Notes under the pieces: model-generated
Database searches by the model: none
What the model was told of the DNA's origin: nothing
What the model saw: the letters and a program-made list of their open reading frames with translations, nothing else
Shown here: positions 1 through 10,109 of the stretch, in pieces
Position numbering within the stretch: the first letter of the stretch is position 1
Layout: the number at the start of each line of letters is the position of its first letter
Virus record (IMG/VR): IMGVR_UViG_2648501392_000020
DNA: 10,109 nucleotides
Direction: 5' to 3' (one strand)
Source of the DNA: a virus
Lineage: Duplodnaviria > Heunggongvirae > Uroviricota > Caudoviricetes
Position numbers and translations under genes: made by a program

Positions 1-564
1 TCAACGACTGCGCTTAGCGTGGCGCTCCCAGTTTTCTTGCTTCGCCTGCGCCGTTTTACGTAGTGCGACGTAACACGCCCCGCTGCCGCCATGATGCGGT
101 AGCGCGGTGCAATATGCCTGAACATCATCAAATTCGGTCAGCCAGCGCGCCACATAGCTGCGGACAATATTGGCATGCGATTTATCTTCCCGCCCTTTAC
201 CATGAATAATCAGCACATTACGCAAACCATCCGCCAGGGCTTGTTGAATGAAACTGAACACCATTTTGCGGCACTCTTCCACCGGCTGGCGCAAAAGATT
301 CAGGCTCGCCTGTTGCGGATATTTACCACTGCGCAGCTTATCCAGCACCCCATGTTGCAACCCTTCCCGCCGAAACTCCAGCGGCTGACTTAGTGGGATG
401 ATGTCGAGAAATCCGGTGGTGAGGAAATTATCAAGCTGCAGCGTGTCGATACGCTGCGGCGCACGTTGGTTACGCGTTGGATGCCAGTGGACATCGGTAG
501 CACGTTTCAGCGGCTGGACATCTTCCATGGCGTCAAGAAACAGCGATTTGTCGTCAAGGTTCAT
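1..564 (-). CDS. smrA: Smr-domain protein (SmrA/YdaL-like DNA endonuclease), complete, stop at 1-3
   Basis: 187-aa ORF with ATG at 564 and GGAGG 7 nt upstream. C-terminal Smr motif (LIIHGKGREDKSHANIVRSYVARWL). N-terminus MNLDDKSLFLDAMEDVQPLKR matches my recollection of E. coli SmrA, not verified. Confidence 0.75.
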   Translation of the reverse strand: MNLDDKSLFLDAMEDVQPLKRATDVHWHPTRNQRAPQRIDTLQLDNFLTTGFLDIIPLSQPLEFRREGLQHGVLDKLRSGKYPQQASLNLLRQPVEECRKMVFSFIQQALADGLRNVLIIHGKGREDKSHANIVRSYVARWLTEFDDVQAYCTALPHHGGSGACYVALRKTAQAKQENWERHAKRSR

Positions 565-782
565 GTTACATCCTCCCGCAATTAAGAGCGCGATATGATA
601 ACCAGACCGGGTCGGTCCAACAACGTATTACCCAAAATTCCAGTAATAAGTTCCAAATATTGCCGATATTTTAAGCAAAATGCTTATGCATGATTATTCA
701 TTCACGATATTTATAATTAAATGCGCATAACTTATTGAATTTAACCAACAAACATCGCTACAAATAACGTTAAAAATCGCAA

Positions 783-806
783 ATTAACTACACCATTAAC
801 TACACC
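783..806. repeat. Perfect tandem direct repeat, 2 x 12 bp (attaactacacc)
   Basis: Read directly: attaactacacc at 783-794 and again at 795-806, about 220 bp upstream of the smrA start. Confidence 0.5.
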
Positions 807-1297
807 GTTCGGTGCACTGTATGCAACAATGCGGAACAAATAGACACAAGCGACGGGCTATACCGTTATCATTTTCCGGCTATCCGCCATGAAGCTGGTG
901 GATGATCACGGATAAACCGTTATGGAAGTCCCCATATCGGCATCATGCCCACCAGCGAGATTAGTTATCTGGTTGCTGATGGGAGGCTGACGAACCTCGA
1001 TGCTAGGGTGCGCAAAACTAGTGAGACCTTTTTTCTCTGCAACAGGCCCATAATTCGCGTTTTCTTTGTCTGCCGTAAGGTGGGGGATTTTTGGCGGATC
1101 CAGCAATGGCGCGGATTTTGTGATTTTTTATAGATAGACCTCATCTATCAATCCCGTGCACACCTTCCCAAAAAAAGTTTTCGAACCTGCGGCGATGTGA
1201 ACAAGGGTAGGCGGGCGGTCCCATAAGCAATGAGGTGTAGGGATTTCTATCCCCCTGGGGGTATTAAACACCACCCGATTTAAATACCGTCTTTTTT

Positions 1298-1332
1298 GTC
1301 ACTGTGTGTCACTCTCCGTCACGGTATGTCAC
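1298..1332. repeat. Four direct GTCAC repeats at exact 10-bp phase; candidate integrase arm-type sites / island boundary
   Basis: gtcac at 1298, 1308, 1318 and 1328 (tGTCACtgtg tGTCACtctc cGTCACggta tGTCACcaca). Resembles the lambda Int arm-site core (C/AAGTCACTAT). Lies just after the last island ORF. Confidence 0.55.
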
Positions 1333-1338
1333 CACAAG

Positions 1339-1620
1339 TTAACGTCGTAACCGTTCCGGCTTCTTCCAGTGGTAAGTAATTTTTTCTTTCTCTTGGTACA
1401 TCTGCACGCGGCGACGGTACGACAACATCTCCAGAACTCTGGTGCGTATGTTGCGCATATCCACGCCGTTAAGCTCGATACCGTCACGGCGCATCACCTC
1501 AGCAACAACACGCACATAATTTTCAGCGGTCACGCTGTCCGGCTGCGTGGCCTGTTCGTCAGCCTGCTGGCTGATTCCGGTAACGCGGCGGATTAATCGC
1601 AGTATTTCGGCTTCTGTCAT
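1339..1620 (-). CDS. Hypothetical protein, 93 aa, last gene of the packaging cluster
   Basis: ATG at 1620 with a GGGGG Shine-Dalgarno about 5 nt upstream. Protein-like composition. No family recognised. Confidence 0.55.
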   Translation of the reverse strand: MTEAEILRLIRRVTGISQQADEQATQPDSVTAENYVRVVAEVMRRDGIELNGVDMRNIRTRVLEMLSYRRRVQMYQEKEKITYHWKKPERLRR

Positions 1621-1693
1621 TGTGCCCCCATCGCTCTGATAGCCTGGTGTCGTCAGGTCCTTCCTGGAATTATGGCCCGTTACGGGGCGGCGG

Positions 1694-2236
1694 TTACTCG
1701 CCTTTGTTCTGTAGCAACTTCTCAGGCGCGCTTCCGGTAGTTTCCATCAGGTAATCAGCCAGTATCTGTGGCAGGTTTTCGTCAAGTCTTGCACATGCGT
1801 TACATGCTTTGGCTATTTCCCTTTTTAGTTCATCCAGCATATACGGCCTTATATCGGGAAAGCGCCTTTGCATTGTGAGCGGGAGGCTGTCCATGATTGA
1901 TGAAATCTGACTCGCTAGTTTTGAGATCGCGTAGATGCAAAACTTTGTATCAATCACCTCGCCGCGTTCGCGCTCGTTTTTAAGTTCCTGCGCTTCCGCC
2001 TGGGCCGTCATTAATCTGATTCTTACGCGTAAAAGTTCATCATCATCAATCTCGCCTTTGTCGTTTGTAAGCTGGTTAATTGCATTGTTAACCCTATTGT
2101 CTATCACGCTAGCAACATCATAAAACGCCTCACGGCCTTTACGCTCAACGGGAGTTACTCCCCACTTGTCGAACGCTGTCGCACTTACGCGGCAGCTTTG
2201 CGCCATAGTTTTTTTGTTCATCAGGTGCGATTTCAT
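1694..2236 (-). CDS. Terminase small subunit, lambda Nu1-like
   Basis: Translation aligns with lambda Nu1 as I remember it (ours RLMTAQAEAQELKNERERGEVIDTKFCIYAISKLASQISSIMDSLPLTMQRRFPDI vs lambda RLTRAQADAQELKNARDSAEVVETAFCTFVLSRIAGEIASILDGLPLSVQRRFPEL). Start at ATG 2236 has a GTGGGG Shine-Dalgarno; alternative ATG at 2221 gives MNKKT, matching lambda MEVNKK. The cos site lies immediately upstream. Confidence 0.85.
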   Translation of the reverse strand: MKSHLMNKKTMAQSCRVSATAFDKWGVTPVERKGREAFYDVASVIDNRVNNAINQLTNDKGEIDDDELLRVRIRLMTAQAEAQELKNERERGEVIDTKFCIYAISKLASQISSIMDSLPLTMQRRFPDIRPYMLDELKREIAKACNACARLDENLPQILADYLMETTGSAPEKLLQNKGE

Positions 2237-2263
2237 CAATATCCCCACTTAGTTAAGGTTTCA

Positions 2264-2338
2264 GGTTGGTGTGTTGGTGTTATCTTTCCCTTTTTATTCA
2301 TAGAGATAGAGCGAAAAACAAAACCACCACCACCAACC
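2264..2338. repeat. cosB-like region: inverted GGTTGGTG / CACCAACC repeat blocks flanking an AT-rich spacer; candidate TerS-binding elements
   Basis: ggttggtgtgttggtg at 2264-2279 and accaccaccaccaacc at 2323-2338 on the plus strand, between cosN and the terS start. Differs from the lambda sequence at the equivalent position. Confidence 0.45.
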
Positions 2339-2369
2339 CGAAAAGGCTCATAAATAGCGAAAATCCGCA

Positions 2370-2381
2370 AGGTCGCCGCCC
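2370..2381 (-). other. cosN: lambda-type cohesive-end site (GGGCGGCGACCT on the minus strand) within cos region 2250-2437
   Basis: Minus strand reads GATCCGGCAGGCTACG-GGGCGGCGACCT-TGCGGATTTTCGCTATTTATGAGCCTTTT, near-identical to the lambda right end/left end junction as I remember it. Position upstream of the Nu1-like gene mirrors lambda cosN-cosB-Nu1. Confidence 0.85.
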
Positions 2382-2437
2382 CGTAGCCTGCCGGATCGCC
2401 GGAAAGGACCCGCCAGCCAGAACGGGCCCTAATTTCA

Positions 2438-2821
2438 TCAACCAATCAACTTATAGCGACCATCCCGTGCATTGCGACGTACACGCTCAATCTTGAGGCA
2501 TAGCGCCGCATCTGGCTTTTTGGGGACAGGTACGCGGCAATATTCAGAAGCTCGAGGAATATTGTTTATCCAGTCGATCACTTCACTTAAATACCAGGCC
2601 TTACGCCCTTCCGTAACCTGTACGCGTTCGGGGAACTCTCCACGAGCCTCAAGGTTTAGCAATGTGCGACGGCTAAGGGTAGTAAGTTCCATCACCTGAT
2701 TCATATCAACAAGGCGTTCACTTAAACGCCTTTTGTCAGCAATAGCCTTTAATTCCTCTACTGCTGGATCCGGATACATCATTTCGGCAATTGGCTTAAG
2801 GTCATTGTAATGATTCTGCAT
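2438..2821 (-). CDS. AlpA-family (MerR-like HTH, excisionase/regulator type) DNA-binding protein with about 40-aa N-terminal extension
   Basis: ATG at 2821 with AAGGGGGA Shine-Dalgarno, 11 nt after the gpD-like stop. HTH block ELTTLSRRTLLNLEARGEFPERVQVTEGRKAWYLSEVIDWI fits the AlpA/Phage_AlpA pattern. Confidence 0.7.
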   Translation of the reverse strand: MQNHYNDLKPIAEMMYPDPAVEELKAIADKRRLSERLVDMNQVMELTTLSRRTLLNLEARGEFPERVQVTEGRKAWYLSEVIDWINNIPRASEYCRVPVPKKPDAALCLKIERVRRNARDGRYKLIG

Positions 2822-2832
2822 TGCATCCCCCT

Positions 2833-3174
2833 TTACACACGAGCCAGCGGCTGAACAGAAATACCTGAGCCAACAAACGCGGCAACCTTTGCCGACAGTT
2901 CTCTTACAGACTCAGGCCAGTTCAGAGCATCAACATTTAAAACACCTGTCTTATAAACCTGTGCCTGTGTTTTTTTCGCTGTGTCGATTTGTACAGCGGA
3001 AACATAAACCGCTTTGCCTGCGCTCGTTCCATCCCATACCACTAGCGCACCAGTGGCATCTTCCTGCATCAGTGGCGTAAACGCAGGTATTACCCCTTTA
3101 TTGGCTGAAAATATCCCCAGCGTAGTAACCAGTGCTTCAGTGCCAGACATGAGTTCAGTGTAATGAGTAGCCAT
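2833..3174 (-). CDS. Head decoration protein, lambda gpD-like
   Basis: 113 aa. TPLMQEDATGALVVWDGTSAGKAVYVSAVQ...YKTGVLNVDALNWPE...AAFVGSGISV aligns with lambda gpD ([30 protein letters not shown]...YKSGTFRYEDVLWPE...TAFAGTAISIV). GGGGGAG Shine-Dalgarno, 9 nt after the capsid gene stop. Confidence 0.85.
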   Translation of the reverse strand: MATHYTELMSGTEALVTTLGIFSANKGVIPAFTPLMQEDATGALVVWDGTSAGKAVYVSAVQIDTAKKTQAQVYKTGVLNVDALNWPESVRELSAKVAAFVGSGISVQPLARV

Positions 3175-3183
3175 TGCTCCCCC

Positions 3184-4230
3184 TTAGCCAATGCGAACGG
3201 TAACAAAACGATTGATGCGGGCCGGTATTGGCTGTGGTGCTGAATGTGTCTGCACATATTCAATAGCCGGATCACCAGGCACAATATAGTTTTTCGGTGC
3301 AAGTTCGGCTTTAGTCAGCCCCATCCGAATTAGCTCCGGATCCTGAATACCGCCATAAGCGACAATCCCCTGAAGAGCCGTATTGCCAAGCACCATCAAA
3401 TCAGGATCAAGGAAATATTTTTCAGTTCCGTCCTCGTCGGTATAACGCCCGCTGTAAACAACAATCGCAACATCGCCCATATACCCTTTAAAACTCACCG
3501 AATCACCAAGGTCTTTAAGGGCCGTTTCCAGTTCGGAATTAGAACCTCGACGGGTATCCAGAGCCTCTTTTACAGCTCTGAATGAGCGGTATTTTTTCCA
3601 TACATTGCCGCCCATAATAATGATATTAGTGACTCCCTCACTAAATTCTGCGTAGCTCTCAATATCATCATTTGGGTCAAAAGATCCTTTATCCTTACCT
3701 GACCACTCAGCACCGCCAGACTGAGTGATGATATTTTGTGGTTTAATATTCCAGTCCAGCTCATAACGTTCAATACCATCGCCCACAATGATATTTTTCC
3801 CTGTTGTAATTGCCTGAACGGCAAGCCATTCAATACGTGCACGTATAGCTTTAGCCTGATTTACAATCGCCTGTTTAACTTTAATATTACGCGCCCCAAA
3901 AGCATTGTATTGCTCAGGTGATACACCAGCAGGGCGCACAGCTAGCTTATTTGGATCAATGCTGCTTTTCGGTTTCATATAGCCAGGGCGAATTGTTTTT
4001 GATTCGTATCCCTCATCTCGTGAAACTTTACTGCCCACCATAGGAGAGCAAAACGCCGCGATCGGGATATTTGGATCGTCGATCGTATCAAGAATAATGT
4101 CTCTCGATTCAAACATTACCGAGCGAGTGAAAAACAAACTGGTAAACAACGCATTTAATTTTTTTTGCACATCTTCAGCATTAGCCACCTGCACAAGCTG
4201 TGTAGGCGAATATAAATCAACCATACTCAT
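3184..4230 (-). CDS. Major capsid protein, lambda gpE family
   Basis: Long blocks align with lambda gpE (ITQSGGAEWSGKDK...DPNDDIESYA, RSFRAVKEALDTRRGSNSELETALKDLG, GDVAIVVYSG, MVLGNT). Start chosen at ATG 4230 (MSMVDLY, as lambda MSMYTT) with AAGAGG Shine-Dalgarno. The ORF track start at 4311 is an upstream extension. Confidence 0.9.
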   Translation of the reverse strand: MSMVDLYSPTQLVQVANAEDVQKKLNALFTSLFFTRSVMFESRDIILDTIDDPNIPIAAFCSPMVGSKVSRDEGYESKTIRPGYMKPKSSIDPNKLAVRPAGVSPEQYNAFGARNIKVKQAIVNQAKAIRARIEWLAVQAITTGKNIIVGDGIERYELDWNIKPQNIITQSGGAEWSGKDKGSFDPNDDIESYAEFSEGVTNIIIMGGNVWKKYRSFRAVKEALDTRRGSNSELETALKDLGDSVSFKGYMGDVAIVVYSGRYTDEDGTEKYFLDPDLMVLGNTALQGIVAYGGIQDPELIRMGLTKAELAPKNYIVPGDPAIEYVQTHSAPQPIPARINRFVTVRIG

Positions 4231-4396
4231 CCTCTTTACATTCATTACAAATAATTGTGAATATATTCTATTACCGATGTCTGCTATGCGAATACATGCA
4301 ACCAAGTGCAATGTTGTATAAAATCTGCCGTGACAACTTCAGTGCTGATAATTCGTGTTAATGTATTTACTTCCTTTGGTCGGGATTTATGTAGCA

Positions 4397-4433
4397 TGCC
4401 GGAAAATCTATTTTTTTCCGGCATTTTTTGTTT
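4397..4433 (+). terminator. Intrinsic-terminator-like hairpin oriented for the plus strand (10-bp stem, 7-nt loop, then TTTTTTGTTTG)
   Basis: tgccggaaaa (4397-4406) pairs with ttttccggca (4414-4423), followed by a T-run at 4424-4433. On the minus strand the stem is followed by non-U-rich sequence. Confidence 0.5.
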
Positions 4434-4440
4434 GCAGAAT

Positions 4441-4863
4441 TTAAAACGGTATATTATCGCCGTACGGTTCATCATTCCCTGACTGTTGTTTTGCCCTGTT
4501 CAATGCGTCAGTGGCCTGGCCCTGTTGACCTTTTTTGCCGCCCGGTCGCGCCGTTCTGGCACTGATTACACTATCTGCGATAACCTGCCAGCCCTGCCGC
4601 GTTTCGCCGTTCTGGCCTGTCCACTGGCTCACCTGCATGTTACCCGCCACGCTCAGGAGTTCGCCTTTGTGGTGTTTTGCCAGTGCGTCGGCCTGTCTGC
4701 CAAACGCCAGGACAGATAACCACATCGTCGCCGTTCCGTCATCTGCCTGGCTGCACGGCAGGGGAACCGCCATACTCGCCATCGCCATTTGTGTCCCTTT
4801 GCTAGTGGTCTTTAACTGCGGGTCAGCCACCAGCCGCCCGTAAGCCGCTATCTGTGCTGTCAT
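4441..4863 (-). CDS. ssb: Single-stranded DNA-binding protein (SSB)
   Basis: 140 aa. OB-fold SSB pattern (GRLVADPQL...W..V.AFGRQA...KG..L.V.G......W....G..R) and C-terminal acidic tip ending DNIPF (canonical DDDIPF). GGAGAGGTGG Shine-Dalgarno. Confidence 0.85.
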   Translation of the reverse strand: MTAQIAAYGRLVADPQLKTTSKGTQMAMASMAVPLPCSQADDGTATMWLSVLAFGRQADALAKHHKGELLSVAGNMQVSQWTGQNGETRQGWQVIADSVISARTARPGGKKGQQGQATDALNRAKQQSGNDEPYGDNIPF

Positions 4864-5111
4864 GATTCCACCTCTCCGGTTTTAACGTTGATTGTTGTTA
4901 CCTGTTCCGCTTCGGCAATCTCCCGCTCTGTCAGCGTGGCAAAATTTGCCGCCGTCGTGGTCATGAATGCGCTTATCAGTTCGGGATGTGCTTTCGCGTA
5001 TCCTTCTCCGGCGTGGCGGTCTATCGTTCTGATTGCCACCTTTAAGGCGTGCTCTGTCATGTCTAATGCGCGATATTTTGGTGCTGTCTTATCTCTGGTT
5101 TTTCTGGTCAT
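4860..5111 (-). CDS. Hypothetical protein (about 83 aa); start uncertain
   Basis: ORF track frame 4860-5243 begins with GTG inside the iteron array and has no Shine-Dalgarno. Internal ATG at 5111 has AGGTGG upstream and leaves the iterons intergenic. Stop overlaps the ssb start (ATGA). Confidence 0.45.
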   Translation of the reverse strand: MTRKTRDKTAPKYRALDMTEHALKVAIRTIDRHAGEGYAKAHPELISAFMTTTAANFATLTEREIAEAEQVTTINVKTGEVES

Positions 5112-5113
5112 GC

Positions 5114-5325
5114 GCCCACCTGTGCCCACTTTTTCTACCCACTTTTCATGGTTTCCCACTTCGTCCCACCTGGGATTTTGTGGTTTTATATCGTACTGTT
5201 TCATAAGAATTTTTTTAGTGCCCACTTTTTGGGATGTATACACGTGGGAAAGTGGGCGATTTTGTTAAATTCCAGTTAAATTACCCACTATTCCCACTTT
5301 TAACGCCCACTTTTTACAGTGGGTG
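5114..5325. repeat. Iteron cluster (CCCACT(TTT), at least 9 direct and 3 inverted copies); probable island replication origin
   Basis: cccac(t/c) at 5115, 5125, 5138, 5155, 5165, 5221, 5284, 5293 and 5306; inverted agtggg/gtggga at 5244, 5251 and 5318. Lies immediately 3' of the helicase-initiator gene. Confidence 0.7.
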
Positions 5326-6720
5326 AACATCATCCCCATCGACGCAAATCACGCCGTCTTTTTCCAGTTTGGCTAACCATCGTTTAAGGTGTTTTGTGTC
5401 ATATCCCAGCTTTTTCATGTCATCACGTAGCAGCGGGATCGTGCATTTATCACCATGCTGTATACGTGACCGGATACAACCCCATAAAGCCGTGTGATTT
5501 TCCGTCTTGTTCCCGGCCTCCTCTATGCGCTCCAGTTCAGCAGGGGCGCGGGGAACGTCAATCACCACCATGGACACGATTTCTTCACCCTCAGGATCCG
5601 TAAATACCTCCACGCTCTTAAGGTCGTAGGCGCTTTCTTTTGGCTCCTCCGCGTCCTTCATCTTCTTACATGCTGCAACCAGCGCCGTAGCCTCTGAATG
5701 TTCCCGACTGATTCGGAACTCAGCATCAAGCGCCGCACGGAATGCACTGGAACCCCGCGCCCCTTTCGTCTCATCCTTGCCGGAATGATGCACAACCAGA
5801 ACCGTGGCCCCCGTGGCCTGCTTTATCGCGTCACACCCCTGGATAAACGCCCCCATGTCGCGGGAGTCATTTTCATCATGACCACCAAAGCAACGGGCCA
5901 GCGTGTCAATGACAATCATCCGCACCCTTTCGCCCGTTCTGTCCTGCACTAATCCGGCGGTCCTGATAACCTGCTCCACATAGTCAGGCGATGCAGGGAA
6001 GACAGGCGCGTTAACGATGCACAAATCCGTAACCACCTTGTCGTGGGTTATCTCCCACGCCTTAACGCGGCGTTTTACGCCCATACTGCCTTCGCCAGCG
6101 ATATAGATAACCGCGCCCTTACTTACCCTGCGGCCTCCCCATGCCATACCTGTGGCAACATGACACGACCAGGAAATAGCCAGGAACGATTTATAAGAAC
6201 CGCTGGCCCCGTAGGTGCTGCATAATGATTCAGCCGGAATAAGCCCCTTAATTACGTAGCTTTGCTGCGCGTCGAATCCCTCAGAACCCCATGAGATGGG
6301 AAGTGTGATTTTTCGCTTTCCGCCATTCATGACCAGACTTTCCCCGCGTTCCCAGGTTTCTTTAAGTCGGGGTAGTTGCTCGCTCCAGTCCTCCAGTAGT
6401 TCGAAATTCTCTGAAAGTAACCGCGCTTCCCGGACACCTGCGATCGCCAGTTTGGTGGCAATGGTCAGCATCTGCATATCGTCCAGGTTTCCGGCGCGTA
6501 TGACCTTTGCTCTGTATCGTCCTTCATCAACAATCTGTAAATTGTCCAGTTCGCTTAACTGATAACGGCCCAGGTAAACCGGAGGGATGGGATCGCCTGC
6601 TTTTTTGGCCTGTGCAATCATGTAATGTTCTGCAAAGGAGTGAGCATTATCACCCGCAAAAATAACCGCCTCAGTGTGTTTATCTTTCGGTAACAGTTTT
6701 ACGTTCGGTGCCAGTTTCAT
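5314..6720 (-). CDS. RecA-fold replicative helicase / replication initiator (RepA/DnaB-like, AAA_25-type) with C-terminal winged-helix-like domain
   Basis: 468 aa. Walker A GASGSYKS, Walker B-like MIVIDTL, HHSGKD motif. C-terminal basic helical segment (LLRDDMKKLGYDTKHLKRWLAKLEKDG) adjacent to the iterons. AGGGG Shine-Dalgarno. Confidence 0.85.
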   Translation of the reverse strand: MKLAPNVKLLPKDKHTEAVIFAGDNAHSFAEHYMIAQAKKAGDPIPPVYLGRYQLSELDNLQIVDEGRYRAKVIRAGNLDDMQMLTIATKLAIAGVREARLLSENFELLEDWSEQLPRLKETWERGESLVMNGGKRKITLPISWGSEGFDAQQSYVIKGLIPAESLCSTYGASGSYKSFLAISWSCHVATGMAWGGRRVSKGAVIYIAGEGSMGVKRRVKAWEITHDKVVTDLCIVNAPVFPASPDYVEQVIRTAGLVQDRTGERVRMIVIDTLARCFGGHDENDSRDMGAFIQGCDAIKQATGATVLVVHHSGKDETKGARGSSAFRAALDAEFRISREHSEATALVAACKKMKDAEEPKESAYDLKSVEVFTDPEGEEIVSMVVIDVPRAPAELERIEEAGNKTENHTALWGCIRSRIQHGDKCTIPLLRDDMKKLGYDTKHLKRWLAKLEKDGVICVDGDDVHPL

Positions 6721-7016
6721 TTTTTACCCCTGAATCCGTTAATCATGGTTTTCAGCTTCTGGATGTTTGCCCGTGCCCTGGCGTTGCTGGTGGACACGTT
6801 ATGCGGCGCGGTCTGTACCAGAGAAAAATCACGCCGGAACTGATAAACAGGCATCACGCAATCATATTCGTAACCTTCACGGCGGTAGGTTACGCGCCGT
6901 TCTTCCACGCCCTTAATCATTACCGTGCCGCCGTACTGGTCGCGGTAAATATCGCCGCGCGTAAATTTAGGGTGAGTGTTGCCACTGGCAGTTAAGCCAG
7001 AATATTTAAGTTTCAT
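6717..7016 (-). CDS. Hypothetical protein, 99 aa
   Basis: ATG at 7016. Stop overlaps the helicase start by 4 nt (translational coupling). No family recognised. Confidence 0.55.
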   Translation of the reverse strand: MKLKYSGLTASGNTHPKFTRGDIYRDQYGGTVMIKGVEERRVTYRREGYEYDCVMPVYQFRRDFSLVQTAPHNVSTSNARARANIQKLKTMINGFRGKK

Positions 7017-7021
7017 TATTT

Positions 7022-7255
7022 TTATTCTCCGGTGTGCTGTTCTTTATATCTGTCGTGCAATAGATCTATTTCTTGCAGTTCCATTATTACAGGCTCAAGA
7101 AGCGTTATTAATGCTGTGGCAATTCTTGATTTTTGTTTGTCGCGTTCATTGTCGCCAAGTGTTTCAAGCCATATGCGTAATATTTCCATCATGCTTTCAC
7201 TGTGAGAAAGTGCAAGAAATGCGCGGTCTATTGTTTCGAGGTAAATATCACGCAT
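7022..7255 (-). CDS. Hypothetical protein, 77 aa
   Basis: ATG at 7255 preceded by GGTGGGG. The ORF track start at 7267 is GTG. 5-nt gap to the next gene. Confidence 0.5.
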   Translation of the reverse strand: MRDIYLETIDRAFLALSHSESMMEILRIWLETLGDNERDKQKSRIATALITLLEPVIMELQEIDLLHDRYKEQHTGE

Positions 7256-7256
7256 A

Positions 7257-7478
7257 TTAATCCCCACCCGTTGTTTTTCTTAAAACAGTTTCCGTTACGA
7301 AATCAGCATAGTTAGCGGCGATATCAAGAATATTTAGCCCTGTATCCCTATGCTCATCAGTGCAAAGAAAGAAAAAAGCCACCCGCATAATTTCAGATAT
7401 TGACGAAAGCGCATCAGCTGCATTATCAGGAACGCCGGAAAATTCCTGTTTCAGGGAATTAAAACGATCATCACGCAT
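7257..7478 (-). CDS. Hypothetical protein, 73 aa
   Basis: ATG at 7478 with AGGGGGG Shine-Dalgarno. Stop sits 1 nt before the next start. Confidence 0.55.
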   Translation of the reverse strand: MRDDRFNSLKQEFSGVPDNAADALSSISEIMRVAFFFLCTDEHRDTGLNILDIAANYADFVTETVLRKTTGGD

Positions 7479-7836
7479 GTTTACCCCCCTGAATGACCTG
7501 ATAACCGCAACTGGTCAGCAACTCGATAAATTCCGGCAGTGTGCCGAAACAGCAATCATCACGCAGCCGTTCGCAGGATACCTCGACGCCGTTTTCGTAG
7601 TGACTCACCATACATCCGGTAAAATGCAGATCATCATCGTGATGGCTCGTTGACGGCTTAATCAGTCGCGCACGTTCCGCCAGTTCCAGCAATGCTTCAA
7701 CGCTTCCGGCAATTGCACCATCCGGCAGGTGATAATTACGCACTATGCGCCCGTTCTCCACATTGACCAGCAACTGCCCGGTAAATTTCTCGTCAAACTG
7801 AATGCTGTTAAGGTCAGAAATTGACAGGTTATGCAT
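7471..7836 (-). CDS. Hypothetical protein, 121 aa
   Basis: ATG at 7836 with perfect AGGAGG 6 nt upstream. The ORF track start at 7854 lacks a Shine-Dalgarno. 8-nt overlap with the downstream gene. Confidence 0.6.
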   Translation of the reverse strand: MHNLSISDLNSIQFDEKFTGQLLVNVENGRIVRNYHLPDGAIAGSVEALLELAERARLIKPSTSHHDDDLHFTGCMVSHYENGVEVSCERLRDDCCFGTLPEFIELLTSCGYQVIQGGKHA

Positions 7837-8053
7837 GGTGCACCTCCTGCACATCAGCCATGATAATTTTTCCGGCCTTATCCAGTGCCTGATCGGCTTT
7901 TAGCTGCACAAATGCTAAATAATGGAAGATGCATTCTGATTCTCTGGCTGCGTGTTTATGCGCCCTGTCAGCAATAACAGAAATATCAATAAGCGCGTGC
8001 ATCAGCGTAGTGAGCGCGGCGGCTGCTGCGTCCGGTGTGGTTTTATTGCACAT
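7829..8053 (-). CDS. Hypothetical protein, 74 aa
   Basis: ATG at 8053 with GGGGGTAGG upstream. Overlaps neighbours at both ends as part of the coupled operon. Confidence 0.5.
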   Translation of the reverse strand: MCNKTTPDAAAAALTTLMHALIDISVIADRAHKHAARESECIFHYLAFVQLKADQALDKAGKIIMADVQEVHHA

Positions 8054-8249
8054 GGCCTACCCCCTGGCGAATACGGGCAGCGAATACCATCACGCAGCCA
8101 TCAGGAGATTGCTGACGCGCTTCCTGTTCGCTGGTGGCCTCAATGGTAATCACGCGCGGTTGTGCCGTGCTCAGGGCGATAAAACGCCAGATGTATTTAT
8201 TCAGGTTGTACGAGTCCCGCCCTTGCGGGTGTGTGGTATGATTTAACAT
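8043..8249 (-). CDS. Hypothetical protein, 68 aa; first gene of the leftward operon (shares frame with the tail of the 471-codon ORF)
   Basis: Internal ATG at 8249 with GAGGT Shine-Dalgarno 5 nt upstream, about 100 nt downstream of a TTGACA-N17-TAAAGT promoter-like element. Confidence 0.4.
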   Translation of the reverse strand: MLNHTTHPQGRDSYNLNKYIWRFIALSTAQPRVITIEATSEQEARQQSPDGCVMVFAARIRQGVGHVQ

Positions 8250-8347
8250 AGCTACCTCGATACTTTCGCTATCGTTGGTGGTTAGAAGCCCCGTTACTGC
8301 TCCTACAGTGCGGGGTTTCGTCGTTTCTGCACCTTGCATTAACAAGG

Positions 8348-8424
8348 TGTAAGTAACTTTATTTATAGGTGGCTTACATGTCAATGCTTTTATGTAAGAC
8401 TTTTTATGTGTATATTGTCTTACA
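8348..8424. promoter_or_regulatory. Divergent promoter/operator region: leftward promoter (-35 TTGACA 8379-8384, -10 TAAAGT 8356-8361 on minus strand) overlapped by four CTTACA/TGTAAG half-sites
   Basis: Half-sites tgtaag 8348-8353, cttaca 8373-8378, tgtaag 8393-8398, cttaca 8419-8424. Central palindrome CTTACA-N14-TGTAAG covers the -35. A TATATT -10-like hexamer at 8411-8416 faces the plus-strand gene. Confidence 0.5.
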
Positions 8425-8445
8425 CTTTCATTGAGAGGATTACAG

Positions 8446-8751
8446 ATGGCTACAGGTTCAAAAAACGCAAAATCACAATCACTGACAGCTCGGATCCCGC
8501 ATGATGTTATTGAAGGCATGGAATCCGTAAAACTGGACGGTGAAAGCAACGCCGGATTCATCGTAACCGCCATGCGCGGTGAAATCGCCCGCCGCCAGGC
8601 AGAAGGAAGCGGAGAAAACCTCCTGGTTTCTTCGCTCGATGCACTGGCGCAGGTGGAAAAAATCGGAGTCAAAGCAGCCGAGGAGATCGGGCAACTCATC
8701 ACCGTCGCGCGTGAAGAACTCCAGCGTCGCAAGGCCAAAGAGCAGGAGTAA
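8446..8751 (+). CDS. Ribbon-helix-helix-like small DNA-binding protein (candidate island regulator/repressor), 101 aa
   Basis: ATG at 8446 with GAGAGGA Shine-Dalgarno. N-terminal SLTARIPHDVIEGMESVKL...NAGFIVTAMRGEIARRQ fits a strand-helix-helix pattern; the C-terminal half is charged and helical. Composition is clearly more protein-like than the antisense frame. Confidence 0.6.
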   Translation: MATGSKNAKSQSLTARIPHDVIEGMESVKLDGESNAGFIVTAMRGEIARRQAEGSGENLLVSSLDALAQVEKIGVKAAEEIGQLITVAREELQRRKAKEQE

Positions 8752-8808
8752 CCATCACCAGCGCCGTGGTGTGAGTAACTACGGCGCATTGCTATGCAGG
8801 ACAACACA

Positions 8809-8982
8809 ATGACCGATAAAGAATTGACCAAAACATTATCACCGACACGGAAAAGACGGCGCAGAAAGATAGAGCATGAATCAGAAAGATTCGCGCCATG
8901 TGCTTTTGCCCTTGAGCAATTTCTTAAAGAGTACAGGGAAAAGCGCTCATTGCAGGTATGGCAACGAACTGAACCAGACTGA
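8809..8982 (+). CDS. Small basic hypothetical protein (about 57 aa)
   Basis: ATG at 8809 (alternative 8794) with weak AGGA upstream. Lies between the RHH gene and the plus-strand terminator. Lys/Arg/Glu-rich composition. Confidence 0.35.
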   Translation: MTDKELTKTLSPTRKRRRRKIEHESERFAPCAFALEQFLKEYREKRSLQVWQRTEPD

Positions 8983-9061
8983 TTGCATTGCCCACCAGCC
9001 GCAAATGTGGCATTGTTGGCGATGCTCATGCGTTGGGGATAACGTGTAGCTTGTGTCGAGG

Positions 9062-9090
9062 GGCCACCGTAGCGGGTGGCCTTTGTTTTG
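9062..9090 (+). terminator. Intrinsic terminator for the plus-strand RHH operon
   Basis: GGCCACC (9062-9068), loop gtagcg, GGTGGCC (9075-9081), then TTTGTTTTG (9082-9090). Confidence 0.6.
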
Positions 9091-9458
9091 CCTGTTATCC
9101 GGCAATTGTGGCGCTTCGCCACACGGTTGATATAATCCCACTGCTCAGATTCATTTTTTGCGCAGTAGGTTAATTGTTCACAAAGGCGCTCCGGCAACGG
9201 GGCGCTTTTTGTTTTTATTAGTTTGTAGAAACCTGACTCAGAGATAATGCTCATATTCTGATTGCCGTCAGGGGTGTAAGTTAAATTTACTCCCTTTTTA
9301 TCATCAAACATCTGCAACGCTCTGGCGTTAACAATATTGGTTTCACTCCCGCCAGTAAGGCCGGAAATAACCGGAATAATTTCGGCAAAATTTTGCAGAT
9401 TCTGTTTTTCAGGACGAACGAAGCCCCGCCCTTGTTCGGGAGAATATCCAGTATTCAT
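9084..9458 (-). CDS. Bro-N / antirepressor-like ORF, 5' protein-like portion only; the frame stays open to 8043, so the 3' end is undefined
   Basis: ATG at 9458. Segment GNQNMSIISESGFYKLIKTKSAPLPERL resembles the Bro-N core (ISESGLY.LI.RS..P.A). No plus-strand ORF competes in 9180-9458. Downstream, the same frame has Ser/Cys/Arg-rich antisense-like composition. Confidence 0.4.
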
Positions 9459-9510
9459 GGTTAGATCTCTGTATTAGTGGATGGGTGGCGGCTGTGTGCC
9501 GCCAGCCTGA

Positions 9511-9699
9511 TTAGTGAACTGCCTCGCAGCTTTCCTTCCATGCCAGAACTTCGGATAAAGACCAGCCAACGGAACGACCGCCGAGCTTACGCCGTGATGG
9601 GAATTGTCCGGTTTTTTCCAGGCGGTACCGACATGAACGGCTCAGGCCTGTAAGTTGCTGACATTCTTTTTCACGTATAAAGCGATCTGTGCTTAACAC
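9511..9699 (-). CDS. alpA: AlpA-family transcriptional regulator/excisionase-like protein, 62 aa, GTG start
   Basis: HTH block ECQQLTGLSRSCRYRLEKTGQFPSRRKLGGRSVGWSLSEVLAWKE matches the AlpA pattern. GTG at 9699 is preceded by AAAGGGGGA. The upstream ATGs at 9807 and 9867 lack a Shine-Dalgarno and would give an atypically long N-terminus. Confidence 0.65.
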   Translation of the reverse strand: MLSTDRFIREKECQQLTGLSRSCRYRLEKTGQFPSRRKLGGRSVGWSLSEVLAWKESCEAVH

Positions 9700-10109
9700 A
9701 ATTCCCCCTTTGATATTTCTTAAAGAGTTATTTGGTGTCCTATTGTGTTGTGGTGCTTCGGATTGTGTCAGGGTGTTTATGGAATGGCAAACACTGGCGG
9801 CGGTCATTTTACAGAAGTGTGGTAATGAGAATAAAAACTCTTTTAATTCATTGTGGTGCAAAGGCATAAAATTCTGTTTTTACGCCTTTTTTACATGTTT
9901 TTAAGAGTGATTCGCCAATGTACAAAAAGCCAGTAAAACGACTGAAAATCAACTTTTTAGGGTGTCAGTCAGATGTTAATCAAGTTTGTTCCAGATTGTT
10001 CGCCGTTGTTCGTCGTGGTGTCTCGTTGTTTCACGTTGTGTCAGTTCTAAAAAATCGCAAAAAAAATTATATTTCTCTGGCTATTGGCAGTGTGGTTACG
10101 TTTTTGTGA

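Follow-up and report, generated by a model that had tools for sequence, protein, structure and literature searches.

The systems closest to the element described here include EcCICFT073 of E. coli CFT073 (Fillol-Salom et al. 2018 ISME J, 2019 Mol Cell), a phage-inducible chromosomal island (PICI) for which experiments have established helper-dependent induction through AlpA, Int-dependent excision, replication through Pri-rep and its origin (ori), and cos-dependent transfer by lambda, phi80 and CFT073 prophage 4, with the packaged DNA being phage-sized (PMC6092414, PMC6739421). In that island, the role of AlpA in induction was demonstrated by experiment (PMC6092414), and the helper TerS is essential and is hijacked by RppA, a protein non-homologous to the TerS discussed below. 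For pac-type SaPIs, the work cited in PMC6739421 (Ubeda 2007; Ram 2012) describes a TerS of their own that pairs with the helper large terminase and recognizes satellite DNA only. A literature search returned no experimental study of the present element or of any TerS-type E. coli cos PICI.

Here, we analyse a window of 10,109 nucleotides (the whole stretch of DNA under study; IMG/VR record IMGVR_UViG_2648501392_000020) and find that it is nearly all of a 10.8-kb EcCICFT073-type PICI that sits in the E. coli chromosome with smrA on one side and the small-RNA gene mcaS on the other. Judged from its sequence, the element is very probably a classical Gram-negative PICI that belongs to the EcCICFT073 lineage, spans 10,769 bp and is inserted at the catalogued lysR(abgR)/mcaS–smrA site, with a life cycle like that of EcCICFT073. 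A first-pass annotation had favoured a phage-inducible island over a decayed lambdoid prophage on the basis of AlpA, a replication initiator with iterons, SSB, cos, terS and capsid genes, and of near-exclusive minus-strand packing. Synteny and homology with EcCICFT073, as well as the catalogued PICI attachment site, bear this out; all of the listed components are present, and every annotated gene lies on the minus strand save two small plus-strand genes (8446–8751 and 8809–8982).

Boundaries and attachment sites

The E. coli genome Z1323HEC0393 matches the window at all but 3 of 10,109 bases and, although not the window's own source genome, supplied the integrase and the second attachment (att) site described below. 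Comparison with the empty K-12 site, in which the 16-bp att core TCACGATATTWATAAT occurs once, places one copy of this core at 702–717 of the window and a second 10,769 bp further right, defining the boundaries exactly. The attL core (TCACGATATTTATAAT) adjoins smrA as the first-pass annotation had expected, 137 nt upstream of the start codon; its reverse complement, ACATTATTAATATCGTGA, is the core that Table S1 of Fillol-Salom 2018 gives for EcCIEC2733.1 at lysR–smrA. The left end thus lies about 590 bp to the left of position 1290, where it had originally been drawn. Rightward extension recovered not only the direct repeat of the left-end core beyond the window's edge but also the tyrosine integrase, upstream of alpA, both where they had been predicted. 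The integrase has 409 amino acids, with Pfam domains Arm-DNA-bind_3 and Phage_integrase, and occupies window-equivalent positions 10067–11296 (RefSeq CDS L001 22067–23296), reaching 1.2 kb past the window edge. Its supposed absence from the window holds for most of the gene but not for its 3′ end, the last 13 codons and stop of which are present at 10067–10109 (minus strand; translation ending in HKNVTTLPIAREI).

Between the left core and the first island gene lies a non-coding att arm (P′ arm; 718–1338) with no RefSeq CDS, in which four small open reading frames (ORFs) returned no match in a PHROG search. EcCICFT073 and the O157 island share the att-proximal 150 nt or so of this arm, whereas in islands at other att sites similarity to the window begins only at about 1340. 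Within this arm is a tandem pair of ATTAACTACACC (782–807, plus strand), with an identical pair inside the opposite island end; together they form a 26-nt exact direct repeat with a spacing of 10,536 bp, and the 12-mer of the repeat has four exact copies, confined to the two island ends. The repeat has the same relative position in the EcCICFT073 and O157 islands, the Int of which is 87% identical, and the pairs are probably integrase arm-type binding sites.

In the near-identical genome, the island is flanked by core chromosome, with dgcM–smrA on one side and mcaS–abgR–abgAB on the other; tail and lysis genes were sought in this flanking DNA and none was found. RefSeq, Pfam and PHROG likewise revealed no portal, TerL, protease, tail or lysis gene in the island itself.

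Regulatory and replication modules

Beside int lies alpA (9511–9699, minus strand), encoding a 62-residue activator/excisionase (Pfam PF05930 Phage_AlpA, E = 2.7e-18). Immediately downstream, an uninterrupted ORF of 471 amino acids (8043–9458, minus strand) has an N terminus that is weakly Bro-N/anti-repressor-like, with residues 49–88 matching PHROG anti-repressor families (E = 6e-5 to 5e-3) and Pfam Bro-N scoring below threshold (E = 0.09). Its C-terminal 68–90 residues are Icd-like (NF033153, E = 2e-18, residues 422–465) and are annotated alone as 8043–8249. The same frame is also uninterrupted in EcCICFT073 and the 90-9280 island, its overall dN/dS is 0.85, and a promoter-like site lies within the region (8384–8356); the layout of the ORF and its Icd-like end resembles that of P4 eta/kil. 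On the plus strand are a YlcI/YnfO-family protein of 101 amino acids (8446–8751; NF041551, E = 7e-20; phrog_6522, E = 2e-57; dN/dS 0.09 versus the KSC1031 copy), which is a candidate regulator, and a 57-residue hypothetical protein (8809–8982; RefSeq CDS; phrog_21027, E = 1e-15), followed by two intrinsic-terminator-like hairpins (9059–9084 and 9182–9209).

The remaining genes of this half are all on the minus strand. Four small overlapping RefSeq genes (7022–7255, 7257–7478, 7471–7836 and 7829–8053) belong to PHROG families of unknown function (E = 1e-28 to 1e-44) and had no match in Pfam or PADLOC; a DUF4222 protein follows (6717–7016; Pfam E = 1.6e-24). The replication initiator is a RepA-family helicase of 468 amino acids (5314–6720; Pfam AAA_25, E = 6e-43; phrog_2850, E = 4e-183) that is 62% identical to the O157 island RepA and resembles EcCICFT073 Pri-rep in its N-terminal 130 residues only (45%). 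Directly 3′ of repA is the replication origin (5115–5312), where nine ARGTGGG iterons, one inverted, are grouped into two clusters separated by an A/T-rich spacer. The window contains 12 copies of the motif where 2.2 are expected (0 of 200 shuffles); in five other islands the iteron sequence varies with the rep allele while the layout remains constant. An 83-residue conserved hypothetical protein (4860–5111; phrog_1231, E = 7.5e-51; 75% identical to its EcCICFT073 counterpart) and SSB (4441–4863; Pfam SSB, E = 1.6e-15) complete the module. SSB (dN/dS 0.07) and RepA (0.17–0.19) are, like the major capsid protein (MCP), under purifying selection.

Packaging module

The island encodes a full-length TerS of the lambda Nu1 family (180 amino acids; 1694–2236, minus strand; Pfam Phage_Nu1, E = 9e-24; phrog_57, E = 9e-53) at the position taken by rppA in EcCICFT073. 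It is 37% identical to lambda Nu1 over Nu1 residues 3–180, and its top phage match is N15 gp1 (47.6%); no similarity to RppA and no match in the PDB were found. As the alignment reaches residue 180 of 181, it covers the C-terminal region to which Murialdo & Feiss (PMC9026076) assigned TerL binding, and we infer that the island TerS works with a helper TerL.

The cosN site GGGCGGCGACCT (2370–2381, minus strand) is identical to the lambda cohesive-end site, and its flanks are near-identical to those of lambda and EcCICFT073 cos1. Upstream of cosN, a conserved block, GGGTCCTTTCCGGC (2398–2411, minus strand), is identical in EcCICFT073 cos1 and occupies the cosQ position, as named after Murialdo & Feiss (PMC9026076). 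A cosB-like inverted repeat, TTTCGGGTTGGTG ... CACCAACCTGAAA, surrounds an A/T-rich spacer (2259–2343, minus strand; 13 nt, 92% complementary, 59 nt apart). The TerS-type islands of EcN and O157 share this region, whereas lambda and the Rpp-type island EcCICFT073 have a different one, so that the cosB type follows whether an island carries TerS or Rpp; the repeats are predicted to be binding sites for the island TerS. Given that helper TerS is essential in EcCICFT073, the independence of this island from helper TerS is a prediction. The TerS and cos module is common, being present in 762 of 5,426 complete E. coli genomes.

Two further minus-strand genes bracket the module: a conserved 93-residue protein, the last of the island (1339–1620; phrog_1561, E = 5e-56), and a second AlpA-family winged-helix protein of 127 amino acids (2438–2821; Pfam Phage_AlpA, E = 1.4e-8; phrog_2790, E = 2e-47; PDB 8c3t AlpA, E = 2e-10), which has no similarity to the CFT073 137-residue protein or RppA.

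Proposed life cycle

By analogy with EcCICFT073, a lambdoid cos helper entering lytic growth would turn on alpA, and AlpA would activate the leftward operon and, with Int, excise the island by recombination at the att core. RepA would then start replication at the AAGTGGG iteron origin, assisted by the island SSB, to yield concatemers. We propose that the Nu1-type TerS binds the island-specific cosB repeat and brings a helper TerL of the gpA type to the lambda-identical cosN, and that helper-made heads and tails would, as in EcCICFT073, be filled with island DNA in place of helper DNA. In lambda-sized heads, a tetramer alone would fit (43.1 kb, 89% of the lambda genome).

The capsid and decoration genes

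The island also encodes an MCP of the lambda gpE family (346 amino acids; 3184–4224, minus strand; Pfam Phage_cap_E, E = 1e-40; phrog_29, E = 8e-89) and a head decoration protein of the gpD family (2833–3174, minus strand; Pfam HDPD, E = 4.6e-15), which are 42% and 40% identical to lambda E and D, respectively. Both genes are kept by purifying selection. These could form a semi-autonomous head module, in which a shell, possibly a smaller one, consists wholly or partly of the island's own capsid and decoration proteins, the island TerS loads island DNA, and only portal, protease/scaffold, TerL and tails are stolen, as an intermediate of classical and capsid-forming PICIs. Such a module would account for an intact MCP under strong constraint (dN/dS 0.05–0.065 versus two sister islands) and for MCP, decoration and TerS lineages in which a scan of 50,697 phage records turned up no relative exceeding 60% identity; the E-then-D gene order, the reverse of lambda's D-then-E, speaks against recent passive capture, and a precedent is cited in PMC6092414: the capsid homologue Ccm of SaPIbov5, which redirects capsid size. 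Against it, deletion of the capsid or decoration gene of EcCICFT073 left transfer and interference unchanged, with all packaged DNA phage-sized (PMC6092414), and the island lacks portal, protease, scaffold and head-completion genes. We therefore consider this module unlikely and retain the use of helper-made heads as the preferred reading.

Distribution and mobility

An island occupies the smrA/mcaS junction in 67 of 5,426 complete genomes, and islands at this site vary in their rep and immunity-like modules. That low occupancy, the frameshifts in some sister copies (in SSB of 90-9280 and in the long alpA-proximal ORF of KSC1031), which indicate that individual copies can be defective, and the fact that a helper phage has not been demonstrated would suit an island that is a PICI by descent, immobile in this lineage and kept, for example, for interference with lambdoid phages. 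In the present copy, however, each gene, both att cores and the arm repeats are intact, and copies differing at no more than a few positions in 10 kb in three differently designated strains, together with mosaic relatives at other att sites, indicate ongoing mobility; domestication is accordingly a decidedly improbable account. Lambda-type cos sites are present in 4,676 of the 5,426 E. coli genomes, and E110019 and F8704-2, which carry the island at about 100% identity, have them at 3–5 places, so that candidate helpers are at hand.

A decayed lambdoid prophage that retained Nu1, E, D and cos would explain the lambda-family character of all four elements (capsid, decoration, TerS and cos), yet this origin is highly implausible given the core-gene flanks, intact att sites 10.8 kb apart, a gene order of E–D–alpA-like–cos–terS versus cos–Nu1–A–W–B–C–Nu3–D–E in lambda, just 37–42% protein identity to lambda, PICI-type int/alpA/rep modules, genes under purifying selection and the same compact architecture in hundreds of genomes at several att sites. 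A P4-like satellite with P2-type helpers would share the arm-binding integrase, AlpA, the Icd-like/eta-like layout and a size of about 11 kb, but is scarcely credible because psu, delta, sid, epsilon and the P4 alpha primase are absent from the Pfam and PHROG results of all ORFs, cos is lambda-type rather than P2/P4-type, and an Rfam search gave no C4/isrK (CI RNA) match.

Comparison with known islands

The capsid-forming cf-PICIs (EcCIEDL933; Alqurainy et al., preprint 10.1101/2022.09.08.507074) share the int/alpA/rep backbone and encode a capsid protein and TerS; they additionally carry genes for TerL, HNH, portal, protease and head–tail connectors, all of which are missing here, and make their own small capsids. 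The pac-type SaPIs, as represented in the cited summaries, show the same own-TerS logic as that proposed for this island with unrelated proteins, use headful (pac) rather than cos packaging and add Ppi against phage TerS, of which no homologue was identified in this island.

EcCICFT073 has the order int, alpA, opposite-strand YlcI-like, Icd-like, small ORFs, DUF4222, replicase, ori, small ORF, SSB, capsid, decoration, one gene, cos, packaging-specificity gene and 93-residue gene in common with our island. Ten of 13 compared genes have 54–97% protein identity (Int 87%, AlpA 97%, Icd-like 97%, DUF4222 95%, 93-residue protein 86%, SSB 69%, capsid (c1499) 55% and decoration (c1500) 54%), and cosQ/cosN and the integrase arm motif are the same. 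EcCICFT073 differs in its att site (ycfD–phoQ, core GGACATATTT), in having a Pri-rep primase (584 amino acids) with GGTAGAC iterons in place of the RepA helicase with AAGTGGG iterons, in having RppA (144 amino acids) in place of the unrelated Nu1-type TerS with its matching, different cosB, and in carrying perC, which our island lacks, and a 137-residue hypothetical protein in place of the AlpA-like 127-residue protein.

EcCIEC2733.1 (CXXR01000010.1, 90531–101020), compared by its published listing alone (Fillol-Salom 2018), has the same lysR–smrA site and core and a length of 10.5 versus 10.8 kb. The TerS-type PICIs of O157:H7 (roxA–phoQ site) and Nissle 1917 (yejM/tRNA-Pro site) have other integrases and att sites, a capsid that is only 55% identical and a 137-residue hypothetical protein replacing the AlpA-like one; the O157 island carries a RepA-type replicase, as here, and perC, unlike here. 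Both share with our island a TerS of 85–86% identity, the cosB type and the capsid–decoration–X–cos–terS–93-residue layout. Collectively, the island is an ordinary member of a known and well-studied family, with an att site and core that were already catalogued.

Integration site and boundaries of the island

The window is matched over its full length in the chromosomes of Escherichia coli Z1323HEC0393, E110019 and O39:NM F8704-2, and differs from the first at 3 positions. The view beyond its edges comes from the Z1323HEC0393 chromosome with 12-kb flanks (locus L001, in which the window position is the L001 position minus 12,000), and the integrase body and right-hand attachment site described here are therefore those of a near-identical strain and not of the window's own source genome. 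A 409-aa tyrosine integrase with Arm-DNA-bind_3 and Phage_integrase domains is encoded on the minus strand at window-equivalent 10067–11296. The first-pass annotation had placed the integrase outside the window, which holds for its body, lying just beyond the right edge, but not for its last 13 codons and stop, which form the final 43 nt. Past the integrase come the McaS small RNA gene (Rfam, 117.6 bits, E = 6e-22) and then abgR, in place of the tail or lysis genes of a contiguous prophage; smrA and dgcM form the left flank. In the empty site of K-12, smrA adjoins mcaS.

Alignment of the K-12 empty site with both junctions gives a 16-bp attachment core, TCACGATATTWATAAT, present in a single copy in K-12 and here at window 702–717 and L001 23471–23486, 10,769 bp apart. 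The core thus stands beside smrA and recurs beyond the right edge, as had been anticipated, although the left boundary proposed at 1290 has to be moved: the true left end is the core at 702–717, about 590 bp further left. No tRNA gene was detected in the window, and the attachment site is therefore not one. smrA and McaS are divergent genes with a common upstream region, which the island interrupts (window 565–717, L001 23471–23656). The core lies upstream of both, at 137 nt from the smrA start codon and 74 nt from the 5′ end of McaS, and the insertion could alter the regulation of either gene. Some 4 kb beyond the island and outside the window, abgT is interrupted by an IS3-family element in the reference strain (L001 27539–30378).

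The left attachment arm (718–1338) has no annotated coding sequence, and its four small open reading frames (ORFs) lack a PHROG match. Within it, at 782–807, stand two tandem copies of ATTAACTACACC, and an exact second pair lies inside the opposite end of the island, so that a 26-nt repeat, AATTAACTACACCATTAACTACACCG, is found within both ends (window 782–807, L001 23318–23343). The position of this motif is kept in EcCICFT073 and in the O157:H7 island, where the integrases are 87% identical and the cores are different, and we read the ATTAACTACACC repeats as predicted arm-type sites of the integrase. The 26-nt repeat was considered as the core itself and rejected, both on the K-12 alignment and because it is conserved in islands with other cores. 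In Table S1 of PMC6092414, the 'att site core' given for EcCIDI14 is the reverse complement of this repeat; as the motif is internal to the present island, to EcCICFT073 and to the O157 island and is not the crossover site, the published EcCIDI14 core may be an arm site, and perhaps the similar tandem-repeat 'cores' published at yejM are arm sites too.

Gene content and class of the element

The element is mosaic and adds a new member to the well-described family of phage-inducible chromosomal islands (PICIs), at an already catalogued site. Set against the classical PICI criteria of Fillol-Salom et al. (2018), it has a terminal tyrosine integrase and a specific flanking attachment site that is not a prophage site; alpA (9511–9699, minus strand) adjoining int and co-oriented with the rest of the island; its own replication module with an iteron origin immediately 3′ of the initiator gene; a λ-type cosQ/cosN with a Nu1-family small terminase (TerS) as packaging determinant; essentially unidirectional transcription; and a size of 10,769 bp, within the range of about 8–15 kb, with no full structural and lysis gene set. 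Only two annotated genes, both small, are on the plus strand and not the minus strand (8446–8751 and 8809–8982); both also occur in EcCICFT073, and two strong terminator-like hairpins follow them. Every component listed by the first-pass annotation (AlpA, a replication initiator with iterons, the single-stranded-DNA-binding protein SSB, cos, terS and capsid genes) is present, and its description of near-exclusive minus-strand packing stands, with these two genes as the sole exceptions. The minus strand further encodes SSB (4441–4863), a gpE-family capsid protein (3184–4224), a gpD-family decoration protein (2833–3174) and, immediately upstream of cos, a second, longer AlpA-family protein of 127 aa (2438–2821), with a possible role in late regulation, in excision or as an accessory to packaging.

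Three other classes were weighed. Capsid-forming PICIs (cf-PICIs) are marked by a large terminase (TerL), HNH, portal, head maturation protease and head–tail connectors, none of which was found in any ORF by Pfam, PHROG or RefSeq annotation; the same searches detected no portal, TerL, protease, tail or lysis gene, making the island neither a cf-PICI nor a prophage. A lambdoid prophage, whether intact or decayed, is further contradicted by the flanks of the core (smrA/dgcM and mcaS/abgR), by a gene order unlike that of λ and by identities of only 37–42% to λ proteins. A P4-like satellite is dismissed on the RepA/AAA_25 replicase and on the absence, among the families of the island ORFs, of psu–delta–sid, epsilon and the alpha primase–helicase, together with the absence from the alpA–icd region of any Rfam match to P4/P1-type immunity RNAs (C4, isrK; the CI RNA), even at E ≤ 10. 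Synteny with EcCICFT073, the catalogued PICI core and the missing prophage, cf-PICI and P4 genes together support the earlier interpretation of a phage-inducible island rather than a decayed lambdoid prophage.

The only real Rfam match is the chromosomal McaS, outside the island; a match to the animal microRNA family mir-3910 (window 2258–2344, minus strand) scores 30.7 bits, below the gathering score of 95, and is a spurious product of the inverted repeat of cosB. PADLOC, run on ten proteins that are small or of unknown function, identified no defence cargo.

Replication module and origin

A 468-aa RepA/AAA_25 helicase is encoded at 5314–6720 on the minus strand. The window contains 12 copies of the iteron ARGTGGG where 2.2 would be expected, a count reached by none of 200 shuffles, and nine of them lie within 5115–5312, immediately 3′ of the helicase gene. 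Comparison of six islands (window 5115–5312, L004 11980–12300 and the equivalents in loci L006, L007, L008 and L009) shows a constant origin layout, in which two groups of iterons enclose an A/T-rich spacer containing an inverted copy, and an iteron sequence that varies with the replicase allele. The iteron is AAGTGGG in the present island, AAGTGAGG in those of KSC1031 and O157, AAGTGGGG in that of strain 90-9280 and GGTAGAC/T in EcCICFT073 and the Nissle island.

The region between alpA and icd

An uninterrupted ORF of 471 aa (8043–9458, minus strand) begins just past alpA and extends to the Icd-like gene. Its N terminus weakly resembles Bro-N/anti-repressor domains and its C terminus is the Icd-like domain; RefSeq annotation of this region varies between strains. 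The middle of the ORF overlaps, in antisense, the YlcI/YnfO-like gene at 8446–8751 (plus strand), which is under purifying selection (dN/dS 0.09); the dN/dS of the long ORF itself is about 0.85. No stop interrupts the long frame in the 90-9280 island or in EcCICFT073, even though a stretch of 100 codons has diverged strongly and 42 codons are deleted in frame. By analogy, this layout fits the P4 eta/kil arrangement, which Mageeney and co-workers described for the PICI 'Bro zone' (PMC10111431). About 300 nt (window ~8259–8558) are very divergent between islands (dS 0.8–1.4), with nearly identical DNA on either side, and span the divergent promoter region and the 5′ third of the YlcI-like gene, from its start to about 8558; a σ70-like promoter, TTGACA-17-TAAAGT, lies at 8384–8356 on the minus strand. 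As judged from sequence, the divergent segment looks like an exchanged module of immunity or regulatory specificity.

The cos site and the packaging module

The cosN sequence GGGCGGCGACCT lies at 2370–2381 on the minus strand, and the roughly 35 nt on either side are near-identical both to λ and to EcCICFT073 cos1, which is functional by experiment. In EcCICFT073, the gene downstream of cos is rppA (c1503, 144 aa; PMC6739421), and Rpp homologues are winged-helix proteins of 139–154 aa encoded downstream of island cos sites (Fillol-Salom et al. 2019). Here the rpp position is occupied by a full-length Nu1-family TerS of 180 aa (1694–2236, minus strand), which excludes packaging redirection of the Rpp type. 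TerS has no BLASTP similarity to RppA, and a PDB search with it gave no Rpp relative; the 127-aa AlpA-like protein matches only AlpA (8c3t) there. Its alignment to λ Nu1 (37% identity) covers Nu1 residues 3–180 and takes in the C-terminal region assigned to TerL binding by Murialdo and Feiss, which is missing from Rpp proteins (PMC9026076).

Between cosN and terS, the DNA is unlike both λ and EcCICFT073 and contains an inverted repeat with the arms TTTCGGGTTGGTG and CACCAACCTGAAA, which stand 59 nt apart and enclose an A/T-rich spacer. The O157:H7 and Nissle 1917 islands, both of the TerS type, share this putative cosB repeat; the Rpp-type island does not. The TerS and cos module is present, at a coverage of at least 80%, in 762 of the 5426 complete E. 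coli genomes (~14%), among them O157:H7 and Nissle 1917, and these two further copies, when inspected, both lay in a PICI context. Among 50,697 phage records, none is more than 60% identical to TerS, the capsid protein or RepA; the best phage match of TerS is N15 gp1 (47.6%).

The published mechanism of E. coli cos PICIs, Rpp hijacking of the helper TerS, cannot apply to this module, which offers a direct test of the proposal by Murialdo and Feiss that PICI packaging requires TerS chiefly for bringing in TerL. Our search of papers readable without a subscription found no experimental study of TerS-type E. coli cos PICIs.

Capsid and decoration genes

The capsid gene differs from those of two sister islands at around 30 synonymous and 6–7 non-synonymous positions; the resulting dN/dS of 0.05–0.065 marks it as a maintained protein-coding gene. 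Its order relative to the decoration gene, E then D, is the reverse of that in λ. The corresponding genes of EcCICFT073 (c1499, capsid; c1500, decoration) have already been noted, and deletion of either was without effect on transfer or interference, with packaged DNA of phage size (PMC6092414). The capsid and decoration genes are under strong purifying selection here and yet dispensable for transfer in the model island. In the literature readable without a subscription, nothing on the role of PICI capsid genes was found beyond those 2018 deletions. A role in building or resizing the shell is possible but unsupported, and we consider it improbable.

Proposed life cycle and candidate helper phages

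Helper-dependent induction, high-frequency transfer and interference with the helper have been demonstrated only in the homologue EcCICFT073 (PMC6092414). By analogy with that and other close homologues, a lambdoid cos helper would induce alpA; AlpA would activate the leftward operon and, with Int, drive excision at the core; and the circle would be replicated from the iteron origin by RepA and SSB. The island TerS is then predicted to bind its own cosB and to bring a gpA-type TerL of the helper to cosN, which would make packaging independent of the helper TerS, unlike that of EcCICFT073, and island concatemers would be packaged into helper heads and tails. From the size of the island, a tetramer amounts to 43.1 kb, 89% of λ, a trimer to 67% and a pentamer to 111%. 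The classical λ packaging window is roughly 75–105%, so tetramers fall inside it and trimers and pentamers outside. On sequence matches, candidate helpers are plentiful: of 5426 genomes, 4676 have λ-type cos matches; F8704-2 and E110019, both carrying the island at ~100% identity, have five and three such places, respectively.

Comparison with known islands

An island occupies the smrA–mcaS junction in 67 of 5426 complete genomes, and fifteen genomes share at least 80% of the window. Same-site sister islands include a frameshifted SSB in 90-9280 (locus L009, 6242–6666) and a split long ORF in KSC1031 (locus L008, 9515–10943), indicating that some copies are decaying. The site itself has been catalogued: EcCIEC2733.1, a 10.5-kb PICI, is listed at 'lysR-smrA' with the core ACATTATTAATATCGTGA (Table S1, PMC6092414), the reverse complement of TCACGATATTWATAAT.

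With EcCICFT073, the prototype Gram-negative PICI, gene order is equal from int to the last gene, which encodes 93 aa. Identity is 97% for AlpA and for the Icd-like protein, 95% for DUF4222, 87% for Int, 86% for the 93-aa protein, 75% for an 83-aa protein, 69% for SSB, 55% for the capsid and 54% for the decoration protein. Two modules are swapped: the packaging gene, a Nu1-type TerS in place of rppA, and the replicase, a 468-aa RepA-type helicase here and a 584-aa Pri-rep there, related only in the N-terminal 130 aa (45%). The slot of the 127-aa AlpA-like gene is filled by an unrelated 137-aa hypothetical protein in the EcCICFT073, O157 and Nissle islands.

Classification of the element is itself routine, although its exact boundaries, attachment core, cos site and origin are now fixed, and the wider interest is modest, residing in a common TerS-type packaging module and in the capsid genes. 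A broader proposal, to which we give little credence, is that in TerS-type cos PICIs the island's own Nu1-type TerS and matched cosB recruit the helper TerL directly, rendering the helper TerS dispensable (the opposite of Rpp, and new for Gram-negative satellites), and that the maintained capsid and decoration proteins are built into the shell or resize it. Were it true, the element would sit between the classical and the capsid-forming PICIs.

Follow-up and report, generated by a model that had tools for sequence, protein, structure and literature searches.

The window, a stretch of 10,109 nucleotides from the virus record IMGVR_UViG_2648501392_000020, carries a cohesive-end site resembling that of phage lambda and, directly downstream on the same strand, a gene for a small terminase subunit (TerS). 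The questions raised by this locus are what kind of element keeps such a pair, which protein recognizes the site, and whose large terminase subunit (TerL) cuts it.

The element and its cos-terS cassette

According to the RefSeq annotation of the identical locus in E. coli E110019, the element occupies about 11 kb between smrA and abgR. It contains int (the integrase gene lies just past the right end of the window), alpA, repA, ssb, genes for a gpE-like capsid protein and a gpD-like decoration protein, cos and terS (Table 1). The features that define a PICI, namely int, alpA, pri/rep, a capsid homologue, and terS or rpp, in one direction and within about 10–15 kb, are all found here; the SatelliteFinder model of PICIs has five core components, int, alpA, pri/rep, capsid and terS (PMC10085698). 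Genes for tail, lysis, portal and TerL proteins are absent from the element by RefSeq annotation, Pfam and, for TerL and portal, tblastn. The element, which the earlier note had called a non-phage island, is thus a typical Gram-negative PICI of the EcCICFT073/IHE3034 family, i.e. a phage satellite.

Table 1. Features of the window (positions from its first nucleotide)
Feature	Position	Strand	Basis or remarks
smrA, chromosomal flank	1-564	minus	RefSeq annotation
Conserved 93-aa protein without assigned function, last island gene	1339-1620	minus	PHROG_1561
Remnant of second, inverted cos (cos2)	1655-1692	plus	AGGTCCT at 1655-1661, then TACG and GGGCGGCG at 1681-1692
terS, 180-aa small terminase of the Nu1/N15-gp1 family	1694-2236	minus	Pfam, PHROG, alignments
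13-nt inverted repeat TTTCGGGTTGGTG / CACCAACCTGAAA	2259-2343 (arms 2331-2343 and 2259-2271)	–	Repeat search
cosB block 2, CCAACACACCAACCTGA	2261-2277	minus	bp 105-121; inverted relative to block 1, as lambda R2 to R3
A+T-rich spacer between cosB blocks	2278-2312	minus	About 66% A+T; conserved TCTATCT..ATGAAT motif
cosB block 1, GTTGGTGGTGGTGGTTTTGTTTTTC	2313-2337	minus	bp 45-69 counted from the left end of cos; where R3 lies in lambda and N15
Right part of cosN and I2, equivalent of lambda bp 13-34, TGCGGATTTTCGCTATTTATGA	2348-2369	minus	20/22 identical to lambda
cosN core, 12-nt lambda cohesive-end sequence GGGCGGCGACCT	2370-2381	minus	Exact, unique in the window
cosQ-like heptamer GGGTCCT	2405-2411	minus	Direct reading; bp -30 to -24, as in lambda
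127-aa AlpA/excisionase-like HTH protein	2438-2821	minus	Directly upstream of cos; Pfam Phage_AlpA 1.4e-8; PHROG excisionase/regulator 2e-47
gpD-like head decoration gene	2833-3174	minus	Pfam HDPD 4.6e-15; RefSeq annotation
gpE-like major capsid gene	3184-4224	minus	Pfam Phage_cap_E 1e-40; RefSeq annotation
Remainder of PICI backbone	4441-9699	minus	SSB 4441-4863, RepA-family helicase 5314-6720, small ORFs, Icd-like gene, alpA 9511-9699; Pfam, RefSeq

The cos is located in the slot where EcCICFT073 has cos1, in the same gene order, and cos1 of EcCICFT073 has been validated experimentally as necessary for transfer (PMC6092414, PMC6739421). The 127-aa AlpA-like protein was considered as an Rpp and rejected, since it has no similarity to RppA. 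The 93-aa protein is common to Rpp-type and TerS-type islands and is 85–89% identical in the CFT073, O157 and IHE3034 islands. Next to the terS stop codon, and joined to it, is the remnant of cos2, truncated inside its cosN; the islands of O157, IHE3034 and CFT073 have a full cos2. Between the CFT073 and O157 islands, which share an att site, homology stops precisely where the cos1 core ends and sets in again with the cos2 core. From these alignments, the cosB+terS unit appears to behave as an exchangeable specificity cassette, replacing the cosB+rpp cassette of EcCICFT073.

This cassette was found in 722–732 of 5,426 complete E. coli genomes (about 13%), including O157:H7. An intact 180-aa ORF starting exactly 145 bp from cosN was present in 64 of the 68 viral-database loci that have the cosB motif, and the module, conserved in more than one genus, was seen at several att sites and always in PICI gene order. 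Among the GTDB representative genomes there were only two island-type loci, the other matches being prophage Nu1 genes or lambda-like contigs, and such contigs in unrelated genomes are probably contamination. None of 50,697 phage records contained a TerS more than 48% identical to that of the island, and in 72,556 plasmid records only 3 exceeded 49% (171 kb, 187 kb, and a chromosome-sized record of 4.9 Mb), with no TerL listed under these three matches. In no island locus examined does a TerL gene adjoin terS; where TerL is present, it lies 4–12 kb away, inside the embedding prophage. Since no gpA-type TerL adjoins it, the island protein is regarded as a satellite TerS.

The lack of TerL, portal and tail genes and the truncated cos2 might also be expected of an inert relic, i.e. 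a fragment (cos and nu1) of a decaying lambdoid prophage with no present function, and two related islands showed no transfer. The intact ORF, the fixed spacing, the several att sites, the frequency of about 13% in complete E. coli genomes, the cross-genus conservation and the PICI gene order all argue against this explanation and make it very improbable.

A lambda-type cut site with a different cosB

The sequence GGGCGGCGACCT is the sole match in the window when up to one mismatch is allowed (0.03 expected from shuffles), and is also exact in lambda/DE3, in cos1 and cos2 of EcCICFT073, and in CFT073 phage 4. The earlier note had recognized a lambda-type cosN followed by the first bases of the lambda left end, and this reading is borne out: the two differences within bp 13–34 are C13T and G18A, and upstream of cosN 28 of 32 positions (bp -32 to -1) are identical to lambda in an anchored comparison. 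The segment CGCTATTTATGAG is invariant across 12 aligned TerS-type islands. By analogy with lambda, one nick is predicted 5' of position 2381 (minus strand) and the other between 2370 and 2369 (plus strand); bp 13 of cosN, beside the predicted bottom-strand nick, is T in the island and C in all phages compared, as well as in L064-type islands. The cosQ heptamer, which is missing from the earlier note, occupies its position in 66 of 68 related loci.

The resemblance could have been a short chance identity, and an alignment to lambda cos had been proposed in the earlier note as a check. In a blastn search of 50,697 phage records, window positions of about 2335–2413 matched lambdoid cos regions, the annotated cos of phage DE3 among them, over 78–79 bp with 88.5–89.9% identity (E values of 3e-19 to 2e-21). 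Chance is refuted by the 79-bp match at E=2e-21, by cosQ, cosN and I2 standing at lambda spacing, and by a position homologous to that of the validated PICI cos.

No phage match in the same search reaches into the cosB-equivalent stretch. The R sequences of lambda are absent from it, identity to lambda R3 at the same coordinates being 8/16. In place of them, as the earlier note described, there are inverted blocks around an AT-rich spacer: the arms of the 13-nt inverted repeat are complementary at 12 of 13 positions (92%) and separated by 59 nt, and the A+T content of the spacer is 66% vs 52% in the whole window. A scan of the spacer allowing up to 2 mismatches did not find the IHF consensus WATCAANNNNTTR, although lambda I1 was recovered with 1 mismatch, and an I1 equivalent in the spacer was therefore dropped as a candidate. 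An intrinsic bend of the spacer is possible.

Both blocks hold a fixed spacing across islands. Block 1 is kept in E. coli, Kosakonia and Superficieibacter islands, and the motif ACACC[A/C]AC of block 2 in all 12 aligned islands; both are retained into Kosakonia and Superficieibacter, though TerS there is only 55% identical. Conservation of the non-coding cosB (0.88–0.92) exceeds that of terS third codon positions (0.80) and of the upstream flank (0.60); for block 2, with 46 distinct sequences, mean pairwise identity is 0.915 vs 0.795 at terS third codon positions.

Block 1 resembles N15 R3 (bp 48–60, GAGGTTGTTGTTT; PMC9026076) and the prophage cosB in locus L105. Lambdoid prophages with an N15-type TerS and an adjacent TerL are present in at least 220 of the 5,426 complete E. 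coli genomes. In a prophage of this type, the blocks read GGTTGTTG and CAACAACC at the coordinates where those of the island read GGTGGTGG and CACCAACC, with 1–2 bases differing per block. The blocks of cosB thus change together and keep their inverted symmetry. By sequence comparison, the island cosB is homologous to, but diverged from, the cosB of lambdoid prophages with N15-type TerS.

The island TerS and its probable partner

The gene next to cos had been described as a Nu1-like terS, and the family profiles agree: Pfam Phage_Nu1 (PF07471) matched at 8.7e-24 (84 bits vs a cut-off of 30, profile positions 35–162), and PHROG_57 (terminase small subunit) matched over the full length (residues 1–172, 9e-53). 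In full-length alignments the protein is 48% identical to N15 gp1 and 37% to lambda Nu1; its DNA-binding domain is 56% identical to that of N15 and 34% to that of Nu1. This domain is the best-conserved part among the island TerS proteins (66–94%, and 52–60% to N15). The most phage-like segment is residues 71–130, with 48–58% identity to TerS of lambda, CFT073 phage 4 and PhiR5_1, and the C-terminal LDE..P..L..Y motif of Nu1 is kept. In the Superficieibacter island, the C-terminal part of TerS is 71% identical to that of lambda. A match of the C-terminal half to Nu1 of the embedding prophage was also considered but not borne out: in the TerS of an island inside a lambda-type prophage, this part is only 42–44% identical to Nu1 of that prophage, and because of this low identity a helper-matched TerL-binding domain is not demonstrated in simple form.

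As to structure, a profile of the island family had as its best PDB match lambda TerS(1–98) (chain 6HN7_B), with a weak E value of 0.004, and RppC was not among the matches; single-sequence phmmer against the PDB gave no Nu1 or Rpp match. An AlphaFold model built from 12 sequences, of low confidence (mean pLDDT 60), has a strand, two helices, a hairpin and a helix, an order that would fit the Nu1 family; Foldseek with this model found nothing in the PDB at E<=0.001, the weak top matches being MerR-like regulators. No sigma-70-like promoter was found between cos and terS; transcription of terS is therefore probably by read-through from an upstream start.

In the most likely reading, the cosB of the island is bound by the island TerS, which recruits the TerL of a helper to cut cosN, and window positions 2254–2413 (minus strand) are cos1, the site at which this Gram-negative PICI of the TerS type is packaged. 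We give this reading, site and mechanism together, a probability of roughly two in three. A lambdoid helper would induce the island, and AlpA-dependent excision and RepA-driven replication would yield concatemers. The putative N-terminal winged-helix domain of TerS would then bind blocks 1 and 2, with block 1 at the R3 position, while the central and C-terminal parts, which resemble phage TerS, would recruit the TerL of the helper. Nicking of cosN would generate 12-nt cohesive ends identical to those of lambda, the island DNA would be pumped into helper-made heads, and packaging would end at a downstream cosQ/cosN.

A shared cut site with an own recognition site and an own TerS that redirects the helper TerL is the accepted PICI model (PMC6092414, PMC6739421, PMC10085698), and the comparative data fit it; to this extent, the redirection proposed in the earlier note holds, as an inferred mechanism. 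Its proposal of a private recognition module stands insofar as the cosB is not that of lambda and the island has its own TerS, but the module is only partly private: the DNA-binding domain is N15-like, and the cosB blocks are homologous, in sequence as well as position, to those of a prophage cosB. Observations that weigh against the preferred reading are the failure of the IHE3034 and 18098 islands to transfer, the C-terminal identity of 42–44%, the mean pLDDT of 60 with no significant match in the fold search, the T at bp 13, and the missing IHF consensus.

The similarity of residues 71–130 to phage TerS (48–58%) is also consistent with Rpp-like action, in which the island TerS would form mixed oligomers with the helper TerS via the conserved central domain, blocking helper packaging, and the helper TerS would bring in TerL, as with Rpp in EcCICFT073. 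The cassette sits exactly in the rpp slot, Rpp-type islands require the helper TerS (PMC6739421), and the similarity of RppA to the TerS PHROG profile is confined to the DNA-binding domain. However, Rpp proteins are 139–154 aa long and lack the last 30–40 residues of TerS (PMC9026076), whereas the island protein has 180 aa, retains a Nu1-like C-terminal segment and gave no BLASTP alignment with RppA. Being of full length and keeping the Nu1 motif, it could bind TerL itself, and Rpp-like action is considered unlikely.

Since the N15-type prophages noted above have a cosB with the same two-block layout and coordinates, only 1–2 bases off per block, and an adjacent TerL, the terminase of such a prophage might read the island cos directly, cosB included, leaving the island TerS redundant or mainly interfering with the helper. 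One of these prophages carries an embedded TerS-type island, and the N15 terminase accepts the R3 of lambda, which differs from its own (PMC9026076). In this case, however, it is difficult to explain why the difference between GGTGGTGG/CACCAACC and GGTTGTTG/CAACAACC is paired with DNA-binding domains only 54% identical between island and prophage TerS, why the blocks do not vary among many islands, and why 64 of 68 loci have preserved terS as an intact ORF, which argues that terS is needed. Direct reading by a prophage terminase is therefore improbable.

Should the island TerS indeed divert the helper TerL, this class of satellites, very common in E. coli and present in O157:H7 as well as other pathogens, would be packaged by another route than the Rpp one studied until now, with a bearing on which phages mobilize TerS-type islands and their cargo. 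The paired site differences together with the diverged domains would provide a small natural system for studying cosB specificity. For annotation, a lone "terminase small subunit" gene downstream of a lambda-like cos is the mark of a satellite and not of a degraded prophage. More tentatively, with the odds somewhat below even, the TerS-type cos PICIs may have a packaging specificity of their own, the third among lambda-like cos systems: an N15-like domain would read two inverted GGTGGTGG/CACCAACC sites, and the satellite TerS would deliver a lambda-type TerL to the shared cosN without the helper TerS. Recombination with phages or other satellites would then exchange cosB, together with the gene of its reader, as one cassette lying between two inverted cos cores.

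Comparison with known packaging systems

The site shares with lambda a nearly identical cosQ, cosN and I2, a TerS gene downstream, a first site where R3 lies and an inverted second one past an A+T-rich spacer; unlike lambda, the island lacks a CGTTTCC-type R sequence, the IHF consensus and a third R site, and its TerS is distant from Nu1 (37% identical, 34% in the DNA-binding domain). N15 gp1 is the closest phage TerS, and N15 R3 lies equally far from cosN with a related G-K-T triplet repeat. However, N15 has a single R site, only 88 bp between cosN and terS, an adjoining TerL, and a cohesive end, GGGCGGCGTCCG, that differs from that of lambda at 2 of 12 bases.

PICIs with a terS gene have been catalogued before, and the arrangement is common. 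For the cos of this Gram-negative class, our literature searches, in an incomplete library, found neither a functional study nor a description of the site or its cosB. Two such islands, those of IHE3034 and 18098, were not transferred after mitomycin C induction of resident prophages (PMC6092414). The IHE3034 island (L005) has the same cassette of cos, cosB and terS (TerS 86% identical); the window island differs from it in capsid/decoration type (55% identical), in att site (smrA side), and in having the AlpA-like gene where IHE3034 encodes a 137-aa protein. In SaPIs with TerS and a pac site, and in SaPIbov5 with a helper cos, the satellite likewise provides the recognition specificity and steals TerL and capsid, but SaPI TerS directs headful (pac) packaging and SaPIbov5 uses the helper cos without TerS, whereas the window island joins a satellite TerS to a cos site.

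Among the closest characterized systems is EcCICFT073 cos1 with RppA (Fillol-Salom 2018, 2019; Murialdo and Feiss 2022). Both belong to one island family and share the gene order (capsid, decoration, small gene, cos, recognition-protein gene, 93-aa gene), the cosQ/cosN/I2 core, a cosB that is not that of the helper, and a cassette bounded by a second, inverted cos, which is truncated in the window island. In EcCICFT073, cosN is about 101 bp from the ATG, there is a single proposed R3, ACCACCACC (bp 55–63), which is the reverse complement of the GGTGGTGGT core of the island, and the reader is a 144-aa Rpp; in the window island the distance, counted from the first base of cosN, is 145 bp, there are two inverted blocks, and the reader is a full-length 180-aa TerS of the Nu1/N15 type.

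Gene content and distribution of the island

The window occurs at 100% identity in the chromosomes of E. coli E110019 and two other strains. Between smrA and abgR, the annotated locus has an element about 11 kb long with all its genes in one direction. It begins with genes for an integrase, alpA, an Icd-like gene, small ORFs, a RepA-family helicase and SSB, and ends with a gpE-family major capsid gene, a gpD-family decoration gene, an AlpA-like HTH gene, the cos region, terS and a 93-aa gene; the island locus contains no TerL, portal, tail or lysis gene. The five PICI core components of SatelliteFinder are an integrase, a regulator, a primase-replicase, a capsid gene and a small terminase (PMC10085698). 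EcCICFT073 carries homologues of capsid and decoration genes along with two cos sites, and the IHE3034 and 18098 islands encode TerS (Fillol-Salom et al. 2018, PMC6092414). Since its gene set is that defining Gram-negative phage-inducible chromosomal islands (PICIs), the element is a phage satellite, and the term "non-phage island" used in the earlier note does not hold. The 93-aa gene was always the last gene, after the second cos site (cos2).

Features of the packaging end of the island (bp numbers run from the first base of the cohesive end, on the minus strand)
Feature	Window	bp	Strand	Remarks
93-aa protein, PHROG_1561	1339-1620		-	85-89% conserved in Rpp-type and TerS-type islands
cos2 remnant, AGGTCCT then TACG-GGGCGGCG	1655-1692		+	inverted; ends inside cosN, fused to the terS stop codon
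terS, Nu1 family, 180 aa	1694-2236		-	Pfam 8.7e-24; PHROG small terminase, full length, 9e-53
Repeat arm CACCAACCTGAAA	2259-2271			12/13 complementary to the other arm
Repeat arm TTTCGGGTTGGTG	2331-2343			59 nt between the arms
Block 1, (G)CTGGTGGTGGTG(T)TTGTTGTT		46-70		twelve-island alignment
Block 2, CAAYACACC[A/C]ACCTG		107-121		inverted relative to block 1; twelve-island alignment
Right part of cosN plus I2, TGCGGATTTTCGCTATTTATGA	2348-2369		-	20/22 identical to lambda bp 13-34
cosN 12-mer GGGCGGCGACCT	2370-2381		-	exact lambda match
cosQ GGGTCCT	2405-2411		-	read in the sequence
AlpA/excisionase-like HTH protein	2438-2821			fills the slot of the EcCICFT073 137-aa protein

In a set of 5,426 complete E. 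coli genomes, 732 matched a query of cosB plus terS (window 1694-2346, leaving out the shared cos core), and in 722 of these the match covered at least 80% of the query; the rppA cassette, with which EcCICFT073 encodes a redirecting phage packaging protein (Rpp), matched 269 genomes, 53 over at least 80% of the length, a count that possibly misses RppB and RppC types. At thirteen island loci (L001, L004-L007, L062-L069) the next gene after terS is the 93-aa gene, beyond which lies chromosomal or prophage DNA; in none of them does TerL follow. Scanning IMG/VR with the exact pattern of the I2/block-1 junction gave 76 loci, 68 with enough flank, of which 59 carry the 12-mer without mismatch, 66 show GGGTCCT at its lambda position and 64 keep an intact 180-aa ORF whose start is exactly at bp 146, with no length differences across the 193 bases compared. 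Any TerL in a locus belongs to the prophage interrupted by the island, some 4-12 kb upstream of the island's cos. That the cassette is an inert relic is unlikely because of this distribution and the intact ORFs. Separately, short GTDB contigs with lambda-like Nu1/A genes (L015-L024, L030, L032-L035, L040, L042, L043, L046, L056) come from assemblies made for unrelated bacteria (Kitasatospora, Paenibacillus, Bradyrhizobium, Oceanobacillus and others) and are most likely lambda DNA contamination of assemblies.

A lambda-type cos core with a different cosB

On the minus strand, cosQ, which the earlier note had not listed, is followed after 23 bases by the cosN 12-mer and I2. The 12-mer is unique in the window even when one mismatch is allowed (0.03 matches from shuffles). 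In a comparison anchored on it, with the annotated cos of prophage DE3 as the lambda reference, identity was 28/32 at bp -32 to -1, 12/12 at bp 1-12 and 20/22 at bp 13-34, falling to 21/36 at bp 35-70 and 29/75 at bp 71-145. By blastn, 90 of 50,697 phage records matched, all lambdoid and only at window 2335-2413 (78-79 bp, 88.5-89.9% identity, E down to 2e-21), and no phage match reached into the stretch between cosN and terS. The claims of a lambda-type cosN upstream of a Nu1-like terS (37% identical to lambda Nu1) and of a non-lambda cosB with inverted blocks around an AT-rich spacer (66% A+T) were thus all confirmed. At cos bp 13 (window 2369), beside the nick predicted for the bottom strand, this island and L062 have T; lambda, phage 21-like and N15 have C, as do most other islands.

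In an alignment of twelve islands from E. coli (several att sites), Kosakonia and Superficieibacter, the conserved elements are cosQ, cosN, CGCTATTTATGAG and two R-like blocks, with a conserved TCTATCT..ATGAAT motif between the blocks. Both blocks are kept in Kosakonia and Superficieibacter, although TerS there is only 55% identical. For 46 distinct sequences at the E. coli level, pairwise identity averaged 0.88 for the cosB part outside the fixed search pattern, 0.90 for the spacer and 0.92 for block 2, compared with 0.80 for terS third codon positions and 0.60 for the flank upstream of cosQ; these values point to constraint on the non-coding cosB DNA, with moderate weight since the sample is closely related. 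Block 1 lies at the position of R3 in lambda (bp 50-65) and N15 (bp 48-60), and in lambda the R3-to-cosN distance is critical (PMC9026076). With a second site that is inverted and set apart from the first by an A+T-rich spacer, the layout is similar to lambda R3-I1-R2, but, unlike in lambda, a consensus scan of the island spacer found no IHF site. Reverse-complemented, the island's GGTGGTGGT gives ACCACCACC (bp 55-63), which Murialdo and Feiss proposed as the Rpp-type site.

TerS, cosB and their phage relatives

Of the phage TerS proteins, N15 gp1 is the closest (48% over the full length), with none more similar in 50,697 phage records. Among 72,556 plasmid records only three were more than 49% identical to the window TerS (171 kb, 187 kb and a chromosome-sized 4.9 Mb), none with TerL listed under the match. 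When the proteins were split into the DNA-binding part (first 50 residues) and the part after AQELKN, the former was 66-94% identical between islands, 52-60% between islands and N15, and 22-34% between islands and lambda, 21-like or PhiR5_1 proteins. The latter was 39-54% identical between islands of different genera, and that of the Superficieibacter island was 71% identical to lambda and 44% to the window TerS. By these domain-wise identities, the DNA-binding domain travels with cosB and the remainder of the protein is mosaic.

N15 R3 (GAGGTTGTTGTTT) resembles block 1. A closer counterpart is found in L105 (IMGVR_UViG_3300028982_000003), a TerS-type island inside a prophage that encodes a TerS with an N15-type domain, identical at 27/50 positions to that of the island. 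The prophage cos has GGTGGTTGTTGTTT at bp 49-62, ATACAACAACCTTA at bp 108-121 and TATCT at the same spacer position, so that the cosB of the island is homologous to that of a real phage. The two sets of blocks differ in parallel (GGT/ACC versus GTT/AAC) with the inverted symmetry kept, as would be expected if one dimeric reader contacts both blocks. The prophage sequence lies in the last ~740 bases of the record (13370-14108, minus strand; 1-740 once reverse-complemented). E. coli lambdoid prophages of this type combine a cosB of two blocks (GGTTGTTG and CAACAACC) with a TerS whose DNA-binding domain is N15-type and a TerL that is phage-4-like (94% identical). They occur with adjacent TerL in at least 220 complete E. 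coli genomes; the phage collection holds none at full length and no match beyond 47% coverage. Direct recognition of the island cos by the terminase of N15-type prophages is a rival to a role for the island's own TerS.

Probable helpers, cassette exchange and known systems

In E. coli MS1679 (L070; NZ_CP097719 3403000-3427000), a prophage has its portal gene interrupted by a TerS-type island. In both parts compared, the Nu1 of this prophage shows 99-100% identity to that of lambda, and the prophage cos, including cosB, is that of lambda. Island and prophage have cosQ, cosN and I2 in common, but each has a cosB and a TerS of its own. Williams and co-workers have described such a helper-embedded configuration (PMC10111431). 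Portal-gene-embedded TerS-type islands were also seen in lambdoid prophages at L065, L066, L069, L095, L105 and L145. The host prophages of other embedded cases are lambda-type and 21-type, so a lambda-like TerL is probably the enzyme used. The island TerS retains the terminal motif LDE..P..L..Y; its C-terminal part shares only 42-44% identity with Nu1 of the embedding prophage, and the sequence by itself therefore does not make binding to that prophage's TerL evident.

The sequence shows which features are present, where they lie, how far they are conserved and how they are linked. By inference, the island TerS would bind blocks 1 and 2, recruit the helper TerL and direct nicking to the cosN 12-mer. 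In EcCICFT073, RppA bound to the helper TerS redirects packaging to the island cosB, and cos1 is needed for transfer by lambda and phi80 (PMC6092414, PMC6739421); mixed oligomers of island and helper TerS, as for Rpp, are a second rival to action by the island TerS. In the only published experiment that bears on this, the IHE3034 and 18098 islands were not transferred after resident prophage induction (PMC6092414), which shows only that those strains are without a suitable helper or conditions.

At the end of EcCICFT073 (L003), genes for capsid, decoration and a 137-aa protein precede cos1, which is followed by rppA (144 aa), cos2 in inverted orientation and the 93-aa gene also present in the window; its cos1, GGGTCCTTTCCGG...TTACGGGGCGGCGACCTCGCGGGTTTTCGCTATTTATGA and divergent from there on, occupies the slot of the window's cos. 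By tblastn, the 137-aa protein (L003 2084-2497) matches the protease/scaffold gene of phage S49 in its C-terminal part at 37%, and its PHROG match is to head maturation protease (1e-8); it may be a Nu3-like scaffold. The O157:H7 island (L004), at the same icd-phoQ site, is 94% identical to EcCICFT073 over the preceding 2.4 kb; homology breaks exactly at the end of cos1 TATTTATGA and resumes at the cos2 core, with cosB and rppA between the breakpoints in one (L003 2600-3265) and a different cosB with terS (85% identical to the window's) in the other (L004 9046-9838). The inverted cos cores may serve as recombination handles. This cosB-terS cassette is also present in the island of IHE3034 (L005), which the 2018 paper names. 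In the window this cassette is joined to capsid and decoration proteins 55% identical to those of CFT073 and 84% to those of the Kosakonia and Superficieibacter islands, so it moves independently of the remaining island. Complete cos2 copies (L003 at 3309, L004 at 9883, L005 at 9909, and L063) have a cosB resembling that of CFT073 phage 4 (21-like), and deletion of cos2 from EcCICFT073 raised lambda-mediated transfer (PMC6092414).

A literature search, incomplete in coverage, found no account of the cos/cosB, N15-like affinity or cassette boundaries of the TerS-type class. The earlier note read the sequence correctly, but the element is common and already catalogued, and the new part is incremental comparative detail: cos-type Gram-negative PICIs, a shared cosQ/cosN paired with a foreign cosB, and TerS-encoding PICIs are already published. 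For the sister cassette of EcCICFT073, both cos1-dependent transfer and redirection of the helper terminase to a non-helper cosB are established (PMC6739421).

Follow-up and report, generated by a model that had tools for sequence, protein, structure and literature searches.

The capsid and decoration genes of a chromosomal Gram-negative PICI belong to a satellite-specific lineage maintained by selection

The neighbouring D and E genes of the window (the whole stretch of DNA that was analysed, 10,109 nucleotides in length) very probably constitute the 'capsid morphogenesis' module of a phage-inducible chromosomal island (PICI) of the ordinary Gram-negative kind (Table 1). E, the shell protein, and D, the decoration protein, are both complete and inherited together; they belong to a lineage specific to satellites, and the pair is maintained by selection. 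The arrangement carries little weight as a discovery, as the layout has been in print since 2018, satellite-finding software incorporates it and one of the proteins has a crystal structure. The point of interest is that a satellite-specific E/D pair with no known phenotype is selected approximately as strictly as would be expected of essential structural genes.

Table 1. Positions in the window of the genes and sites of the island, with the evidence for each assignment.
Feature	Position	Strand	Evidence
att core, smrA-side end, AATTAACTACACCATTAACTACACCG	782..807	.	Exact 26-nt direct repeat
Conserved 93-aa protein (orf93), last island gene	1339..1620	-	PHROG 1561, 5e-56; 86% to last EcCICFT073 gene
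Nu1-type small terminase subunit (TerS), 180 aa	1694..2236	-	Pfam Phage_Nu1, 9e-24; PHROG 57, 6e-53
Presumed island-specific cosB (predicted TerS-binding), between cosN and terS	2237..2347	-	Inferred from position
cos core	2348..2411	-	GGGTCCTTTCCGG + cosN GGGCGGCGACCT (2370-2381) + TCGCTATTTATGA
Second AlpA-family DNA-binding protein, 127 aa	2438..2821	-	Phage_AlpA, 1.4e-8; PHROG 2790, 2e-47
gpD-family head decoration protein, 113 aa	2833..3174	-	HDPD, lambda gpD/c1500 identity, PDB match, dN/dS
gpE-family HK97-fold major capsid protein, 346 aa	3184..4224	-	Phage_cap_E, lambda gpE/c1499 identity, model TM, dN/dS
AT-rich spacer, ssb to E	4225..4440	-	11-bp hairpin at 4396-4424; one sigma-70-like site at 4292-4265 (pattern matches)
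Single-strand DNA-binding protein (replication module)	4441..4863	-	Pfam SSB, 1.6e-15
RepA-family helicase, island replication protein	5314..6720	-	Pfam AAA_25, 6e-43; PHROG 2850, 4e-183
DUF4222 protein, upstream of replication gene	6717..7016	-	Same position filled in EcCICFT073, Z1834 and 11capE
Icd-like cell-division inhibitor	8043..8249	-	NCBIfam NF033153, 1e-19; PGAP annotation
YlcI/YnfO-family protein, divergent transcription	8446..8751	+	NCBIfam NF041551, 7e-20
AlpA regulator adjoining int	9511..9699	-	Pfam Phage_AlpA, 1.3e-17; PGAP start
Tyrosine integrase, 3' end; remainder outside the window	10067..10109	-	NZ_CP148357.1 annotation; 87% to EcCICFT073 integrase

The E gene is intact. 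Its whole open reading frame extends over 3184-4311 on the minus strand, and translation probably begins at the ATG at 4224, preceded at 7 nt by an AAGAGG ribosome-binding site and also chosen as the start by PGAP; position 4230, where the preliminary description began the gene, is an in-frame ATG two codons upstream. The protein matched Pfam Phage_cap_E with 140 bits (E=1e-40), clearing the curated cut-off of 22.9 bits, and PHROG 29 'major head protein' at 4e-91. The island protein is 42% identical to lambda gpE in a full-length alignment, and its AlphaFold model displayed TM scores of 0.89 to lambda gpE (7SJ5) and 0.91 to 3BQW. The latter structure, presumably a crystal of the unassembled protein, is that of c1499 from the island EcCICFT073, which is 55% identical to island E. 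Judged from these alignments and the model, E is a member of the lambda gpE family with an HK97-type fold, and its assembly into a shell is predicted. The spacer upstream of the gene may, from its sequence, be the start of a late operon comprising the capsid and packaging genes.

The D gene is likewise intact, and its product clears the curated cut-off of Pfam HDPD (56 bits and 4.6e-15, against a threshold of 29.1 bits), so that the capsid and decoration identities given in the preliminary description were both borne out by profile searches. D also matched PHROG 49 'head decoration' (1.9e-26). It is 40% identical to lambda gpD in an alignment that leaves the N-terminal 29 residues of D outside, and 54% identical to c1500 of EcCICFT073. 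The top PDB match was the 'Head decoration protein' chain 1TD0, which we take to be SHP of phage 21, and lambda gpD was matched too. On the strength of these matches D belongs to the lambda gpD family defined by Pfam HDPD. The apparent fusion of E and D in two database entries (P0005 and P0075) seems to be due to a single stop-codon change and to a frameshifted lambda read.

The E proteins of islands cluster apart from those of phages as a separate clade, with identities between the two clades of no more than 47%. Searches of 50,697 phage genomes, with both DNA and protein, failed to reveal a close source: no match was above 42% identity for E, 42% for D or 48% for TerS. Gene order separates the two groups as well: E is followed by D in all 12 islands compared, while D is followed by E in each of the four phages or prophages compared. 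Six further E genes of the island clade had their surroundings inspected, and all six sit in islands carrying int, alpA and a primase. At the DNA level the E/D pair is present, at 80% identity or above, in 397 of 5,426 complete E. coli genomes; a genome scan across species yielded four loci only, as its single-protein query reaches close relatives only.

E and D are under strong purifying selection. In the closer, unsaturated pair dN/dS was 0.06 for E and 0.115 for D, and comparisons across genera gave values of 0.03-0.05 and 0.07-0.12, respectively, with dN low and dS saturated. The strength of this selection shows that the proteins are used, in a role that may be conditional, and it leaves room for some function of E and D as part of the shell.

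The chromosome of the complete genome NZ_CP148357.1 carries the 10.5-kb island at a site bordered by the core genes smrA and abgR, with smrA/dgcM on one side and int followed by abgR on the other. The two att copies are 10,536 bp apart in this genome, the second being outside the window and adjoining int, and conservation with the islands EcCICFT073 and O157 Z1834 extends over ~95 nt inward of the smrA-side copy. The genes run in the order int, alpA, small genes, repA helicase, ssb, E, D, a second alpA-like gene, cos, Nu1-type terS and orf93. AlpA in the model PICI is both activator and excision factor. The second AlpA-family gene begins 11 nt past D, and the same gene also follows D in islands from Kluyvera, Cedecea and Serratia and in 11capE. 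The sign of the GC skew flips at the YlcI/YnfO-family gene. The YlcI/YnfO-family and Icd-like proteins were the only products named by NCBIfam. A PADLOC defence search of ten small or unassigned open reading frames returned no match, nor did an Rfam search of the window.

No portal, protease, scaffold or large terminase gene was detected in the window by the open reading frame list or by Pfam and PHROG scans, and the PGAP annotation around the island in NZ_CP148357.1 contains no head genes past the window edges. The same scans and annotation revealed no tail or lysis genes in the island. Portal, protease and large terminase are not to be found nearby because the att-flanked 10.5-kb island lies between the core genes smrA and abgR. 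The preliminary description of a phage-satellite island holding gpE-like and gpD-like genes without the remaining head genes is thus upheld both inside the island and just outside it, and the head genes just beyond the window that would have refuted it did not appear. The absence of portal, protease, head-tail connectors and large terminase from island and flanks excludes a cf-PICI, and the chromosomal site between smrA and abgR excludes a helper-embedded PICI; relatives with the same E-D module are embedded in prophages.

Several features of a classical Gram-negative PICI were found. An integrase lies at one end, with att repeats, at a site without a prophage; an AlpA regulator adjoins int; a capsid gene is accompanied by TerS and cos, as in the definition of PMC10085698; and the size, 10.5 kb, falls within the ~10-15 kb of such islands, which lack tail, lysis, portal and large terminase genes. 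Of a replication module, a RepA-family helicase and an SSB are present. The layout is already known, as the canonical enterobacterial PICI comprises int, alpA, replication, 'capsid morphogenesis', and cos with terS or rpp. Of the five core PICI components defined in SatelliteFinder, one is a 'capsid morphogenesis' gene and another is terS, and islands with the full five-component set occur mostly in E. coli (PMC10085698), while 21 of 29 reference Gram-negative PICIs contain a capsid gene (PMC10111431). The view, taken before this analysis, that a shell-plus-decoration set is an unusual intermediate does not survive these data or the presence of the same pair in EcCICFT073. Compared with PICIs and cf-PICIs, the island matches the layout of EcCICFT073 and not the cf-PICI gene set.

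The packaging genes are of the lambda type. TerS is 37% identical to lambda Nu1 in an alignment that extends to ~10 residues from either end and covers the C-terminal part, which in lambda binds gpA; the closest phage TerS is N15 gp1 (47.6%). The exact lambda cosN 12-mer, GGGCGGCGACCT, occurs once in the window, compared with a chance expectation of ~0.001 (2 x 10,109 / 4^12). A second cosN, as found in EcCICFT073, is rejected, since the match remains single at up to 2 mismatches. The block GGGTCCTTTCCGG has a conserved counterpart at the lambda genome end, immediately upstream of cosN, and from its position we take it to be cosQ, while TCGCTATTTATGA is the conserved flank on the terS side. 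Conservation of the cos core extends to lambda and to the functional cos1 of EcCICFT073, in the same place just upstream of the packaging gene; past this core the sequence departs at once from both. The cos-terS part displays ~86% DNA identity to an O157:H7 PICI bearing E/D of the c1499 type. The name EcCIEDL933, which the literature uses for a cf-PICI, is not applied here to the O157 island next to phoQ.

By analogy with EcCICFT073 and lambda, a lambdoid cos helper phage would switch on alpA, and the island would excise and replicate. The island TerS would bind the island-specific cosB beside the lambda-identical cosN and recruit the large terminase of the helper, and island concatemers would be packaged into heads on the portal, protease/scaffold and tail of the helper. 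Four copies of 10.5 kb amount to 42 kb, ~87% of the 48.5-kb lambda genome; the island is about a quarter of that genome, a size compatible with tetramer packaging into normal heads. In 2018 two islands with TerS were tried, of which one gave no detectable transfer and the other was transferred only at low frequency (PMC6092414). Within such a scheme our best guess is that E and D enter or supplement the helper-built shell and would matter only with some helpers or under some conditions.

A different role for the pair would be the assembly of island E and D, on the portal and protease/scaffold of the helper, into a smaller, island-sized capsid from which the helper genome is excluded, making the island a partly capsid-forming satellite. 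Both genes are intact and strongly selected, the fold is complete, and the lineage is satellite-specific and not a recent capture, all of which would suit a capsid built from the island's own proteins. Variation in E within the island clade is greatest in residues 101-125 and in residues 1-25, the latter forming the N-terminal arm of the model. Since scaffolds bind the N-arm in other capsid proteins of the HK97 fold, its variability here could reflect adaptation to different helper scaffolds. In a Lelliottia PICI a gpC-type protease/scaffold gene is added after E-D. There are also precedents quoted in PMC6092414, where the SaPIbov5 capsid homologue Ccm gives rise to small capsids and PmCI172, which forms small capsids, carries a capsid homologue. 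Against these points stand the data for EcCICFT073, the model E. coli PICI, which holds the E/D pair c1499/c1500 (PMC6092414). In laboratory work with lambda and phi80, deletion of c1499 or c1500 left transfer and interference unchanged, and the packaged DNA was all phage-sized (PMC6092414, PMC6739421). Dispensability of the pair for transfer is the second outcome that the preliminary description had named as refuting its reading, and in this sister island the proposed function is contradicted. The near-quarter size of the present island suits a tetramer in normal heads, and its sequence holds no predictor of capsid size. An own small capsid is, on balance, quite unlikely.

It is conceivable, if still unlikely, that E and D, with the gpC-type protease/scaffold in some relatives, represent a 'partly capsid-forming' grade of satellite, in which own shell and cement proteins would be used on the helper portal/scaffold, wholly or in a mosaic, with natural helpers. 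If true, such a grade would explain the strict selection on a satellite-only E/D pair of reversed order that is dispensable with lambda and phi80.

Alternatively, E and D may serve mainly helper-embedded islands, as a spare copy or as interference that replaces or competes with the interrupted helper capsid gene, and would then be a passenger in this chromosomal copy. A Cedecea relative is inserted in the Phage_cap_E gene of a prophage and an Edwardsiella relative in a portal gene, and a backup role was proposed by the authors of PMC10111431 (bioRxiv 2022.07.18.500453). However, this island and EcCICFT073 are chromosomal and their E/D equally conserved, and embedded islands also interrupt portal genes and others, for which a spare E is useless. 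Furthermore, when the post-origin genes of EcCICFT073 were over-expressed singly, only rppA blocked lambda (PMC6739421). A spare-copy or interference role is thus very unlikely. Finally, the idea that a lambdoid prophage has left a decaying head region here, which the presence of just 2 of the ~10 lambda head genes might suggest, is refuted, to the point of being extremely improbable, by the intact att repeats, the integrase and full PICI gene set, the island-type order of intact E and D genes under purifying selection, and the lack of any E or D more than 42% identical in the phage genomes searched.

The preferred reading remains one in which the satellite E and D act in, or alongside, the shell of the helper under some conditions. 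Their role would show whether capsid-stealing and capsid-building satellites form a continuum, and several known systems provide points of comparison. P4 Psu is a satellite-encoded decoration protein, and SaPIbov5 Ccm is a satellite capsid homologue; both resemble the present pair in being carried without a full head module, although neither has a sequence relationship to island E/D. Ccm and P4 Sid/Psu either produce small capsids or stabilise them, in contrast with the sister island EcCICFT073, where no size change was seen. Lambda gpE and gpD belong to the same Pfam families as the island proteins and align over their full length with the same fold, but identity is only ~40-42%, the order of the genes is reversed in the island (E then D) and B, C, Nu3, W, FI, FII and A are missing from it. 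The cf-PICIs, such as EcCIEDL933, share a PICI-like left half (int, alpA and replication), a capsid gene of their own and a small terminase, but also encode the portal, maturation protease, head-tail connectors, HNH and large terminase that are absent here, and make their own small capsids.

The closest counterparts are two E. coli PICIs. In 11capE, a helper-embedded PICI of E. coli NRG857c (PMC10111431), the E-D-AlpA module is 95% identical at the DNA level, with 8 amino-acid differences in E and 6 in D, whereas its integrase is only 45% identical to the one described here, and HEPN/DUF262 cargo occupies the place of cos-terS-orf93. EcCICFT073 shares the gene order from int to orf93, with the E-then-D pair at the same position and a lambda-identical cosN in a cos core directly upstream of the packaging gene. 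Its c1499 and c1500 nevertheless belong to another sub-lineage, as their 55% and 54% identities to island E and D indicate; D is followed by c1501 there and by an AlpA-like regulator here, RppA is the packaging protein in place of a full Nu1-type TerS, and replication depends on a primase as opposed to a RepA helicase. Read from its sequence, the island has a mosaic make-up, its modules having been reported before in EcCICFT073, 11capE and other E. coli PICIs.

The genes of interest in the window, the gpE-like major capsid gene (E), the gpD-like decoration gene (D) and the packaging genes, all lie on the minus strand. The preliminary description of two lambda-type shell proteins is correct and well above chance. 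It is borne out by profile matches (see table), by alignment with lambda gpE (42% identity, full length) and gpD (40%), and by an AlphaFold model of E (mean pLDDT 78.6). The model has a TM of 0.89 to lambda gpE (7SJ5) and 0.91 to 3BQW, the crystal structure of c1499, which is the E homologue of EcCICFT073, a model E. coli phage-inducible chromosomal island (PICI). The start previously proposed for E, 4230, is also an ATG in frame and lies two codons before the likely one at 4224; the latter is preceded by an AAGAGG site at a distance of 7 nt and gives the 346-aa protein annotated by PGAP and common to homologues. A single record, P0005 (Logan assembly, 463 aa), is an E-D fusion with a sense codon in place of the E stop codon, and could be either an error in sequencing or a genuine read-through variant. 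Between ssb and E lies a perfect 11-bp hairpin (ATGCCGGAAAA...TTTTCCGGCAT, 4396-4424) with a T-run on the non-coding strand only.

Features of the island in order of transcription (window coordinates)
Feature	Position (nt)	Strand	Remarks
int
alpA	9511-9699
YlcI/YnfO gene			divergent
Icd-like gene
four small ORFs
DUF4222
RepA helicase
small ORF
SSB
E, major capsid	ORF 3184-4311	-	Pfam Phage_cap_E, E=1e-40, 140 bits (cut-off 22.9); PHROG 29 'major head protein', 4e-91
E residues 1-25	~4150-4224	-	N-terminal arm in model
E residues 101-125	~3850-3924	-
D, decoration	2833-3174	-	113 aa; Pfam HDPD, 4.6e-15, 56 bits (cut-off 29.1); PHROG 49 'head decoration'
second AlpA-like gene	2438-2821	-
cos, conserved core	2348-2411	-
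cosN, exact lambda match	2370-2381	-	GGGCGGCGACCT
terS	1694-2236	-	Nu1-type
orf93			conserved, 93 aa

Three complete E. coli chromosomes contain a segment identical to the window. In the complete genome NZ_CP148357.1 the element borders on smrA and dgcM at one end and on the integrase, followed by abgR, at the other; a 26-nt exact direct repeat occurs at 782-807 and beside int, the copies being 10,536 bp apart. No portal, protease, scaffold, large terminase, tail or lysis gene was found in the island or adjoining it. The lack of the first four had been pointed out from the window, with the proviso that portal, protease and terminase genes might lie just outside, and none does. The second AlpA-family gene, 11 nt after D, travels with E-D in islands of E. 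coli, Kluyvera, Cedecea and Serratia, and its product may be a regulator of the late operon; in the EcCICFT073 lineage its place is taken by c1501, an unrelated gene. A 471-aa minus-strand ORF (8043-9458), in a stretch where GC skew flips, is almost certainly not a gene: the real ones here are a 68-aa Icd-like gene at the 3' end of the ORF and YlcI/YnfO, encoded on the other strand. The ~530 nt from the att core to orf93 (808-1338) lack a convincing gene and have no Rfam match; patches conserved with EcCICFT073 and O157 islands include ~95 nt adjoining the att core with a doubled TTAACTACACC motif.

The island carries a packaging signal of its own. The exact lambda cosN, on the coding strand, separates the second alpA-like gene from terS; its chance expectation is ~0.001 by our own arithmetic. 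The conserved block, GGGTCCTTTCCGG followed by cosN and TCGCTATTTATGA, matches lambda and the functional cos1 of EcCICFT073; GGGTCCTTTCCGG matches lambda sequence at the genome end, directly upstream of cosN, and is taken to be cosQ. Past this block the sequence diverges from both where lambda has cosB, and is presumed to be the island cosB. TerS shares 37% identity with lambda Nu1, the alignment extending through the C-terminal part, which in Nu1 binds gpA. By analogy with lambda and with work on Rpp (PMC6739421), we infer that TerS recognises the island-specific cosB and recruits the helper large terminase, which would cut the shared cosN.

Homologues of E from a search of 5.8 billion proteins fell into two groups, one with 52-100% identity (359-759 bits) and one with at most 44% (at most 280 bits). 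Average-linkage clustering of 34 sequences separated 21 island-type from 13 phage-type proteins (minimum identity within the island clade 0.49, maximum between clades 0.47); by sequence, therefore, the island capsid proteins form their own clade. Among 50,697 phage genomes, none encoded an E, D or TerS above 42%, 42% and 48% identity, respectively; the three lack close phage counterparts and are old satellite lineages rather than recent captures. The surroundings of a further six island-clade capsid genes were checked (Kluyvera, Cedecea, Edwardsiella, Lelliottia, Serratia and E. coli NRG857c): each is part of an int/alpA/primase island, and three are inserted in prophage late genes. E precedes D in 12 of 12 islands (spacer 8-14 nt in the ten measured), the reverse of the order in lambda and the three helper prophages seen. 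In relatives, defence-type cargo directly follows E-D-AlpA where this island has cos-terS: a TIR-domain protein in Cedecea (locus L007, 12106-13254), and DUF262 and HEPN in 11capE of NRG857c (locus L016, 6386-8102). The Lelliottia sp. SL45 PICI (locus L011, 10001-13337) encodes E, D, a 447-aa gpC-type S49 protease/scaffold (lambda gpC, 50% identity) and a homologue (39% identity) of RppA (c1503), the EcCICFT073 packaging protein; close to alpA it has a Phage_HCP-domain gene. Some islands therefore encode a larger share of the head pathway, although the Lelliottia one has no portal or large terminase.

Both shell genes are under purifying selection. Between this island and 11capE there are 38 synonymous and 9 non-synonymous differences in E (dN/dS 0.06), and 16 and 6 in D (0.115); cross-genus values are ~0.03-0.05 for E and ~0.07-0.12 for D, with dN low and dS saturated. 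Conservation along E is the same in the island and phage clades except at residues 1-25 and 101-125 (0.47 and 0.48 in the island clade versus 0.68 and 0.70 in phage gpE). In other HK97-fold capsid proteins the scaffold binds the N-arm. The two segments possibly face the helper scaffold, and the variable N-arm gives only a hint of adaptation to different helper scaffolds.

The island has the full equipment of a classical cos-type PICI and, in addition, two complete shell proteins under selection; a decaying prophage remnant is excluded. A helper lambdoid phage would induce alpA, leading to excision and replication, after which packaging of concatemers by island TerS and helper TerL would start at the island cos site. 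Four copies of the island amount to 42 kb, ~87% of the 48.5-kb lambda genome, and would fit a normal lambda head, in agreement with the phage-sized DNA that was all that EcCICFT073 packaged (PMC6092414). The evidence on E and D pulls two ways. Selection says that the proteins are used, whereas in the only experiments, on the sister island EcCICFT073, they were dispensable with lambda, phi80 and the CFT073 prophage: deleting c1499 or c1500 (the D homologue) left transfer and lambda interference unchanged (Fillol-Salom et al. 2018, PMC6092414). We favour the reading that E and D enter or supplement helper-built shells, mattering only with particular helpers or conditions. The preliminary description, sound on the identities and absences, had the island build its own capsid, a mechanism that is unsupported; the stronger version, an island-sized capsid of island proteins, conflicts with the sister-island data and is unlikely for this sub-lineage. 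It is also unlikely that the pair serves as a spare copy or in interference as part of a helper-embedded life; when EcCICFT073 genes after the origin were over-expressed, only c1503 (rppA) blocked lambda (2019 paper, PMC6739421). What still merits attention is why satellites keep the pair.

The layout itself is already described, and the earlier view of it as an unusual intermediate was mistaken. EcCICFT073, re-read in the CFT073 genome, has the same gene order, with 55% (c1499), 54% (c1500), 87% (integrase) and 86% (last ORF) identity. Of the five components that De Sousa et al. 2023 (PMC10085698) count as the PICI core, two are 'capsid morphogenesis' and terS, and nearly every island with the full set comes from E. 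coli; a capsid gene occurs in 21/29 reference Gram-negative PICIs, where transfer does not require it (helper-embedded satellite paper, PMC10111431). The E/D pair is present, with at least 80% DNA identity, in 397 of 5,426 complete E. coli genomes. Known modules make up the island in mosaic fashion: the E-D-AlpA block shares 95% DNA identity with that of the published 11capE, and the cos-terS part is ~86% identical to that of the PICI beside phoQ in O157:H7 (Z1834), whose own E and D are c1499-type.

Follow-up and report, generated by a model that had tools for sequence, protein, structure and literature searches.

In bacteriophage lambda, OOP is a short non-coding RNA that has its own promoter and a strong intrinsic terminator and lies antisense to an operon near a gene of the replication region. 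Hfq-type small RNA genes with CU-rich seeds, such as those for ChiX and CyaR, combine a promoter, a 5' region with a CU-rich tract, an AU-rich linker and a terminator with a long U-tail in 60-90 nt. For the phage-inducible chromosomal islands (PICIs) of Gram-negative bacteria, we know of no account of how the capsid and packaging operon is turned on. The family with EcCICFT073 as its prototype is covered by PMC6092414 (2018), which described these islands, and by PMC6739421; the EcCICFT073 genes for the capsid (c1499), the decoration protein (c1500) and Rpp (c1503) are already described there (PMC6092414; PMC6739421), and Gram-negative PICIs are reported to be unidirectionally transcribed (PMC6092414, 2018). 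A satellite-encoded small RNA has been described for the Vibrio cholerae PLE satellites, where SviR acts in trans, is conserved across the PLE lineage and has experimentally mapped targets (bioRxiv 10.1101/2022.04.08.487710).

Here, we analyzed a stretch of 10,109 nucleotides from the IMG/VR virus record IMGVR_UViG_2648501392_000020, hereafter the window. Between the ssb and capsid genes of an EcCICFT073-type island it carries a hairpin with a T-run (4396-4433) that we consider probably to be the Rho-independent terminator of a small, unannotated, non-coding transcription unit on the plus strand. Such a small RNA (sRNA) gene has most likely been neither annotated nor described before for these satellites, and no paper describing an RNA at this locus was found in the literature. 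As with OOP, the predicted RNA is short and non-coding, runs against the operon direction and is complementary to operon RNA. However, OOP overlaps the 3' coding end of cII, whereas the predicted RNA would end 7 nt ahead of the stop codon of ssb (end of the U-tract at 4433, stop codon at 4441-4443) and does not overlap the opposed coding sequence. Furthermore, no sequence similarity to OOP was found, and the present element belongs to a satellite and sits at the boundary of replication and capsid genes. With SviR it would share the character of a satellite-encoded non-coding RNA, and SviR sets a precedent for RNA-level regulation in satellite-helper systems, although satellite family and host are different and the mapped targets are those of SviR only. 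The Hfq-type sRNA genes are matched in layout, from which the predicted RNA differs in having no Rfam match. Bidirectional terminators likewise present a single GC-rich intergenic hairpin that faces antisense transcription; in these, an A-tract and a U-tract flank the stem, whereas here the U-tract is on the plus side only (66 of 66 homologous regions).

Gene context of the intergenic region

Several E. coli strains, among them E110019, have in their chromosome an island with 100% identity to the window, located between abgR and smrA; TW11681, TW10590 and 504239 are further carrier strains. On the minus strand, the genes for an integrase and AlpA are followed by several small genes, a RepA-type helicase gene, ssb and a lambda-E-type capsid gene, and then by a gpD-type decoration gene and the genes for a 127-aa winged-helix protein and a Nu1-like protein. 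This synteny is the same as in EcCICFT073, the prototype Gram-negative PICI. From RefSeq annotation, synteny and Pfam we recognized the complete EcCICFT073-type set, i.e. int, AlpA, primase/helicase, ssb, lambda-E-like capsid, gpD-like decoration, an Rpp-like winged helix-turn-helix protein and a Nu1-like protein, all read in the same direction over about 10-11 kb at a chromosomal site. The Pfam matches in the window were Phage_AlpA, AAA_25, SSB, Phage_cap_E, HDPD and Phage_Nu1. The two genes that border the region of interest are:

4441-4863, minus strand: ssb, last gene of the replication module, without a gene-sense terminator after it
3184-4224, minus strand: lambda-E-type major capsid gene, first gene of the packaging module

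The gap between them, which an earlier note on this DNA had put at 210 bp, does exist and measures 216 bp (4225-4440, from the ssb stop at 4441-4443 to the capsid ATG at 4224). It is present in 335 of 5,426 complete E. coli genomes (about 6%). The same note had held that the hairpin opposes all surrounding genes, and this agrees with the annotation, in which every gene from 1339 to 8249 is on the minus strand. Plus-strand genes occur only at 8446-8982 and have terminators of their own at 9059-9209.

A predicted terminator on the plus strand

The terminator-like structure next to ssb consists of two elements:

4396-4424, plus strand: terminator hairpin with an 11-bp perfect stem (ATGCCGGAAAA/TTTTCCGGCAT), kept at this place in 66 of 66 homologous regions
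4425-4433, plus strand: U-tract TTTTTGTTT, part of the intrinsic terminator

The hairpin reads ATGCCGGAAAA-TCTATTT-TTTTCCGGCAT, with 11 perfect pairs (five of them G-C) and a 7-nt loop, and the T-run (TTTTTGTTT; as RNA, UUUUUGUUU) begins directly 3' of the stem. Folded as plus-strand RNA it has -16.3 kcal/mol (z = -3.9), and none of 200 shuffled sequences was equally stable. It ranks among the three strongest terminator-like sites of the window, which holds 20 such sites against 10.9 +/- 3.5 expected. A stable stem-loop containing G-C pairs and a 3' U-rich tract, the two parts of an intrinsic terminator, are thus both present on the plus strand. On the minus strand the tail behind the hairpin is GCUACAUAAAUCCC, which is devoid of a U-tract, so that the plus-strand orientation is the correct one and the strong plus-strand hairpin with T-run claimed earlier is borne out. 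The minus-strand U-tract of a terminator that serves the ssb operon, or both directions, was not found here.

Loci were collected with the capsid protein as anchor, and the region upstream of the capsid gene was extracted from reference genomes (4 loci from other genera), metagenomes (46 loci) and IMG/VR. The scan of genome contigs alone gave 4 loci; the diversity came from the metagenome and IMG/VR scans. The resulting comparison set drew on E. coli and other Enterobacteriaceae and comprised 66 distinct intergenic regions homologous to that of the window, in two groups. Group 1 is the E. coli type, including the window, with capsids at least 92% identical. Group 2 has capsids 79-86% identical and consists mostly of IMG/VR and metagenome contigs, with Kluyvera, Kosakonia, Cedecea and Superficieibacter as named members.

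A stable hairpin was found at the equivalent place in all 66 regions, with stems that differ by lineage (GCCGGAAAA, AAGCGGGYC, AAGCAGCTCGC, AACGGGCC and GAGACGGGTC). On the plus (antisense) strand, at least five T within the 8 nt past the stem were counted in 51 of the 66, and in the others the T residues fall within the 3' arm of the hairpin; a run of at least five T on the gene-sense side was seen in none of the 66. The terminator helix of group 2 showed compensatory exchanges between A-U and G-C pairs. Pairing was possible in 189 of 190 cells when the helix was read on the plus strand versus 176 of 190 on the gene-sense strand, and G-U pairs numbered 14 versus 1; in the sense RNA, each of these 14 would become a C-A mismatch. 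The constant side of the T-run, the turnover of the stems and the G-U bias together indicate that the plus-strand orientation was selected and is not accidental. On this comparative evidence, we regard the hairpin as a genuine, selected intrinsic terminator of the plus strand.

Variation was also seen among E. coli islands. The T-run within the hairpin loop (4410-4416) ranges from 5 to 8 T among otherwise near-identical islands, as expected from slippage. In one E. coli variant (locus L077), the stem contains a mismatch and an additional gene-sense terminator lies upstream.

Promoter candidates upstream of the hairpin

Two candidates for a plus-strand promoter were identified, P2 being the one closer to the hairpin:

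4356-4364, plus strand: P2, extended -10 TGtTAATGT (TGTTAATGT), with TGnTAnnnT at the corresponding site of all 66 regions
4315-4324, plus strand: P1 candidate TGTATAAAAT, with TATAAA at 4317-4322 and overlapping TAAAAT at 4319-4324; its minus strand is the conserved TTTATACA

The motif TGnTAnnnT precedes the hairpin on the plus strand in all 66 regions, in 16 variants at the free positions. The opposite strand of the same interval has it in 0 of 66, and it arose in 11% of shuffled intervals. The group 2 alignment (A2), with a mean column identity of 62%, has no more than seven invariant columns, and T43, G44, T46 and A47 of the motif make up four of them; T51, the near-invariant -7 T, is at least 90% conserved. 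Across the whole window the motif occurs 17 times, where about 20 matches are expected, and since it is common on its own, the promoter argument rests on conservation and position. No -35 element was evident for P2. A promoter on the same strand as the putative sRNA gene is recognized by sequence only. From P2, the predicted start lies 7 nt after the hexamer at about 4371 (range 4369-4372).

The earlier note had pointed to a TATAAA at about 4313. The motif is present, although at 4317-4322, within P1. In the form TAnnnT, P1 was found in 64 of the 66 regions, inside the conserved block TGTATAAA(G/A)T. The same block also belongs to the control region of the opposite-strand capsid promoter, which is composed of TTTATACA and the TTGCAC repeats. 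Of the two, P2 is the better supported promoter and the TATAAA motif the weaker candidate; P1 could act as a second, weaker promoter, and the RNA made from it would begin at about 4331 and measure about 103 nt. Conservation in the region is lowest between P1 and P2, where 55% of the columns are invariant in the E. coli type; the ssb 3' end has 5%.

Features of the predicted RNA

Initiation at P2 and arrest at the hairpin would give an RNA of about 62 nt (62-63; 4371-4433, plus strand) that consists of UUCCUUUGGUCGGGAUUUAUGUAGC and the terminator. Its 5' part is:

4371-4395, plus strand: 5' body of the predicted sRNA, UUCCUUUGGUCGGGAUUUAUGUAGC, CU-rich and anti-Shine-Dalgarno-like, with a weak 4-bp 5' hairpin (UCCU/GGGA)

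An RNA of roughly 100 nt that ends near 4430 had been suggested before, with a barrier separating early from late transcription as the alternative. The plus-strand unit of that proposal is retained, being consistent with the orientation in 66 of 66 regions, the conserved plus-strand promoter motif and the G-U pairs that favour the plus strand, while the size is revised to about 62 nt and the other promoter is favoured.

The part predicted to be transcribed proved to be conserved in both groups, be it in sequence or in structure. In the E. coli type (53 distinct sequences), conservation across the 330-nt region peaks at 4370-4395, where 23 of 26 columns do not vary, i.e. 88% versus 5% in the ssb 3' end. 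The 5' hairpin of this type has only four base pairs and is broken in some variants. In group 2, the predicted start, again 7 nt past the hexamer, coincides with the first base of a covarying 5' hairpin whose arms are GTTATTT/AAATAAC, GTCGTTT/AGATGAC, GTCGC/GCGAC or GTTAC/GTAAC around a conserved UUCCUCC loop. The group 2 RNAs would have this 5' hairpin, an AU-rich linker and the terminator within about 64-89 nt. In the model-fitted alignment of group 2, 90.2% of the cells pair and nine pairs change on both sides, values that none of 500 shuffles reached and that were lower in all slid controls, although pair counts from a structure-fitted alignment are biased towards that structure. The G-U evidence from the 5' hairpin is mixed, with internal pairs favouring the plus strand (five sequence types) and a loop-closing U-G the other strand (one type), and a strand call from the 5' hairpin alone was therefore dropped.

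A covariance model of group 2 detected neither the E. coli type nor EcCICFT073, which means that homology of the RNA across lineages is architectural only. Neither the window nor any of 13 related loci matched an Rfam family at the gathering score, and a search of 3900-4900 gave nothing relevant at E <= 10. The PapR and C271 sRNAs of uropathogenic E. coli were considered and rejected as unrelated because their cloning primers do not match the locus.

No conserved open reading frame was found in the unit. A 27-codon frame at 4362-4445 encodes a hydrophobic peptide (MYLLPLVGIYVACRKIYFFPAFFVCRI), is not conserved and runs past the terminator, and the most frequent E. coli variant (ATATCT) lacks its ATG. 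In other genera, mini-ORFs after a sense-strand GGAGG have no conserved start codon.

The capsid control region and a model for transcription

The capsid operon appears to be served by a sigma-70-like promoter and a set of repeats upstream of it:

4265-4292, minus strand: capsid-operon promoter, sigma-70-like, TTCGCA, 16-nt spacer, TAGAAT
4286-4311, minus strand: three direct repeats TTGCAC, TTGCAT and TCGCAT with 10-bp spacing (TTGC-N6-TTGC), conserved across genera

The -10 element of this promoter aligns with the conserved GTGATAGCAT of other genera. Upstream of it, the minus strand reads from 4322 to 4286 as the conserved TTTATACA and then the TTGC-type repeats. The two predicted divergent promoters thus stand back-to-back, about 110 bp apart, with a common control region, and the TTGCAC-type repeats between them are presumed to bind a protein that regulates capsid transcription, with AlpA, the 127-aa winged-helix protein and helper CII as candidates. 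TTGC-N6-TTGC is the same core as in the lambda CII sites at pRE, pI and paQ; a CII-type capsid promoter was rejected, as the spacing of the repeats to the -10 element does not fit. In the CFT073 transcriptome, c1498-c1501 rise together at 37 degrees C (PMC12890032), a joint response that fits a separate promoter for the capsid module.

We propose the following model. Transcription of the plus strand would start at about 4371 from the extended -10 TGTTAATGT (4356-4364) and stop at about 4432. The product, about 62 nt long, would comprise a CU-rich 5' part, then a short linker, and finally the stem-loop and U-tail of the terminator. TAAAAT/TATAAA (4317-4324) could provide a second and weaker start, for a product of about 103 nt. 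The unit would be placed back-to-back with the promoter of the capsid (packaging) operon, with the TTGCAC-repeat control region between both promoters. As the terminator would end the RNA 7 nt short of ssb, antisense transcription would be kept out of the replication module. Transcripts in the gene sense meet no U-tract at the hairpin, and read-through from ssb towards the capsid operon would be possible; such a read-through RNA would be perfectly complementary to the sRNA.

Comparison with other PICI lineages

EcCICFT073 and a capsid-forming type, which are other PICI lineages, likewise carry an antisense-facing terminator where ssb gives way to the capsid module. EcCICFT073 and a relative (locus L157) have two terminators after the replication module, a gene-sense one (GCCGGAGCAATCCGGC followed by T6) and an antisense-facing one (GCCCGATAAG...CTTATCGGGC followed by T7). 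Two terminators, sense and antisense-facing, were likewise found in an island with a protease-capsid fusion gene (locus L158), and there the antisense-facing one is preceded by AACUCCUUUGUCG, which resembles ACUUCCUUUGGUCG of the window. The island of the window has the antisense-facing terminator only, from which it follows that early transcripts probably run on towards the capsid genes.

Further observations were made in these lineages. In E. coli CFT073 (locus L155, 11230-11420), the EcCICFT073 terminators stand back-to-back after perC, the gene-sense one first and then the antisense-facing one. Upstream of c1498 and the capsid gene, EcCICFT073 carries the palindromic ATTATAAT, a perfect -10 on both strands, and divergent transcription is therefore possible in this island. 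In the protease-capsid fusion island, the antisense-facing terminator at 1150-1270 reads AAGCGCCTCCGG...GGGGGCGCTT followed by T5 and is preceded by AACTCCTTTGTCG, similar to ACTTCCTTTGGTCG of the window; reading by eye gave a plus-strand promoter-like TTGACG, 17-nt spacer, CAGTAT. This unit may encode a relative of the predicted RNA in a further PICI lineage. A Cedecea island (locus L005) contains at 2450-2700 a dense, iteron-like array of GAACCACGT repeats directly upstream of the equivalent hairpin, and the array is probably a replication origin.

Search for base-pairing targets

Duplex prediction of the RNA against the island's own translation start regions returned no outlier (best z = -2.7). 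Repression of capsid translation by pairing with the Shine-Dalgarno sequence was rejected, as the capsid start was among the worst scores of the island and, judged by eye, pairing would extend over no more than 4-7 bp. Among 64 translation start regions of lambda there was again no outlier; ninD came out on top for three of the RNAs, with z of about -2.1 to -2.5, which is not significant, and was discarded. A blastn search of 4340-4436 against 50,697 phage records gave chance matches only, with no coliphage and no complementary site among them. Perfect complementarity of the predicted RNA was found only to the hypothetical ssb read-through RNA.

Weighing of alternative explanations

The main alternative is that the terminator merely insulates: P2-driven, divergent or spurious antisense transcription from the AT-rich control region would be kept off ssb, rep and the origin, and the RNA would have no function. 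In favour of this explanation, the terminator abuts the ssb stop codon with a gap of 7 nt, and every lineage preserves the direction in which it points although the stem may change in sequence. The explanation also accords with the target searches among island starts, lambda starts and phage records, which were without a find, and with EcCICFT073, where the palindromic ATTATAAT -10 could fire both ways and is followed by an antisense-facing terminator. However, no part of the region is more conserved in the E. coli type than the 5' body of the predicted RNA, the hairpin with the CCUCC loop is kept by compensatory changes in group 2, and a dedicated extended -10 in 66 of 66 regions is unexpected for mere noise that has to be suppressed. 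We therefore judge pure insulation to be unlikely. Were it nevertheless correct, the site would still be a clean one-way terminator that lets early transcription pass to the late genes and blocks the opposite direction.

The hairpin could also belong to the minus strand and act on the mRNA of the ssb operon as a weak terminator, a 3'-end stabilizer or a processing site, with the T-run being just an upstream A-tract. As minus-strand RNA it is equally stable (-15.6 kcal/mol, z = -5.3), and on the gene-sense strand it sits 17 nt past the ssb stop codon, where hairpins at operon ends are expected. Against such a role stand the sense-side U-tract in 0 of 66 regions and the 14 plus-strand G-U pairs that turn into C-A mismatches in the sense RNA. 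In addition, the lineages that do terminate in the sense direction (EcCICFT073, L157, L158 and L077) have a separate hairpin with its own T-run for this besides the antisense-facing one, and we consider a gene-sense element improbable, although the hairpin may have a stabilizing effect on the ssb mRNA as a secondary role. Yet lower is our estimate for a DNA-level element (a cos or pac site, a replication origin or a protein-binding palindrome) or a small plus-strand protein gene (4362-4445), which we hold to be very improbable. The palindrome does lie at the boundary of the replication and packaging modules, the Cedecea island has iterons just upstream of the equivalent hairpin, and the hydrophobic 27-aa frame (MYLLPLVGIYVACRKIYFFPAFFVCRI) spans the palindrome. 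But the arm sequences vary between lineages while the pairing stays, which is typical of an RNA structure and not of a protein-binding site. As explanations of the hairpin, cos and ori were rejected because a cos-like GGGGCGGCGG lies elsewhere, at 1684 beside the Nu1-like gene, and the iterons are outside the hairpin. The protein gene was rejected as well, as the frame has no Shine-Dalgarno sequence, is without its ATG in the most frequent E. coli variant and reaches a stop codon only past the U-tract.

Possible role of the RNA

Returning to the small plus-strand RNA as the preferred reading, two modes of action can be envisaged by analogy. The RNA could act in cis on the read-through RNA, in the way that OOP of lambda affects the mRNA of cII, or it could act in trans through its anti-Shine-Dalgarno-like tract, as does SviR of the Vibrio PLE. 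Our most far-reaching suggestion, which we regard as tentative and somewhat doubtful, is that a conserved, undescribed sRNA is encoded at the boundary of replication and packaging in PICIs of the EcCICFT073 family and probably in further enterobacterial PICI lineages. Its anti-Shine-Dalgarno-like tract (UUCCUCC, CUUCCUUU) would act in trans on mRNAs of the helper or the island, or in cis on early read-through, and would thereby time capsid and packaging expression or interfere with the helper. If this is true, the conflict between satellite and helper in E. coli would include a layer at the RNA level, much as with SviR in Vibrio PLE. A conserved divergent sRNA unit beside the capsid promoter would be an unrecognized regulatory part of this satellite family, and engineered PICI delivery vehicles normally carry the intergenic region along unexamined.

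Further observations on the island

The two strongest terminator-like sites of the window are tandem plus-strand terminators at 9059-9084 and 9182-9209. Both follow a YlcI/YnfO-like gene (8446-8751) and an ORF of 57 aa (8809-8982).

The protein annotated as terminase small subunit (180 aa; 1694-2236, minus strand) covers positions 35-162 of the 164 positions of the Nu1 profile, and its N-terminal DNA-binding part seems to be absent. The separate 127-aa AlpA-type winged-helix protein encoded two genes upstream of the Nu1-like gene (2438-2821, minus strand) is probably an Rpp-like packaging redirector. At the end of the Nu1-like gene, the window has GGGGCGGCGGTTACTCGCC (1684-1704). This resembles the start of the lambda cohesive end (GGGCGGCGACCT) and makes GGGGCGGCGGTTACTCGCC a candidate for the cos site of the island.

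At the edge of the window (1-564), the first 574 bases, which belong to the flanking host gene smrA, match the record of 'Escherichia phage vB_EcoS-683R6' at 98.3%. This suggests that the phage record contains host DNA or transduced DNA.

Follow-up and report, generated by a model that had tools for sequence, protein, structure and literature searches.

[quoted passage not shown]

The dense array of short repeats that lies immediately 3' of a helicase gene in the 10,109-bp window (the whole stretch of viral DNA analysed here) is very probably the replication origin of a phage-inducible chromosomal island (PICI), with the 468-aa helicase, Rep, acting as both its initiator and its helicase. The original prediction had proposed a probable origin from array and helicase together, and this proposal was strengthened by a match to the published layout of PICI origins and by the co-variation of iteron and predicted winged helix over approximately 34 loci. 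A further proposal, towards which the comparative data lean slightly, is that residue 444 of this self-loading helicase with a RecA-fold (SF4-type) motor reads one base of the iteron (His for G, Asn for A and Ser for C), and that replicon specificity diversifies among PICIs through exchange of a cassette of approximately 420 bp comprising winged helix and origin. Because PICI origins of this kind and the island type itself are both on record, the novelty is modest and the finding largely ordinary. New are the comparative evidence over approximately 34 loci, i.e. the joint core switch, the cassette swap and the RecA-fold motor, and a one-residue, one-base specificity rule that appears to become visible from natural variation.

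The window is an E. coli PICI, i.e. a phage satellite. Its genes run on one strand in the order AlpA, small genes, DUF4222, helicase, array, 83-aa gene and SSB, continuing with a lambda-E-like capsid, a decoration protein, a second AlpA, a Nu1-like TerS and the host gene smrA, and an integrase is situated just past the window end, as seen in a 99.9% identical RefSeq E. coli locus (L001). A 26-bp direct repeat, AATTAACTACACCATTAACTACACCG, present at window 782-807 and again beyond int (L001 15459), bounds an element of 10.56 kb. The features by which Gram-negative PICIs are recognised are accordingly present: integrase, AlpA, unidirectional genes, a length of approximately 10 kb, att repeats and an incomplete set of phage genes. 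Relative to the att core given for EcCIDI14 in Table S1 of Fillol-Salom et al. 2018 (PMC6092414), the att repeat reads as the reverse complement, and EcCIDI14 shares the integrase as well, with a RepA-family helicase and identically placed GTGGG iterons. The lysR-smrA att core of EcCIEC2733.1 was considered and rejected, as it is absent from the window, where the true repeat matches the EcCIDI14 core. The island lies here between abgR and smrA and not beside an IS110 element. Lambda-type head genes (gpE-like capsid, gpD-like decoration and Nu1-like TerS) extend over window 1694-4311 with the second AlpA-family gene among them, as in EcCICFT073. The 471-aa ORF at 8043-9458 (- strand) is probably no gene, RefSeq annotating its last 207 nt only (Icd-like), and a YlcI/YnfO gene lies inside it on the opposite strand. 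Matches to rep together with the origin region occur in 1,326 of 5,426 complete genomes and matches to the origin segment in 641, with up to five matching places seen per genome, and the array marks the likely replication start of a widespread E. coli satellite.

The clustering of the repeats is real and non-random. Counting both strands, CCCAC occurs 24 times in the window, and 12 of these copies fall inside 5115-5323, i.e. within 209 of 10,109 bp, such that chance clustering could be ruled out (binomial P = 1.3e-14). Nine of the 12 are on the + strand, starting at 5115, 5125, 5138, 5155, 5165, 5221, 5284, 5293 and 5306, and three are on the - strand, at 5244-5248, 5252-5256 and 5319-5323. 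The exact hexamer CCCACT was observed 13 times across the whole window against 3.5 expected, with 13 or more in 0 of 200 shuffles; nine of the 13 are in the array region (seven direct and two inverted), and the remaining array copies read CCCACC (n = 2) and CCCACG (n = 1). The nine direct and three inverted copies originally reported are consequently correct for the CCCAC core and not for exact CCCACT, and the inverted copies hold at 5244-5248 and 5252-5256 and not at 5319-5323, which is coding and does not co-vary. This last look-alike is present in L008, which has GTGAG iterons, and missing in L003 and L004, which have GTGGG iterons; it follows the Pro-Leu-stop codons rather than the iteron class and is therefore probably coincidental. 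On the gene strand the iteron unit is (A)AAAGTGGG, approximately 9 bp long with a GTGGG core, in 11 co-varying copies. The array was also correctly placed by the earlier reading between the helicase stop and the next gene start, the RefSeq annotation agreeing on both the stop at 5314-5316 and the ATG at 5111 (Table 1).

Table 1. Features of the replication region and associated genes, in window coordinates
Feature	Coordinates	Strand	Remarks
rep, 468-aa RepA-family initiator-helicase (probable)	5314..6720	-	From ORF list; stop codon 5314-5316
Winged-helix coding region (predicted), residues 404-468	5317..5511	-	Predicted recognition helix 445-454
His444 codon (CAC), candidate specificity residue	5389..5391	-	N-terminal end of recognition helix
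CCCAC look-alike in rep coding sequence (His-Pro-Leu-stop)	5319..5323	+	Probably no iteron
Rep-proximal iteron set, three direct (A)AAAGTGGG copies	5284..5314	-	Cores 5306-5310, 5293-5297, 5284-5288
Two opposite-orientation iterons	5244..5256	+	GTGGG on + strand, 5244-5248 and 5252-5256
8-bp palindrome TGTATACA	5235..5242	.	Between inverted iterons and following direct iteron
Single direct iteron AAAAAGTGGG (gene strand)	5221..5230	-	Faces inverted pair across palindrome
AT-rich spacer, candidate DNA-unwinding element	5170..5220	.	GC 0.25-0.33 in 40-bp windows
Distal iteron set, five direct	5115..5169	-	Cores 5165-5169, 5155-5159, 5138-5142, 5125-5129, 5115-5119
83-aa gene (phrog_1231)	4860..5111	-	PHROG match; RefSeq CDS identical; 3' boundary of swapped cassette
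SSB, satellite-encoded	4441..4863	-	Pfam SSB, E 1.6e-15; syntenic in EcCICFT073 and EcCIDI14
Nu1-family TerS	1694-2248		Belongs to one-strand gene set
Iteron variant sequences			AAAAGTGGG (window type), AAAAGTGAG, AAGTGCGGCA

The array occupies 5112-5313, immediately 3' of rep, with its first iteron touching the rep stop codon, and in gene direction it is composed of three direct iterons, two inverted iterons, the TGTATACA palindrome, one direct iteron, an AT-rich spacer of approximately 50 bp and five direct iterons. Start-to-start spacing is 9-17 bp inside both flanking sets, the distal set running from 5165 in steps of 10, 17, 13 and 10 bp. The AT-rich spacer is flanked by five distal and six proximal copies; the main orientation is equal in both sets, and the inverted copies (5244-5256) occur only on the rep-proximal side. 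A spacer of comparable length separates the iteron sets in all relatives. Positions in the rep-proximal set are likewise kept, with all copies changed from G to A in Asn444 loci, all distal copies co-vary, and the inverted pair co-varies as well, reading CTCACtttCTCAC in GTGAG-class loci. The palindrome is conserved as (C)TGTATA(C/T)A independently of iteron class in most of 29 loci, across genera, and might serve as the place where melting begins, or be bound by a host factor or by a conserved part of Rep. A LexA box was considered at the same place, where CTGTATA(T/C)A has the likeness of a half-site, and rejected because the CTG-N10-CAG spacing is absent from every locus. Neither DnaA boxes (at most one mismatch) nor IHF sites were found in 5100-5330, an Rfam scan of the window returned no structured RNA match, and the one terminator-like hairpin in the region is weak, on the non-coding strand and at chance level.

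The rep product is named 'helicase RepA family protein' in RefSeq and divides into an N-terminal alpha/beta domain (approximately residues 10-125), a RecA-fold ATPase domain (approximately 146-390) and a C-terminal winged helix (approximately 404-468). The ATPase domain has a Walker A motif, GASGSYKS, around K177 and matches Pfam AAA_25 over residues 146-317 (E 6e-43), and the PDB profile match of Rep is to RSF1010 RepA (1g8y, E 2.3e-4). Structure comparison of the Rep model by Foldseek gave 1nlf with a probability of 1.00, and the whole model gave RecA-fold matches only (RepA, Rad51/RadA, T7 gp4, KaiC and DnaB). Profile and model matches both indicate that the motor is RecA-fold and RSF1010 RepA-like, not SF3 or SF6 AAA+, although the ATPase part of the full-length AF2 model is poor (pLDDT below 50 over much of 131-396) because the alignment is shallow. 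The C-terminus had been taken for a winged-helix DNA-binding domain from the start, and this assignment gained support from its structural neighbours, which include winged helices such as those of MCM, RPA32 and cullins, and from its co-variation with the iterons. The N-terminal domain folds confidently in the model and has no Pfam match; residues 1-132 (window 6325-6720) are 59% identical to the N-terminus of DUF927-domain proteins of Klebsiella plasmids (H82-H84). As this domain is common to Rep and the DUF927-domain proteins, it seems to form a module of its own that can be joined to more than one kind of helicase motor. There is no recognisable primase domain in Rep, and a literature search on this type of Rep and on DUF4222 found nothing on an origin.

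To relate iteron sequence to protein sequence, approximately 34 related loci from E. coli to Oceanospirillales were compared. A first set consisted of seven E. coli relatives (L003-L009) with 69-85% origin identity, and a scan of one genome per species yielded 26 further loci, in hosts including Citrobacter, Xenorhabdus, Pantoea, Kluyvera, Kosakonia, Rosenbergiella and Oceanospirillaceae. Among the E. coli relatives the layout is kept position by position and the core switches in all copies together, being GTGGG in the window and L003-L006 and GTGAG in L007-L009, and directly after the invariant Lys443 every GTGGG locus of this E. coli set has His and every GTGAG locus Asn. Over the full comparison the core is GTGGG, GTGAG, GTGCGG or GTGGT. 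The co-variation set itself numbered 29, i.e. eight E. coli loci (window included) and 21 of the 26 scan loci, with GTGGG iterons in 13, GTGAG in seven, GTGCGGCA in eight and GTGGTGA in one. In this set the His444 column was the sole perfect predictor of the fourth iteron base out of approximately 340 alignment columns (His with G in 14/14, Asn with A in 7/7 and Ser with C in 8/8), with 1.51 of 1.69 possible bits of mutual information, and the runner-up columns (442, 450, 459 and 440) all fall in the C-terminal domain, 440-468.

The iteron class could also be forecast from protein sequence, and the forecast held in five further loci (L036-L038, EcCIDI14 and a Klebsiella record). EcCIDI14 Rep has His at the 444 position with GTGGG iterons, and the 'RKSF' Rep of the 17-kb circular Klebsiella record has GTGCGGCA iterons, both as forecast; P0014, whose Rep is 93% identical to that of the window and carries Asn444, and P0029, also Asn444, have nine copies of GTGAG each, again as forecast. 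A 'GRKGF' variant of Rep is accompanied by the iteron GTGCGC, likewise in agreement with the forecast. On each of three Rep backbones (96-99% identity across residues 1-400), both His and Asn forms occur with matching iterons, and phylogenetic inertia is therefore not the explanation; in the closest His/Asn pairs, H444N is the sole recurring substitution. By this comparison the iteron and the C-terminal winged helix of Rep form a matched pair, which points to recognition of one by the other, and the co-variation alone proves neither a contact between residue 444 and base 4 nor initiation as opposed to, for example, autoregulation. The Klebsiella record (L040; CP018459.1, K. pneumoniae pKp_Goe_795-4, circular, 16,971 bp) was deposited as a plasmid and encodes an integrase, a Rep relative with GTGCGGCA iterons past its stop, a capsid, a head-tail adaptor, a terminase and a tape-measure protein. 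It has the appearance of a satellite that forms capsids, captured in circular form, rather than of a plasmid, and its circularity is suggestive only as regards autonomous rep-ori replication.

Exchange of the recognition module is apparent when the window is aligned to L036 in 60-bp steps. Identity is 95-100% in the 5' part of rep (approximately 6714-5995), 82-92% over 5994-5515 and 52-73% over 5514-5095, returning to about 90-100% downstream of 5094 across the 83-aa gene and SSB. The block of low identity, 5514-5095, coincides with the winged-helix coding region and the origin, a pattern indicating that the two swap as one cassette. Candidate specificity factors encoded on either side were excluded: the window (GTGGG) and L036 (GTGAG) encode 83-aa proteins with 99% identity, and one identical DUF4222 protein (WP_000770163.1) accompanies both GTGGG and GTGAG arrays, so neither is the specificity factor. 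In L006 and L008, moreover, other genes stand in place of the 83-aa gene and the array is still there.

The arrangement closely resembles origins already described. According to PMC6092414, the origin of Gram-negative PICIs is the region immediately 3' of the initiator gene and consists of two iteron sets around an AT-rich region. The same source reports autonomy of rep plus ori for EcCICFT073, SaPIbov1, SaPI1 and EfCIV583, and in it EcCICFT073 is the only E. coli PICI with a functional test: its rep-ori, which has an initiator of a different family, keeps a temperature-sensitive plasmid at the restrictive temperature, and deletion of rep or ori impairs this (PMC6092414). From these precedents and the sequence we infer that the rep-ori pair of the window would replicate autonomously. 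EcCICFT073 has the gene order int, alpA, ..., DUF4222, rep, ori, small gene, ssb, capsid, decoration in common with the window, and its origin is likewise directly 3' of rep with short iterons in two sets around an AT-rich stretch, at least 12 TCTACC copies, in both orientations, occupying the syntenic slot that has the initiator on one side and the small gene with SSB on the other. However, EcCICFT073 pairs a 584-aa primase-family initiator with TCTACC, whereas the window pairs a 468-aa RepA/AAA_25 protein with AAAAGTGGG iterons, so that in the same slot initiator and iteron change together and the neighbours stay homologous. SaPI Rep loads itself as a helicase and uses its C-terminal winged helix to read iterons of 5-6 nt just past rep; every Rep is specific for its own origin, Rep1 and PriRep5 having been studied by cryo-EM (PMC9371898). 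The C-terminal winged helix, the 6-12 iterons directly downstream of rep and the AT-rich centre of SaPIs (PMC9371898) all have counterparts in the window, where 11 short-core iterons lie directly 3' of rep in two sets flanking an AT-rich region and a specificity-setting C-terminal winged helix is predicted computationally. The SaPI origin is described, in ambiguous wording, as having at least two iterons per AT-rich side that point oppositely (PMC9371898); in the window, inverted copies are on one spacer side only and the class-independent TGTATACA palindrome is present. SaPI Rep motors are AAA+ (SF3 or SF6/MCM-like) and that of the window is RecA-fold RepA/SF4-type; the Rep of the window would work like SaPI Rep but lies outside the SF3/SF6 AAA+ protein family.

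Other replicons share parts of this design. RSF1010/IncQ RepA (1g8y, 1nlf) is homologous to the Rep of the window in the ATPase domain, and only that domain is common. IncQ RepA is a bare helicase of approximately 280 aa, the IncQ origin with its iterons of approximately 20 bp being recognised by a separate protein, RepC, and RepB' priming at ssi sites. In comparison, the Rep of the window has an extra N-terminal domain and a C-terminal winged helix, its iterons are approximately 9 bp, and the genes around it include no RepC or RepB' homologue, so that the window does not qualify as an IncQ system. The alpha protein of satellite P4 is likewise an initiator-helicase with a C-terminal winged helix, which binds short repeated octamers at the origin; it resembles the Rep of the window in functional design without a sequence relationship, combines a primase with an SF3 helicase, and uses an origin that depends on a further cluster of repeats some distance away (crr). 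Classical iteron plasmids (pPS10, R6K and RK2) have a WH1-WH2 Rep without an ATPase, iterons of 17-22 bp and DnaA boxes, and host DnaB is loaded through DnaA/DnaC; the window differs from them in its ATPase motor, its iterons of approximately 9 bp and the absence of a DnaA box.

Three other explanations of the array were weighed against the origin reading. The position directly upstream of the next gene, with the last copy on the ribosome-binding position, would also suit operator sites at which AlpA, the DUF4222 protein or the 83-aa protein, as a transcription regulator, controls the downstream SSB, capsid and packaging operon, and in SaPIs the operon past the origin is separately regulated. 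A sigma-70-like promoter was, however, not found in 4900-5500, the iteron class tracks the C-terminal domain of Rep and not its neighbours (83-aa, DUF4222), and the array outlasts replacement of the downstream gene, leaving operator sites very improbable as the main function. A cos- or pac-type packaging signal bound by the Nu1-like TerS of the island is to be regarded as extremely improbable: although the island does encode a TerS of the Nu1 family, and lambda cosB contains repeated Nu1-binding elements, the array adjoins rep at a distance of approximately 3 kb from terS, varies in step with the C-terminal domain of Rep, and stays beside rep in relatives whose packaging modules are quite different, as with the ClpP-capsid fusion in L003 and L007, or in L008, which has ProQ/PerC and no terS nearby.

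It could also be that the array is an origin and that its iterons are bound by some other host or island factor, with the winged helix of Rep serving protein contacts or the handling of single-stranded DNA, as might be suspected from structural neighbours that include non-sequence-specific winged helices (MCM, RPA32 and cullins). We consider there to be little chance of this, since residue 444 and the iteron base correspond one to one, both on near-identical backbones and across genera, and this correspondence and the joint cassette exchange are hard to explain without direct recognition.

If the array is indeed a PICI origin read by Rep, several Rep subunits would use their winged helices to bind the phased iterons, which are spaced by 9-17 bp, on either side of the spacer, and the AT-rich spacer, the TATA-centred palindrome between facing iterons, or both, would melt, the site being a guess. 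The RecA-fold ATPase domains would then close as a hexameric ring on the single-stranded DNA, assembling without DnaA or a separate loader, and unwind it, with a 5'-3' polarity if Rep behaves like RSF1010 RepA. The satellite's own SSB, encoded two genes downstream and likely to be an accessory of the replication module, would coat the strands, and host primase and polymerase would carry out synthesis. Distinct iteron/winged-helix classes would in this mechanism be non-cross-reacting replicons, allowing several PICIs to coexist in one cell. Mutually compatible origin classes, with several islands replicating in the same cell, would offer a rationale for the compatibility of co-resident satellites, and the pairing would, if true, amount to a simple, re-programmable initiator/origin code and add a third motor class to the design of a helicase with its own origin reader.

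Two further elements of the region were observed. A CATTACTGG box is found in the spacer between the iteron sets of most non-E. coli relatives (L010-L032) and also in the EcCICFT073 origin (L002, approximately 7188-7200), where it is inside an inverted repeat, CATTACTGGC...GCCAGTAAGG; the window lacks this box, and its spacer instead has CTTATGAAACA in common with other E. coli loci. At the distal end of the array, the last iteron (AGGTGGG, window 5112-5121) stops 3 nt short of the start codon (ATG) for the 83-aa protein and is the sole Shine-Dalgarno-like sequence there, at the ribosome-binding position, and in other classes the iteron itself ends in GGAG. Occupancy of this iteron by Rep might therefore change expression of the downstream genes, and Rep binding at the array may have a secondary regulatory effect.

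Follow-up and report, generated by a model that had tools for sequence, protein, structure and literature searches.

Six small ORFs ahead of a RepA-type helicase gene in an Escherichia coli phage satellite correspond to the early operon of EcCICFT073

The six ORFs are the early operon of a phage-inducible chromosomal island

We analyzed a 10,109-nucleotide stretch of viral DNA (IMG/VR record IMGVR_UViG_2648501392_000020; here, the window) in which six small minus-strand ORFs lie between a promoter and a replicative helicase gene. The initial annotation had presented these ORFs as the best candidates for undescribed activities, but the same early region is already known in EcCICFT073, the prototype Gram-negative phage-inducible chromosomal island (PICI). 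The six ORFs are this already mapped early operon, the novelty of the arrangement is low, and only ORFs 2 to 5 are still without a known function. We consider it highly probable that this island is a PICI of the EcCICFT073 family and that the first half of its early operon consists of the six ORFs, with the order of expression and the roles proposed below.

The block and its 3' partner are laid out as follows.

8043 to 8249, minus strand: ORF1, 68 aa, Icd-like, first gene of the early operon (NF033153, phrog_6196)
7829 to 8053, minus strand: ORF2, 74 aa, putative N-terminal part of a two-part module with ORF4 (phrog_5146, E 1e-44; phrog_2512, positions 1 to 74)
7471 to 7836, minus strand: ORF3, 121 aa, internal duplication of a unit of ~45 to 60 aa (phrog_340)
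7257 to 7478, minus strand: ORF4, 73 aa, acidic (pI 4.5), putative C-terminal part of the module with ORF2 (phrog_24341; phrog_2512, positions 78 to 146)
7022 to 7255, minus strand: ORF5, 77 aa, acidic (pI 4.8) (phrog_2196, E 7e-41)
6717 to 7016, minus strand: ORF6, 99 aa, basic (pI 10.2), RgdR-family regulator (DUF4222), coupled to the replicase gene through an ATGA overlap
5314 to 6720, minus strand: RepA-family (AAA_25) replicative helicase gene (Pfam AAA_25, E 6e-43; RefSeq "helicase RepA family protein")

Recomputing the ORFs reproduced all six exactly at positions 6717 to 8249, in agreement with the sizes, the tight spacing, and the individual Shine-Dalgarno (SD) sequences first described. 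Every start codon is ATG. The stop-to-start junctions from ORF1 to ORF6 are −11, −8, −8, +1, and +5 nt, and a 4-nt overlap links ORF6 to the helicase gene. Purine- or G-rich SD-like runs (GAGG, GGGGG, AGGAGG, GGGGGG, GGTGGGG, and GGAG, respectively) each end 5 to 10 nt upstream of the ATG, and the starts of ORFs 2 to 6 are identical to those given by RefSeq in an essentially identical annotated locus (L001, strain F8704-2). All six ORFs match existing PHROG families (E 1e-28 to 1e-45) and are conserved across islands, with pairwise dN/dS values against orthologues in other islands of 0.13 to 0.71.

The statement that none of the six carried an assignable motif held for ORFs 2 to 5, for which Pfam, NCBIfam, and PADLOC returned nothing, but not for ORF1, which is Icd-like, or for ORF6, which carries the DUF4222 domain of RgdR. 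A PDB sequence search found no relatives of solved structure for ORF1, ORF3, ORF5, or ORF6.

The window belongs to an EcCICFT073-type island

By its gene content and gene order, the window is an E. coli PICI of the EcCICFT073 type, which bears out the original placement of the block in a phage satellite, where it is flanked by the replicase gene and by a promoter that has inverted repeats around it. [quoted passage not shown] The gpE-like, gpD-like, and Nu1-like genes are the only structural genes, and lysis and tail genes are absent, as in PICIs. Both alpA (Pfam, E 1.3e-17) and the AAA_25 helicase gene lie inside the window in PICI order; the integrase gene lies outside it and was seen in L001, where integrase, alpA, and replicase share one orientation. 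The island adjoins smrA, and the smrA-to-abgR span in L001 is ~12.4 kb with an insertion sequence (IS) counted, which fits the PICI size of 10 to 15 kb. Because this IS4-like element breaks the integrase of F8704-2, that copy of the island may be immobile.

Part of the block was matched in 1784 of 5426 E. coli genomes. Among 50,697 phage records it was all but missing, with a single match (46 bp/49 aa) in the 16.5-kb "phage" vB_KppS-Ant, so the block is satellite specific. The only Rfam match in the whole window, mir-3910 at 2258 to 2344, was judged to be a spurious long hairpin.

EcCICFT073 (E. coli CFT073; our locus L002), for which helper-phage induction, replication, and high-frequency transfer have been demonstrated (Fillol-Salom et al. 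2018, PMC6092414), matches the island gene by gene: int, alpA, a divergent YlcI/YnfO gene, an Icd-like gene, four small ORFs, DUF4222, replicase, SSB, a gpE-like capsid gene, and a gpD-like decoration gene. Identity to EcCICFT073 is 97% for ORF1, 86% for ORF5, and 95% for ORF6, whereas it is just 48% for ORF2 and 74% for ORF4. The 121-aa ORF3 stands in place of a 76-aa family-F gene of CFT073, PerC is absent from the present island, a RepA-type helicase takes the place of the primase as replicase, and integration is next to smrA instead of roxA.

The left (alpha) operon of satellite phage P4 offers a positional analogy: epsilon and other small genes come before the primase-helicase gene alpha, which places small accessory ORFs after the immunity region and ahead of the replicase. 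Among the proteins of E. coli PICIs, only AlpA, Pri-Rep, and Int are distantly homologous to P4 proteins (PMC6092414).

A promoter and a conserved leader hairpin precede ORF1

Upstream of the block we found the following features.

8279 to 8322, minus strand: conserved leader hairpin followed by an invariant CUAAC(C/A)A tail, 5' of the ORF1 SD (per-sequence folding)
−35 at 8384 and −10 ending at 8356, minus strand: sigma-70-like early promoter, TTGACA-17-TAAAGT (10 of 12 consensus matches)
8344 to 8428, minus strand: TGTAAG(AC) inverted repeats I1, I2, and I4 around the promoter, presumed operators (repeat search)
8446 to 8751, plus strand: divergent YlcI/YnfO-family gene (NCBIfam NF041551, E 7.8e-20; RefSeq), divergent in most islands
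9511 to 9699, minus strand: alpA-type helix-turn-helix activator gene, 5' of the operon (Pfam Phage_AlpA; RefSeq coordinates transferred from L001)

In other islands, different palindromes occupy the same positions at the promoter, and the YlcI/YnfO-family protein is a candidate repressor of it. The operon had been taken to be under simple operator control. Published reporter data for EcCICFT073 show activation by AlpA instead: the helper phage induces alpA, and AlpA activates the early genes, including an ORF3-lacZ fusion (PMC6092414).

When folded one sequence at a time, nine island variants of the leader share one extended hairpin (−15 to −23 kcal/mol), and the differences between islands are compensatory; from a MAFFT alignment, RNAalifold recovered only 6 pairs. 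A single copy of the leader motif GGGCKTCTAACMA is present per island in 17 of 19 loci, and L009 has two copies. The hairpin matched no Rfam family.

We propose that development of the helper phage, as demonstrated for EcCICFT073, would switch alpA on and that AlpA would then activate early transcription. The early transcript would probably start at the 8356-to-8384 promoter, read through from alpA, or both. By analogy with icd-ant of phage P1, coupling over the overlapping stop and start codons of one polycistronic mRNA would yield the six proteins and the helicase together and in order.

ORF1 resembles the cell division inhibitor Icd of phage P1

ORF1 matched the NCBIfam model NF033153 (phage_ICD_like) with 70.3 bits (E 1e-19; cutoff, 25), and P1 Icd itself scored 52.6 bits against the same model. 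The two proteins are 37% identical over 43 aa (E 1e-7), a similarity that a tblastn search against the phage collection (E 1e-3) missed. On this profile and pairwise evidence, ORF1 is a homologue of the P1 cell division inhibitor. Its dN/dS ranges from 0.13 to 0.69, and the Icd-like gene leads the operon in all 13 islands compared. Matches to "icd" in PMC10111431 refer to isocitrate dehydrogenase and were set aside as irrelevant.

The P1 immI operon (c4 RNA-icd-ant1/ant2) likewise begins with a small gene that encodes this domain and overlaps the next gene. The P1 annotation gives a 4-nt overlap between icd and ant1 and lists icd as required for ant expression, so that translation of icd gates what lies downstream. 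The present operon differs in that its genes after ORF1 are not antirepressors and its leader holds a different conserved hairpin. A search for a C4- or IsrK-type antisense RNA 5' of the Icd-like gene gave no Rfam match (E ≤ 1 across the window; E ≤ 10 for 8200 to 8460), and because a P1-type C4 RNA was not detected, the regulatory analogy with P1 is incomplete.

Judging from P1 Icd and from a prophage-like programmed-cell-death locus in strain ECOR61, ORF1 most likely arrests or poisons host division during replication of the island. The ECOR61 locus comprises six linked genes, an Icd-like gene and a DNA primase gene among them, the same kind of set as here. Expression of phage orf24, its trigger, leads to cell death, and the Icd-like gene is needed for toxicity (Silas et al. 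2023, bioRxiv 10.1101/2023.04.06.535777). This locus is the nearest experimental hint at the initially suggested roles in helper interference, derepression, or antidefense.

The ECOR61 architecture, an Icd-like gene with small genes and a primase, also raises the possibility that the whole block is an abortive-infection or superinfection-exclusion module, with the Icd-like protein as its toxic effector and the small proteins and replicase as sensing or gating components. We think this unlikely, albeit the best of the alternatives. ECOR61 was compared by description, which gives its Icd-like protein a long N-terminal extension, and homology beyond the Icd-like domain is conjectural. The reconstituted effect was weak (bioRxiv 10.1101/2023.04.06.535777), and PADLOC models (E ≤ 0.1) matched none of the six proteins to a defense system.

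A stop-free frame runs from alpA into ORF1

The reading frame of ORF1 remains open for 408 further codons upstream.

8250 to 9458, minus strand: stop-free 5' extension of the ORF1 frame, forming a 471-aa ORF together with ORF1

In 11 of the 13 islands, the alpA-to-ORF1 interval has 0 or 1 stop codons in this frame, as against 8 to 28 in each of the other two. RefSeq annotates a 172-aa ORF1 in L001, forms of 133 to 172 aa occur among the annotated loci, and gene callers predict hundreds of such long proteins; the N terminus of the extension is weakly BRO-N/Ant-like. ORF1 might then be not a free-standing gene but the C-terminal domain of a long protein that starts just 3' of alpA.

We regard this reading as doubtful. 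The extension runs antisense through the bona fide YlcI/YnfO gene and also crosses a strong promoter and the covarying RNA hairpin, whose compensatory changes radically alter the encoded residues. The blocks conserved in distant relatives coincide with the antisense of the YlcI N-terminal domain, with the −35 element TTGACA (read as LTC), and with CUAACCA (read as LLTTN), and the N termini of these relatives are unrelated to one another. For the 68-aa form, which starts downstream of the promoter, both the SD and the ATG are conserved, and most related islands are annotated with this form. Values of dN/dS were 0.30 for the YlcI frame and 0.32 for the antisense long ORF; the two frames are codon aligned, and the ratio therefore cannot tell one strand from the other.

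A bolder proposal, to which we give similarly little credence, is that the frame kept open between alpA and the Icd-like domain, which passes through the antisense YlcI/YnfO gene, the promoter with its operators, and the hairpin with its CUAACCA tail, marks an undescribed induction switch and that the middle cassettes are helper-specific effectors. Translated read-through from the alpA promoter could shield the transcript from polarity. Alternatively, a long BRO-N-to-Icd fusion could be made on induction only, alongside an RNA element resembling a nut or processing site. The effectors would then be the ORF2-ORF4 pair, the duplicated ORF3, and ORF5.

ORF6 belongs to the RgdR family

Returning to the six separate ORFs of the early operon, ORF6 matched DUF4222 (PF13973) with 85.7 bits (E 1.6e-24; cutoff, 27) and has an RGD motif at residues 20 to 22. 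It is 80% identical to ECs1581 of O157 and 95% identical to C1493 of CFT073, and the core (residues 20 to 68) is nearly identical. By these matches, ORF6 is a member of the published RgdR regulator family. Like ORF6, ECs1581 (O157:H7 prophage Sp7/OI-51) and C1493 of uropathogenic E. coli are encoded directly 5' of a replicase gene. The present allele (RGD, K35, R45) is close to experimentally examined variants. It shares R at residue 45 with the inactive ED1a variant and A at residue 10 with C1493.

ECs1581 and C1493 regulate type III secretion and motility, activating LEE1 and repressing motility, and nonspecific DNA binding has been reported for RgdR (Flockhart et al. 2012, PMC3378721). The rgdR gene was present in all of the E. 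coli PICIs analyzed previously (PMC6092414). RgdR, predicted to be a small basic beta-barrel protein, may reprogram host transcription, and from its fold we speculate that it might act through contact with RNA polymerase. A fold search in BFVD returned uncharacterized and DUF1653 proteins only.

Exchangeable cassettes occupy the middle of the operon

Our comparison rests on E. coli islands; a scan with RgdR for loci in other species gave two (Shigella flexneri and E. albertii). The frame of the operon was constant in all 13 islands, with the Icd-like gene first and RgdR last before the replicase, while one to five shuffled cassettes lay between them, the minimum of one being found in L015.

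ORFs 2 to 5 matched only PHROG families of unknown function that are confined to E. coli, Shigella, and Salmonella. ORF2 (dN/dS, 0.28 to 0.71) has a 100% identical counterpart in two other islands. It aligns to residues 1 to 73 of a fused 154-aa protein in an O157 island (L012, 4032 to 4496), and ORF4 (dN/dS, 0.15 to 0.41) aligns to residues 78 to 145 of the same protein. Genes like ORF2 and ORF4 occur together in 9 of the 13 islands and are both missing from the other 4. Because of this strict co-occurrence and the fusion (phrog_2512), we propose that the two act as one two-part unit. A PADLOC match of ORF4 to a methyltransferase fragment (11.7 bits) was rejected as spurious.

The halves of ORF3 align to each other (34% identity, E 1e-5; dN/dS, 0.13 to 0.28), and its relatives include single-unit forms of 66 to 70 aa and natural deletion variants. 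Named homologues come solely from E. coli, Salmonella, and E. albertii, and an AlphaFold model (pLDDT, 44) gave no usable fold. ORF5 (dN/dS, 0.17 to 0.39) is present in 10 of the 13 islands, each time directly 5' of the DUF4222 gene.

The position of the block, always directly 5' of the replicase gene and translationally coupled, could mean that ORFs 2 to 5 assist replication, for example as origin binders, helicase loaders, or primosome adaptors, that RgdR perhaps does so too, and that they are coexpressed with the replicase because they work with it. The ATGA overlap of RgdR with the replicase gene here, its place beside the replicase in every island compared, its basic character, and its nonspecific DNA binding fit such a role. 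However, identical (100%) ORF2, ORF3, and RgdR proteins are encoded 5' of the RepA-type helicase gene here and of a DNA primase gene in L005 or L006; other islands that share these small-ORF cassettes swap the helicase for a DNA primase or a DUF927 protein, and DUF927 replicases accompany further cassette sets. That the cassettes move independently of replicase type argues against a role in replication, as does the existence of islands with as few as one middle cassette. Profile searches placed none of the ORFs in a replication-accessory family, nor did any of them resemble a known family of loaders or initiators. We therefore rate this reading as less plausible still than the preceding alternatives.

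That some of the ORFs are spurious or decaying in a defective island, as the IS-interrupted integrase of the identical island and the middle cassettes of L009 and L011, some copies of which carry frameshifts or internal stops, might suggest, is extremely improbable given dN/dS values well below 1 for all six, their SD-like sequences and PHROG matches, and intact orthologues in many genomes.

We propose instead that ORFs 2 to 5 of the early operon are satellite-specific exchangeable cassettes, and our best guess is that what they modulate is the host or the helper, not replication.

Implications

The value of these results is mostly corrective: in place of six unknowns, the annotation should show the early operon of a PICI that includes rgdR and an Icd-like gene. 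The open set is narrowed to four small proteins, of which ORF2 and ORF4 are expected to interact and ORF3 is a tandem duplicate of a unit also found as a stand-alone gene. Alleles of RgdR bear on the regulation of virulence in enterohemorrhagic E. coli. Finally, the leader hairpin, together with the stop-free frame 5' of ORF1, could account for the route by which AlpA-dependent induction extends to the replication genes.

The six ORFs belong to the early operon of a phage satellite

Six ATG-start ORFs occupy 6717-8249 on the minus strand, as established from an ORF listing and by direct check.

Small ORFs upstream of the helicase gene
8043-8249, minus strand, ORF1, 68 aa
7829-8053, minus strand, ORF2, 74 aa
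7471-7836, minus strand, ORF3, 121 aa
7257-7478, minus strand, ORF4, 73 aa
7022-7255, minus strand, ORF5, 77 aa
6717-7016, minus strand, ORF6, 99 aa

From ORF1 to ORF6 in succession, the stop/start junctions are −11, −8, −8, +1, and +5 nt, ORF6 overlaps the helicase gene (5314-6720, 468 aa) through an ATGA, and every one of the six starts is preceded at 5 to 10 nt by a G-rich run resembling a Shine-Dalgarno (SD) sequence. The initial annotation had described six small, tightly spaced ORFs with their own SD sequences, a promoter upstream, and the helicase downstream, and this description is accurate. ORFs 3, 4, and 5 encode acidic proteins (pI 4.5 to 5.1), the ORF2 product is near neutral (6.3), and the ORF6 product is strongly basic (10.2); none of the six contains a hydrophobic stretch of membrane-span length. 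The earlier reading had been made to depend on conservation and purifying selection, and both are present: Nei-Gojobori dN/dS values for the window ORFs against their orthologues are 0.13 to 0.71 across all six, mostly 0.15 to 0.45, which points to moderate purifying selection, of the degree commonly seen in small accessory genes of phages.

Judged by its layout, the element carrying these ORFs is a Gram-negative phage-inducible chromosomal island (PICI). The annotated equivalent of the window in E. coli F8704-2 (NZ_CP050998.1) sits between smrA and abgR and consists, in order, of an integrase gene (split by an IS4-like element), an alpA-type helix-turn-helix (HTH) gene, a divergent YlcI/YnfO gene, an Icd-like gene, four hypothetical genes, a DUF4222 gene, and the genes for a RepA-family helicase, SSB, the major capsid protein, a head decoration protein, an HTH regulator, and the small terminase. 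Domain scans of the window (AlpA, AAA_25, lambda gpE, gpD, and Nu1) agree with that annotation, and the order is the same, gene for gene, in EcCICFT073, the prototype Gram-negative PICI of E. coli CFT073. Three E. coli chromosomes carry the 1.5-kb block of the six ORFs at 99.9% identity, and 1784 of 5426 complete E. coli genomes contain parts of it. Among 50,697 phage records it is all but absent and is therefore satellite specific.

Past the window's right end, at 12351-14918 of the F8704-2 locus, an IS4-like ISVsa5 transposase interrupts the integrase of this essentially identical island, and excision of that copy is improbable. Inside the packaging module of the window lies a gene for a second AlpA-family HTH protein (2438-2821, minus strand, 127 aa; Pfam Phage_AlpA, E 1.4e-8), placed between the decoration and small terminase genes. 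Between this HTH gene and the small terminase gene (1694-2248) is a long near-perfect hairpin of ~87 nt (2258-2344) that might be a cos/packaging or terminator element; its match to mir-3910 was spurious, scoring on both strands.

The first and last genes encode members of named families

The initial annotation had assigned no motif to any of the six proteins, which is wrong in two cases, since the first and last both belong to named families. ORF1 scored 70.3 bits against NCBIfam model NF033153 (phage_ICD_like; cutoff, 25) and is 37% identical over 43 residues (E 1e-7) to Icd, the cell division inhibitor of phage P1, which matches NF033153 too. In the P1 annotation, icd and ant1 overlap by 4 nt and ant expression is stated to require icd, which sets a precedent for a coupled operon led by an Icd-type gene. 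At 3234-3755 of the island locus of E. coli CAVP814, the first ~49 nt of ORF1 are shared at 98% identity before the sequences diverge; RefSeq annotates this stretch as an "ash family protein" pseudogene, and a separate Icd-like gene comes after it. The leader and 5′ coding end thus behave as a movable module.

ORF6 encodes a DUF4222 protein (E 1.6e-24), a family described in the literature as RgdR. The member ECs1581 of the O157:H7 island OI-51 is 99 aa long with an RGD motif at residues 20 to 22, activates LEE1/type III secretion, represses motility, and binds DNA without specificity in EMSA (PMC3378721). ORF6 has R20-G21-D22 and is 80% identical to ECs1581 (Sakai locus) and 95% identical to CFT073 C1493, which was likewise active in the ECs1581 study (PMC3378721). 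An AlphaFold model of RgdR (121 sequences; mean pLDDT 77, about 90 over residues 21 to 70) predicts five strands, a short helix, and, at the C terminus, another helix. DUF1653 and FeoA are among the fold relatives listed for the model; Spt5 KOW domains, ranked first by Foldseek, and the RNA polymerase-interacting domain of CarD/CdnL gave similar scores with looser alignment.

Exchangeable cassettes lie between the Icd-like and RgdR genes

ORFs 2 to 5 had no match in Pfam, NCBIfam, or PADLOC, and ORF3 and ORF5, the two searched, had none among PDB sequences. Each of the four matches function-unknown PHROGs (E 1e-28 to 1e-45); they represent catalogued hypothetical families. Homologues of ORF3 and ORF4 are few in a collection of 5.8 billion proteins (70 and 74 clusters), and those with a named source come from E. 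coli, Shigella, Salmonella, or E. albertii.

We compared 13 islands (the window, that of CFT073, and 11 RefSeq loci). In all 13, the Icd-like gene is first and the DUF4222 gene last, and a replicase gene always comes next, encoding a RepA helicase, a DNA primase, or a DUF927 protein. One to five cassettes, from about five families, stand between the Icd-like and DUF4222 genes.

Cassette families in the 13 islands
Family A-N, ORF2 in the window, 9/13 islands
Family A-C, ORF4 in the window, 9/13 islands
Family E, ORF3 in the window, 6/13 islands
Family D, ORF5 in the window, 10/13 islands
Family F, no member in the window, 5/13 islands
Family G, no member in the window, 2/13 islands

ORF2-like and ORF4-like genes occur together in 9 of the 13 islands and are both missing from the other 4; in one O157:H7 island (L012, 4032-4496) they are fused to encode a single 154-aa protein, an architecture shared by phrog_2512. 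Their co-occurrence and fusion are Rosetta stone evidence that ORF2 and ORF4 act together. ORF3 is an internal duplication with halves that are 34% identical (E 1e-5); it has single-unit relatives of 66 to 70 aa and natural variants with a deletion exactly between the repeats, and its AlphaFold model was unusable (pLDDT 44). Identical (100%) ORF2 and ORF3 proteins are encoded before a helicase in the window and before a primase in two other islands (L005 and L006). Cassette content is thus independent of replicase type, which argues against a replicase-specific accessory role. The capsid-forming O157:H7 island that encodes the original RgdR (Sakai Sp7/OI-51, L018, 2732-6733) has the same Icd-like ... 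RgdR-replicase frame as the window, but its cassettes are different (61, 63, and 80 aa), a 247-aa gene stands where the window has the YlcI region, and the replicase is of the DUF927 type.

The initial interpretation, six unknowns heading a satellite early operon, was therefore half right. The satellite operon and the lack of a known function for ORFs 2 to 5 stand, but satellites of this kind and their early operon are already known, two of the six genes belong to named families, and one of those families has been characterized experimentally.

The early region has island-specific palindromes and a conserved leader hairpin

A promoter consensus scan of both strands of 6600-9600 gave three promoter-like sites, about the same as in shuffled controls. 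The best (TTGACA-17-TAAAGT, 8384..8356, minus strand; 10/12 consensus matches) is flanked by TGTAAG(AC) inverted repeats (8344-8428). When the window was aligned with island loci L002 to L016 over the 200 nt preceding the Icd-like gene, the −35 hexamer was conserved and the palindromes around the same −35/−10 positions were island specific (GGTGTACACC, GTGTTCAACAC, and GGTACGTACC elsewhere versus TGTAAGAC in the window), as would be expected of operators that differ in specificity. This points to several immunity specificities, paired with variants of the divergent YlcI/YnfO gene, the protein product of which is the obvious candidate repressor of the early promoter.

In every island, the −10 element is followed by an extended hairpin and this in turn by an invariant CUAAC(C/A)A (8279-8322, minus strand, in the window). 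The hairpin arms vary between islands in compensating fashion (ACUG/CAGU versus AGUG/CACU, CCCCG/CGGGG versus CCCGG/CCGGG, and GAAGCCCC.../...GGGGCUUC versus ACGCCCC.../...GGGGCGU). The motif GGGCKTCTAACMA is present in one copy per island in 17 of 19 loci (two copies in L009), just upstream of the Icd-like gene wherever its position was mapped. The hairpin matched no Rfam family. Followed by GCUUCUAACCA, it loosely resembles a boxB-boxA (nut/rrn-type) arrangement, and it might serve as a nut-like or a processing element.

The ORF1 frame is open as far as alpA

In the window, the ORF1 frame is open for a further 408 codons upstream (8250-9458, minus strand), reaching alpA and yielding a 471-aa ORF (8043-9458). 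The alpA-to-ORF1 interval (466 to 1261 nt) contains 0 or 1 in-frame stops in 11 of 13 islands (the window, L002, L005 to L008, and L010 to L014), versus 8 to 28 in each of the other two frames. The stop-free frame crosses the early promoter and, in antisense, both the YlcI/YnfO gene and a plus-strand ORF of 62 aa, and RefSeq annotates extended or pseudogene "Icd-like" forms over it. Because the long frame is codon aligned antisense to the YlcI/YnfO gene, dN/dS does not discriminate between the two strands.

Used as the query in an exhaustive search, the 471-aa ORF retrieved 404 predicted proteins. In an alignment of the distant ones, the conserved "extension" blocks are the antisense YlcI N domain, the −35 hexamer, the hairpin, and CUAACCA, and the N termini are unrelated to one another. 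Since the blocks coincide with nucleic acid elements and the N termini are unrelated, we kept the 68-aa gene as the main product. Candidate explanations for the persistent open frame are a long form arising from alpA read-through and selection for continuous translation that avoids polarity.

The N-terminal part of the long ORF (9100-9458, minus strand) weakly resembles BRO-N/antirepressor proteins (Pfam, E 0.012; PHROG Ant families, E ~1e-4) and appears to be what is left of an antirepressor gene located between alpA and the early promoter; RefSeq annotates the equivalent region of L006 as a BRO-N pseudogene and that of L015 as an intact gene of 186 aa. Two strong terminator-like hairpins with stems of 10 and 12 bp and trailing T runs (9059-9084 and 9182-9209, plus strand) lie downstream of the YlcI/YnfO gene and the 62-aa ORF, within the stop-free minus-strand frame.

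Proposed role of the operon

Published work on EcCICFT073 shows that alpA is induced by helper phages, that its product activates both the alpA promoter and a downstream ORF3-lacZ fusion, and that AlpA overexpression causes excision and runaway replication dependent on int and pri (PMC6092414). A relevant experimental hint comes from a prophage-like locus of ECOR61, in which six genes include an Icd-like gene and a DNA primase gene, expression of phage orf24 leads to cell death, and removal of the Icd-like gene abolishes that death (bioRxiv 10.1101/2023.04.06.535777). An abortive infection module is a rival reading of the operon that we consider unlikely. Most likely, a single early mRNA would yield the six ORF products and the helicase through translational coupling at the overlaps, the Icd-like protein, encoded at the head of the operon, would interfere with host division, RgdR would reprogram host transcription, and ORFs 2 to 5 would provide exchangeable effectors.

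Follow-up and report, generated by a model that had tools for sequence, protein, structure and literature searches.

A stop-free frame with the layout of P4 eta/kil runs antisense to two genes in a satellite-type island of E. coli

The locus

The window, a stretch of 10,109 nucleotides from the viral record IMGVR_UViG_2648501392_000020, belongs to a satellite-type island of E. coli with integrase, alpA, RepA-family helicase, capsid, decoration and small terminase genes; the integrase is split by the IS element ISVsa5. The ORF listing of the window contains, as the preliminary description had stated, a single open frame of 471 codons on the minus strand, running from an ATG at 9458 to 8043. Its stop-free run amounts to 476 codons, delimited by an in-frame upstream TAA at 9474-9476, and makes it the longest open frame among all six frames of the window, the helicase being the runner-up with 469 codons. 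A run of 471 codons has a probability of ~9e-11 from base composition alone, in keeping with the earlier judgement that such a frame is too unlikely to have arisen by chance. The features said to lie in its path (a terminator hairpin, a small basic ORF, the ylcI gene and a divergent promoter) were all recovered, and its tail does coincide with the first gene of the leftward operon, which is Icd-like, spans 67 codons and matches NF033153 at ~70 bits. The features are as follows:

9511..9867, minus strand: alpA (homolog of P4 vis), PF05930 at 63.8 bits, directly upstream of the long ORF
8043..9458, minus strand: eta-like long ORF, 471 codons, same register open in relatives
9411..9458, minus strand: conserved start segment, residues 1-16, MNTGYSPEQGRGFVRP, common to Bro-less relatives, e.g. 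L005
9216..9335, minus strand: Bro-N fragment, residues 42-81, ending at the deletion junction 9216/9217 relative to L002
9182..9219, plus strand: terminator-like hairpin with T run (stem 9182-9209), read in antisense as KTKSAPLPER
9059..9094, plus strand: terminator-like hairpin with T run (stem 9059-9084) at the end of the ylcI-small ORF unit, read in antisense as KTKATRYGGP
8809..8982, plus strand: small basic ORF, 57 aa, phrog_21027 at 1e-15, antisense within the long ORF
8446..8751, plus strand: ylcI/ynfO-family gene, 101 aa, NF041551 at 70.8 bits (cut-off 30), antisense within the long ORF
8407-8416: possible -10 element of ylcI, TGTGTATATT
8344..8428, no strand assigned: four operator-like half-sites (TGTAAG/CTTACA) bracketing the divergent promoters
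8356..8384, minus strand (8384-8356): promoter-like site TTGACA-17-TAAAGT inside the long ORF, at the position of P4 PLE
8254..8317, minus strand: pair of conserved hairpins in the leader that precedes the icd ATG, 7 of 20 pairs with compensatory changes
8043..8246, minus strand: Icd/Kil-like gene (icd), 67 aa, NF033153 at 70.4 bits (cut-off 25), nested as the in-frame C-terminus of the long ORF

The small basic ORF lies in the frame of ylcI in 106 of 107 loci, and ylcI has its third codon positions in common with the antisense frame. YlcI is probably a repressor, and the pattern of its sequence suggests a ribbon-helix-helix fold; a PDB sequence search with YlcI found no relative. The hairpin at 9059..9094 lacks a U tract on the minus strand. 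Literature searches on YlcI/DUF3950 in satellites, and on antisense genes reported at this locus, returned gene lists only. On the minus strand, PGAP annotates a shorter alpA (62 aa, 9511-9699). The TTGACA of the candidate promoter at 8384-8356, which matches the consensus, is kept in relatives; both promoters of the divergent pair are presumed to be active. The second leader hairpin pairs with the Shine-Dalgarno sequence of icd, and the 67-aa form of icd has its own Shine-Dalgarno sequence (GAGGT) and ATG. Annotation of the locus varies, with 67-, 94-, 172- and ~280-aa 'Icd-like' or 'ash family' proteins and a pseudogene call overlapping ylcI.

The register is kept open in related loci

Roughly 1,800 E. 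coli genomes carry the locus. We compared ~170 related loci belonging to several genera, in which this antisense register likewise stays open through ylcI, the small ORF and the region of the 'intergenic' promoter. Over 155 loci, among them ones from Enterobacter, Yersinia, Pantoea, Photorhabdus and Xenorhabdus, the open run has a median length of 358 codons. Antisense stops are absent from 65 of 68 unique ylcI sequences, the other three variants carrying one. The non-coding spacer between icd and ylcI, which measures 175-547 nt in satellites, contains 0.27 stops in this register; the two remaining minus frames hold 6.7 and 6.5, and the frames of the plus strand 3.4-4.3. In 59 of 74 unique examples this register is stop-free. 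The length of the spacer is biased as well, icd remaining in frame for 18 of 26 distinct spacer lengths (P = 2e-4). Between the stop of ylcI and the upstream gene, 54 unique segments of up to 800 nt hold 0.74 stops in this register and 11.4 and 5.9 in the alternatives.

Some of this openness could be a passive by-product of shared ancestry and of how the plus-strand genes are composed in amino acids and purines, with the frame neither translated nor selected. An antisense stop in this register requires a Tyr codon, or His or Gln after a T-ending codon, and YlcI contains no Tyr; the probability that the ylcI part is open is ~0.2 given the protein and its codon usage, and ~0.43 by synonymous permutation. 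The antisense omega of ~1 (see below) would also be expected of such a frame, and the ylcI gene of the K-12 prophage DLP12 likewise has no internal antisense stop. However, the K-12 frame closes 25-50 nt outside the gene, whereas the satellites stay open across the entire spacer (0.27 stops against ~6.6) and the terminator region too. Within ylcI itself, four-fold degenerate codons that precede CAN or TAN end in T in just 3 of 350 cases (0.9%), compared with 21% elsewhere in the gene; ordinary island genes display no such avoidance (27.9%), and every 100 of their codons hold 3.8 stops when read in this register. Since the loci are phylogenetically related, these counts overstate independence, for which counting distinct states (2 of 40 versus 90 of 385, P = 0.003) is a partial correction. 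The frame-keeping spacer lengths and the spacing to the neighbouring genes at both ends likewise find no place in a by-product, an explanation that we regard as quite improbable. A purely compositional origin was rejected on the spacer, codon-ending and K-12 ylcI controls. The frame is thus shown to be conserved in its open state, and selection acts to keep it so. The preliminary description had offered antisense constraint as one way of keeping the frame open; this holds over ylcI to the extent that YlcI composition yields a probability of ~0.2-0.4, but it leaves the spacer, the synonymous stop avoidance and the spacer lengths unexplained.

Amino-acid selection acts on the plus strand

Purifying selection in the dual-coding test is confined to the plus frame. 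The omega of ylcI is 0.28-0.29, whereas at the same sites the antisense frame gives a dSN/dSS of 0.97 (CI 0.77-1.29) and a dNN/dNS of 0.91 (CI 0.63-1.30), both intervals including 1. The small basic ORF has an omega of 0.51-0.67. In the icd-ylcI spacer the minus frame has a dN/dS of 0.91, compared with 0.39 in the icd part. The middle of the long ORF evolves neutrally at the amino-acid level; it is rich in Ser, Ala, Arg and Thr, the antisense-read type of composition that had been remarked upon from the outset. Pfam and NCBIfam searches with this middle, and with one Bro-less long ORF, found nothing beyond the Icd-like domain and no Phage_ASH, and family profile searches gave no match to the middle.

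True dual coding, in which the stretch antisense to ylcI and the small ORF specifies a peptide for which the amino-acid sequence is important, might be proposed on the grounds that the ORF is long, conserved and provided with plausible starts; given the antisense ratios, the composition and the lack of family matches of the middle in the searches described, we hold it to be very improbable. The overprinting envisaged in the preliminary description is accordingly unsupported in the overlap. The same description had reasoned that conservation limited to the plus-strand genes would count against its proposal. For amino acids selection is limited in this way (0.28 for ylcI versus 0.91-0.97 in antisense), yet the open state of the frame is also selected.

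The N-terminal third is a mosaic

The first ~125 codons had been described as Bro-N-like. The resemblance is real but weak, and confined to residues ~42-81: PF02498 (Bro-N) scores 13.8 bits against the long ORF, below the gathering cut-off of 25.6, and covers positions 37-85 of the 96-position profile. Compared with L002 the island lacks ~442 nt (L002 4166-4607), and the junction, at residue 81, attaches the frame that follows to Bro codon 98. Where relatives have kept Bro intact, the protein measures 192 aa, runs 94 codons further and is a separate ORF. The alignment indicates that the Bro-N stretch is a remnant left by the deletion, and the N-terminal third is an in-frame mosaic of the conserved start, ~25 intervening codons and the Bro-N fragment.

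The missing 442 nt, together with the interrupted integrase, could be taken to mean that the whole frame is an accident of this decaying island, in which Bro lost its stop by deletion and ran on into icd. Beyond the junction, however, the frame is open both in relatives whose Bro is intact (L002, L006, L019) and in those without Bro (L099, L027, L007); the start segment is the conserved long-ORF start of Bro-less loci; and the same junction, YKLI followed by KTKSAPLPER, recurs in P0012 with another N-terminus. An island-specific accident is refuted as the whole explanation, accounting for residues ~17-81 only, and we give it hardly any credence for the frame itself. Simple loss of the Bro stop, the first possibility raised in the preliminary description, was dropped after alignment to the relatives with intact Bro, because the frame past the junction was already open in both kinds of relative.

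Both ends of the frame lie close to neighbouring genes

The long ORF of the window has its ATG 52 nt beyond the alpA stop, preceded by a poor Shine-Dalgarno sequence. In relatives the distance from the alpA stop is 8-11 nt and a Shine-Dalgarno sequence is present, or else the ATG overlaps the stop of the gene before it. Many loci, including that of E. soli, have the alpA stop followed by AGGGGAG and then by the ATG, at +10; in loci of Pantoea and Xenorhabdus it is the bro stop that overlaps the ATG. At the other end, 15 of 74 unique spacers leave the ORF unfused to icd. Of 16 out-of-frame spacers that were re-examined, 14 have the stop of the ORF close to the icd ATG, at a distance of -40 to +22 nt; two spacers close the frame over 100 nt ahead of icd. 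The ends of the long ORF thereby fall within coupling distance of the neighbouring genes, and this spacing suggests that translation is actually coupled.

A functional fusion protein, in which the N-terminal part and the Icd/Kil domain must be joined and the ~300 codons between them are a freely evolving linker, would agree with the retention of icd in frame in 59 of 74 unique spacers, with the bias of spacer lengths and with the comparable Eta protein of P4; 'Icd-like' proteins of this kind, 270-300 aa in length, are also numerous in databases. What it fails to accommodate are the N-termini, which are non-homologous across loci and in some related ORFs begin within the terminator antisense without any domain, and the unfused loci, most of which stop beside the icd ATG. 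A Ser/Ala/Arg/Thr-rich linker of ~300 residues with an omega of ~1 is moreover implausible in a protein, and we consider a fusion unlikely.

Comparison with known systems

The domain layout and position of the long ORF match those of P4 eta/kil, which in P4 are accompanied by vis, PLL/PLE and timm, a precedent that does not figure among the three explanations of the preliminary description, none of which fits as stated. In P4, eta is coupled to the alpA homolog and contains an internal constitutive promoter, Kil being its truncated form; translation of Eta prevents termination, for which Rho dependence has been demonstrated (Forti 1999, as related in PMC10111431). The P4 ORF (NC_001609, 8168-8812, 214 aa) overlaps the 3' end of vis, and residues 161-208 of Eta match NF033153 at 73 bits; the full-length ORF of the window matches the same profile at residues 422-465 with 66 bits. 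Both loci have a long, co-oriented ORF after the alpA/vis homolog with a start that is coupled in P4 and probably so here, a promoter within the ORF from which the short form would be expressed (in the window a promoter-like site), a C-terminal Icd/Kil-like domain (NF033153) nested in frame and followed by replication genes, and an ORF middle taken up by regulatory elements. A BLASTP comparison of the long ORF with P4 Eta found no significant similarity, and the sole link between them is the NF033153 profile on the C-termini.

The differences concern what lies in the middle. The P4 ORF carries the CI RNA (Rfam C4) and seqA (isrK) and matches Pfam Phage_ASH, all of which the island lacks: Rfam searches found C4 and isrK in P4, whereas neither these nor any further family of relevance turned up in the window (E <= 1) or among four relatives (E <= 0.1). 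Membership of the RNA-immunity type was rejected on this result. In their place the island has an opposed cassette made up of two protein genes, a presumed promoter and terminators, and it is over real genes that the long frame runs in antisense. Rho dependence, demonstrated in P4, would here be supposed by analogy, as would translation of the long ORF; the minus-strand RNA is mildly C-rich (C/G ~1.1-1.2) and contains no obvious rut site.

The immI region of P1 and P7 (c4 RNA - icd - ant) resembles the window in having an Icd-family first gene and a structured leader beside the icd ribosome-binding site. In both systems icd translation probably gates the downstream genes. P1 uses the C4 antisense RNA, of which Rfam finds no match in the window, and P1 immI is not known to have a long upstream ORF.

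Two further comparisons touch on the frame itself. Antisense overlapping genes have been proposed in E. coli and argued to encode functional proteins (PMC9927249, PMC5960689). Like the frame described here they are long ORFs lying fully over annotated genes of the opposite strand; unlike what is argued for them, the present overlap is without amino-acid constraint (omega ~1) and it is the absence of stops that appears selected. Satellites also have a 'Bro zone', in which Bro-N proteins with shuffled domains are found between alpA and the replication genes (described in PMC10111431). The window ORF occupies the same position and its residues 42-81 derive from Bro-N, but only ~40 residues of the domain are left, scoring below the Pfam cut-off.

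A model for the long frame

We think it probable that the long ORF is the island's counterpart of the P4 eta/kil nested pair, kept open for the passage of ribosomes from alpA to icd. The frame starts just after alpA, crosses the candidate internal promoter and the structured leader and ends in frame with icd, and the trait maintained would be uninterrupted translation, by ribosomes that started upstream, as far as the icd start rather than the intervening peptide. By analogy with P4, such translation would allow transcripts from an upstream, induction-dependent promoter to escape premature termination of the Rho type, and would likewise bypass the control that the leader exerts on icd translation; the escaping transcripts would reach icd and the replication genes. 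The RNA-immunity cassette of P4 (CI/C4 RNA and seqA) would have been replaced by the opposed cassette of ylcI, the small basic ORF and one-way terminators, and because of this replacement the read-through frame would come to lie antisense over two real genes.

The general form of this proposal, to which we give even odds, is that a frame of 300-470 codons is kept across satellites of Enterobacterales purely for its translatability, with stops purged even at synonymous sites of ylcI as the peptide drifts. Ribosome passage would then serve as anti-termination and as a bypass on induction, and might help to switch off the head-on ylcI gene.

Implications

The locus would extend the P4 eta/kil design to capsid-encoding, satellite-type islands with a cassette of protein genes in place of RNA immunity. 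Reading the ORF as a read-through frame also accounts for the inconsistent annotation of the locus. For the debate over antisense overlapping genes in E. coli, it adds a measurable third outcome, neither artefact nor second protein, in which stops are selected against and the peptide is unconstrained. The comparison suggests that the P4 design is modular across satellites, and its logic may be more general.

Anatomy of the long open frame

The 471-codon open frame reported in the preliminary description is present in the ORF listing at 8043-9458 on the minus strand; the stop-free run extends to 476 codons, no frame of the window holds a longer one, and base composition alone would produce a run of this length with P ~9e-11. 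This long ORF contains, or crosses in antisense, the following elements.

Elements along the long ORF
Residues 1-16 of the long ORF, minus strand: conserved start segment
Residues 42-81 of the long ORF, minus strand: Bro-N fragment (Pfam 13.8 bits, below the cut-off)
Plus strand, crossed in antisense: two terminator-like hairpins
8809-8982, plus strand: small basic ORF (phrog_21027), antisense to the long ORF
8446-8751, plus strand: YlcI/YnfO-family gene, ylcI (NF041551), antisense to the long ORF
Between ylcI and the leader, within the long ORF: divergent promoter-like and operator-like sites
Upstream of icd, within the long ORF: structured leader
8043-8246, minus strand: Icd-like gene of 67 codons, icd (NF033153), with its own GAGGT-ATG

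Read on the minus strand, the plus-strand terminators lack a U tract. The PGAP annotation of the source genome has a 172-aa "Icd-like" protein that begins at an internal ATG (8561) and overlaps ylcI; the remainder of the ORF is left unannotated. Annotation of the locus (window 8043-8561, minus strand; database proteins P0040, P0051, P0069) is inconsistent: Icd-like calls measure 67, 94 or 172 aa across genomes, strain UTME-10 carries a pseudogene call overlapping ylcI, and many PGAP proteins of 270-300 aa named 'Icd-like' or 'ash family' are these long ORFs.

Island and gene order

The window matches the chromosome of E. coli O39:NM F8704-2 (NZ_CP050998.1) at 100% identity and lies within a satellite-type island flanked by smrA and abgR. 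The minus-strand order is integrase, alpA, the long-ORF region and several small genes including a DUF4222 gene, followed on the same strand by a RepA-family helicase and SSB and then by the major capsid, decoration, HTH and small terminase subunit genes. The integrase of the source genome is split by an insertion of the IS4-like ISVsa5 (11168-13735 of the source locus L001, to the right of the window), which probably leaves this island copy immobile; its long ORF is intact all the same. Counted from the ATG at 9867, the alpA frame (9511-9867, minus strand) stays open over 118 codons, with the AlpA domain at residues 61-110; the PGAP form has just 62 aa (9511-9699), and the start is ambiguous. 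An ~87-nt near-perfect hairpin between the small terminase and HTH genes (2258-2344), whose sole match was a spurious, sub-threshold one to mir-3910 on both strands, may act as a terminator or in packaging.

Conservation of the open frame in relatives

Relatives were gathered around ylcI homologues, the plus-strand protein being the only selection criterion. They comprise five E. coli genomes, 80 IMG/VR loci, 80 metagenome loci and 11 loci from other genera (Enterobacter, Photorhabdus, Yersinia, Pantoea, Scandinavium, Lelliottia, Xenorhabdus, Superficieibacter and a record labelled Pseudomonas); because the loci are related, locus counts overstate their independence. Of 68 unique ylcI sequences, 65 leave the antisense register of the long ORF open; the remaining two antisense frames typically hold 2-9 stops (maximum 9) within ylcI. 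For the 155 loci in which both ends could be placed, the median length of the full open run is 358 codons. A few relatives (L109, L041, L011, L151) carry a stop in the antisense frame within ylcI or well 5' of icd.

The openness continues outside ylcI. Between the ATGs of icd and ylcI (74 unique spacers of 175-547 nt) there are 0.27 stops in the register against 6.7 and 6.5 in the other minus frames, with 3.4-4.3 in the plus frames; 59 of the 74 have none. Spacer length keeps icd in the same frame in 18 of 26 distinct lengths (P = 2e-4 against the 1/3 expected), and in 14 of the 16 unique spacers that put the ORF out of frame with icd, its stop falls between -40 and +22 nt of the icd ATG. Over the stretch that links the ylcI stop with the next minus-strand gene upstream (54 unique segments, 800 nt at most) the register holds 0.74 stops against 11.4 and 5.9, and the small ORF shares the ylcI frame in 106 of 107 loci.

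In loci without bro, including Enterobacter soli, the start of the ORF lies 8-11 nt past the alpA stop in the context TAA-AGGGGAG-N-ATG, with a good Shine-Dalgarno sequence; in Pantoea and Xenorhabdus loci its ATG overlaps the stop codon of bro, which is intact there, and in the window type it lies 52 nt past the alpA stop.

Origin of the N-terminal mosaic

Window 8060-9217 aligns with 3001-4165 of the compared locus L002, and window 9216-9320 with 4608-4715; ~442 nt are therefore missing from the window, namely the last 94 codons of a Bro gene that is 192 aa long when intact, and the spacer. The deletion joins Bro codon 98 (YKLI) to KTKSAPLPER, a junction also found in database protein P0012 after a complete Bro-N N-terminus, while codons 1-16 match the long-ORF start of Bro-less loci such as L005. 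All these rearrangements are in frame. Simple stop loss by a Bro-like gene, one of the explanations first offered, fails because the frame 3' of the junction was already open before they occurred.

Which strand is under selection

Omega was estimated by counting sites per class, following the OLGenie approach.

Omega in the overlapped regions
ylcI overlap, ylcI frame (plus): 0.29 and 0.28 (95% CI 0.19-0.41)
ylcI overlap, antisense frame (minus): 0.97 and 0.91 (95% CI 0.63-1.30)
Small ORF overlap, small ORF frame (plus): 0.51-0.67
Small ORF overlap, antisense frame (minus): 0.71-0.93 (95% CI includes 1)

Within the strand-wise dN/dS comparison proposed for 8446-8982, the ylcI overlap shows amino-acid constraint on ylcI and none detectable on the antisense frame (omega 0.91-0.97). 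Minus-frame dN/dS is 0.39 in the icd part and 0.91 in the spacer; with antisense omega near 1 as well, amino-acid constraint is undetectable in the middle of the long ORF.

Part of the openness over ylcI could come from the amino-acid make-up of YlcI. The plus genes and the antisense frame share their third codon positions, and an antisense stop in this register requires a plus-strand Tyr codon after a codon with final C or T, or a His or Gln codon after one with final T. Tyr is absent from YlcI, and given the protein and E. coli codon usage the probability that its segment, taken by itself, is open is ~0.2, or ~0.43 under synonymous permutation. The ylcI of K-12 prophage DLP12 has no antisense stop within the gene, the frame closing 25-50 nt outside. 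Synonymous states that create antisense stops are avoided in ylcI: four-fold codons before CAN or TAN have a final T in 3 of 350 cases (0.9%), compared with 21% in the rest of these genes (2/40 against 90/385 as distinct column states; Fisher P = 0.003). In ordinary island genes the avoidance is absent (27.9% against 24.6%), and the same register has 3.8 antisense stops for every 100 codons.

Leader and operator-like sites

Two conserved hairpins precede the icd ATG (8254-8317, minus strand), with compensatory changes at 7 of 20 pairs in 10 diverse loci; in the second, ACC pairs with GGT of the Shine-Dalgarno GAGGT. They match no Rfam family and may form an uncatalogued element that controls translation of icd and is the functional counterpart of the P4/P1 target sites. 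At 8344-8428, four TGTAAG/CTTACA half-sites forming two inverted pairs flank the leftward -35 TTGACA and the rightward TGTGTATATT element; they look like operators of the divergent promoters, possibly ones used by YlcI.

Comparison with P4 eta/kil

According to the summary in PMC10111431 of Forti et al. (1999), P4 eta is coupled to the alpA homologue and carries seqA and the CI RNA together with a constitutive promoter, Kil is Eta in truncated form, and translation of Eta from the upstream late promoter blocks termination, so that transcription reaches the downstream genes. In P4 (NC_001609) a 214-codon ORF at 8168-8812 overlaps the 3' end of vis, the alpA homologue, matches NF033153 at residues 161-208 (73 bits) and overlaps Rfam C4 and isrK and Pfam Phage_ASH in its middle. 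The Phage_ASH match of P4 Eta (residues 37-161; 8329-8704 of locus L179, minus strand) covers the same DNA as C4 and isrK, so conservation of the 'Ash' protein family may be largely owed to RNA elements.

The window ORF occupies the same position as eta, has a nested Icd/Kil C-terminus and carries a promoter-like site where P4 has its internal promoter, but Rfam finds none of the P4 RNA elements in the window, where the antisense ylcI cassette stands in their place. On this combination the ORF is classed as one that would work like eta/kil without being a plain member. No clear rut signal was found in the C/G skew of the long-ORF RNA. We hold with high confidence that the open state of the frame is real, conserved and selected, and with fairly high confidence that no second functional protein is encoded in its overlapped part. 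By analogy with P4, the best-supported mechanism is that the long ORF would serve as a translated read-through frame, a role that we consider reasonably probable.

What the first reader, a model, noticed from the sequence alone, without database searches (positions are those of the whole stretch)
8348..8424. Four-half-site operator array overlapping the early promoter, facing an RHH-like gene
CTTACA/TGTAAG half-sites occur four times at 8348, 8373, 8393 and 8419, forming a central palindrome that covers the -35 TTGACA of the leftward promoter. The adjacent divergently transcribed gene encodes an RHH-like protein. This is the classic layout of a master repressor controlling the island early operon, and the place where a helper-encoded inducer would act.
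Basis: partly seen in the sequence, partly recalled or inferred. Interest (0 to 1): 0.5.

Follow-up and report, generated by a model that had tools for sequence, protein, structure and literature searches.

The report
Operator array of a PICI repressor
A phage-satellite island of E. coli has four evenly spaced DNA sites over two back-to-back promoters, and comparison with about 55 related islands indicates that they are the binding sites of the small ribbon-helix-helix protein encoded next door, a likely missing repressor of Gram-negative satellite islands.

Summary
In detail: CTTACA/TGTAAG lies at 8348, 8373, 8393 and 8419, around a leftward promoter TTGACA-17-TAAAGT. Alone the cluster is only suggestive, since 6.5% of simulated windows hold a comparable one. 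The comparative evidence is what makes the case.

In 55 distinct related loci, including the studied PICI EcCICFT073, sites sit at the same positions every 22-23 bp. The motif differs between loci. It tracks four residues (12-15) of the adjacent YlcI/YnfO-family protein, giving 16 classes and a near-diagonal cross-match matrix. Icd-like, AlpA and the small downstream ORF recombine freely and do not track it.

I refine the description. These are four whole ~11-bp dimer sites, not half-sites of one palindrome, placed symmetrically over divergent promoters.

Best reading (inferred, untested): an autoregulated, locus-specific repressor of the early/replication operon. The claim that a helper inducer acts here is not supported. 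In EcCICFT073 the helper acts through alpA.

The "intergenic" region also lies inside a conserved long antisense ORF resembling P4 eta/kil.

The parts
8347..8357 (.). Site 1 (GTGTAAGTAAC; core TGTAAG 8348-8353). It covers the 3' edge of the -10 and the predicted start of the leftward promoter.
   Evidence: A locus-specific repeat sits at the homologous position (about -98 from the ylcI-like ATG) in related loci.
8356..8361 (-). -10 hexamer TAAAGT of the leftward promoter P_left.
   Evidence: Equivalent promoters at the same place in L003 and L013.
8369..8379 (.). Site 2 (GTGGCTTACAT; core CTTACA 8373-8378). It lies in the P_left spacer and abuts the -35.
   Evidence: position about -76 in relatives.
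8379..8384 (-). -35 hexamer TTGACA of P_left.
   Evidence: GTCAA(G/T/C) is kept in most related loci.
8392..8402 (.). Site 3 (ATGTAAGACTT; core TGTAAG 8393-8398). It lies over the -35/spacer region of the proposed rightward promoter.
   Evidence: position about -53 in relatives.
8411..8416 (+). Proposed -10 (TATATT) of the rightward ylcI-like promoter P_right. Its -35 is weak.
   Evidence: Read from the sequence. TATACT/TATAAT/TATATT is conserved at this position in most related loci. The consensus scan does not call it because of the poor -35.
8415..8425 (.). Site 4 (TTGTCTTACAC; core CTTACA 8419-8424; an exact GTGTAAGAC on the minus strand). It covers the -10 edge and predicted start of P_right.
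   Evidence: position about -31 in relatives.
8446..8751 (+). YlcI/YnfO-family gene (101 aa). It has an N-terminal ribbon-helix-helix domain (strand about 10-17, helices 19-28 and 35-52), then a 42-residue helical insert and a basic tail. It is the proposed cognate repressor.
   Evidence: Covariation of residues 12-15 with the site motif.
8043..8249 (-). Icd-like gene (68 aa), first gene of the leftward operon. It falls in the same PHROG as the C-terminal part of the P4 'cI ORF' (Kil/Eta).
8254..8349 (-). Structured leader of the leftward transcript, with three hairpins (8349-8330, 8319-8285, 8279-8254). The second and third are conserved with compensatory changes.
   Evidence: z = -3.2; 9 of 13 predicted pairs show double changes.
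8043..9458 (-). Long ORF (471 aa) with a Bro-N/antirepressor-like N-terminus and an Icd-like C-terminus. It runs through the operator array and antisense through the whole ylcI-like gene. It is the eta/kil-like nested gene.
8794..8982 (+). Small basic ORF (62 aa) downstream of ylcI-like, probably co-transcribed with it. It is not the specificity determinant.
   Evidence: phrog_21027; 98% identical in loci with six other motif classes.
9511..9867 (-). alpA (Phage_AlpA domain), upstream and co-oriented with the long ORF. PGAP calls only 9512-9700.
   Evidence: It is 100% identical in loci that carry other motif classes.

Best explanation
The window is an EcCICFT073-type Gram-negative phage-inducible chromosomal island (PICI). 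Its order is int (interrupted by an IS), alpA, a Bro/regulatory zone, a replication operon and a few captured late genes.

The four motifs are four complete, roughly 11-bp binding sites for dimers of the adjacent 101-aa YlcI/YnfO-family ribbon-helix-helix (RHH) protein. They are spaced every 22-23 bp and placed mirror-symmetrically over two back-to-back promoters.
- Sites 1 and 2 bracket the core of the strong leftward promoter (start/-10 edge, and the spacer next to the -35). This promoter drives Icd-like, small ORFs, the RepA-type helicase and SSB.
- Sites 3 and 4 occupy the same positions on the weak rightward promoter of the RHH gene itself.

Occupancy should occlude RNA polymerase. That would keep the early/replication operon and the toxic Icd/Kil-like gene off in the resting island, and would autoregulate the repressor.

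Residues 12-15 of the DNA-reading strand and the core of the sites have diversified together into at least 16 specificity classes. These work like immunity types, so that related islands, often several per genome, do not cross-regulate.

What is shown and what is inferred:
- Shown here: the anatomy, its conservation, the covariation and the fold.
- Inferred: binding itself, the sign of regulation, and the route of induction.
- Induction most likely runs through AlpA-dependent transcription entering from upstream (as published for EcCICFT073). That transcription would read antisense through the repressor gene and across the operators, in the way P4's late promoter overrides its immunity region.
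For: Anatomy:
- Hexamers and extended 9-mers at 8347-8425.
- P_left TTGACA-17-TAAAGT, positionally conserved in L003 and L013.

Conservation with change:
- In 55 distinct related loci from E. coli, Enterobacter, Photorhabdus, Yersinia, Pantoea, Xenorhabdus and metagenomes, 3-5 copies of a locus-specific 9-mer lie at about -120/-98/-76/-53/-31 from the ATG.

Covariation:
- A locus's own word hits a mean of 3.5 times in loci of the same strand class and 0.4 times in other classes. The 16 x 16 class matrix is near-diagonal, with cross-hits mainly between near-identical tetrads (LTTV/LFTV; SLTA/SVTA/SVTV) plus a few scattered weaker ones.

Natural swaps:
- Icd-like is above 90% identical to the window's in 8 other motif classes, yet only 47% identical in L002, which has the same four sites.
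- AlpA is 100% identical in loci of classes LTTV and MKNI.
- The small ORF is 98% identical in loci of 6 other classes.
- Only the YlcI-like N-terminus tracks the motif.

Reverse test:
- Searching IMG/VR with the DNA pattern alone returned 25 four-site arrays, every one next to KSQSLTARIPHD.

Fold:
- AlphaFold2 model of residues 1-55, pLDDT 88.7.
- hhalign to Arc puts S12/T14/R16 on Arc's base-contacting Q9/N11/R13 (weak, P = 0.009).
- The only contiguous variable block of the domain is residues 12-15.

No further sites:
- There is no second cluster of sites in the window.
- IMG/VR gave no clear phage target among the above-chance hits.

Context:
- EcCICFT073 has the same module.
- Its authors state that a global repressor of Gram-negative PICIs is unclear (PMC6092414).
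Against: - There are no binding, footprint, reporter or transcription-start data for this protein family in the library searched.
- Sequence profiles do not place it in a Pfam RHH family, and no PDB sequence match was found. The fold call therefore rests on a monomer model.
- The operators and the 5' end of the gene are adjacent, so some association would arise from linkage alone.
- P_right has a poor -35 and was not called by the scan. The protein could activate it rather than repress it.
- In EcCICFT073, AlpA over-expression alone induces replication (PMC6092414). This repressor, if it is one, is therefore not an absolute lock.
- The antisense long ORF also covaries by necessity, because it is the same DNA.
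Confidence: 0.7

Rival explanations
1. SaPI-style master repressor. The RHH protein is the single lock on the island, and a helper-phage protein binds it (anti-repressor) or acts at this operator to induce the island.
For: - The gene is positionally analogous to stl/rpr of Gram-positive PICIs: a repressor gene pointing toward int, divergent from the replication operon (PMC6092414 introduction).
- The phage-encoded inducer of EcCICFT073 was still unidentified in 2018 (PMC6092414).
Against: - In EcCICFT073, which carries the same module, the helper raises alpA expression on a reporter plasmid in strains lacking the island.
- AlpA alone induces excision and replication, and deletion of alpA abolishes transfer (PMC6092414). 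EcCIMP1 behaves likewise (PMC11773190).
- The fold is RHH, not the CI-like HTH of Stl.
- Nothing in the sequence speaks for an anti-repressor interaction.
Confidence: 0.15
2. The sites are bound by a different factor: the Icd-like protein (labelled 'transcriptional repressor' in PHROGs), AlpA, the small basic ORF, or a host or helper protein.
For: - The Icd-like protein matches phrog_6196 and phrog_1743, both labelled 'transcriptional repressor'.
- AlpA-family proteins bind DNA.
Against: - Icd-like, AlpA and the small ORF are each at least 92-100% identical to the window's in loci whose motif is different. Icd-like is only 47% identical in a locus with the identical array.
- The PHROG label traces to the obsolete 'cI gene product' ORF of P4, which shares phrog_1743. 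P4 immunity is an RNA (PMC10111431).
- A host or helper factor could not follow 16 locus-specific motifs.
Confidence: 0.04
3. The RHH protein binds the array but works mainly as an activator or architectural factor. It might activate its own weak promoter, or organise DNA for replication or packaging, rather than repress the early operon.
For: - P_right has a poor -35 and site 3 sits beside it, as at P22 P_mnt or lambda P_RM (general knowledge).
- The regular 22-23 bp phasing of 3-5 sites would suit a higher-order nucleoprotein complex.
- The long form carries an extra helical domain.
Against: - Sites 1 and 2 lie within the core of a near-consensus promoter, in the spacer and at the start. That is a repressing geometry, and sites 3 and 4 mirror it on P_right.
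- The likely replication-origin iterons are elsewhere, at 5125-5318.
- Short forms lacking the extra domain keep the same array.
Confidence: 0.09
4. There is no operator. The repeats are chance, or a by-product of coding or RNA-structure constraints of the overlapping long ORF and leader.
For: - 6.5% of simulated windows contain some hexamer repeated at least 4 times in 77 bp.
- The region is inside a conserved ORF.
Against: - The same positions carry 3-5 copies of a different word in each of 16 classes. Neither chance nor a shared coding constraint predicts this.
- The repeats straddle promoter elements symmetrically.
Confidence: 0.02

Closest known systems
P22 immI region: Mnt and Arc ribbon-helix-helix repressors at the divergent P_mnt / P_ant promoters
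   Same: - A small RHH repressor is transcribed divergently from an operon that encodes an antirepressor-type (Bro/Ant-like) function.
- The operator overlaps the core of the opposing promoter, and the repressor autoregulates.
- Like Mnt, the long form has an RHH domain followed by a C-terminal helical domain.
- The Mnt/Arc facts are from general knowledge, not tested here.
   Different: - Only weak sequence relationship to Arc (hhalign P = 0.009).
- Four (3-5) whole sites phased at 22-23 bp over two promoters, instead of one 17-21 bp operator.
- The host element is a satellite, not a phage.
- The gene lies antisense inside a long ORF.
Stl / Rpr master repressors of SaPIs and other Gram-positive PICIs
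   Same: - Same position and orientation in the island: between int and the replication operon, divergent from the latter.
- Many allelic specificities.
- The presumed role is to keep the island quiescent (PMC6092414).
   Different: - Stl/Rpr are CI-like helix-turn-helix proteins relieved by helper anti-repressors.
- Here the fold is RHH.
- The documented trigger in this island family is the activator AlpA (PMC6092414, PMC11773190).
Satellite phage P4 immunity region (P_LE, CI/C4 RNA, nested eta/kil genes downstream of vis)
   Same: - Same gene order: alpA/vis, then a long Bro-network ORF whose C-terminal part is a Kil/Icd-type protein (shared phrog_1743).
- An internal promoter sits inside that ORF, followed by a structured leader, then the replication genes (PMC10111431).
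   Different: - P4 immunity is the C4-family CI RNA with seqA/isrK targets.
- The window has no C4, isrK or c4-a1b1 match at E up to 1.
- Instead it has a protein gene plus operators embedded antisense.
Omega (pSM19035) and CopG-type RHH repressors
   Same: - Omega binds arrays of short repeats in direct or inverted orientation at promoters. This resembles the variable orientation seen here between classes.
   Different: - Omega heptads are contiguous (7-bp register).
- Here the sites are 11 bp long, separated by about 11-12 bp, and tied to promoter elements.

Membership tests
Ribbon-helix-helix (Arc/MetJ/CopG) DNA-binding superfamily | N-terminal strand followed by two helices (beta-alpha-alpha), about 45 residues. 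| tested here: met
   [not shown]
Ribbon-helix-helix (Arc/MetJ/CopG) DNA-binding superfamily | Detectable sequence-profile membership in a curated RHH family. | tested here: inconclusive
   No Pfam RHH/Arc/CopG hit, even at E up to 10, and no PDB sequence hit for the N-terminal profile. hhalign to Arc is weak. Some UniRef names for homologues read 'Arc-like DNA binding domain' or 'CopG family'.
Ribbon-helix-helix (Arc/MetJ/CopG) DNA-binding superfamily | Obligate dimer whose paired strands enter the major groove of a short (pseudo)symmetric site. | not testable with these tools
   Only monomer prediction was possible. Indirect support comes from the roughly 11-bp quasi-palindromic sites (GTGT-nnn-ACAC; perfect palindromes in classes TVAA and KKNI) and from variable residues at strand positions 12-15.
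YlcI/YnfO family (NCBIfam NF041551; DUF3950-related) | Match to the 42-residue N-terminal model above its cut-off. | tested here: met
   70.8 bits against a cut-off of 30, E = 7e-20, residues 9-50. RefSeq names it so. A divergent member (L022) hits PF13132 DUF3950.
Gram-negative PICI (EcCICFT073 type) | int, then alpA, then a Bro zone, a replication module and a short late zone, about 10-15 kb, without tail or lysis genes. | tested here: met
   AlpA, a Bro-N-like ORF, a RepA-type helicase (AAA_25), SSB, major capsid, decoration protein and TerS, lying between smrA and abgR. The gene set matches EcCICFT073 and the four-zone scheme of PMC10111431.
Gram-negative PICI (EcCICFT073 type) | Induction, excision and packaging by a helper phage. 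| not testable with these tools
   In this copy the integrase is interrupted by ISVsa5, so this particular island may be immobile.
SaPI/PICI master repressor (Stl/Rpr) | Repressor gene divergent from the replication operon, on the int side. | tested here: met
   Gene order.
SaPI/PICI master repressor (Stl/Rpr) | CI-like helix-turn-helix repressor relieved by binding of a helper-phage protein. | tested here: not met
   The fold is RHH. Derepression by a helper protein cannot be tested here. Published data for the same module's island point to AlpA (PMC6092414).
P4-type immunity region | C4/CI antisense RNA with seqA/isrK targets in the leader. | tested here: not met
   No C4, isrK or c4-a1b1 match in the window at E up to 1. 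P4 itself gives 74.9, 60.8 and 44.1 bits.
P4-type immunity region | Nested eta/kil genes downstream of the alpA/vis homologue, with an internal promoter. | tested here: inconclusive
   A long ORF stays open in 53 of 54 loci. Its openness over the 190 nt upstream of ylcI-like has P = 0.006-0.04 per locus under shuffling. The C-terminus shares phrog_1743 with the P4 ORF. There is no direct BLASTP similarity to P4, and translation is unproven.

The most novel reading that the evidence does not exclude
YlcI/YnfO-type RHH proteins are the so-far unrecognised immunity repressors of EcCICFT073-type Gram-negative PICIs. They have diversified into at least 16 operator specificities. The switch is a gene-within-gene device: the repressor gene and its four operators lie antisense inside a translated eta/kil-like ORF. 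Helper-induced, AlpA-driven transcription and translation of that ORF would then run head-on through the repressor gene and its operators and flip the island on. This would be a protein-based counterpart of P4's RNA immunity.
Probability: 0.3. Interest if true: 0.8.

Novelty: new variant of a known kind. Interest (0 to 1): 0.62.

Why it matters
Gram-negative PICIs are said to differ from Gram-positive ones in lacking a master repressor. Fillol-Salom et al. 2018 call the existence of one "unclear" and the difference "a mystery" (PMC6092414).

This analysis points to a concrete, overlooked candidate that is present in the model island EcCICFT073 itself. The window's 1-kb regulatory segment (8000-9000) finds matches in about a third of complete E. 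coli genomes (1780 of 5426).

It gives:
- the candidate gene;
- the exact sites to mutate;
- a natural table of 16 protein-strand/operator pairs, which amounts to a ready-made specificity code for an RHH family.

It also assigns a fold and a probable function to the YlcI/YnfO (DUF3950-related) family, which is otherwise unannotated. It links PICI regulation architecturally to the P4 immunity region.

If the antisense nested-gene arrangement is functional, it would be an unusual regulatory device.

Tried and rejected
- **C4/CI-type immunity RNA in the leader.** I suspected one because of the Icd-like gene. Rfam gave no hit at E up to 1, whereas P4 scores strongly. Rejected.
- **Icd-like protein as the repressor (PHROG label).** Rejected by the natural swaps. 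The label traces to the obsolete P4 cI ORF annotation.
- **PDB sequence searches.** The full-length profile gave only a marginal helix-hairpin-helix-like match to Hef (E = 0.006). The N-terminal profile gave nothing.
- **tblastn against the phage collection.** The YlcI-like protein gave no match. The Icd-like protein gave one satellite-sized record.
- **Extra operator copies or helper-phage targets.** I found no second cluster in the window. In IMG/VR the gap-16 and gap-18 hits I inspected belong to this island family, and the total is near chance expectation. The remaining hits were not examined one by one.
- **Significance of the hexamer cluster alone.** It is only about 0.065 window-wide, so I did not rest the case on it.
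- **Literature.** Searches for YlcI, YnfO, DUF3950 and EcCICFT073 with "repressor" found no functional study. The EcCIMP1 "putative repressor" is a PerC-family protein and is unrelated.
- **Co-resident islands.** I could not test whether islands sharing one genome always differ in specificity class, because the search tool returns one place per record.

Full report
**1. What the window is**

The window matches the chromosome of E. coli O39:NM F8704-2 exactly. It lies between smrA and abgR.

The gene content, read leftward on the minus strand, is:
- an integrase interrupted by ISVsa5, just outside the window;
- alpA (9511-9867);
- a Bro-N-like stretch;
- an Icd-like gene (8043-8249);
- several small ORFs;
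- a RepA-type helicase (5314-6720);
- SSB, a lambda-E-type major capsid gene, a decoration gene, an HTH gene and a Nu1-type small terminase.

This is the four-zone layout of Gram-negative phage-inducible chromosomal islands (PICIs) described in PMC10111431. It is essentially the gene set of the model island EcCICFT073.

One gene pair points the other way: a 101-aa YlcI/YnfO-family gene (8446-8751, NCBIfam 7e-20) followed by a 62-aa basic ORF.

**2. The observation**

CTTACA/TGTAAG is at 8348, 8373, 8393 and 8419.

The promoter scan finds one near-consensus sigma-70 site. It is on the minus strand: TTGACA 8384-8379, 17 bp, TAAAGT 8361-8356. The -35 therefore lies between sites 2 and 3 and touches site 2.

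By itself the cluster is not overwhelming. 26 of 400 simulated windows had some hexamer repeated at least four times in 77 bp.

The matches extend to (G/A)TGTAAGAC, with 0-2 mismatches at the four sites.

Measured on an 11-bp frame, the centres are 22, 23 and 23 bp apart. Sites 1 and 2 bracket the core of the leftward promoter (start/-10 edge, and the spacer next to the -35). Sites 3 and 4 occupy the mirror positions around a conserved rightward -10 (TATATT 8411-8416), 30 bp before the ylcI-like start codon.

**3. Comparative evidence**

Loci gathered:
- a protein-guided scan of one genome per species, which gave 11 loci;
- E. coli records at graded identity;
- a metagenome scan, which gave 68 loci;
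- EcCICFT073.

Together these make 55 distinct versions of the region.

The architecture is constant. GTCAA(G/T/C) marks the leftward -35, TATACT/TATAAT/TATATT marks the rightward -10, and repeats lie at about -98, -76, -53 and -31 from the ATG. Some classes have a fifth repeat at -120.

The repeated word differs between loci. Examples are GTGTAAGAC, GTGTGTTTC, GTGTGATT, GTGTGCAT, GTGAGATAT, GTGTTGAACAC, TGTGCGCACA and GTGTGGCCCAC. Most share GTG(T)/(A)CAC arms. Several are perfect palindromes.

Orientation of the repeats is not conserved between classes, but spacing is. I therefore read each repeat as a whole dimer site rather than half of a larger palindrome.

**4. Which protein reads the sites**

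The word tracks four residues of the YlcI-like protein (positions 12-15, in KSQ-xxxx-R[IV]PH).
- Sixteen tetrads correspond to sixteen words.
- A locus's word hits a mean of 3.5 times in loci of the same tetrad and 0.4 times in others.
- Cross-hits occur mainly between near-identical tetrads.

The neighbouring genes are recombined independently.
- The Icd-like protein is above 90% identical to the window's in eight other classes. It is only 47% identical in Enterobacter soli L002, which has the same four sites.
- AlpA is 100% identical in loci of two other classes.
- The small ORF is 98% identical in loci of six other classes.

A reverse search of IMG/VR with the DNA pattern alone returned 25 four-site arrays. 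Every one lies next to KSQSLTARIPHD. A second group with an 18-bp gap consists of SVTA-class islands.

Physical linkage contributes to this association. However, the concerted change of all copies within a locus requires a trans factor encoded inside the co-varying block. The only such product, apart from the antisense reading of the same DNA, is the N-terminal domain of this protein.

**5. Fold**

The full-length model (pLDDT 86.7) shows an extended N-terminus, helices 19-28 and 35-52, and one long helix 59-100.

A weak hhalign match to Arc places S12/T14/R16 on Arc's base-contacting Q9/N11/R13. Residues 12-15 are the only contiguous variable block of the domain.

Sequence-profile membership in curated RHH families was not obtained.

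**6. Mechanism and what is known**

The geometry argues for occlusion of RNA polymerase at both promoters. That means repression of the early/replication operon, whose first product is a Kil/Icd-type protein, together with autoregulation. This is inference.

The nearest functional analogue is the P22 immI pair Mnt/Arc. The positional analogue is Stl/Rpr of Gram-positive PICIs.

In EcCICFT073:
- helper phages raise alpA expression on a reporter plasmid in cells without the island;
- AlpA alone triggers excision and replication;
- deletion of alpA abolishes transfer (PMC6092414).

EcCIMP1 behaves similarly (PMC11773190).

The authors of PMC6092414 state that a global repressor in Gram-negative PICIs is "unclear". 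The small ylcI-like and Icd-like genes of EcCICFT073 (C_RS30120 and C_RS30125) appear in the current RefSeq annotation. I found no functional study of the family.

**7. The unexpected context**

The operator region is not simply intergenic.

In the window a minus-strand ORF runs from 9458 to 8043 (471 aa). It has a Bro-N/antirepressor-like N-terminus, crosses the small ORF, the whole ylcI-like gene (antisense) and the four sites, and ends as the Icd-like protein.

Evidence that this is conserved:
- In 53 of 54 distinct loci one minus frame stays open for 190-536 codons across this region. The other two frames are open for 2-42 codons.
- The distance between the ylcI-like ATG and the Icd-like ATG is 197, 200 or 206 nt, all the same modulo 3. 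The exceptions are two loci at 198 nt, where the long ORF ends just before the Icd-like gene.
- Composition-preserving shuffles leave the 190 nt upstream of ylcI-like open with probability 0.006-0.04 per locus, yet 11 of 15 class representatives have no stop there.
- Inside ylcI-like the open antisense frame is less surprising (0.13-0.6 under synonymous shuffles, leaving aside L006, which carries a stop).

This matches the description of P4's nested eta/kil genes, with the internal promoter P_LE downstream of the alpA homologue vis (PMC10111431). The window's Icd-like protein and the P4 "cI ORF" share phrog_1743, although BLASTP sees no direct similarity.

P4's immunity factor is the C4-family CI RNA. 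The window has none.

The window's leader does carry three hairpins. Two of them are conserved with compensatory changes. Their role is unknown.

A plausible route of induction, untested, is AlpA-dependent transcription entering from upstream. It would read head-on through the repressor gene and across the operators, as P4's late promoter overrides immunity.

**8. Verdict**

- The identification of the RHH protein as cognate binder is strongly supported by comparative evidence, but it is not experimentally shown.
- The "master repressor / helper inducer acts here" reading is only partly supported.
- The system is a new variant of a known kind: an RHH autoregulated repressor at divergent promoters. 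It sits in a place where a repressor was thought to be missing, and in an unusual antisense nested arrangement.

Noticed in passing
window 8043-9458 (-), and homologous regions of L002-L091: A long ORF (471 aa; Bro-N-like N-terminus, Icd-like C-terminus) runs through the operator array and antisense through the entire ylcI-like gene and the small ORF. One minus frame is open for 190-536 codons in 53 of 54 distinct related loci. Openness of the operator/leader part is improbable by shuffling (P = 0.006-0.04 per locus). It resembles the nested eta/kil genes of P4.
   Followed up: yes
window 8254-8349 (-): The leader between the leftward promoter and the Icd-like start folds into three hairpins (z = -3.2). 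The central one (8319-8285, followed by the conserved UCUAACCAC) and the one before the ribosome-binding site keep their pairing through compensatory changes in 22 diverse loci. There is no Rfam match and the function is unknown. It is the positional counterpart of P4's CI RNA region.
   Followed up: partly
window 5125-5318: Nine copies of CCCACT/AGTGGG lie within about 200 bp, at and just beyond the 3' end of the RepA-type helicase gene (stop at 5314). They are probably the iterons of the island's replication origin, which is where PICI origins are usually found.
   Followed up: no
window 2258-2344: A long, nearly perfect hairpin of about 87 nt lies just upstream of the small-terminase gene (1694-2248, minus strand), between it and the HTH gene. 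It produced a spurious microRNA match in Rfam. It could be a terminator, or a cos/packaging-related element.
   Followed up: no
window 8605-8735 (residues 54-97 of the YlcI-like protein): Long (about 101 aa) and short (about 59 aa) forms of the protein exist within the same specificity classes. They differ by a 42-residue helical insert placed before a shared basic tail (RRKAKEQE). The insert models as one long helix (pLDDT about 97). It has a marginal helix-hairpin-helix-like match to Hef (1x2i, E = 0.006). It may be an oligomerisation module, as in Mnt.
   Followed up: partly
L091 1-8700 (NC_004431.1 1380000-1388700, EcCICFT073): The experimentally studied PICI EcCICFT073 carries the same divergent YlcI-like / Icd-like module. 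Its strand tetrad is ALKA and its motif is GTGTGGCCCAC, and the same long antisense ORF is present. The small genes appear in the current RefSeq annotation, and I found no discussion of them in the PICI papers I read.
   Followed up: yes
L001 12044-12562; L013, L014, L016, L021, L022: PGAP calls the Icd-like gene with very different lengths (63 to 172 aa) in different genomes, sometimes overlapping the ylcI-like gene. This is a symptom of the long open frame. The PHROG label 'transcriptional repressor' for this family derives from the obsolete 'cI gene product' ORF of P4.
   Followed up: partly
L001 14068-16635 (just right of the window): The island's tyrosine integrase is split by an IS4-family ISVsa5 insertion, so this copy of the island is probably no longer able to excise.
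   Followed up: no
window 8794-8982 (+): A conserved, very basic 62-aa ORF (RKRRRRK motif, phrog_21027) follows the ylcI-like gene. It recombines independently of the operator class. Its function is unknown.
   Followed up: partly
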